From Eremomyces bilateralis CBS 781.70 (taxonomy: Eukaryota): a stretch of DNA of 40,130 nt. Shown here piece by piece: positions 1 through 40,130 of the stretch (its first letter is position 1; each line of letters begins with the position of its first letter). Below the pieces are notes generated by a model. The model was not told the DNA's origin. It did not search any database and was given only the letters and a program-made list of their open reading frames with translations. Both the position numbers and the translations under genes were made by a program. The stretch is from NCBI GenBank assembly GCA_010015585.1, contig ML975178.1. The stretch is one strand, 5' to 3'.

Positions 1-3000
1 ATTGGACAGATGAGAATTAAGAAAGTACTCGAAGTCCTTTGCTCCCTTTGTCTGCGGCAGCGGAGTGAGCGAACGGACTTGACGCCGTTCTCAAAAGTCA
101 AACCTAATCTGGCCTTGGCTTGGGAATCGCTATGTACCCAGAAATTCCCTCGGATCATGCCACCATAAGCGATAGTTGTGGGATCTGCAAATTAAGGGCG
201 CTGTGCCGCCAAGAGTGGACTGGACTGTTGGGATGTGAGAGCCCGTAGCCGATGGTGTGGGGAGCGGATGAGGGACGTTCATTTTATCGTCAACAGGGCC
301 AAACCATGATAGGAAAGGTGTCGCACAAGCGCGGAGGCTTTGCCGGTGCACCGGAGGACCAGCGTTTTCATCCCCAGTCGCCCCAGAGACCCAGGCAAAT
401 GATGAAAATGAGATGCTAGTACGGACGCGGGTCGACGGAGTACTCCGTGGTTCATGACGGAATTCGGGAATATCGTGGTTAGGGAACCAGAACAAAGCGA
501 TATTTTGACTGTGGGGGAATATCAACGACCAATAATACCGATCTCAATCGCCATCGAAATGCAAGGAAATTTTCAGCAGCGTCAGGTTGTTTTCCATTAT
601 TAGCCGCCTCATCCGTAAGGATTAAGGAACTACAATACCAATACGACATGGGCTGCTGCAACCTGCACATGGCACCAAAGGACCGAAGTGACATGAAAGC
701 TGAAAGTCGATAGAGCTAAGGCAGGATTGGTGGGGGCAAATTTGACCATTGAGCAATGGGGACTGGTAAGTCATAATAGGAGTCCAAAACCTAATCTTCG
801 AAGCTTTGCATAACGATGATCGCTTATAGAACGACGATGCGATTGAACCGAAATTTCAAAAGTTGAAACAAACGTCCTGAAAGATCGGGACCATCTCACG
901 CACGTTGTGCATGTGGGCATGTGTGTCTGATCGAGGCACGAACTCACGGAGTACCTTAGCGCTACATTAATGCCCCATTGTTAAGTCTTTTTTTATTTTT
1001 TAGAACCGCTGAAGCCAGCAGCTAAAGACCAAGACACCCTCGGCTTCTTTTAGCATCTCGCACTGGTTCCCGTAAGGCAGAAATAAGCGAAACCTCTCAT
1101 GATCTCTGCCCTAGTTTCTCAACAACGTCCAATGGGGAATCCTCCGATCTCTGAGCGAGATACGCTGGTGCCCGGTCTCAGCCTGCCCGGGGGCACGGAT
1201 CGGCATCTGTTCTTTTTTGGTCGGAGACGACCGTTGCGTCGTTGCGTCGTTTGCATCGTTGTGAAGATGGCATGCAGGTTGAATGGGCGATCATCGTCCT
1301 TTTGTTTCCGCTGGCGGGACACCACGATCCTTTTGAAAACCTGGATACTATACTGTGTAGTATCTACGCCACTTCGGCGAAATTAATTCTCGCCGAGATG
1401 AATGGGTAACATCGACTGTGGAGCAGGTTCCGTCTCCGTTCAGCACTTCACCCGTCGAGGACTACAAAGTGGGACGTCGATTCATGGCAAACTTCGAGAT
1501 GATTGTACATCCACTCCTGTTTTAAAGTTGGAACCATTCGATTTTCGATAATGGAGTTGCAGTGAGTCCTGAACTCCTGGTGTCATCGCTCAATACTTCC
1601 CCATCGTGACGACGACCCAATCCTTTCGTACATATGGCACCACCCACGAGTTTGTTTCGAGGGGCTATTGAATTCGGTTGGCCAGAGCCCAGAAGCCTTT
1701 CCCAGTCTGGTGATGAAAAGCAGAAAAAGCGAAAAGCCAACACACGTCCTGACTCCTGGCATTACCGTCCACTGCAGAGGCTACTGCAGAATGCAGATAC
1801 GACGTCAAGCGTTAAGCATGTGCTTTTGACGCGGCCCAGAATAGGGCTTGGGGAATTAGGCGCCCAATGCGCGAGACCACCATGAAGGATCCTGGTTCTT
1901 GGTCTGTCGCACTCGCGCATATCCAGCATGGAGAGACGCTGGGAGAAATCGAGCACGATCCTTTGCCTTCCGGTCATTCGGCAAAATGACTGGTTGAGCC
2001 AAATCCCCCAGGCTGAAGACTGCAGAGTGAATGGACTATTCATCAACCTTCATGCAGAGGGTTTTACCTGCTTCCGGGTATTCGGGTCATGAGTATCTTG
2101 ATCAAGTTTTCCCTTCATCCATCACCAATGGCGTCTCTTGGCCTGACATCGTTTAGGTACCAACTTGCATACTCGGCGGAGAATGCGTGATTCCAACCGG
2201 ATTTGGTGATAGTGGAGAAGTTGTTAAGGTAGCGCTGGTGACGATGGGCTAGAGACTAGAGTAGACCTGGCATCCGGAATCATTTCCGCGAAACGCCCCC
2301 TGTTATTAGTGCTCATTTCTCAAAGCCTCCCCAATCTGGGGGCTACAAGCGCCAAAGACGGCTCTTGGTTGGTACGTATAAGAACTGTGAGATTCAATAG
2401 GGATACCACTGGTGACTTGATCAGAGGCGACATTTTGCAGAGTTAACCAGTACATAGTCACATCTGATCTGTTACGACTTTATGCTGGAGAGATGCCGGA
2501 CCACTCTACTTCCGTCCCTCGTCCCTCTCAGTGCGTGCTCCGGTAAACTCCATTTTGCGATGGAATGACTGCATGGCACTAAGAGTCGATGGGGACATCG
2601 TGTGTGAAAAAGAGATAACATTTTGACCAGAGAGGAGAAGGAGAGTGCAATAAAGACAGAACATATACGTGAACTGAAGGGTATTTCTTGATCCCTAGAT
2701 AGTGTCATTTCGGGGCATCCGTGGTTTACTTGGACTTGTTGTTCATATCAGCTGTGAAGAGAAGGATCTCGTTCGCGGTATCTTTCGCTCTATGCTGTAG
2801 AATATCAATCCCATCAATACTTGGGAGATTCAAGATGAGTTTGTTAGGGCGATGTGTGTGTATATTTAAAGCTTGAGATCTAAAGTCGAAGTATAGATGT
2901 AGAGATATGATGAAGAAGTGCTGAGCGAGCAAAAGTTAGAGAGGTAATAATCGCCGGCCAAGTCTTAAAAAGGAAGTTTAACAGCACTAAACACTAGATA

Positions 3001-3497
3001 CAATGAGGGAACTGTTAATGATGGATAGCAATAAACTCTATACTACATATTATAGATTCTCGTTTATTATATCAATCTATGATTGAGTGGCTTATAATAC
3101 CACACTTCGATCATATGTACAAGTATTTGTGGCTTTAGCGATCCGATATGGTTGAACTTCTACCAGTAGTACATGTACATGGGCCTTGATATCCTAAGCC
3201 AGTGCTTCACACTCATAATCTACCATACGCTGCAATGTCGTTTTCAATATCATACCAAAGGGCCCATACGGGATACATACCATTATCTGTATCCAAATTT
3301 CCAACATTCTATCTTCGCCACCTCCTGCCTTCAGCGCCACTGATGTGATGGTCATCCCTTATTTGGCCGACGATAAAAAAAAATTCGCTTCTATCACTAC
3401 CTATTGTAAGGCGACGCAACTATGAACCTTCTTGCTCCACATGATTTATTCAGGAATCATTACGGTTGAAAAGAATGATAATATTTAAAATGTAAAC

Positions 3498-3504
3498 AAA
3501 AAAA
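3498..3504 (-). terminator. RNA polymerase III oligo-T terminator of the tRNA-Asn gene
   Basis: Run of 7 T on the minus strand starting 9 nt downstream of the discriminator base. Confidence 0.75.
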
Positions 3505-3512
3505 TCAAATTT

Positions 3513-3592
3513 CCCGGCTACTAAGACTCGAACTTAGAACCTTGCGGTGTCAAATAACAGCCGCACGCGCTAGCCAATTGCGCCATAGCCGG
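3513..3592 (-). tRNA. tRNA-Asn (anticodon GUU) with a 6-nt intron at 3549-3554
   Basis: Reverse complement folds into a full cloverleaf: acceptor CCGGCTA/TAGCCGG, D arm GCGC-AATTGGCTA-GCGC, anticodon stem TGCGG/CCGCA with loop CT-GTT-A[TTTGAC]A, T arm CTAAG-TTCGAGT-CTTAG, discriminator G. Mature length 74 nt. Confidence 0.95.
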
Positions 3593-4662
3593 TGAGGTGA
3601 TTGATAAATGAATCGGCTGTTTTCAGACTATATAGAATTTTACTCAAGCACAACCGCCAAAACTTCGGAAAATGGTTGCACCCCATACCTGGGTATACAA
3701 GCTATTATCTAATAACTAACTCAGTTATCTAAGTTAACTAGTTAGTTAACTACATTTTGATATCCACGAAAAGATATGGGAAAATAACGATCAGCATCAG
3801 CCAGTTCATTGGCAATCGTGTTCATTTCCACGAGCTTCTTGCTGCCTTGCTGCCTCGCCACCCATCCAGATCTTCTACCCTTCGTCAGATTCCCATATTC
3901 TATCAGTATTCCGCAACATATAAATCCGAATGGATCCGGTTTAGTATAATTCTATACATCTTAGTTCGACAGAATAGTAGCGCTAGTAACATACCTTAGT
4001 CACATAGGTCACTATTCGTCCGGCTCTTAGTAACAATCTGGATGGCGGGGAAGTGTATACTGTAGAGGACTTAATGGACGAAGGTTTAGGTATAGGTATA
4101 TGGGAATCAAAAGCTGGGGGCTGGCCAAAGTTTCATTCAAGCTCTTAAAGGGTAAGGAAGAGCAGAATGGTATATGATAGATAGCTTAGAGCCATGGTGG
4201 TAGGGGAACTGGCGTCTAGTGTATGACAGTTCTAACTCCACTTTCTCTTTTCATTTAGGAGTCATTTCTACACCCACTATGAACGAAAAGCCAATGTTGC
4301 GAAGCGCATGCTGCTTGTGTGAAGCCTACTCAACAATGGTAGTAATCTCCGAGCTAGTTATAGGTACATACTCAGTCGCTATACCTGGATGGTGATTGAC
4401 ATTGGCTATTGACTGACTCGACTGACCTTCCGCTGATTTTACGGGTATCCCAACCACTATTCCGGCTGAAGGCCTTCACTTGCCGAAGTCCGTTATTGCC
4501 CGGATTATGATCATTTGGGCCGAAGGTCATAGCCTCATAGCATATGGATAGCTTGCATGGCGGCATTGACTATAGGACAATTCAATCCACATACATTACG
4601 GGTATCTATCAATACAATCCCTAGATTTGCAAAAGAAAACAAACGAGCATCAGGACAAGATA

Positions 4663-5844
4663 TTACCAACCTAGGAAGACCCCCAAAAGCGCAGCCACCA
4701 AAAGGACCAAACAGGTGCTCCGCTCCAACTGTCTAGTAGCCCCAGCAAACGGAACCACCCCGCCGCTCGAAGCAGCCGCTGGAGTGATGCCAGTTCCTGA
4801 CTGCGCCGCGGCCGATCCACCGCTGCGGGTGTTCACTCCGGCAAGAAGCTCGGTGGGTATCGGACCAAGATTGATTGGGCCAGTGAAGGACACCACACTG
4901 GCAATGCTAGTGATGAATACCAACGAGGAGGCTCTTGGTGCGGTCGCAGCCGGGGTGCTGGAAGGGACGGGGCTATCGATTAGATTCAGATCAGCGGGGG
5001 GAGGGGCGACGATCTGGGTGGTCGGGCGAGATGGGGGCAGTTGGACTTGTCGAGTAGTCTGCGCTGGAGGTGGTTGTTGGGGTTGCTGTGTGGTCTGCAC
5101 CTGAGGTGGAAGGGGAGCGGGTTGGTTAGGAGGTGCTGCTTGCGCCGTGGTGAGTTGGGGTGGCGATGGTTGTTGCTGCTGGCCTCCACCGTTCTGGCCT
5201 CCCCCATTATTATTGCCACAGTCCGCATCTCCCCCTAGATCTATCCGCATCGCGACACCGGCGATGGCCGGCCTAAGCCCATTGGACGTCTGTAGACTCG
5301 CGACGTCCACGACATCACCAGCATTGGGAACCGAGTTGATTCGGGCGGAGCTTGGTTGAAGGAACATGAGGAAGGTGTACTGTCGCTGACCCTTTTCGCC
5401 TCGGCTGCCTGGCGCAACGTAGTCGACCAGCGATTGGGCTTGGGATGCGAGCTGGAGCCTGTCCCCTGATGACTTGAAGTTCGGCTGCATGAAGTGGATG
5501 ACCCGCTGAGAGCAGGTCGTGTCCAGCATCATGATTACGAAATTTGCTGTCGTGCTTATCCCGGAGGAATCGCCGAGACCAAAAGCTGGCGTGTTTGCGC
5601 ATTCTACCACGGACATTAGCCTATAAGTTTGAGATATTCATGAAGCTAAAGATGCCATACGTTGCGCTGTGAACCTTGAGCCATCTGCAAACCCGTTTGA
5701 AGCATCACCGGTATAGCTGACTTGTAGTTGAACAGTATTTTGCCGAAAGCTCTGTGACAAATCTTGTGGCACGGACTGCTGCGCAGCAGAGAGAGCCGAT
5801 AGAGCGAATATAGGAACCAGGCGGAACGAGAGGATGGACCGCAT
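4663..5844 (-). CDS. Secreted, probably GPI-anchored PEBP-like (phosphatidylethanolamine-binding protein fold) surface protein, ~374 aa; exons 5844-5661 and 5603-4663
   Basis: A 57-nt intron (GTATGG...GCTAAT...TAG, 5660-5604) joins two ORF-track fragments in frame. Signal peptide MRSILSFRLVPIFALSALSAAQ. PEBP-like segments LQVSY, FVIMMLD and DYVAPG..KGQRQYTFLMFLQP. Then a G/N/Q- and P/T/S-rich stalk and a hydrophobic C-terminus LVLLVAALLGVFLGW. Confidence 0.75.
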
Positions 5845-6977
5845 GATGAAAGTACACTCAGGAAAACGCAATGACACGCTTTAAAGAATCACAAAGCGAG
5901 CGTCGCTGGATGAGAATGAGTTGAGATAGAAAGGCAACACAAAAGAAACAGAACAGAATCAGGAATGATATACATTATTTCAACAGATCCCTTGACCGAA
6001 GCGAAGCCCTCCAACGCGACTCCTGAAGCCGTTATCGTTAGCACGCGTTTGAGGTATTCCTGGGCAACGCAACAGATCGGAGGCTCGTTGCAAATGTTGA
6101 CCCTGTCATTAGTCCGGTTTCTATTGAGCCGAGCGGTGGCTCCCAATGATGAACACCTGAAGCGCTTCGTGAAGGGAAGTGGAAATAGATTTCTATGTTG
6201 GTCGGCGGCGCAGTCGCGTTTCAGAGCTGGATCATGAAGCGCTTCGCGTTAGACACCGGATGAGTGACCCCCGTTCTATGAATGAAATTCAGCGCCACTG
6301 TCGCGGACCATGGACCGCTGGCTAGTGGGCAGAACTTATGAAAAGATTCGAGAGTCGTTGTTTGAAGGACTGCAGGTTTGAGAGGAGGTTGAAAGATAGA
6401 TCGATGAAGCCCCAAGGCCCAAGCCAGGAGTGCTGTCAGGTGGTTGGCAGTGCATGTGACCCACGGAGGCACAAATGTTTATGCTTTGGAGCCTGAGGCT
6501 GCAATATTCCATCGCGCCAAACTGATTTTCGTCATTCCGTCACGAATGGGAATCAAATTGTTAAAGTTGAGAGAGATGAATTATTCAAAGGATATCTCGC
6601 TATTCTGCCGCTGTTATGTACCCCAAGCTAATCGCTCCAAAGCCCAGAGCCCCGAGATACCACTATGGAAATTTGACCTACCTGTACTTGTCTTGATTCG
6701 GTCTCTCCCAGCGTCGTCCGCGTCTAATCCCCTCGCGGCTGCATGGCCCGTCCACCCCATCTCGCACAGCTCAGCCTCCACAGCGTCTTCTCCCTTGCGT
6801 GACTCGAACAAACATCCTCAAACCGATACACCGACGTCCTCTTACGTAGTCCTCATGGGCGTTCCCGATGGATGCGGCAGCCGCTCTGACTAATGTGGTT
6901 TCCAACGCGAGAGACCTCTCAATCGAAGACAAGAATGATTAATGAGCCATAGTACCCCCTATCCCTACTTCACCACT

Positions 6978-8797
6978 TCACCTCAACATGCCACCCCTCT
7001 CCATACCTGCCACGCCCTTCGACGGCGCCGCCACCGGTCCACCGCTCTTCTTCTCGAAGATCTTCCAGAACTTCAGACTCTCGTCCGCCGCGGCGGTCGC
7101 CATCGTCTGTCCATCGGGGCTCAAGCAGCTGTGAAGGACGCGAGATTCATGGGCGGGGATCTCGATGTTCTTGACGAGCGATGGGTAGGACCACACGCTG
7201 ATCGAGTTGTCGGGGAACCCGGAGGTCGAGGCGATCTCCTTGTACCCGGTCGACCACCGCAAGCTGGTAACCTGGCTTCCGGTATCGATGCTGTTGACAC
7301 GGGCGCCGGTCGTAGAGTTCCAGAAATGGATATGACGATCGTGGCTACCGCCGCCAGTTGCCAGAAGATTGTTCTGCCAAGGGCACCAGGCCAGAGCCTT
7401 GACGGCAGCGTTGTGGTTCGTCTTAGAGAATTTAGGGGCTGCGAGGCTGCGGGCGTCCCAGATGGAGACGAGGTTGTCGTTGCCGCCCGACGCGAGTTGG
7501 GCGCCGTCGGCGCGCCAGTCAAGGCCGCAAACTTCGCCGGTGTGGGACTCGAGGTCGGCGATCTTGTGCTGGGCGATGCGAACGTCGTGATTGAAGAGCC
7601 AGCCGTTGCGAGCACCGGTTGAGAGAACGTGCTTGGACCATGCTGGGGATTACGGTTAGCGTGGTTCGATGACAGTGGCATTGGAATTAGGAACTTGAAC
7701 CCACCTTGAACACTGACCCGAGACTCGTGCCCGTACATGCTTCGGAGTTTGGTCTGCTCTTCCACATCCCAAATCTGAACTTCGCCGGTACCAAGCCCGA
7801 CGCTGACGTAGGCTCCATCACCGCTCCACTTGAGGCTCGAGACGTATGTGTCAGGAGTCGACTCAAGAAGCATATTCACCCCTCCGCTCTCGGCTGACCA
7901 GATGTAGACAGATTGACCCAAGCCGATCGCAACCTGGTTATTGCAAGACCAATCCAGAAGGTTGAGATAATAGTCATCGACGATGCTCGGAGCATCCAGG
8001 ACTCGTTCAGGAGAAGTAAGGATGCGTCGTCGAAGCTGCCCATTGATCGAATTGGCTGGCTTGAGAGGTCGGTTGTACTGTGACCGCAGGTCGATCGGTT
8101 TGGATGACTCTGGTGGAGCCGGCTTGAATGCTAGAATGCGAGTATTAGTATTAATGCCACATGCAGATGCAAGTGTCGATTCGTAAGCGGCCGTGTCCCG
8201 CGCGGGCTTTGTGTAGGACTTCCGCTCATTTCCGTCATCGTCTCGGTCGTTCAAATTCAGTCCGTCAAGGGATAGAGTCAAGTCGTCTGATGATCCATGG
8301 CCTCCAAGAGTGAATGCATCCGCTGCCGAGGAAGCCAGCACTGATGAACCCGCCGACGCCGAACTTGAGCTTGACTTCGGTCGGTCCAGCTTGTTGATGC
8401 CCATCTTGCAGCTCTCTTCGCTTGCTGTCCGGTTTGGGATGAATCGGTCAACGGCATTGAAGGGAACCCGAACTGTGGATTTCGGTCGGATGCGGCTACT
8501 TGTTGGTCGAGCTTTTGATGGTGATGTACCAGTACCCGTCAGAGCCCATTCGGATAGACCGAGATCAAGTCTTCGAGGGGAGTCCTTTGCAATGTTCGAC
8601 TTGGCAGACTTCCGTATCGTTGACTTGGAGATAGCATGGGCAAAGGTGGGGGTGGTGTGAATTGACTCTGGGGTTTTGGAGACGGTGATGTTTGAATTGC
8701 GGGCCTTTGGGGAAGGGGTCAGCGGCATCCGACTGCCAGCAGTACGGATGGAGAATTGACGGCCTTTGATAGGCGTGCAAACGTCCACTGTCGCCAT
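6978..8797 (-). CDS. CDC20: APC/C activator Cdc20/Slp1 (WD40), ~585 aa; exons 8797-7705 and 7642-6978
   Basis: C-box DRFIPNR, KILR-like RILAF, LDAPSIVDDYYLNLLDWS, WD40 repeats, AAADESLKFWK and a C-terminal LR tail. A 62-nt intron (GTGGGT...GCTAAC...CAG, 7704-7643) restores the frame as RVSVQ-AWSKHVLSTGAR. Confidence 0.95.
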
Positions 8798-9685
8798 TCC
8801 GAAAAAGGAGTGATGAGGAGCGGAATTAGAGAGGTGTTGAGGAGGATATGCAATGCAGGCAACGATCAAGAAGCAAAATGCAAAATGCAAATAACTGAGG
8901 GGGTGTTTTTGAGTTTTTCGTAAAGTATGCAAGATGTGTGATACAAAGGTTTTGTAAAGGTGTAGAAAGAAATGGATGGTGATGGGAGCGGAGGAAGGTT
9001 TTATGTTTGGGGTTGGTTGGCACAGCGACGACGGAGGTGGATTGGTGGAGGGGCAGTGCGGTGGTTGAGCCGCCAACGTCATCCACTGGGCAACGAAGTT
9101 CAGCATCAAGGAGGTCCGATCCCATCATTGCGAGGCTTTCATGAGTTTCAAGTCTTATTGGGAGGAATAACTTCAAGCTGCAACCTGTGGAAGTTGGTAA
9201 TTGCATGGTTATTCCCTTGGACTCCCGCTGTTCGTACACTGCAAGAACCGCGGAGTGCAGGGCCACGAATGGTTTCCGATAGTCGATCCCAAGCCAATCC
9301 ATCCCTAATTCAATTATCGAGTCCTCTGGTATCGGCATGATGCTGCAACAGAACCGCAGATTCTCTACTGGGATCTACGAGCCTTGCTCTCGATGATCAC
9401 CAACAGCCATCTGGGGAGAGCGGGGCGGAAAGACTGGAGCGGAGCGGAGATGGAACTCCAGTCAGCTGGAACCTCGGGCGGAACGTTCCGAGACACACTA
9501 GTCTGGATTGGGATGCCACGATTGACATTTGCCAGCCCCCTCCTACCAGTCCGACATTTTGTGTTCACCGTCGTGATATCGTCCCGCTTACCATTGTTTT
9601 CAACCCTTCCTTGGACAATACGGAGACATGTCTCTCGATGTCTGACTGAAGAGCAATCCCTACATAGATCTATATCCTATGAAAC

Positions 9686-12045
9686 ATGGACAGTCGTCCT
9701 CCACCATTCGTTTCCAACCATTCAAACACTCCCCAGAACGTCGCTGGGAGCGCCCAAACCCCCGCATCCGGGTCGTCGAACAATACCTATCTCATGTCTG
9801 CGAGTCCGGTCCGTCCTCGCAGGGGTAGCAGCGACAATGGCTACAAACCGAAGATCATTACCACCGTTGGCGCTCGACCAGCATGCTTAGTGAATGCTTC
9901 GGTGACCTACGTCGGAACTGACCAGATATACGCTTTTGGCGGTTTTGATCAATATACGGATGAAGGTGAGGAAAGCATCCAAAGCGACTACGATTGTACT
10001 AACACCTTGCAGTGTACAACCATGTTCTCAAGCTCGACCTGGCTACCCGACAATGGAGTCTAGTAGATAACTTCGGCGATATCCCGGGTGTTCGTATGGG
10101 CCATACCGCGACTTTATGGCAGGGAGATAAACTTCTTGTCTATGGAGGCGAGAACGAGCACCGTTTACATCTGTCGGATGTCATCATCCTCGACCTCAAG
10201 ACGCTCCATTGGACACAACCTGAACTTCACGGTACCGCTCCACGAGGACGCGCTCGTCATGCAGCAGTAATTCATGATCAGAAACTCTGGATCATGGGAG
10301 GCATGAGCGGGCAGGATAGCTGGGTCCTCGACGATATCTGCTATTTGGACCTCAAGACATGGACATGGTCACGAGCGTGGAGGCTGGTACATCGCTATGA
10401 CCACACCTGCTGGATCTGGGGCGGTCGGATCTGGGTGTTCGGCGGGATCAACGAGGATATGGAGCGAAACAGCGAACTATGGTGGCTTGACCTCCGCGGC
10501 TCGGTCGCCTTCGAATCGCAAATGTCGTACGGCACCTTAGATCGAAATGGACAGCCCAAGAGATTGGGATATGCACAACAAACCCAACCGACCCCGGGCT
10601 CGACCGGATACACGGCCAATTCTAGCAGTGTACAAGTCAATTCCGGGATCAACCCTCGATCTTTACCGCTTGCTCCAGGCTCGATCTCATCGATCAAGTT
10701 TGTGGCGAGCCCGAATCTTCCATCGCAGACGCTTGGTCAACATTTCCATGCGTACTCATCTGGGTGTTTGCTCGACTTCCACACCGCTGCAAGTATCTCC
10801 AATTTTACCGACACCAGCCTCTCTGCTTTAGACTTAGAGACTCTTCGTTGGCAGCGTGTTGCAGACGGCCGCGAGCTCTTCAATATGAGCTATCGCTGGC
10901 ATTACTGCGCCATGAATGAAGACGGGACACAAGCCTGGCTTCTCGGGTGTCCCACGGAACCCAATAACCCTGCCGACGAGTATCTAAGCGACGTGCTGCA
11001 TATTGACCTGAGGAAGTTCGGCCTCTTTGGCAACGCCATGTTCGAGTCTGAAAAATCGGTCCTCCCAGCATCTGATACGCATCGATTTAGCCACCTCTCC
11101 GCTATCGGCACGGACCTTGCCAAATTCTTCGATCTGTCACCAGGCACCGGGAGTGGCACCGACTTCATCATCACTACAGAGCTCGACGAACCATCGTCGT
11201 CTCCATCGTCACCATCCTCCTCCCCCGAGCTTACCCACGCATCCCTCAACCGACCCACCCCCCTTTCCCTCTCCGCAGCACAGTCTCAAACCAGCCCACC
11301 CATCCATGTCCACAAACTCATCCTCCAAGCGCGCTGGCCGCACTTCTCTCGCCTCTACGCCGCGCAGATGCTCGAATTCCACACCAAGAAAATGCACATT
11401 CCCGAACCCTACTCCGCCGTCCGCGCGTTCCTCCTCTACCTCTACACCGACAGCATCGCCCCACCCCCCGGCACCGCCCCCTCCTCCCGCTCCTCCAGCT
11501 CCCTGAACCTCCCATCCCCCTCCACCGGCCGCCGCCAACCCGCCGGCGCCAGCCACAACCCCTCCCCAGCATCCGCGAACGATCCTCCCGGACCCTCCCT
11601 CCCCGACGTTGCCGGCATGCTCGTCCTAGCGTCGTGCTATGACATGCCGCGGCTGCGGGCACTCTGCGTGCACCGCCTCTCCCGCGAAATCGACGTGCAG
11701 AACGCGGCGGTCATCTGGGATCGTGCGTCGGTGGCAAACGAGGCGTGGCTGCGTCGTCGGGCCGCGGGGTTCTGCATGACGCATTGGGGGCGGGTGGTTC
11801 GCACGGCGGGGTTTCGGCAGTTGGGACGACGACAGGTGCTGGAGCTGTGTGGGGAGGTGGATAGTGAGGGGCGGGTGGTGGGGGGGGAAGAGTTGGAGAG
11901 AGTGGGGGGATTGGCTGGGGGACGGTTTGGGTATGGTGGGACGGAGAAGGGAGGGAGGGAGAGGGTGAGGGATGTGACGTCTGGGGAGGAAGAAGAGGGG
12001 GATGGTGACGAGGATGGAGACGGGATGGACGTGGAAGTCGGTTGA
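9686..12045 (+). CDS. ral2: Ral2-like Kelch-repeat / BTB-POZ regulatory protein, ~770 aa; exons 9686-9965 and 10013-12045
   Basis: A 47-nt intron (GTGAGG...ACTAAC...CAG, 9966-10012) gives FGGFDQYTDE-VYNHV. Kelch GG motifs (YAFGG, LVYGG, WIMGG, WVFGG). C-terminal BTB: TDFII...IHVHKLILQARWPHF...AFLLYLYTD...LRALC. The orthology call rests on this architecture. Confidence 0.85.
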
Positions 12046-12904
12046 TGATGATCACGAAATATATGGGATGGGTTCCATTTCAACGGGGACTTCGGATCGA
12101 TGAACGGACGTTCTTAGCGCGGAGTAACTGAACCTGCGACACTTTCTCTTCGCTCTACGGCGTCAGGTTGTTATTCGGTGTCAAGATTTTCCTTTCTCAG
12201 GGGTTCTGCTTCCGGCCAGGACAGGGGGACTGCAGCGTACTTCACGACTATCACGATACGACCGAGACATGAAATTGCATTACAGCGGTTCATTATAGAG
12301 GAAGCCCGGAATGGCGCCTTCTCTTAGATTAGCAGCGCTTCATGGCAGACAGACTGAATAGTACTATCGACATCATGGGCTTGCCTGACGAGTGGATATG
12401 CCATAACCCAAGACTAGAGTACGAATTCGTAATTCAGGTTCACCCTGCTGATGTTCCGATAGGGTAGATGGGGCAATTGGTCATTGAGCATTTTCGTGCT
12501 GCCAGGTTCGTGGCTCAGTTGTTGGAATGCTGGGATTAGGATGGTTTCCATTTTTGAATGTGCATACTAATTACAACCACCACTATCCAATTCTGAGCTA
12601 GATGGTTCCAGTTGGCAGTTTCAGCCCTTTACGGTTCTCGGTCGGATTAGAAACATCAGCACAAAGGGTACGTACCAATCCAACATAGTGTACCGCCTTA
12701 TCTGATGTCATCGTACAGATATCCTACTACGCACCGAGATTTCTGAGGCGCCTATTGCGAATTCGCGATGAGTCAAGTCGATGAAGCTTCCATCTAGCTA
12801 CTTTAACTTCACAAACAACCGTTGAGGTCTCTTCCACTTGTGATAAGTACTTTCAATCTTCGTGCTAGTCCACCATCGTATCCGGATAATCAAGATCGGT
12901 CATT

Positions 12905-13995
12905 ATGGTCATCGTAGCAGTTGCTGGAGGCACTTCTCGGGGCCTTGGCTGGTCTATCGTGACGGCGTTCCATGAGCACCCGAATCACACTCCAATTGTC
13001 CTCTCGAGGATGACATCGAAGACGCCGCAATGGCTCACCGACCTACCAGTTGAGATCCGCAAGGTGGACTACGGCTCCGTAGACAGCTTAGTTTCCGCGC
13101 TTCAAGGAGTCCATACGGTAAGCGTACCGCCTCGCATGCTTACAATCTGTATTATGTCTATGCAATATCCGGTTCTACGCCTGTAGATTCTGAAGCTTCG
13201 TCCATACACCTAACCCGCTCTATCGTCGCGTTCTCTAAATCGAGCCAGGTTATCTCCACAACGCTCAACAAAGAAGGCTCCTGGGTCGAAAACGAATCCG
13301 CCCTCCTCCAGGCCGCCCTCCAAGCCGGTTGCCGCCGCTTCGCACCCTCCGAATGGTCCGCCGGCCCCGCCGGCGTTCTGTGCGTCGACATGCTCAAACC
13401 GAAATCCGCCCTCTGGCCACTCTGCGAGCGAGCGGCGAAGGAGCACCCCGGCTTCGAATGGACGCGGTTCGCGGTTGGTATGTTCATGAACTATCTTGGG
13501 TACGGGTGCGAGAGGGAAGCAGAGGCATTGAATGGGATGGAGGATAACGGGGCGAAGTTCGTTTATGTGGGGGAGATGCGGATGGAGATGGCGGTGCGGG
13601 AGGATGGGGAGCCGGCGAGGATCACGCTGACGGAGATAGGGGATGTGGGACGGTTTGTTGCGGCGGCATGTTGCCTGCCAGACGGGAAGTGGACGACGGA
13701 GATGGGGATGGCGGGGGAGACGTTGCGGTTTGATGAGATTGCGAAGATCATCGAGAAGATAAGGGGAAGGGAGATCGAGATCGAGAAGCGGAGTCCGCGG
13801 TTGGTGGAGCAGGAGCTCGAAGAGGATCTGAAAAACGAAGACAGCGGTTACTGGAGGAGGATGTGGCTACAATTGGAGCTCATGGATACTCATGACGTGG
13901 AAGGGGAAGGGGTCATTCGACCCGTACTCAATGAGATGTTTCCGGACATCAAGGCCATTACGGTTGAACAATATATTAAGAAGTTCTGGGAATAG
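12905..13995 (+). CDS. NmrA-like / isoflavone-reductase-like NAD(P)-binding protein, ~319 aa; exons 12905-13117 and 13249-13995
   Basis: Rossmann start VAVAGGTSRGLG, VDYGSVDSLVSALQGVHT|VIST, AGCRRFAPSEW, GMFMNYL, DVGRFVAAA. Phase-0 intron GTAAGC...CAG at 13118-13248. Confidence 0.88.
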
Positions 13996-14083
13996 TCCAT
14001 GCCTTTGTGCTCACAATGGCCCTGGATTCCAATAGCTACATTAGGCCACTCTTATTAATCCTTCAGACAGTATCTAACCAATA

Positions 14084-14256
14084 CAGTCAACCTTCGCTAT
14101 AACGATTGAATCCGTACAGGCGAATCCAATCATTATAACGCGGATATCGCTAAAACGAATTTTCTTGGCAGCATTGATTGAGAATCCGTGCAGGGAATCT
14201 TATCGCTATAACGCGAATATCGCTGTAGCGGTAATCGTTATAGCGGTGGTTGACTG
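14084..14256. mobile_element. 173-bp MITE, Tc1/mariner-pogo-like
   Basis: 24-bp terminal inverted repeats, CAGTCAACCTTCGCTATAACGATT (14084-14107) versus the reverse complement of 14233-14256, 22/24 identical. Flanked by TA on both sides (14082-14083, 14257-14258). No coding capacity. Confidence 0.9.
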
Positions 14257-14399
14257 TACTACACAAATCAAGTTGTTTATTCCCCTTTTATGATTGACTG
14301 TCGCCTGAAATTCTCCATTGCCACAGACTTTCCTCAAATGCTTGAACAACAGATTTGTAGGTCATCAACACCACACCCATTGAAACCAGCCTAATCTTT

Positions 14400-15590
14400 G
14401 TGAACCTCCTTCAATCTGTGTTAGGATGGGTTCCTTGGAATCGTTCAGTAGAGAAAATGCCTGTGGACCTCCAGTTGTCGGTGGTGAAGACTGTCAGTCT
14501 GGAACAAATTGGTGCCCTGATTCATCTGCCAACGCCGTCTCATAAATTTCCACCCATCCAACTTCTGGAGTTATTTTCTCTAGCTTGTATAGAGCGCTAT
14601 TCGATATAGAACTAGATGGTCGTCGATGAAAAAAGTATCCCCGCCGTAATGGGATGTGATCGATATAATATCCGCGCTACCTTCCATGCAACATCGAAGG
14701 GTGTGAAACACCCGCTCTTTTACACCACTTCTTGCAAATTTGCCCAGTAAAGTGTGGACCAGGTGTCCCCAGATGGTACAGCCTTTGTAGGTAAAGTTGA
14801 TATCGCACTGGGTTAGTACGACATCGAAGACGTCAAAAATCGCCAACTGCAAGCTCTCTGAGTCGTTGTTCCAGTGACTGCTGCTCCTAGAAAAACATCA
14901 ACCCATCCAAGATCCTTAGTAATAAGCTTGTACATGGTGCGAATCTAGTTAGAGCTCAAGGATAATCTTTAAATTTCCATGACAACCGTCTTGTCAAGAA
15001 CGGATAGAAGGGTTCAGGTTGGTTTAACCTTTAAGATGACGTCCTGCAATATGAGATCCAAGTCCATGTTCTGATTCTGTGAAATGCCCCATCGCATTAT
15101 CATATCAAATGCTTCATCGTCTTCTAGGGGTTTCCCAATACAGAACAACTGATCGAGCGAGTTCAAGAGGAAAAGAGGAAGAGCGCCATCAAATCCAAGT
15201 CCGCGATAGGACGTAGGAATTCAAGTCGATGTTCGACGAAGTATCTCACTTCCTGCCCCAATTAAAAAGGCAGTAAAGTTGATGTGTGGATTTTCGACGA
15301 GGTTGGGGTCTCGGGAATCCCACCTCTTGCTCCATTGCGTCACGACGGACAGTAGCGGATTGAAAGGTCGAAGGAGGAGAGACGAAATGGACGTGTCACC
15401 ATCCGTTCCAGCCCCTCAAGAGTCAAAATGGCTGGTTGCTGGTTCTCTGGTTCGTTTTGAACCCTTCGGGCGTAGTACACTGTGCGTCTCCATAAAGTCT
15501 TTCAGGATTTTGAATTCCTGGTCGGAATTAGACTCCACATGGGGCGATATTGGGCGCAGAATCGTAATTCTCACTCTACTTTCGCTCTCT
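14400..15590 (-). pseudogene. Possible decayed protein-coding remnant, family uncertain; boundaries approximate
   Basis: One minus-strand frame reads as protein-like from ~15590 to ~14880 with 5 stops (TGA 15418, TGA 15223, TGA 15016, TAA 14971, TAG 14947). It then continues in another frame as the 14580-14852 ORF (...CDINFTYKGCTIWGHL...). Confidence 0.3.
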
Positions 15591-16415
15591 TTAGTTTAGT
15601 GTCTTACGTGCGGCCATTTAATAGAAGCCTATTGGCTAATATCTTTTAGACTAATATTTAATCAGAAACATGATTGGATATCCCAGAATGCCATGCATCC
15701 CAAAAAGCATGCACGAAGTTAACCGCATCTACAAAATTAGCTTTGATCATTGCGGCTGCATCTACTACTACGCAGTACTACTCACCCAGGGATCGGATGG
15801 ACTAAGACTGTTCTAACTAGGCTGAATAACGCCACTGACGGATGAGCCGCTGCTTCCGCTGGTGTACGGAACCTCTAGTCAAGGCTTAGAACTCTGTCGC
15901 GTGAGGCTCTATCTAGTATCTTTGGTGACCCGTGCAACGACTCTAACCTTATCGCGACGGCATGCAGCAACCGCATCAGAACACCGTGAATGTGGGAAGC
16001 GATGATGCCAGAGATTGGTCCCTTCTCAGGTTTCTGGAGGAAGATTGTGGTTCGTGGGGGTGGGAGACTCTGAGTCTTTCCCTCTGCTCGGCGCAGGTCT
16101 CTCATTGGATGCAGTTTGGCGAGCTTAACCCTCCAGCCTAGAGTAGAAGTGGGTCGTATTCAACCCTCCTAATTCTTCCCGTAGGATTCCTGTACGGCTG
16201 TACCGCAGTACCGCAGCCTATCACCTAGATCTGTGGTCCCGTGGATAGCGTTTCTAATTGCTACGTAGATCTCCGCTCATCCTTGCTGTGATGCTGTTAG
16301 ATTTTGTGCCGCATAAGACGGCGCCGTTCCCGGCGTAAGATCGCGTTCTTTCGCTCAATCCTCCCTCTTTTTCGCATGCTCCTTCTCCAGTCGACCCCGC
16401 AGATGCAATTGAACC

Positions 16416-18355
16416 ATGGCAGAACCGAAATTCGATGAAAAGGTCATTGACCCTCAAATACAACCACCCGACTACTACCATAATGCCGGTGAAGTCGAAG
16501 ACAATGCCGACCATCTTCAGCGACATCTGGGCAATCGACAAATCCAGCTCATCGCCATTGGAGGCTCGATCGGAACGGCGCTCTTTGTGAGTATCAATGC
16601 CGGTCTTGCCAATGGTGGTCCTGCATCGTTGTTCCTTGCATTCTCCTTGTCCTCAATTATGTTGGGTTTAGTGAATAACTGTGCGGCCGAAATGTCAACT
16701 TACATGCCTGTTTCCGGAGGCTTCATCCGTCTCGCCGGGAAATGGGTCGACGATGCGTTTGGGGTCATGGCAGGATGGAACTTCTTCCTCTATGAAGCCC
16801 TCCTCATCCCCTTCGAGATTACGGCTATAAGCACAGTGCTTTCGTATTGGCGGGATGATATCCCACCGGCTGCCGTAATTGCAGTATGTATCGTCTGCTA
16901 TGCGTGAGAAATACCATTTTCGTTCCCTTTGAAACCTATCCCCAGATCCTGAAGACAATGTTTTGGAGAATGAATGCTAAAATCTGGCAATAGCGTCTTT
17001 AACGCGCTTGCAGTGCATTACTATGGTGAATCCGAGTTCTGGCTCTCTGGCGGCAAAGTCATACTGATCATCATCTTGTTCTCCTTCACGTTCGTGACAA
17101 TGGTCGGCGGCAATCCTAAGCATGTACGTCTAATCAGCAAATTGCAGCTGAATAGTCATCTAAATCTCACTTAGGATGCTTACGGGTTCCGTTACTGGAG
17201 AGACCCTGGCGCTTTCGCCGAATATCGTACCACCGGCTCCCTAGGGCGGTTTGAGGGCTTCCTCGCAGCACTCTGGACTTCTTCTTTCGCGGTCGTTGGG
17301 CCCGAGTACATCGCGATGATAGCGGCAGAAGCGAAGCGGCCGCGTACCTACATCAAGTCAGCATTCAAAACCGTCTATTTCCGCTTCGGGTTGTTTTTCA
17401 TGGGCGGCGCTCTGGCCGTTAGCATTGTTCTTCCTCGCAACGATCCGACGCTACTTGCGATTATCAACGGCGATGCAGGCGGATCAGGAACAGCTTCTGC
17501 TTCGCCATACGTCATTGCGATGCAAAACCTTGGGGTCGAGGGACTACCCCATCTGGTCAACGCGCTGTTGGTCACTTCGATCTTTTCGGCTGGCAATACT
17601 TATACCTATTGCGCTACGCGGAGCTTATATGGCCTGGCTCTTGAAGGACAAGCGCCTAGTTTTTTCCGGTATTGCACGAAAAGCGGCGTCCCCATCGTCT
17701 GTTTCGCTTTCGTGATGTGCTTCCCCTGCTTGGCGTTCCTTCAGCTGGGCAACAATTCGGCCACTGTGCTTAGTTGGCTAGTACGTTGTTTGAATCCTTA
17801 CAGGTTTCCAGGAGAGGACTTATGCTAAACTCTTATAGGTGAGCCTTATCACTGCCGGCGGTATTATTAATTTCATCGTCATCTGCTCGACATACTTGAA
17901 ATTTTACTACGCGACTAAGGCGCAAAACTTTGATCGGAGCAAGTTGCCATACACTGGTTACCTGCAGCCAGTAAGTTTCGAACCAACTTGAATTGCACGA
18001 ACTGTTCTAATCCTGATCATAGTGGTGCGGCTGGATCGGATTGTGTTGGATGATATTCGTCGTCTTCACCTATGGCTATGCCTCGTTCAAACCTTGGAGC
18101 GTCAAGAACTTCTTCATAAATTATACCATGGTTCTCCTGGCCCCTGTCCTGTTCATTTTCTGGAAGCTTGTCAAGCGCACGAAATGGATCCCGTCAAGCC
18201 AGGTGGATCTTATATGGGAGGCACCAATCATTGATGCGTATGAATTAACTTTCTACGAACCGCCGCTGAGTTTCTGGGTCGAAATGTTGCAGTTGATGGG
18301 AATCAAGAGGAAGGGAAAGGGAGATCGGAGGTCCAGTATCGCCATGCGACCGTAG
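16416..18355 (+). CDS. Amino acid permease (APC superfamily, YAT family, AGP2-like), ~562 aa; exons 16416-16903, 16994-17123, 17175-17780, 17839-17970, 18023-18355
   Basis: LGNRQIQLIAIGGSIGTALF, YGESEFWLSGGK, GFRYWRDPGAF, AAEAKRPR, SPYVIAM and SIFSAGN motifs. Four GT-AG introns keep the frame. Confidence 0.93.
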
Positions 18356-18918
18356 AATTCCCCTTAATGAGCTACGTCGTGTGTGTCGGACAGGACATGG
18401 ACTATGCTTTGGCAGTTAGCACCTTTCCGTAGGGAAACTGCGTTCTACGCTTAATGAATGATCCTAACTTTTTGTTTATCTACTTGTTGATACGCGAGAT
18501 GAATGACAGGAATCTGAGCAAGATAAGCCCAGTTGAGATTAGGTGTATAACCTCCTAGTGTGGAACGAGGCTACAGGAACCATCATGAAATAACGAAAGA
18601 CCCGAGCTAGGATCGGACGGTTGGCTGGTAAAACTAAAGGTCTGCTAGAACTGCTGGAGCGCGTATTTGTTTGAATATGTAGAGCTTATAGCTGGGCATC
18701 GCGTCCAAATACGCGGTGCACCTAGGGAGCATTAATGAATAATGGTACGAAAACCCTAGGAAAGTATGGTACCAGGGGGGCTTCGGATGAGAGTAGCCGG
18801 AGATGGCAGTTCGGTTCCTACAATTGCCGAGCGAGACTCAGAATCCAGCATTCTTACATAGTAGTTCCTTAACCAATATACCGATTGTAGTGCGTAATTC
18901 CCGCCCAAGAAATCAACC

Positions 18919-19887
18919 ATGGCCGACCCTACCATCACCCGCCCCACCCGCTCCCTAGCCGGAAAAGTCGCCATCATCACCGGCGCCGGCTCCGAAGGCG
19001 ACGGCATCGGCAACGGCCGCGCCGCCGCAATCCTCCTCGCCGAGGTGGGCTGCGCGGTCGCCTGCGTAGACTTCGACCTCGCGCGCGCGCAGCGGACGGT
19101 TAGCATGATCGAGTCGGAGGGCCACGGCAAGGCGCTGGCGCTCAGCGGGGACATCACGTCGGAAGATACCTGCAAGAGCATTGTTGAGAAGACGCTAGAG
19201 GCATGGGGGAGGGTGGATGTGCTGGTGAATAATGTAGGGGGCTTGGGGGGGAGGGGGACGGCGGTGGAGGTGGAGATGGAGACATGGGCGAAGGGAATGG
19301 AGTTGAATGTCGGGTCGATGGTGATGATGGCGAAACACGCGATACCCGCGATGCTGAAGAACGAACCCACCCCGGTCTGCCAATATCGCGGGGCGATCGT
19401 CAACATGGCGAGCGTGGCGGGGTTACGGGGCGGAACGCCGCATCTGCTGTATCCGACGGCGAAGGGGGCGGTGGTGAACATGACGCGCGCGATGGCAGCG
19501 CATCATGCGGCGGAGGGGATCCGGGTGAACTGCGTGTGTCCGGGGATGCTATATACGCCGATGATGTATGGGCAGGGGATGAGTGAGGAGATGCGGGCGG
19601 CGAGGAAGGAGAGGAGTCTGTTGAAAACAGAGGGAAATGGGTGGGATGCGGGAAGTGCGATCCGGTTTTTGGCGACGGATGAGAGTCGGTGGATTACTGG
19701 TGAGATGAACGCGATGGATAAAGGGGTTGGGCTAACAAGTATAGGGATTGCATTACCTGTTGATGCTGGGGCGACGTCTGCGGTCATGCTGGGTGAGTGA
19801 TTTGACTTTTCCATACTCCTTTGATCCCGTTGTACAATGTGTGGATACGTTGGATTGCACTGACTCGTTTGGGTTGTAGGCAAATGA
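18919..19887 (+). CDS. Classical short-chain dehydrogenase/reductase, ~278 aa; exons 18919-19699, 19745-19792 and probably 19880-19887 (ends at 19800 if the last intron is not used)
   Basis: TGAGSEGDGIGNG, DVLVNNVG, IVNMASVAG, catalytic YPTAK, IRVNCVCPG. Removing a 45-nt intron (GTGAGA...GCTAAC...TAG, 19700-19744) restores WITG-IALPVDAG. Confidence 0.9.
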
Positions 19888-20075
19888 AGGGTTTGATATC
19901 GAAAACCAATATAGCCAAAGAAAATCAAGTTAAATGGAGCTTCAAATTTCTCCAATTGCTGTAAAACTTGGTCTATCTAGCCGCCTCAAGAAAAATACAT
20001 GGCTAGCGCCTAACGAACCACATTTTTTTTGACAAATGAAGCAATTTATATCAACGACAATCTCGTAAAAGCCCT

Positions 20076-21964
20076 CTATGCCTCCGTCACGTACAAATCA
20101 ACAAACTTATCAACTTCCATCTCCGACAGCTTCTCCAAATCTTGACCCAATGCAACCATCTCCTTGACCTTCGTGGCATCGTAATGCGGGGTGATGTGCC
20201 TCTCGAACTTCTTCAAGATCTCCGGCTTCGCCTCCTCACGTCGCAGCCTGTGTCCAAGCGGCGCCTCGACGACCTCCTCCTCCAGGACGGTGCCGTCGCG
20301 GAGCTTGACAGTGAGGGCGTTGGCGATGGTGCGCTTGTTGGGGTTGTGGTAGTCGGCGGTGAACTGCGGGTCCTCGACGCAGCGGATGCGCTGGCGGAGG
20401 CTCTCGACGAGCTCGGAGGTGGCGGCTTCGGAGCCATCGGGGTAGTCGGTGGCCTCGAGGCGGTTGAAGACGAACATAGTGGAAACCATATACTATTTGC
20501 TGTTAGTATCGAATGCTCGTTTAGCAATATAGAGGGGTAAGGTGCATACCTGGACGCAGTGGTCGCGGTCCGCGAAGTTGTCCATGGGCTTGAACTGCTT
20601 GTCGATGATGCGGATGCAAGCCTCGTGAGTTCGGTTGACGACCTCCTCGATATCGGCAGCGGTCTTGCCCAGAGCCGCGAGCTTCTTGTTGAGGCGCTGA
20701 GCAGCCTCGACGGCAGTTTGGGAATGGAATTCGGCTGGCTCAAGTCAGCTACATCCCCAGTTACGCGGACAATTGAGGAGACTTACCAGGGTAGGAGACC
20801 TTGAACAGAACGCTCTCCATGACATAGCTGCCATACGGCCTCTGGAACTCGAACGGCTTGCCGCCGAAGTTCACGTCATAGAAGCCCCAGGTCGGGGTGC
20901 TGAGGACGGACGGCATGCCACCCTCACCGGCCTGGACCTTCAAGCACAGGTTGACGGCGGTCTGGCAAGCATCACCAGCAGCCCAGCTCTTTCGGCTCAT
21001 GGTGTTCGGGGTGTGCCTGTAAGTGCGCATGGACTGACCATCGCCCCACGCCTGGGAGATAGCATCGCGGGTCTGTGACTCGTTCAAACCGAGCATCTTC
21101 GCCACGACCGCCGTGCTCGCGACCTTGACCAGTACCACGTGGTCGAGACCGACCTTGTTGAAGCTGTTCTCCAGCGCCAAGCATCCCTGGATCTCATGGG
21201 CCTTGATCATGGCCTCGAGCACGTCGTGGACCGTGAGGATCTTGCCGTTGCCGAGGTTGCCGCCGGCACGGTTCGTTCGCGAGATCCAGTCCGCAACGGC
21301 GAGGATGGCGCCCAAGTTGTCGGACGGATGGCCCCACTCGGCCGCCAGCCAGCAGTCATTGAAGTCCAACCACCGGATCATGGCGCCGATGTTGAAGGCG
21401 CCCTGAATGGGGTCCAGCTGGTACGGAGTGCCGAAGACACGGGTGCCATTAGGGACAATGGTGCCGGGAACGACGGGCCCGAGAAGTTTCGTGCACTCCT
21501 TGAATTCCAGAGCCTTGAGACCGCAACCGATGGTGTCGAGGAAAACCCAGCGGGCCGTGTCGAACTATGTGTCGGGTAAGCCCTTGCTTCTCCAATTGGG
21601 GCTAAACGCAGCCAATAGCTTGGAAAGGGGATTGATGAGGCTTCAATTGAGGTTATTGCAAGGAATCACATACTGCCAGTTCGGAGTCGACTTTGTAATT
21701 GTGGATATAGCTCGCCATATCAACCAGCTCCGGATCCCATTTGTTTGCACTTGTCGGCGCAGGAGCGCCGCTTTGGAGAGGAGACATGGTGGAGAAAGCT
21801 GCGGACCTCGAAATCTGCTGTAGACCTGAGAATTTGGAGGTGGAGGAAGCAATGGAAGGGCGAGAAACAGCTCGTGAGATGGCCGAAGCAGTGGGGTTCC
21901 TCGCAGCTTTCTGCCGAAGCGACCTGGATGCTGCAGTGCAGATGTTGCGGCTCAGAGCAGACAT
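20076..21964 (-). CDS. prpD: Mitochondrial 2-methylcitrate dehydratase (MmgE/PrpD family; yeast PDH1 equivalent), ~556 aa; exons 21964-21674, 21564-20787, 20734-20550, 20492-20076
   Basis: [82 protein letters not shown]. Arg/Ser/Ala-rich N-terminal presequence. Three frame-preserving GT-AG introns. Confidence 0.96.
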
Positions 21965-22163
21965 GACGACCAAATGAAGCTCTCTAAATCAAAAGCTTCC
22001 TCTGGAACAGAAGAATTAATGGATCTGTTGCAGGGAAGAAGTCGCGAACTTTTTGTTTTCTCAAAGAAAAAGATCTGGAGCGGACGGGAGAAAACATGAA
22101 CCAGCGGGCGGGTGGGATTTCGAGGGGTTGATCCGCTTGAGCTCCGCGATTCCGGCCGGGCTT

Positions 22164-22169
22164 CCTCGG
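22164..22169. promoter_or_regulatory. Candidate FarA/FarB-type Zn2Cys6 site (CCTCGG) in the prpD promoter
   Basis: Exact CCTCGG 200 bp upstream of the prpD ATG, inside a stretch dense in CGG/CCG triplets (~22080-22215). A hexamer alone is weak evidence. Confidence 0.35.
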
Positions 22170-23348
22170 GAATAACGAGTCGTTCGGATGGGGGAAAATC
22201 TCTGCCGAACGGATGCTCCCAGGAGGCCAGTCCCATGTGAGAACAGTGAGATGGATGGGAGATACCCGAATATTCACGATGGATTACTGCGACTCGACTT
22301 CAATTGTTCATTTGCGTCCCAACAGATTACAATGGATGTTGTAGAACTCCAATGCTAAATGTATGATTGCTTGTATTATTACAGATTGTATGGGAAGGAC
22401 CTCCTACGTCACCACCATGTATCAATTGAATATCATATCTATATAGTATACCCAGAGCATCACTCCATGAGCGATCAAGAACTTACGGAGCTTTAAACCG
22501 AGAAGCGAAACGATCTCCGACACCGGCAACGGCCATTTTATATGTTGATATTTCCAGCTATACGGTAATAATACGGTTTATGGGAAAAGCATGGAATTCT
22601 CACCTCCGAAGCTACGGTTCCATTATGAGCTTTCTTGAACAGACGGCGATGATCATCCGGTTGCTTCTACTCCGAGACAAGGGTAAAACGGAGAACACGA
22701 GCCCGGAACAACTCAGAGTATGAGTTGGCTAACTCGAACACTTTCCATAATTGATCTCTAGCCAGGACAAAGATACCTGTCTTACAAACGACATCTACAA
22801 TGTACGGTAAACGGACTGGCTGTGATGGAGGATACTAAGTACATAATCCTACTTACTTCGCCCAACGACCTGAGACGAAACCTTGATCAGCCGACCACAG
22901 AAGAACTCCATTGCTTCGTCGATCGTTCAATTTGGACAGTTCAACTAGACCTAAAATCACCCATCGATGTAATATCCCGCTGAGCACTGTTCGTGTGTTC
23001 ACCTTCAGTCCTTCACCCCTTGCCACCGCAAGTGCCCCCAAATGACCGGTGCAACCAAGGCAGGGTCTAATTGCCGCAGGATCTTATTCCGTTATTCGTC
23101 ACAATCGCTCTCGAACCGCAAAATGCCCGGAGAAACCGTCCACTATATACCCCGGAATATTGGCGACGTAGACCCGTGGAAGACTCTCGAAGATGGCGGC
23201 GATGGAAGAGGAGCTCAATGTCAAGCGTTTCGAATTCGAGGATGTACTCCGTACAAGGAAGGTCTGTCGAAGAGAGTGCTAGTCGTCGGAAGAGATCCGT
23301 GAACCAACTCTTTGTAGGAGTCGTAGCTCGCCAAGGAGCAGCAGATCT

Positions 23349-24305
23349 CTACACCGTAGCAGTTTTGAGGTTGTTTGCCTCCACGCCCGATGGAAGGTGA
23401 ATCGGCCCGGTGAATCTCCCTCGAACGCGTTCTTCAACTAGATGGATCCACAGCGTTGGTAACCCGATCTCCGAAAGGTGCAACATCGCTTGGCTCGCTT
23501 CGAGGAAGTGGTCTTTGAATGTCTTCCAGAGCGCCTCGTCCTTCTCGTTGTCGCTCCCCGGTTGTGGGAAGTACGGATCGTTATTGACGAACGCTATGAC
23601 GGCTTGAGTTACCCCGTATCCGTCCAGTGTGATGCTCTTGCAGCGGTCGAAATCTAGGATCCAGATGCTATGGTCGCCAAGGGTCTCCGATTTTAGGACG
23701 GTCTGGAATTCGTCGTCGGTTTTCCTCGGGGGAGCAAGAACGAATTCGACATCATCGGCGTCCAATCGCACCTTCCAATAGAGCTCTGCAAGCCCTTCTG
23801 CCAGCTTTTTCGCGTAGAGTGTCGTATCCAGCCCAAGCTCCTCCATTTGGTCAGCATGAAGAGGATAATTTCGGAGACTGAACGCTTGAGACTCTGAATC
23901 TGGTTTGTGCTGCCGCCGGCAGCCTAGATATGGTCGGATTAAGCAGTCTCGGTTCGCTACCGCCTCCTTGCTGGATGCTCGGATGGACTCAGGGGAGTAC
24001 CGATCGATGATCCTGTCGCGTACTTCCCGAGGGAAATGCGGTATCCGCTCGCTGATGAGGGCGTTGCAGGGTCGATGGCCGTTCGGGAATCTCTCAAGAT
24101 GGTCGTTCCACCAAGGATCGTCGACAGGAACGTAGTTGGGGGAATCCGGGGTGGTGACAAGCGCGGCTTTTAGAGCCTTCTGATGCATCACAAAGCCGTT
24201 GTACAGTGAGCCTTCCGATCCCCCTTCTTCTCTTTTGATGGCGTAATGCGTGTCGTCAGCGGACCAGACGGTCCCGCAGGATCCTTCTCCGATGCAGTAG
24301 TACAT
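23349..24305 (-). CDS. DUF3669-family protein, 318 aa, no intron apparent
   Basis: Motifs recalled for this fungal family: IGEGSCGTVW, LISERIP, NRDCLIRPYLG, FSLRNYPLH.DQM, DADDVEFVLAP, WILDFD.C, AF.NNDPYFP.P. The frame stays open for ~40 codons upstream without an ATG, so the start is uncertain. Confidence 0.8.
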   Translation of the reverse strand: MYYCIGEGSCGTVWSADDTHYAIKREEGGSEGSLYNGFVMHQKALKAALVTTPDSPNYVPVDDPWWNDHLERFPNGHRPCNALISERIPHFPREVRDRIIDRYSPESIRASSKEAVANRDCLIRPYLGCRRQHKPDSESQAFSLRNYPLHADQMEELGLDTTLYAKKLAEGLAELYWKVRLDADDVEFVLAPPRKTDDEFQTVLKSETLGDHSIWILDFDRCKSITLDGYGVTQAVIAFVNNDPYFPQPGSDNEKDEALWKTFKDHFLEASQAMLHLSEIGLPTLWIHLVEERVRGRFTGPIHLPSGVEANNLKTATV

Positions 24306-26072
24306 CTTTCGCGTCGGTTGGGGTATTGATCTTGCAGAATTTCTGCTGCTTAATGATTTGGTCGCAATGATAAACGAGGATGCGTCGATCTCCCCAGCCC
24401 GAGATAACTGGGGAGAGTATTCTCAATTATGGTTCACCTGGGGCGCGTGAACCAAGAAAGTGAGCCGAAATCGCTGACCACACAATCAAATGCTAGAGCG
24501 GACCATTGAAGATTGGCAATTCGAATCCGTCCAGATCTGAAACATCGAGATATCGAGAAATCGTGATTATCGACAAGTCTTCCTCTCCATGTCGTCGAGG
24601 CAATTGTCGTCCTGGCCGAGAACAGGCAGGAGCAACTGCTTCGAGATTTATGGTGAGCGAACGCCCGATCGCCTTTAATCGAGAATTTATTCCACGGTGG
24701 ACCATGAGGGTTAAACCATATCTTGTCCGTGATCGACCGCACTCTTCGTCGGATGAGGACAACTGTACGGAGCACAGTGCCAAGGCATTTACAACTAGCA
24801 CCGATCGACAAGGACACGAAGATGATCGTGGATCGGACAGGTTACCGATGTTGTCTGTTAGGCTCAAACAAACGGGTCCTTGTATGGTGTTTAGAAATTA
24901 GATATGCATAGATAGGTCAACGAAGGTATTAGTACCCGGAAGTACGTAGTTGGGAGTGATTCCTAGCTCCTTTGCATCTTCGATATCGCCAACAGGGCGA
25001 AAATAAGGTTACTTGGCCCCTGGCTGCCCGCAACCATCGAACAGATTTGAGGACAAAGCCGGTCGTCTTGGCTTTTCGGTGTCTTTTATATCGGAGTATG
25101 CGCACCAAAGTGCGCAGTATCTATGGAAGGTTTCCTGTTGACAAGTCAATCGCAACTGAGAATCGGTACCTTGCTGGAATACCACCAAATTTCTAGAGCT
25201 TCGAAGGGTAAGGAGCTTGAAAACTACCGGCTACGACCTTGGTCTTTATGATGCCGCATTCCAAAGCACCCTCAACTCGATAGAGCTCTACGACTCATAC
25301 GGTCCTACACTCTCAGGCGTCGCTATCGGTTCGAACCAGTCCCGGTAGGAAGACATGTGGTGGAACTTGGATCTGTATCTTTCTGCTACTGTTTGCATGA
25401 CAGGTCACAGGAAGCTGGGGACAGGGGTATCCATAAAAGTGGAGAGTTCACAGGAGAGATGGCATGGGAGGAATTGAATCTTCGAAAAGAACTTGTCTTT
25501 TGAACATCAACAACCTCACGTATAGAACACCGGAAGAGACCCGCAAGGACTTCCAAAGCCAGAATCACAATATGTGAAGCCTGCCGGCCAGCTTCAAGCG
25601 TGGTAAGACATACAGCTCAAGCTTGATGGACCGATCTAGTTCATTCGGATGCCTTGCTATCCCAGTATATGTGCAACCAACGCCCGGCTGAATGCCATCC
25701 TCTCCATCGACTCGATCGTATTGGCCGTGATCTTCAAGAGGCGTCGATGCTGAATGAGACCCACGATCAACGAAACGCGCAATCGTGGGATTCTCGAATT
25801 ATCAACAAGTGATTGGTGCCTCATTCCCTCCATGTCTCTCCCCTACCGTTGGTCTGGAGTCTACTTTCGAGAGAGCTGAGTTGATTGTTATTTTCGGGAG
25901 CTCACTGACATGGCCATTCCTCATACTATTTTCCTAAGTCGGAGTTTCCTGCTGTGCGTAGTTGAGTATTCTTAATTCTTAAAGGGTGGCCGTGGTAGTC
26001 TATGGGTTCCGTTCTCTAGAATTTATTTCTCTATTCTCTTGTCCTTATGAACTGCGTTTTGTGGTCTACATA

Positions 26073-27991
26073 ATGTTCCGACAAGCAAGTTGGGCCATAT
26101 CCGGCCTTGTTGGAATCCTTATCTCGATATTCCCCTCCTACCAAGTTACCGACGATATAAATGAGGTTCCCCGTATCGAGACTTCATGCTCCTTCCCCGT
26201 CTTCTCTCTTTCCTTTATCAAGTCATTGCAAACCAGTCATATCTCCAAGGACAACGTAGAAGTGAAAATAAAATTCTCCATCACGCACCCTAGTATACAT
26301 GATGTGGACAACCAGATTGAATATAATGTTACTCTCAAGCCTATGGCCGATTTGTACCCAACCATGTCAGTTATTGATAATGATCAATTAGCGTTCACGA
26401 ATGGAACCGTAGTATCAAGCCGGATTTTGATCCCGAGGGGCGAAACCTTTTTGCTCCAGAGAACCTGGGAACTCGAGGTTATTGTCGGGACGGTGAATGA
26501 CGGTGTGGGTGGCTCTGGGTTCGACAGGGTCTATGTTTCCTTTCAGAATCGGACAAAAGGCGCTCCTGTAGCCATCTTAACAAGGCCGGCGGAGTATTGG
26601 TAAGGAGCCCCATCCTTTGAGCATGCGAGAATAACTCCGAGACGACTAATTCCCTCTTTAGGCACTCAAGGCTGGAAGAAATGACATACACAAACTTCAC
26701 TTTGCCCAACGCTGGCGAGGCTGTCAGACAAGAGTGCGACTGCGAGAAAATGGTATAGATTCCGGGCCGGACATTGCTTCGTCCGACTCCCCCAGGTGGG
26801 CCTCCGGATCCTACTCTTGGAACCTGACGATATCCAGTCAATATTCAAGTCCGCTGGGAAAAGGATCCCGGTGGCGCTCTTCAAGCCCTGGCTGGTACAG
26901 GAGTTGGGTTGTTTCGAACAATAAATACTCAAGGCCAACTAGACTGGGGCTTTAGGCTCAATGCTTTTGGGCGCGTTTCCAGTGCCTTGACAACTGCAGC
27001 TGACGACTTGCCCGTTGCGGCGAAGCTTTACTTTGACGACGCACACTTCACAATGAAGTCTGGTCCTGACAGGAACAACCTCTAGCCCTGGGAATTTGAC
27101 CTGGAGATCTCGTGGAGCGGAACCCGGATTAACACCGACGCGATTGTTACCCAATAAATCGGTCCGGACCTCGGTCGCGTTTGGTCTGAGTTTCGCAGAA
27201 TCCGCTCCGAAGGAAACGCCATCGTTGGATTGGAAGGCGTCCCCCACATCGATGTCTGGTTCCCAGCTGATGTCTCAGCGTCCAACTACCTTAACAATCG
27301 CATCGCTCTGACGTCAATCCGCAGCTGTCGTCCAGATGTCATGGGTCATGAGTATGGCCATCATGTCATGAATTCTCCTATGGACAACGACATCCCAAGC
27401 ACGAGAGGGGAAAGCCACTCCTTTTGCTCGAACACTGAGACCCCCGGGGATGTCCTGAGTGGAAGGTTATGCCACTGCATTTGGCCTCCGAGTCCTTGGT
27501 CTCGATCAGTATGCGAGCCTCAATCTAGCCGCCTACTCCTGTTCAGTCAACCGAGACATGACTTCAGATGAGGGCCGCGTGGCAGCCGGGCTGCTCGATC
27601 TGATGGATGATGAGGGAACCACTCCCGAGTGCGCAGGTGGCAACGATGATCTAGGCCGTTTAGGATGGTGTGATCGCACCCGAGGCACTCTCTTCACGCC
27701 GCGGGCGTCCTAAGAGATTCGCTTGTCGGGCCACAGGTTTCCAGTGTGACTGCTTGGTGGGAGAGGTTAGCGGGGTCACGCAGGGGGCAAACGGGCATAG
27801 CGGATGGGTGGGAAGCCATGCGGTTCAACTACCATCCGCTCGCCCCTTGCAGACTCAGAACCTTCGGGAGGTACTGTCTTACTCTACCTGGCTGGCCTTG
27901 GATAAGCCTTCTGCTTATCAGAACTGACTCTTGGCCACCACTGCCGCCACGATTCACTCCTCGACCGCCTCCATTCCAAGGTAGAGGATAG
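26073..27991 (+). pseudogene. Decayed secreted zinc metallopeptidase (HExxH), mycolysin/M5-like
   Basis: Signal-peptide-like start at ATG 26073. Intron GTAAGG...CTAAT...TAG (26600-26661) puts exon 1 in frame with HEYGH at 27347-27361. Downstream S*VEGYA and DEGRVAAGLLDLMD. In-frame stops at 26756, 26825, 27083, 27155 and 27456; frameshifts near 27445 and 27705. Confidence 0.75.
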
Positions 27992-28607
27992 TGATTGTAG
28001 GTTAGGGACAATATAGAGTAACTGAGGGGCGGAAAGAAAGTTACAACAGTTATAATCCGGCCGACTAAAAAGAAAAAGAGAGACATGTTTCCTAACGGGT
28101 AGGCAAATATTGATACCTGTACGTCAAGGGGAAGCCATATCTCAATGACTCCGATACTCCGCGTATATTCCTTCATGCATGTTTATTCGCCGTGATGCTC
28201 GAGCAAAGAACAAATCCGAAATAGTACCATCCTAAAAGCTGCTCCCAACCCAAAAAAGGCCATTATCTGCCTGTACTCCTTGGTTCTATCATGGTCATGT
28301 GTCGTGGAATCCACTATCTCCTTATAATCATCATCGAGATAGCCTTCTCCATGTGATAGGCAGTCAAACCAATCCTTATATTGAATAGTAGACATCTTCT
28401 TTATTTCCAAGTGCGTTTTTCAATAATCTGCACACAGACGCACATCCCACCGCTGCAATCCCCATCGAAAGTACATGATGGCCGATTCCGACCCGCCCTA
28501 GGCATCACAAGATGCACCCAAGGTCAATGATTGGGAAGGTAAGTTACGAGTATAATCCGTGAACCAGGGGTTGAAGTCGAGTACTAACGGAGTTCTTCAG
28601 TTGCAGC

Positions 28608-29350
28608 TACTACAGCTTCGAGGTGATTTCTGATGTAACCATTCGCACTTCTCGGCTGGAGATTCGGGCACATTGAATCCTACTTGCGGACAGATCTTCC
28701 TGGTTCAAGACCGCGTGCTTGGTATCATCCGCAGAGTTGCGATCCCGCCTTGTTTATTCCTGCTCCTATACTGGGCTCTCAAAGGACGCTTCTAAGGAAG
28801 TAATTGAGCTGTTCTATGATTCGAACTAACTCAAAATCTTCTTCAAATTCATCTATGGGCTAGGGCTTCCTTTCAAAGCGCCAACAGATGGTGAAAACAT
28901 CGGAGACGCAGCAATGCTAATCGGGCTAGTGGACCTTCGCACCGTGGCTGACAAGTACGAGGTCACTAGTCTCCAGCAACGATATTAGGGGGGCATTGCG
29001 ATGCAGCTCGATTCCTATTGGAACAGAGGGCGACTTTCATCCGCACTCCAGACATCGGTGGGTGATGGTATTTCTGCAGCGTCCTTGAATGGGCTTTTTT
29101 TCTGGGACCTATCGATATTCTGGACCTGCTTGAGGAACTTTATAAATGGGATATCCCTGGGGTGATGGACAAAGGCCGCTATCCACCAGGTCCACATTCA
29201 GACGCTTCCGATACTCGAACTAGAGAAGGATATGCCAGTATACGCAACGGCATACAGGGAACTACTGCGTGTGACGGCTATGAACCTGTGAGCAGGATAT
29301 GCCAGTGTACACCACGGCAAACAGGGAGCTACTGTGTGCGGCGGCTATGA
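28608..29350 (+). pseudogene. Decayed BTB/POZ-domain gene; 3' end approximate
   Basis: A single frame reads ISDVTIRTSRLEIRAH*ILLADRSSWFKTAC...VIELFYDSN*LKIFFKFIYG...LVDLRTVADKYEVTSLQ, the typical fungal BTB pattern. Stops TGA 28674, TAA 28827, TAG 28986. An intron-like GTAAGT...ACTAAC...CAG lies just upstream (~28539-28606). Confidence 0.78.
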
Positions 29351-29707
29351 ACGCATGAGCAAGACGGAACGGGAAGTCCAACTATCATTGTCGTAGCTAA
29401 TAGACTGAATTCCAATGTTAGAATGCGAGATCATAGACAGCTTTCGCAACTCTACCTAACTTATGTCTTTAATGGTGATCATAGGTGACGGACGCTGTAG
29501 AATAAGACATAATAATAGAATAAGACGTCGTTTCAACTTTCAATGGAGTGGTTGGAATCCTTCGATCTGTGATTGGCTATGAAAAATTTCCCCACATGAG
29601 CCTCATTATGTACCAACAGCAACTATGTTCGGGAGCTTCGACTCATCAACGTTGTCTACTCATCGCTGATATCTGAGACCGCGATCCATTCGGAGAAAAA
29701 GGGCGCG

Positions 29708-31585
29708 ATGGTGAGATCAGTTCTTCGGGGAGCCTGTTTCCGGCCATCTCTGGCCAGGGCAGTTCCAATTGCTCGGAGCATCCAGTAAGTTCCTCCGATT
29801 CTCGGAGCTGTTCTGCTCGTCAAGACTGACTTTTGCCGCTATTATCATAGGAGAGCCTCATTCTCGAGTAGTATACACTACAGAACGTCCGATGACCAGG
29901 CCTTGAATAAAATCAGCGGAAATGTCACCTTACCGAAGGCGCAGGGTGCCTCGCAGGCAATGCTGTATGCCACGGGCTTCACGGAAGCAGATATGCATAA
30001 GGCGCAAGTGGGAATCGTGTCCAATTGGTTCTCAGGGAATCCGTGCAACATGCATCTTATGACTCTGAACGATAAGGTGAAGGAGGGAGTGCAGAAAGCT
30101 GGTCTGATGCCCATGCAGTTCAATACAATTGGCGTCAGCGATGCTATTTCGATGGGGACGAAAGGGATGAGGTACTCCCTGCAATCCCGAGACGTCATCG
30201 CAGACTCGATTGAGACGATGATGTGTGGCCAATGGTACGATTCGAACATCTCAATCCCTGGTTGCGACAAGAATATGCCGGGTGTGGTCATGGCCATGGG
30301 CCGTGTGAATCGACCATCGATCATGGTATATGGAGGCACCATCGCTCCCGGATGCGCGAAGACCCGGGAAAACGAGCAGATAGATATCGTCTCCGCATTC
30401 CAATCCTACGGACAGTTCCTCTCCGGAGAGATCAATGAGGAATCCCGCTTCGACATTATCCGCAACGCGTGTCCTGGACAAGGTGCCTGCGGTGGTATGT
30501 ACACTGCTAACACCATGGCTACCGCAATCGAAACCATCGGCCTTTCGCTCCCGGGCTCGTCCTCTAACCCTGCCGCATCCGCCGCGAAGCAGCTTGAATG
30601 CTTGGCAGCAGGCAGCGCGATTAGGAACCTCCTGAAGGAAGATATCCGACCCAAAGACATCATCACCCGCCAGGCGCTTGAAGACGCAATGGTCATCACC
30701 ATGATCCTCGGTGGCTCCACCAATCTGGTCCTGCATCTCATCGCGATGGCAGATAGCGTGGGCATCAAACTCACTATCGACGACTTCCAATCCGTATCCG
30801 ACCGCACCCCCTATCTCGCCGACCTCAAGCCATCCGGCAAGTACGTCATGGCCGACCTCTTCGACCTCGGCGGCACGCCAGCCATCCATAAGTTCCTCCT
30901 CAAAGAAGGTTTAATCAGCGGCTCCGGCATCACCGTGACGGGTAAGACACTAAAAGAGAACGTCGCCAACGCACGCGACCTCCCCTCCGACCAACAAATC
31001 ATCCGCCCGCTAAGCAACCCCATCAAACCCACTGGACACATCACGATCCTCCGCGGGTCCCTCGCACCGGGCGGCTCCGTCGGGAAGATCACCGGCAAGG
31101 AAGGCACGACGTTCGAAGGCACCGCGAAGGTCTACGACGCCGAAGACGACTTCATCGCGGCGCTGGAGCGCAACGAGCTGAAGAAGGGTGAGAAGACCAT
31201 CGTCATCATCCGCTACGAGGGGCCGAAAGGCGGGCCCGGCATGCCTGAGATGTTGAAGCCGTCGAGCGCGATCATGGGCGCCGGTCTGGGCAACGACGTG
31301 GCGCTGATCACGGACGGGCGGTTTAGTGGTGGGAGCCACGGGTTCTTGATCGGACACGTTGTGCCGGAGGCGCAGGAGGGTGGACCCATCGCGCTGGTGA
31401 AGGACGGTGACGTGATCGAGATCAACGCGGAGACGCGAGAGGTGAATCTGAAGGTGGATAAGGAGGAGCTGGACAGGAGAAGGCAGTTGTGGACGACGCC
31501 GAAGTTGAAGTATGAGAAGGGGACGTTGTATAAATATGCGAAGAGCGTCCAGGATGCGAGCCATGGCTGCATTACGGATGGCTGA
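29708..31585 (+). CDS. ILV3: Mitochondrial dihydroxy-acid dehydratase (IlvD/Edd family), ~603 aa; exons 29708-29784 and 29851-31585
   Basis: [53 protein letters not shown]. An upstream Arg-rich presequence exon ([18 protein letters not shown]) is joined in frame by intron GTAAGT...ACTGAC...TAG (29785-29850). Confidence 0.97.
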
Positions 31586-32200
31586 GAGGTTGTTTATACA
31601 TTAGTGCAAAAGCCCTCGGATGCCTACCTTACGGCGTTGAAAAGTTGGTTGAATAGATACTGGTAACATGCTCTCAGCGTTGTTGACCATCCTGTGAAGA
31701 CAAAATCCCTACCTTTTGACCTGGCGTCCTTTCCAATGGGCACTGGGTGTTACTGAGGTAGGGAATATCAAATACATGGACTTTCTATCGGTATTCAGTT
31801 CCTCTTGTCTGGTCAAGTTGTAGCTCGTTTACTGACATCCCATGCAATATTGTTCTTTTAACATCTATTTGCCATGCGCTTCACAGCCTGTCCAATCCAA
31901 GTCATTATATTTCACAAAATTTTATATATAGCTGAAACTGAAATGGTGTCAATGCTTCTTAATATTGAAGAGGGTGGCAAATTCAGTCCTCTATAGGTGA
32001 GTGTGCTACAACAACAATACGCTATACATTTTGGGCGGTACAATATGAACGATCCCGTCGCTTCAAGCGCTTCCAAAGACCGCTAGCTCATGTCCCCAAA
32101 CGCCATCAATGCTATGCAATGCATTCAATGTACCGGAAACCCATTTCAAACTCCAGTGTTCATCAATCATTCGGCTCTTCCTGCCGTCCCTGTCGTTTCG

Positions 32201-32628
32201 TCACTCTTTCTTATACGACTCCATCGCTTTCTCCAGCGCCTCCAACGAATCCCTGTCACCGTACGCGTCCATCAACGCGCTGTATTTCTCCGCGACCGGA
32301 TCAACGCCCTTCTGCTGCATCTTCGCCATGCTGACTTGCTGGCTTCGAACATAGCTTGCGGCGCCCGCCGCGACGGCGGAGACGGCGAGGACGGGAAGTG
32401 CCCTGGATATCCCTAGTCAGTCCGGTTCGGCATCTAGGGCGGTAGGCGGAGTTGAGTTACTCACCATCTTGACATACTGCCTGATCGCGAGGCTTTGGCG
32501 GCGGTGGCCGCGGCGGAGGAGGGGGCGGAGTAAGCGTTATATCCCTTTGAACTCGACATGGACGATATTGGTTCCGGTTGGGGGGAGGCAGTTGCATAGA
32601 AGTTCCGGCGGGGTTGGTGCTGGGACAT
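32201..32628 (-). CDS. Small hypothetical protein with one hydrophobic segment, 121 aa; exons 32628-32465 and 32402-32201
   Basis: Intron GTGAGT...ACTGAC...CAG (32464-32403) joins ...SMSRW to ALPVLAVSAVAAGAASYVRSQ...LMDAYGDRDSLEALEKAMESYKKE*. Exon 2 has strongly GC3-biased codons. Confidence 0.8.
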
Positions 32629-34956
32629 CGTTTTCGGTGGACGACGATTCGTAGGATACTGAGGGGTTCGAATGGTCGTTGGAGGGGGATTCTTCGTTAC
32701 GGCGGTCCCCAAGACGCCGTTCTCAAACAATTACGATTGAACGACGAGGAATTGAATGGATGCAAGAGGCCGCGTGGCTGGAGGACGCGAATTGCAAGAA
32801 CAGAGGAAAGGAAGTCGCCAAGTATGTTGATCTCGGTCCAAAGGCACGGTTTCAGCAGACAACCCGCGGCTGGAGACCCTGGTCGAGCAGTTGATATTGC
32901 GGAGGGACTAGGGTTTACATATACTCGGTTGTAAGACTCGCACAATCACAGGGGATGTATACGATGGATCAAGTCAGACAATCAAATCGAATCCAAAATT
33001 ATGCAGATAGAAAGGAATCGCTTTTCTCGGGTAATCAAGGTCATGATAAACACTCTACCAGTCGATTCTCGTGACGGCATGACCATGAGACGGCTCGGAA
33101 ACGTCAGGCAACAATGGTACTAGTTGCGGAATCGCCTAGCTGCAGTTCATTTCCACTACAAAAATGTCAAACGTGAAACCCCGATTCCCCATCCGAGCAT
33201 CCGTCACTCGCGTTATGGCGTGTCTCGTGAGAATGGAGGACCCTGGGCCCGATGGGTGGGCTAAGATGCGGCCACTGGTGACGCGCTGAAGCGGGAACAC
33301 TAGGATGTGATAGGATGCTGCAGCCTGGAGCACCGCCCAGGCGCCGTTGCTCGGGGCCGACTGTGACAGCCGGCAAGGTTTGTTCTGAGCGTTTGCCGCT
33401 GTCGTCATGGAGCTTGCAGACTGGTGGGCTGTGTTCACGACAAGCCCAAAGCCAAGCAACAAGACATGAGGTGGAGGTGGCGTGAGGGGACAAGGACAGG
33501 GCGGAGTCGCGGAGAAACCTGAAGGGATGGCGGTAGTGAGGACTGCGGAGAGGAGCTCTTTTCAGCTCGTGTGACCGAGACGCTTGCCGTTCTTTAAAAT
33601 TGATGCCAATTAACTCCCTATTCCTGTTAAGAAATCACCATAATCTGAGAGAGGACCCTCTTTGGTAAAGGGTCAAGACCCAAGATGACCTTTGGGCTTT
33701 GGCAAACACCAAGCATCTGGATTTATTCCCGGTAGCGTACGAGAAACCTGAAAATCTCAAGACTTTGTTTGGTCTGCAACCTAACCTCATTCCTCTAATT
33801 CTGCACTGTGCACCCGACGAGAGCCGCAAAGTGGAGACCTAGAGGCTAACATACTTGAACAAAAGAAGACTTCAGTTTCTTTCGCAGTTTGCTGTCTGTA
33901 TCATTCTCGACTCCAACGCGAAGCAGTGCGAAGGGGAAAACATATGGAGGGAGTGCCGCGCCGGGCCAGGTTGATGATCCAACATGAAATGACTACAAGT
34001 CCCGTCTGATGCGTACAAACCATTCCCCAGACTTCGTTTGAATCACGATAGCTGCAGATTCCAAGTTGTATCTCTCTTCCGCCGTTCATCCTACTTCCTT
34101 CTCGATGCCTCTGGGGAATCTCGCCTGAGCGGGCGGGAAATACTATAACACTCAATGGCGGACTGCCCGTAAGAAGAGAATGAGGAGGGACTTGACGCTG
34201 AAGGACTGGGGTCTTCTATAAGAGGACCGACATTTCAGCAAAGTCTGGAGAACGATGAGGCTTAAATGAGAACCATAAATGCGCAGAACGAGCAGCGTCG
34301 GTTGGCTTCTTCGATAATATTCATATTCGAATATGTTGAACACCTTGATCGCCCTCGCTACTCTACGTGATGATAGCTCTGGTTGAGATGGCGTGTCTGG
34401 CAAGGCATTGAGCGATTCTGACGGTTGACGGCTTTGGTGAATGACTCTATCCTTTTGTCTCTCCCTAGCCGCTGAACAAATTCTGCCAAAGTCTGAAAGG
34501 GGTTTGCGACAGTAACCCGTTTAGCCTTTATCGACGTCTCAATCCCGTCTTGTTCTCTGATCGTGTACGGCAGAAAGGTGTCATATGCCAAATGCGTTTG
34601 CTTGCACCACACTTGACTGTTCACTCGTGACTGTATCATCATAATTTACCTCCACAGCGAAGACACGATGGAATTTCAATTTCAATTCATGTCCTATCAC
34701 TTGTTTTCCTACACTTCCTCCAGACCGTTACTGTTACCGCAAGACACCAATCCGCTGCTCTCTCAATCATCGCCATCAGTCATGAGAAATTATCGAGTAC
34801 ACTCATATCACACTTAACAAAGCCTCATTCCAACACTCTTACCGCGTCTTCGCGTAGTTCAACTCGTTCATATCACCATCTGAACCTCCCACATCTCAGA
34901 ATCACCCAATACGCGCGTTCAATCAGTCATCTCTCCTCCGTACCCAACCACCAACC

Positions 34957-35421
34957 ATGTGCCGCCCCATTACCTACCACTACTCCTGCGGCTGCATCCA
35001 CAAACGCGTCCGTCACTGCCTCTCCGGCTGCGCATACCACTCCCACCTTGCGACCTCCCCGGAACCGCACCCCCATGTCATCCCCGCGGGCCCGGACCCG
35101 CTAGAGCACGTGGACAAGATCGTGCGCGCTGACTTTTGCGCGACATGCGAGCAGTTAGAGGAGGAGGGGTTCTTCGAGGAGCCGAGGAGGGTGGTATGTG
35201 GGTATGTGGAGAGGGTGGGGGATTGGAAGGGGTGGCAGGATTGGAGTTTGAGGGGGAGGCGGGNNNNNNNNNNNNNNNNNNNNNNNNNNNNNNNNNNNNN
35301 NNNNNNNNNNNNNNNNNNNNNNNNNNNNNNGGGGGATGGGGAGAGGGAGATGAGGTGGCCGAGAAGAGTGATGTTTGCGGTGATGGCTTGGGTACCGACA
35401 GGGAGATGTGGGCGTGTCTAG
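34957..35421 (+). CDS. Small Cys/His-rich hypothetical protein; 3' end uncertain because of the assembly gap
   Basis: Good start context (CAAACCATG) after a pyrimidine-rich leader. MC..ITYHYSCGC.H...HC...C and a distal C..C are typical of small fungal putative Zn-binding proteins. Confidence 0.6.
   Translation: MCRPITYHYSCGCIHKRVRHCLSGCAYHSHLATSPEPHPHVIPAGPDPLEHVDKIVRADFCATCEQLEEEGFFEEPRRVVCGYVERVGDWKGWQDWSLRGRRXXXXXXXXXXXXXXXXXXXXXXXGDGEREMRWPRRVMFAVMAWVPTGRCGRV
35264..35330. other. Assembly gap (67 N)
   Basis: Run of n characters flanked by G-runs. Confidence 0.99.
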
Positions 35422-35755
35422 ATATGAGTTGGATGATACAGGTGTTCCGTGATTGGCGATTCAGGTACCATCCAATTGTTTGAGAAGAACTTTTGCAAAG
35501 GGTCAACGATAAAATGAGACGAAGATGGCACATTGTGGCGTCATATCTAAATATGGGTTCTTATGTACCATGGGTACATACTAATTCGAGGCGTTTAGCC
35601 TATAAAAGTAGGAGATGGTGTGTGCTGCTGCGTCAAGCCCCACCTAGGCTCGAAACATCAAACGAATGCAAACCGTTCTCCTGAAGCACGGTCTTGGCAA
35701 ATAAAAGTACTTCCACTGTTCGTTCAGCATGGAAAAGCGTTGCGTCGAACTTGCT

Positions 35756-38700
35756 TTAACGGACCTCCGTTTCATAACGCCGTACAAGTCCGAAGCTCTG
35801 CATCAGTTTAGATTCCCGCGCCTTTTCAAAATTCCGAACAGCATCGGGGACCGGCGGTGGCCGTAAAATGCGCTCTGTCCATTGCTGCGTCTCTTGCCTT
35901 GTCTCTTGCTGGAGCTGAGTGGGTAGTGGTTCCTCATCAAACTCCAAGAGGTCGACTCGACCGAATTTGTCGACAAAGACAGACGGAACGTGATCATCGA
36001 GCAGGATCTTCGCGACTTCCGCTGCTGTCCTCGCCTGTTCATTCATCCGCCCTATGATCTTCCCAATCCAGCCATCTAGGACCCGTCCTTTGCTCCGCAG
36101 GGATGATTCGCTGGCCTCCGAGTTAAATTTCCGATGGGCTGCAATAGACTCGGGTCTCGACGCGAGCCTTGCCTGCTCAAAGACGAACAAAAATTCGTTG
36201 TCGACTGGGACGCGCTTGTCGAGGACGGTGTTGACGACCCACTGGAGGCCTTTCATACTGCCGATCCTAGAGAATGCAATGGCATACAGCGTCATCATCA
36301 CGAGGGCAGGCCGCGACGAGGGGTAATTGTGGTACACCGTATCTAACATGGCAATTGCTTCTTTGATCATACCGTTGCTGATGAGATTTGAAGCACCGGT
36401 GGCCACGATACCTTTGTCGTAGGTCTTGCGGATTCTCCAGGACTCGGCAACGTACTTGAGCACCATATCCGGGGTTTCTTCAAGGTTATAGTGTCCCGAG
36501 TGGATAGGCAACGTCAATCGATTCGCGTCGACACTCTGACCAAGCGCTTCGACTTCGTTCAGGAGTAAATAGGCCTTTGCTTCACCGTAGCTGCCCAAGG
36601 TGAGCAGGTCAGATATAGCAATCTTCAAAGCGGTTCGGGACACGACGATCCCTTGGTCCATGAACTTTTGGAACAGTCGAGCTGCATCCCCCCGTTCGCC
36701 ATAGTGCTGTGCGTCATATATCAATCGATCCATGCGTCGTCGATCACGAATACTAACGGCAGGCGAATCTTTGATCAAAGCTGCTCTCCGCCGCCGTTCA
36801 TCGGCCGTAGGAAAATACGTCTTCATCTGTTCGACGTTCCTCATGCTACGTTGAGCTGCCTCGACGGTATCCTTTGCCATCAGCTCTAATTTCTCCAGCA
36901 ACGGACTGGAGCTGCCTTCAACTTGTATCATATGGAGCAGACGGGAAGCGCTTCTGGCTTCTCTTCTCAGCACATTGATAGCAACTCGTGCGAAGTTCTT
37001 GGAAACCGACTTTGGATGGTCTTCGTGAAGAATAGCCACGAATTCTTGCACAAGAGCCACATTAGGCATGTAATAATGAGCCCATTTGATGAAGGGTTGG
37101 ATGATATTGCCCTTCACAGCGTCATCGATGGGCTCCCGGTGTCTCTTGAACTCTTTGAGCATGTCTTTGATCAAGCCAGGCTTGTCGTCTGACAAAGCCT
37201 TTTCCATAAGATTTGCAAGTGCTTCCGGGGAAGGGGGAAGATGCATACTCTCGATTAAGCTTTGGCAAACGCTGAAGGCGCAATCCACATCGAATTGTTT
37301 GCAAAGTTGCCGGGAGAGGTCTCGTAACAACTGGGATGCGGTCTCCCGGTCGAGATCTGAGACCTGGGGCATTTCAGTCAATCGCGCCACGCTTTCCCAG
37401 TCCCCTTTCTTCGCCAACGCGACAATTTGGAGAGGTCTTGTGGAGGGATATATCTGAATATTAGGGAGCTGGAGGTATCGCGCCATCTCTCCGCAGTCTT
37501 GCGCACGACCGATTATCCACACGAACCGGTCGGATAGGACGGGGCCGATCGATTTGTCCGAGTATTTTGTCATGTGCTCAAATGTGGCGCATACCGAGCG
37601 AACGTCGCCCTTGGTCTCCCACGACAGTTGGAGGAAATGCGCTTGGAGTCTCTGGCAGCTTCGCGCTTCGGTCTCAGTGAGGGGGACAGGAATTTGAATG
37701 AGTTGGTCGAACAACGCGAAAATAGAAGGCGACGCCGCGCTCATACAGAGAGCTTTATGCCATGCCACGGCCCAACCACCGGTCGATGAGAACTTTGGTC
37801 TTAGGCTGCGGATATAATCCAAGATTGTTTCCACGGGCGACTGGCTGATGAAAGCGTTCCTCATATACGAAAACAGTTGCTTGTGGGTCATTGGTCCAGC
37901 AGGTAGATGCAGAGCCGCATGGTCAATCCTCCGAGCAAGCGCTTGCATCTGCAAAGAAGGCTCGACCTGGTCGGGCAAATATTGCAGATACGTGAGCAGA
38001 GCCTTTCTAGCCACGGTAGGCCTTAACAAGGATTCCAGCTGGTCCCAATCAGGATCGATGGCGCCTGTCCGACAAAGCATAGAAGCAATGACAAGAGACA
38101 GCTCAACGCTCTCCTGCTCCCTCGAAACTTTTGCCCGTCCGATCGCAGAGTCGAGGAGAAGCGAAATCGTGTCAATCCATGCTCCCGGAGACCCTGCTGC
38201 GATAGTCTGGAGTAGTTCGCGGTGAAGTTGATTTGCCCCTGAAGCGAAGGCGTCTAGTGCCTGCTTGACGTTGCCTTCGTCCAGTAATGACCTGGTATGT
38301 GACGTGATGGCTGTCATCCAAGTCCAAGTGAGTGTGGCCGGATCGAACATCTTTTCGAGCCAGGAGAAGCTCTCCGCTAGCGGCTCGGAACGAATCATGC
38401 GTTCCAGAACGGCCATAAGATAATCCGTTGCTTTATGATTAGGGTCTATTCGCATTGCCCATCCTGAAAATAGCTCGTATCGCTCTCGGACAGTGTGATC
38501 CGACAGAGATTCATTCTTGACCCATCTTAGGAAGAACTCCGTCTTTAATCGCGAATCGAGCATGCCCTTCTGATGTAGCCAAGAAAGGATAGGAGACACG
38601 TTGCGCCAAGCAGCAAATCTGTCAGGGCCATGTATGGGGCCACCTAGTCTGCTTAACAGTTCGGAGATGAACAATCGCGGAAGAACTATATCAAATTCCT

Positions 38701-39667
38701 CGTGAACGAATAACGTTGTGAAATTCTTTGCAAGCTCGTCCGATGCCTCCGCATATTGGAAAAGCGATGTTGCGCTTGGTTCGGGGTCGTCCGGAGCATC
38801 CTTGGCTTGATGTTGTGCAAGATATGACCAAATCCTCGGTTGCAACCATACTGACTTGCATCTCGCCTCCGGAGGGAGGTTGTGTAAGATTGCACCAATG
38901 GTCGCCCAAGGTCTTACGGTTTTTAGTGCAGTTTGGATGCCGTGCAAAGCAACAGAGACCTCATCAGATTCGGATTGATCTCCGTGTAGAACCTCTTCTT
39001 GAATAGATGTCGAGAGCTCAGCGTTGGCTTTAGAGGTGCCCGTTGGGTGGTTCACTGTGTTGGCAGGACTAGCCCAAGTGAAGGCTGCCTCGAAATCTTC
39101 CATAGGCGTTGGTAAACTGTCGTGAAACTGGAGTATGCTCAGATCTGTCTTCTCCATCGCTACAGCCTGCCCCCCGGAAGTGAACATATGTCGACATTGT
39201 GCGTTCTTGAACAGTCCTCTTGGGATGGGGTCGAAATGAGATGGGGTATGGTGTCCGAGCCACCTTGCAAGTAGTGGGCGAGGTCTCCCTCTCTGGGCCG
39301 TACTCGTGTCTTGTCCCTTCTTTTCCGAAGATCTCGTTGGGCTCTCCTCCTTCACCCCCTTTCGATCTTTGTCCTTCCTCTTCCTCTTCTTCTTCGGCCC
39401 AATCGGTCCATGCTGTTCCTCCCAATCGAGAATAAATTTGTCCTTCGGGATGTAGACATCGTTGGCGGCCGCGGAGAAATGCCTGAGCAACGAATTGACC
39501 TGATGCGTTCGCTCGATCCGGTGACGGAGTTCTTTGATCTGACGAAAGTCATTGTAGACATGAACCGCCGCGCCGCCGGCAACGGTGGCAGCCGAGCTAA
39601 AGAGGACGATGTTTCGGAGATAGATCAAGGCATCTTTCGACGGAGCCTTGAAGACCCGGGCCGGCAT
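35756..39667 (-). CDS. Large alpha-helical protein, probably mitochondrial and pentatricopeptide-repeat-like, 1303 aa
   Basis: Uninterrupted 3.9-kb ORF. The N-terminal PSKDALIYLR plus hydrophobic segment resembles fungal PPR-annotated proteins. Degenerate helical repeats such as GNVKQALDAF, GDAARLFQKFMDQGI and GMIKEAIAMLDTVY. The CDS is secure; the family call is tentative. Confidence 0.7.
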   Translation of the reverse strand: MPARVFKAPSKDALIYLRNIVLFSSAATVAGGAAVHVYNDFRQIKELRHRIERTHQVNSLLRHFSAAANDVYIPKDKFILDWEEQHGPIGPKKKRKRKDKDRKGVKEESPTRSSEKKGQDTSTAQRGRPRPLLARWLGHHTPSHFDPIPRGLFKNAQCRHMFTSGGQAVAMEKTDLSILQFHDSLPTPMEDFEAAFTWASPANTVNHPTGTSKANAELSTSIQEEVLHGDQSESDEVSVALHGIQTALKTVRPWATIGAILHNLPPEARCKSVWLQPRIWSYLAQHQAKDAPDDPEPSATSLFQYAEASDELAKNFTTLFVHEEFDIVLPRLFISELLSRLGGPIHGPDRFAAWRNVSPILSWLHQKGMLDSRLKTEFFLRWVKNESLSDHTVRERYELFSGWAMRIDPNHKATDYLMAVLERMIRSEPLAESFSWLEKMFDPATLTWTWMTAITSHTRSLLDEGNVKQALDAFASGANQLHRELLQTIAAGSPGAWIDTISLLLDSAIGRAKVSREQESVELSLVIASMLCRTGAIDPDWDQLESLLRPTVARKALLTYLQYLPDQVEPSLQMQALARRIDHAALHLPAGPMTHKQLFSYMRNAFISQSPVETILDYIRSLRPKFSSTGGWAVAWHKALCMSAASPSIFALFDQLIQIPVPLTETEARSCQRLQAHFLQLSWETKGDVRSVCATFEHMTKYSDKSIGPVLSDRFVWIIGRAQDCGEMARYLQLPNIQIYPSTRPLQIVALAKKGDWESVARLTEMPQVSDLDRETASQLLRDLSRQLCKQFDVDCAFSVCQSLIESMHLPPSPEALANLMEKALSDDKPGLIKDMLKEFKRHREPIDDAVKGNIIQPFIKWAHYYMPNVALVQEFVAILHEDHPKSVSKNFARVAINVLRREARSASRLLHMIQVEGSSSPLLEKLELMAKDTVEAAQRSMRNVEQMKTYFPTADERRRRAALIKDSPAVSIRDRRRMDRLIYDAQHYGERGDAARLFQKFMDQGIVVSRTALKIAISDLLTLGSYGEAKAYLLLNEVEALGQSVDANRLTLPIHSGHYNLEETPDMVLKYVAESWRIRKTYDKGIVATGASNLISNGMIKEAIAMLDTVYHNYPSSRPALVMMTLYAIAFSRIGSMKGLQWVVNTVLDKRVPVDNEFLFVFEQARLASRPESIAAHRKFNSEASESSLRSKGRVLDGWIGKIIGRMNEQARTAAEVAKILLDDHVPSVFVDKFGRVDLLEFDEEPLPTQLQQETRQETQQWTERILRPPPVPDAVRNFEKARESKLMQSFGLVRRYETEVR

Positions 39668-40130
39668 ACCGTGGAATTGAGCTCGATCGCATCGAGTTCG
39701 ACGTGATCAGCAGCTCATGAGTTGAGCCTCGCAAGGTTCAAACCAACAAATTAATAGACGGTAAACGCCGCAAAGAAATCCAATGCTGCTGGCTATGGCC
39801 TGAGCAGAAAAAGACAACTGAGGTCTGAAGATGTGCAGGTGGTACTATCGCGGCACAATCTCGGCAGAACCTGTGACTTCAAGAAGCTCAGAATAGCTGC
39901 CTTGACGCCTTACTACCTTTTCAGCAGGGCGCAGGGGGCTACTAAAATATCTGGTAATCAACCGATGATCACGCTAATCCGGTTTTGGACGGTTAATTCA
40001 CACATAACAGGCGGAATTCCAGACGTTTTGCCTTGTAACTGATGAATCTAATCTACAGTCTCTATGCGGTTTCTCTATTAAACGTTACTAAATTTCCCAA
40101 CGTCTATTCTAATCTACCGGTCTATCTACG

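Follow-up and report, generated by a model that had tools for sequence, protein, structure and literature searches.

A decayed, intron-bearing gene of Eremomyces bilateralis probably derived from a rare fungal family of mycolysin-like zinc metallopeptidases

Fungalysin (M36), deuterolysin (M35), and the M43 enzymes are widespread fungal zinc metalloproteases that carry an HExxH motif, and in thermolysin 20 residues lie between the second histidine and the glutamate ligand. Mycolysin, whose type enzyme from Streptomyces cacaoi is UniProt P20910 (named in PMC7760664), is placed in subclan E of clan MA in Table 3 of PMC3268031, and a 2014 MEROPS-based table of clan MA (PMC3890501, Table 2) lists family M5 in two bacterial phyla and in zero eukaryotic phyla. 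We analyzed a 40,130-nucleotide stretch of the Eremomyces bilateralis CBS 781.70 genome (contig ML975178.1), hereafter the window, in which a preliminary description made from the letters alone had proposed an inactivated M5-like gene with a fungal intron. The surroundings of this locus are gene dense and ordinary, and every feature quoted in that description was found where it had been placed. Our conclusion, which we regard as quite probable, is that positions 26073-27991 on the plus strand hold a unitary pseudogene from a rare fungal family of putative extracellular or membrane-anchored zinc metallopeptidases that are distantly related to mycolysin.

Gene structure, lesions, and apparent expression

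Positions 26073-27991 (plus strand) resolve into a single two-exon gene with the features given below, where P numbers denote protein homologues and X3 is a sequencing run from another sample.

26073..26599, plus strand: exon 1, an intact frame of 175 codons and 2 bases with no stop in 527 bases
26600..26661, plus strand: spliceosomal intron of 62 nt, GT..AG, phase 2, from the sequence and a spliced X3 contig
26662..27991, plus strand: exon 2, a decayed peptidase unit of predicted thermolysin fold, from colinear tblastn alignments of P0021, P0003, P0006, and P0007
26663-27445, 27447-27704, and 27707-27988, plus strand: frame segments of exon 2 in the three-frame read-through
26756..26758, plus strand: premature stop 1 (TAG), at a sense column of the homologues and found unchanged in an X3 contig (0 differences)
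26825..26827, plus strand: premature stop 2 (TGA), at a sense column of the homologues and confirmed by an X3 contig
27083..27085, plus strand: premature stop 3 (TAG), at a sense column of the homologues and confirmed by an X3 contig
27155..27157, plus strand: premature stop 4 (TAA), at a sense column of the homologues and confirmed by an X3 contig
27347..27361, plus strand: HEYGH, the putative zinc-binding and catalytic motif, codons intact, from the sequence and homologue conservation
27441..27449, plus strand: frameshift 1, a one-base length change in the CCCCCGGGG run (C5G4), crossed without gaps by an X3 contig
27456..27458, plus strand: premature stop 5 (TGA), directly before VEGYATAF, at a column where homologues have an aromatic residue
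27462..27482, plus strand: EGYATAF, a helix with the invariant glutamate proposed as third zinc ligand
27570..27608, plus strand: EGRVAAGLLDLMD, a conserved C-terminal-lobe helix in which E481, A485, D490, and D493 are invariant
27700..27707, plus strand: frameshift 2, where the length changes by one base between LFTPR and VLRDS and the frame returns, with 0 gaps in an X3 contig
27989-27991, plus strand: terminal stop TAG, the end of the gene

The intact first exon starts with the ATG at 26073 and ends at 26599, and its product consists of a hydrophobic N-terminal segment (signal peptide or signal anchor) followed by an all-beta domain. By tblastn, residues 1-178 of the full-length homologue P0006 map onto 26073-26600, which is exon 1, and a start with MF is common to the window, P0006, and P0007. 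The intron had been proposed from its sequence, and its GTAAGG donor, CTAAT branch-like site (26646-26650), and AG acceptor bear this out: the joining of TG|G across it yields ...PAEYW|HSRLEEM, a gapless match to PAEYWHTWLSEL in P0006, and one X3 contig is spliced at the same place. Relatives that were called as ORFs from long contigs (P0003, P0021, and P0022) start no more than a few residues past the exon junction, an indirect hint that the intron position may be shared by other fungi.

The exon 2 frame reaches DVMGHEYGHHVM, as the preliminary description had it, but with four in-frame stops. Altogether this exon carries five premature stops and two one-base frameshifts, and the frame switch between tblastn segments, which falls between 27408 and 27445, is frameshift 1. 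All five stops are base substitutions, each on an aligned sense column of the homologues. The earlier call of a zinc metallopeptidase pseudogene with a fungal intron was borne out. A gene mutated by RIP was considered and rejected, because the RIP indices of the gene are at the window average (TpA/ApT 0.62 in the gene versus 0.63 in the whole window; (CpA+TpG)/(ApC+GpT) 1.21 versus 1.22). The peptidase unit has been inactivated by five stops that arose as point mutations and by two indels of one base each, with no RIP signature.

Sequencing errors typically occur in homopolymer runs such as the one that holds frameshift 1, and the stops and frameshifts could be read as assembly errors, or as sequence removed by further splicing, in a gene that is functional. 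This reading is contradicted by contigs of X3, a single run from an independent sample and study with a depth of 2-6. These contigs cover 26000-26185, 26260-26513, 26535-26598 joined to 26661-27247, and 27220-28050, and neither a difference nor a gap separates them from the window at any of the seven lesion sites. Because contigs from a second sample are identical to the window, the lesions are real, and because the contigs continue unbroken over 26661-27247 and 27220-28050, there is no further intron that removes the stops. The five stops, being substitutions, are also not errors of length. We therefore consider a functional gene to be highly improbable.

One of the X3 contigs lacks exactly the 62-nt GT..AG intron (splice 26599|26662); in the DNA runs X1 and X2 the intron is kept and no such joint is present. 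Precise removal of the intron in this contig suggests that the dead gene is expressed, with transcription and splicing apparently still going on; the RNA nature of X3 is a guess that has the spliced contig as its only support. Run X4, which bears the species label of X1, gave no contig on this stretch, and this does not prove absence. The only translatable product is 207 residues long and is ended by the TAG at 26756, and since translation must stop there, the locus can yield no peptidase.

This truncated product raises the alternative that a shortened gene survives, with the spliced transcript giving a 207-residue protein (the hydrophobic N terminus plus the exon 1 beta domain) that has a role without the peptidase. 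Such a reading is favored by the apparent transcription and splicing, and by the distribution of the lesions, with none in exon 1 (527 bases) versus seven in exon 2 (1330 bases). However, about 2.8 exon 1 lesions would be expected at the exon 2 rate, and the probability of finding none (P of about 0.06) is not significant. Within the family, conservation is also lowest in the exon 1 domain, which shares 18-26% of its residues with the four full-length homologues and whose fold prediction failed (pLDDT 46). Nonsense-mediated decay typically targets transcripts with early stops, which we likewise counted against a surviving short protein. We judge it improbable, and we prefer the pseudogene interpretation for the locus as a whole.

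Homologues, motifs, and predicted fold

A phmmer search with the stop-masked frame against 1,835,955,588 representatives retrieved 10 proteins at E<=1e-3. The best four had E values of 3.3e-62, 3.2e-41, 5.6e-40, and 4.7e-35, the first of these far outside what chance would give, and the tenth, P0012 (1726 aa), matched query residues 20-72 in six short stretches. Three protein searches gave 10, 11, and 18 matches, in which only two proteins bear a fungal organism name, the hypothetical proteins KAI9764991.1 of Geoglossum simile and KAK4182982.1 of Podospora australis; further intact homologues are unnamed environmental sequences. Intact orthologues elsewhere in fungi had been predicted, and these are the proteins that answer to that prediction. 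A protein search in the 'longer' length class returned no relatives.

The read-through is 60% identical to P0021 over 430 columns, and residues 1-258, 246-357, and 346-432 of P0021 map in this order by tblastn onto 26672-27445, 27408-27743, and 27707-27961, so that the fragments are colinear on single homologues (P0021 and P0006). Family membership is indicated by similarity that is colinear from end to end and takes in the N-terminal exon (tblastn with P0021, P0003, P0006, and P0007), and by the family motifs HE.GH, H.FC, EGYA.AF, EGRVAAG..D..D, WW.RL, and AM.(F/Y)NY, all of which are present and in order in the X-masked read-through. In a 28-row quick tree the window falls in a nine-row clade with both named fungal proteins (SH-aLRT 99), and a 27-row tree agrees.

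Database assignments are sparse. All 25 family members examined stay below every Pfam threshold (11 families were listed at E<=1), and scans of the ORF pieces of the window gave no match at threshold in Pfam or, together with the homologues, in NCBIfam. In the Atlas, the natural ORF piece of 99 aa gave only the weak hints of a hypothetical protein (0.92) and of a family of zinc-binding metallopeptidases (0.91). A PDB sequence search with the read-through gave no match, and the sole PDB match of the family profile, DXS at E 2.4, was dismissed as chance. Among the papers listed in full-text literature searches, no title or abstract dealt with M5 in fungi. The family lies outside Pfam and NCBIfam and its named members are annotated as nothing more than 'hypothetical protein', which supports the earlier view that it is little described.

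Among the aligned homologues (P0006 numbering), H407, E408, G410, and H411 of the HEYGH motif are invariant in 25 of 25, as are E445, G446, and A448 of EGYATAF. We built an AlphaFold2 model of the full-length homologue P0006 from a 25-row alignment, and the model therefore represents this protein and not the product of the window itself. Its mean pLDDT is 75, and in the peptidase unit most blocks of ten residues score 85-96. Residues 3-25 are modeled as a helix and residues 59-172 as beta strands; HEYGH lies in a helix at 402-417, and E445 lies in a helix at 439-456. Roughly 34 residues separate the second histidine from the candidate glutamate ligand, and the extra residues form a conserved loop before this glutamate that includes an invariant histidine and a nearly invariant cysteine.

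Comparison of the predicted structure by Foldseek, which had been suggested as a check, led to thermolysin-fold entries with a probability of 1.00 (1npc, 7skm_C, 4ger_A, 1esp, and 1kei). With VIA-align, residues 236-571 of the model superimposed on residues 4-316 of thermolysin (1kei) with Z 17.7 and an rmsd of 3.1 Å over 251 aligned residues; rows 1-19 of the ranking were all M4 enzymes, followed by M1 enzymes at a Z of about 13. Mycolysin entries were absent from the rows listed by Foldseek and VIA-align and from the PDB rows returned. The model of P0006 is accordingly one of a thermolysin-like two-lobe fold.

From these data, intact members (573-627 aa) would comprise an N-terminal hydrophobic helix, a beta-sandwich domain that is encoded here by exon 1, a low-confidence linker, and a two-lobed peptidase unit of thermolysin fold. 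HEYGH would provide two zinc-binding histidines and the catalytic glutamate, and the invariant glutamate of EGYATAF in the next helix is most likely the third zinc ligand, which would make these proteins gluzincins of clan MA(E). Secretion or membrane anchoring of the family, and its activity as a protease, are likewise predicted.

Comparison with mycolysin and other protease families

Outside the fungi, the nearest relatives with names are Streptomyces proteins of mycolysin type, and the link to mycolysin comes from profile comparisons. The family profile A1 matched the Streptomyces protein P0035 with E 1.4e-12, and hhalign of the two gave 98.2% and E 3.6e-14 over 266 columns; against P0050, a 'metalloprotease' of S. 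viridifaciens, it gave 97.1% and E 6.6e-11. The precomputed Pfam assignment of P0035 is PF27334, named Mycolysin_N by the Atlas, and its Atlas cluster is auto-named Mycolysin (score 0.98, 238/256 features), with PF27334 in 93% of the 55 members. PF27334 is found in P0035 alone; all other proteins listed, the two named fungal ones among them, lack a precomputed Pfam entry, be it PF27334 or the second mycolysin model, PF27283.

The order HExxH, aromatic-x-EG(F/Y)A, EG(R/N)VA..L.DL is common to the family and to the Streptomyces proteins P0035, P0050, and P0051, so the motif order on which the M5 assignment had first been based does occur in Streptomyces proteins with a significant profile match. 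The EGRVAAGLLDLMD motif recurs in P0035, and the profile-level homology spans the whole peptidase unit. In contrast, the family is just 20-30% identical to the Streptomyces proteins; no sequences but the window and the four full-length relatives, which include the two named fungal proteins, showed the N-terminal anchor, the beta domain, and the intron; and the fungal proteins have extra conserved cysteine pairs and a WW.RL...YNYYP tail. Sequence comparison thus indirectly supports the term mycolysin-like for the fungal proteins, as distinct from membership of M5, with the connection running through the Streptomyces proteins and not through the type enzyme. From this we infer an affinity of the fungal family to M5.

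Resemblance to the thermolysin family M4 (thermolysin, aureolysin, ProA, and LasB) lies in the predicted two-lobe fold, which extends across the mature enzyme (Z 15-17.7, rmsd 3.0-3.8 Å, 239-262 residues), and in the succession of HExxH and a downstream helix bearing a glutamate. The family differs from M4 in its low identity (8-13%) and in the longer HExxH-to-glutamate spacing, and the 11 Pfam families that the 25 members match at E<=1 include neither Peptidase_M4 nor M4_C. M35, M36, and M43 had been named as rivals, and none gave a Pfam match at threshold: the only hit was Peptidase_M43 in one of 25 members, at E 0.21 and 12 bits versus a cut-off of 23. These rival families are thus not the best match, and they are widespread, unlike the very rare family described here.

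A scan of genome contigs returned 13 tblastn-confirmed loci, 12 of them in Micromonosporaceae because the word AHEYGHH is shared with PF04228 (Zn_peptidase, putative neutral zinc metallopeptidase) of Micromonospora, which is otherwise a different family. The one of the 13 that was inspected, L001, belongs to PF04228 (E 2.5e-84) and aligns only at query positions 363-466, and it was rejected as a relative. On the strength of this one locus we treated all 13 as probable motif-driven false positives.

Bacterial relatives and the possible origin of the family

A set of 72,556 plasmid records yielded bacterial relatives in 12, which are replicons of Streptomyces and Embleya. Two metagenome contigs also carry relatives, as unbroken ORFs of 776 and 798 aa with bacterial neighbors. 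Of 12 loci from the metagenome scan, L014, L015, and L016 are the only relatives; in L017-L025 the similarity is confined to the residues around HExxH, and these loci were discarded. Because proteins of the P0035 type occur in none of 201 sampled Actinomycetes genomes at E<=1e-8, a description of the group as 'mainly bacterial' rests on few sequences. A scan of the window for bacterial promoters and terminators gave shuffle-level results, which are irrelevant to a eukaryote.

An old transfer of a mycolysin-like protease from a bacterium to a fungus, with later gain of the N-terminal exon and intron and present loss lineage by lineage, would add to the pseudogene explanation and not replace it. 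Consistent with such a transfer, the bacterial relatives occur in two very different settings, the fungal family is extremely rare in the protein searches, and the table cited above places M5 in bacterial phyla. Midpoint rooting of the quick tree also sets all fungal and unnamed eukaryote-like rows on one side, with the bacterial pair L014/L015 adjoining. However, the 28-row tree itself is unrooted and was made by a quick method, with long branches and thin bacterial sampling; half of its rows (14 of 28) have no known taxon, and the branch linking L014/L015 to the eukaryote-like set has a support of 84 and is not starred. Moreover, the 20-30% identity between fungal and bacterial proteins fits ancient vertical descent with many losses equally well, and losses do happen in this family, because the window gene is itself a pseudogene. 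We regard the transfer as possible, at somewhat less than even chances, and the statement that the gene 'gained an intron' holds only if it is true. In its fullest form, which is slightly more doubtful again, a bacterial mycolysin-type protease of thermolysin fold would have entered an ancestor of the filamentous ascomycetes, gained a leader for secretion or the membrane, an additional beta domain, and a spliceosomal intron, and survived in a handful of lineages, with the present copy caught during its loss, at a stage when transcription and splicing continue.

The locus is of modest practical consequence to the organism, because no enzyme can come from 26073-27991. If the link to mycolysin holds, the locus belongs to a small fungal branch of a protease type that is listed as bacterial, and this branch is decaying here. 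Recognition of the family would give an intron-bearing, eukaryotic branch in the thermolysin/mycolysin group of gluzincins and, if the transfer is true, the first eukaryotic branch of MEROPS M5 or of a new sister family. The fungal proteins may also serve as a new seed set for protease databases, and they form a small, tractable case in which to decide between a bacterium-to-fungus transfer and ancient descent followed by massive loss. Loss in progress is visible in the window, in the form of a recently disabled copy that is apparently still expressed.

Gene structure and coding lesions

The coordinates and peptides quoted in the preliminary description all proved correct when checked against the sequence, giving the gene structure listed below.

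Features of the metallopeptidase pseudogene and its neighbors (coordinates in the window, strand, feature)
23352-24422, -, DUF3669 protein gene, upstream neighbor, unbroken 357-codon frame (DUF3669 domain, E 4.3e-25)
26073-26599, +, exon 1, ATG at 26073, intact frame of 175 codons
26600-26661, +, 62-nt intron, GTAAGG donor directly after 26599, AG acceptor ending at 26661
26646-26650, +, CTAAT branch-like site inside the intron
26756, +, premature stop 1 (TAG), frame leading to DVMGHEYGHHVM
26825, +, premature stop 2 (TGA), same frame
27083, +, premature stop 3 (TAG), same frame
27155, +, premature stop 4 (TAA), same frame
27441-27449, +, frameshift 1, homology switches to the next frame within the CCCCCGGGG run
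27456, +, premature stop 5 (TGA), second frame, directly before VEGYATAF
near 27700-27707, +, frameshift 2, homology back in the first frame (VLRDS...WWERL...AMRFNY)
27989-27991, +, TAG stop at the gene end, first frame, after AMRFNY
29789-31582, dihydroxy-acid dehydratase gene flanking the pseudogene
PrpD and SDR genes, flanking genes in the window

Splicing TG|G yields ...PAEYW|HSRLEEM, and the downstream frame extends to DVMGHEYGHHVM despite its four in-frame stops; past stop 5, the second frame encodes VEGYATAF and also EGRVAAGLLDLMD. All five stops and both indels lie in exon 2 (26662-27991) and exon 1 is free of lesions, a 7:0 split that is not significant by simple arithmetic (P about 0.06). 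As read from the sequence, translation of the spliced message must terminate after 207 residues (175 + 1 + 31), and the transcript may still give this N-terminal product because exon 1 is unlesioned.

A phmmer search of 1,835,955,588 representative proteins with P0002, the frame-2 read-through with stops given as X, returned 10 proteins at E ≤ 1e-3, six at ≤ 1e-10, and four at ≤ 1e-30, the best being P0003 (E 3.3e-62, 47% identity). The homology of the locus thus exceeds chance. By tblastn onto the window, residues 1-258, 246-357, and 346-432 of the close homolog P0021 fall in order at 26672-27445, 27408-27743, and 27707-27961, such that the fragments are colinear on a single homolog. Because residues 1-178 of the full-length homolog P0006 map to 26073-26600, exon 1 is part of the same gene. 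Where the window has its intron, P0006 reads PAEYWHTWLSEL without interruption. When the locus is aligned with eight homologs, all five stops occupy columns in which these homologs hold a sense residue; the locus keeps all the family motifs intact and is 60% identical to P0021 across 430 columns.

The DUF3669 gene is unbroken, and therefore the pseudogene lies among ordinary intact genes rather than in a repeat-rich or AT-rich region; the window is fungal, with GT-AG introns and the flanking genes listed above, and the two named homologs of the locus are fungal proteins. An assembly gap of 67 N is present at 35264-35330, within ORF-rich sequence near a Pro/Ser/Thr-rich frame.

Independent sequence data

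Three public sequencing runs contain this stretch. X1 and X2, both from a single sample, may underlie the assembly, whereas X3 derives from a different sample and study, and its RNA nature is guessed. Four X3 contigs, from this one run at depth 2-6 and compared as contigs rather than reads, cover 26000-26185, 26260-26513, 26535-26598 joined to 26661-27247, and 27220-28050, and within the covered intervals of 26000-28050 they show neither a differing letter nor a gap. The joint from 26598 to 26661 leaves out 62 nt bounded by GT..AG, which corresponds exactly to the predicted intron; the DNA runs lack this joint. The X3 identity excludes assembly error in the window's source as the origin of the five stops and both indels. 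Further splicing that would remove the stops is likewise excluded, since the X3 contigs read through the lesion sites. Given this match and the removal of the intron, the locus appears to yield a spliced transcript.

Repeat-induced point mutation was rejected as the cause of the lesions because the dinucleotide indices of the gene (TpA/ApT 0.62, (CpA+TpG)/(ApC+GpT) 1.21) equal those of the window (0.63 and 1.22, respectively). Run X4 (2025, assembly-like, with the species label of X1) shares no words and gives no alignment for 26000-28050; the locus may be absent, divergent, or filtered out there.

A rare fungal family with a thermolysin-type fold

Relatives are few: 10 matches were recovered with the read-through (phmmer), 11 with P0006 (8000 scored candidates), and 18 with the 16-sequence profile A1 (E ≤ 0.01). 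Only two carry fungal names, KAI9764991.1 from a Geoglossum simile MAG (573 aa) and KAK4182982.1 from Podospora australis (616 aa), both annotated "hypothetical protein"; the others are Logan, JGI, and ENA proteins without names. Pfam gave no match at threshold for family members (0/8 and 0/25), and NCBIfam and PDB sequence searches gave no family match. Across 25 sequences the HE.GH residues, a His ~18 residues downstream, the Glu, Gly, and Ala of EGYA, and the Glu, Ala, and two Asp of the E.RVAA..D..D helix are invariant, and a Cys following that His is nearly so. ORF-called relatives from long contigs start right after the splice junction, the sole pointer to conservation of the intron position, which it may hint at. 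The back-translated AHEYGHH pattern also collects zinc peptidases of the PF04228 family from Micromonosporaceae, which can mislead any search by motif for this family.

An AlphaFold2 model was built for P0006 with a 25-row alignment, not for the window's own product. Mean pLDDT is 75, with most ten-residue blocks in 230-570 at 85-96. From the N terminus, the model has a helix (3-25) and a beta domain (59-172), then a linker modeled with low confidence (173-227), and lastly a beta-rich lobe and, after it, a helical one. The Foldseek comparison proposed in the preliminary description, run against the PDB, returned thermolysin-family entries 1npc, 7skm_C, 4ger_A, 1esp, and 1kei at probability 1.00. 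In VIA-align, 19 thermolysin-family (M4) entries rank first, led by 1kei (Z 17.7, rmsd 3.1 Å, 251 residues, model 236-571 versus chain 4-316), and M1 aminopeptidases and LTA4 hydrolases come next at Z about 13. These M4-first matches argue that the peptidase unit, as modeled, is a gluzincin of the thermolysin fold. Helix 402-417 carries HEYGH, and the following helix, 439-456, carries the invariant Glu of EGYATAF; we infer that this Glu would be the third zinc ligand, at the place where thermolysin-type enzymes keep theirs.

Bacterial relatives and origin

Profile A1 matches P0035, a 796-aa Streptomyces protein (E 1.4e-12), and the hhalign alignment of the two (98.2% probability, E 3.6e-14) extends across 266 columns that cover the beta lobe and catalytic helices. 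P0035 has the same motif order, HEIGH, AWIEGFADF, then VEGRVAGALRDLID. Its precomputed Pfam entry is PF27334, and the ESM Atlas places it at 0.98 (238/256 features) in a cluster of 55 actinobacterial members that bears the automatic name Mycolysin, with PF27334 (Mycolysin_N) in 93% of members and PF27283 (Mycolysin_M) in 38%. By tblastn, P0035 matches 12 plasmid records (10 Streptomyces, two Embleya). One of these holds P0050, a 376-aa S. viridifaciens "metalloprotease" that also aligns with A1 (97.1%, E 6.6e-11). A search of 201 sampled Actinomycetes genomes recovered no protein of the P0035 type (0/201 at E ≤ 1e-8). The Micromonosporaceae loci, 12 of the 13 from the genome scan, are taken to be a different family, the one locus inspected of the 13 being PF04228 (E 2.5e-84). 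The Streptomyces relatives reside on large linear replicons, e.g., S. viridifaciens pKVP1, with thioredoxin, DsbD-like, and tyrosinase genes among the neighbors, and an S. californicus plasmid, with a papain-like cysteine protease nearby; in one of them (L028) a ricin-type lectin domain is fused to the protein.

Further relatives, of 776 and 798 aa, are encoded by the metagenome contigs L014 (2969-5299) and L015 (2957-5353), both with bacterial neighbors; even the C-terminal FW..L and YNYM motifs are shared by these proteins. Neither has a Pfam match at threshold, and they look like another uncharacterized bacterial subfamily. Both have a long, predicted helical C-terminal extension beyond the peptidase unit.

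Mycolysin, whose type protein is UniProt P20910 (PMC7760664), is classed in clan MA(E) in Table 3 of PMC3268031, and Table 2 of PMC3890501 (2014) places it in two bacterial phyla and no eukaryote. The proposed likeness to mycolysin is supported by motif order and by the peptidase-unit profile match to P0035. In contrast, precomputed Pfam is empty for every other listed protein, including the two named fungal ones, and because the link is thus indirect we call the family mycolysin-like and only distantly related, and we do not place it in M5.

Quick maximum-likelihood trees with bacterial homologs (27 rows, then 28 rows by 400 columns; the second without near-duplicate rows P0004, P0023, P0024, P0031, P0033, and P0034) both group the window with the two fungal proteins that carry names in a nine-row clade (SH-aLRT 99), where P0021 is its closest neighbor. 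Of the eight named actinobacterial rows, seven cluster separately (starred, 99); the remaining one, L033, sits beside this cluster on a long branch, as does P0036, which is unnamed. The nearest bacterial neighbor of the eukaryote-like set is the L014/L015 pair (support 84, not starred). The proposed bacterium-to-fungus transfer is compatible with this topology but not shown by it, because the root is midpoint only, branches are very long for three rows, and no taxon is assigned to 14. The topology fits ancient descent and repeated loss equally well, and the pseudogene itself is an instance of loss. The original observation is confirmed, and its interpretation partly supported.

The locus is a recently disabled copy, apparently transcribed and spliced, from a fungal family of zinc peptidases that is rare, has the thermolysin fold, and is distant kin of Streptomyces mycolysin-type proteins. 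It has no enzymatic role in this genome, but it is of value in pointing to a eukaryotic branch of these proteases that has yet to be described.
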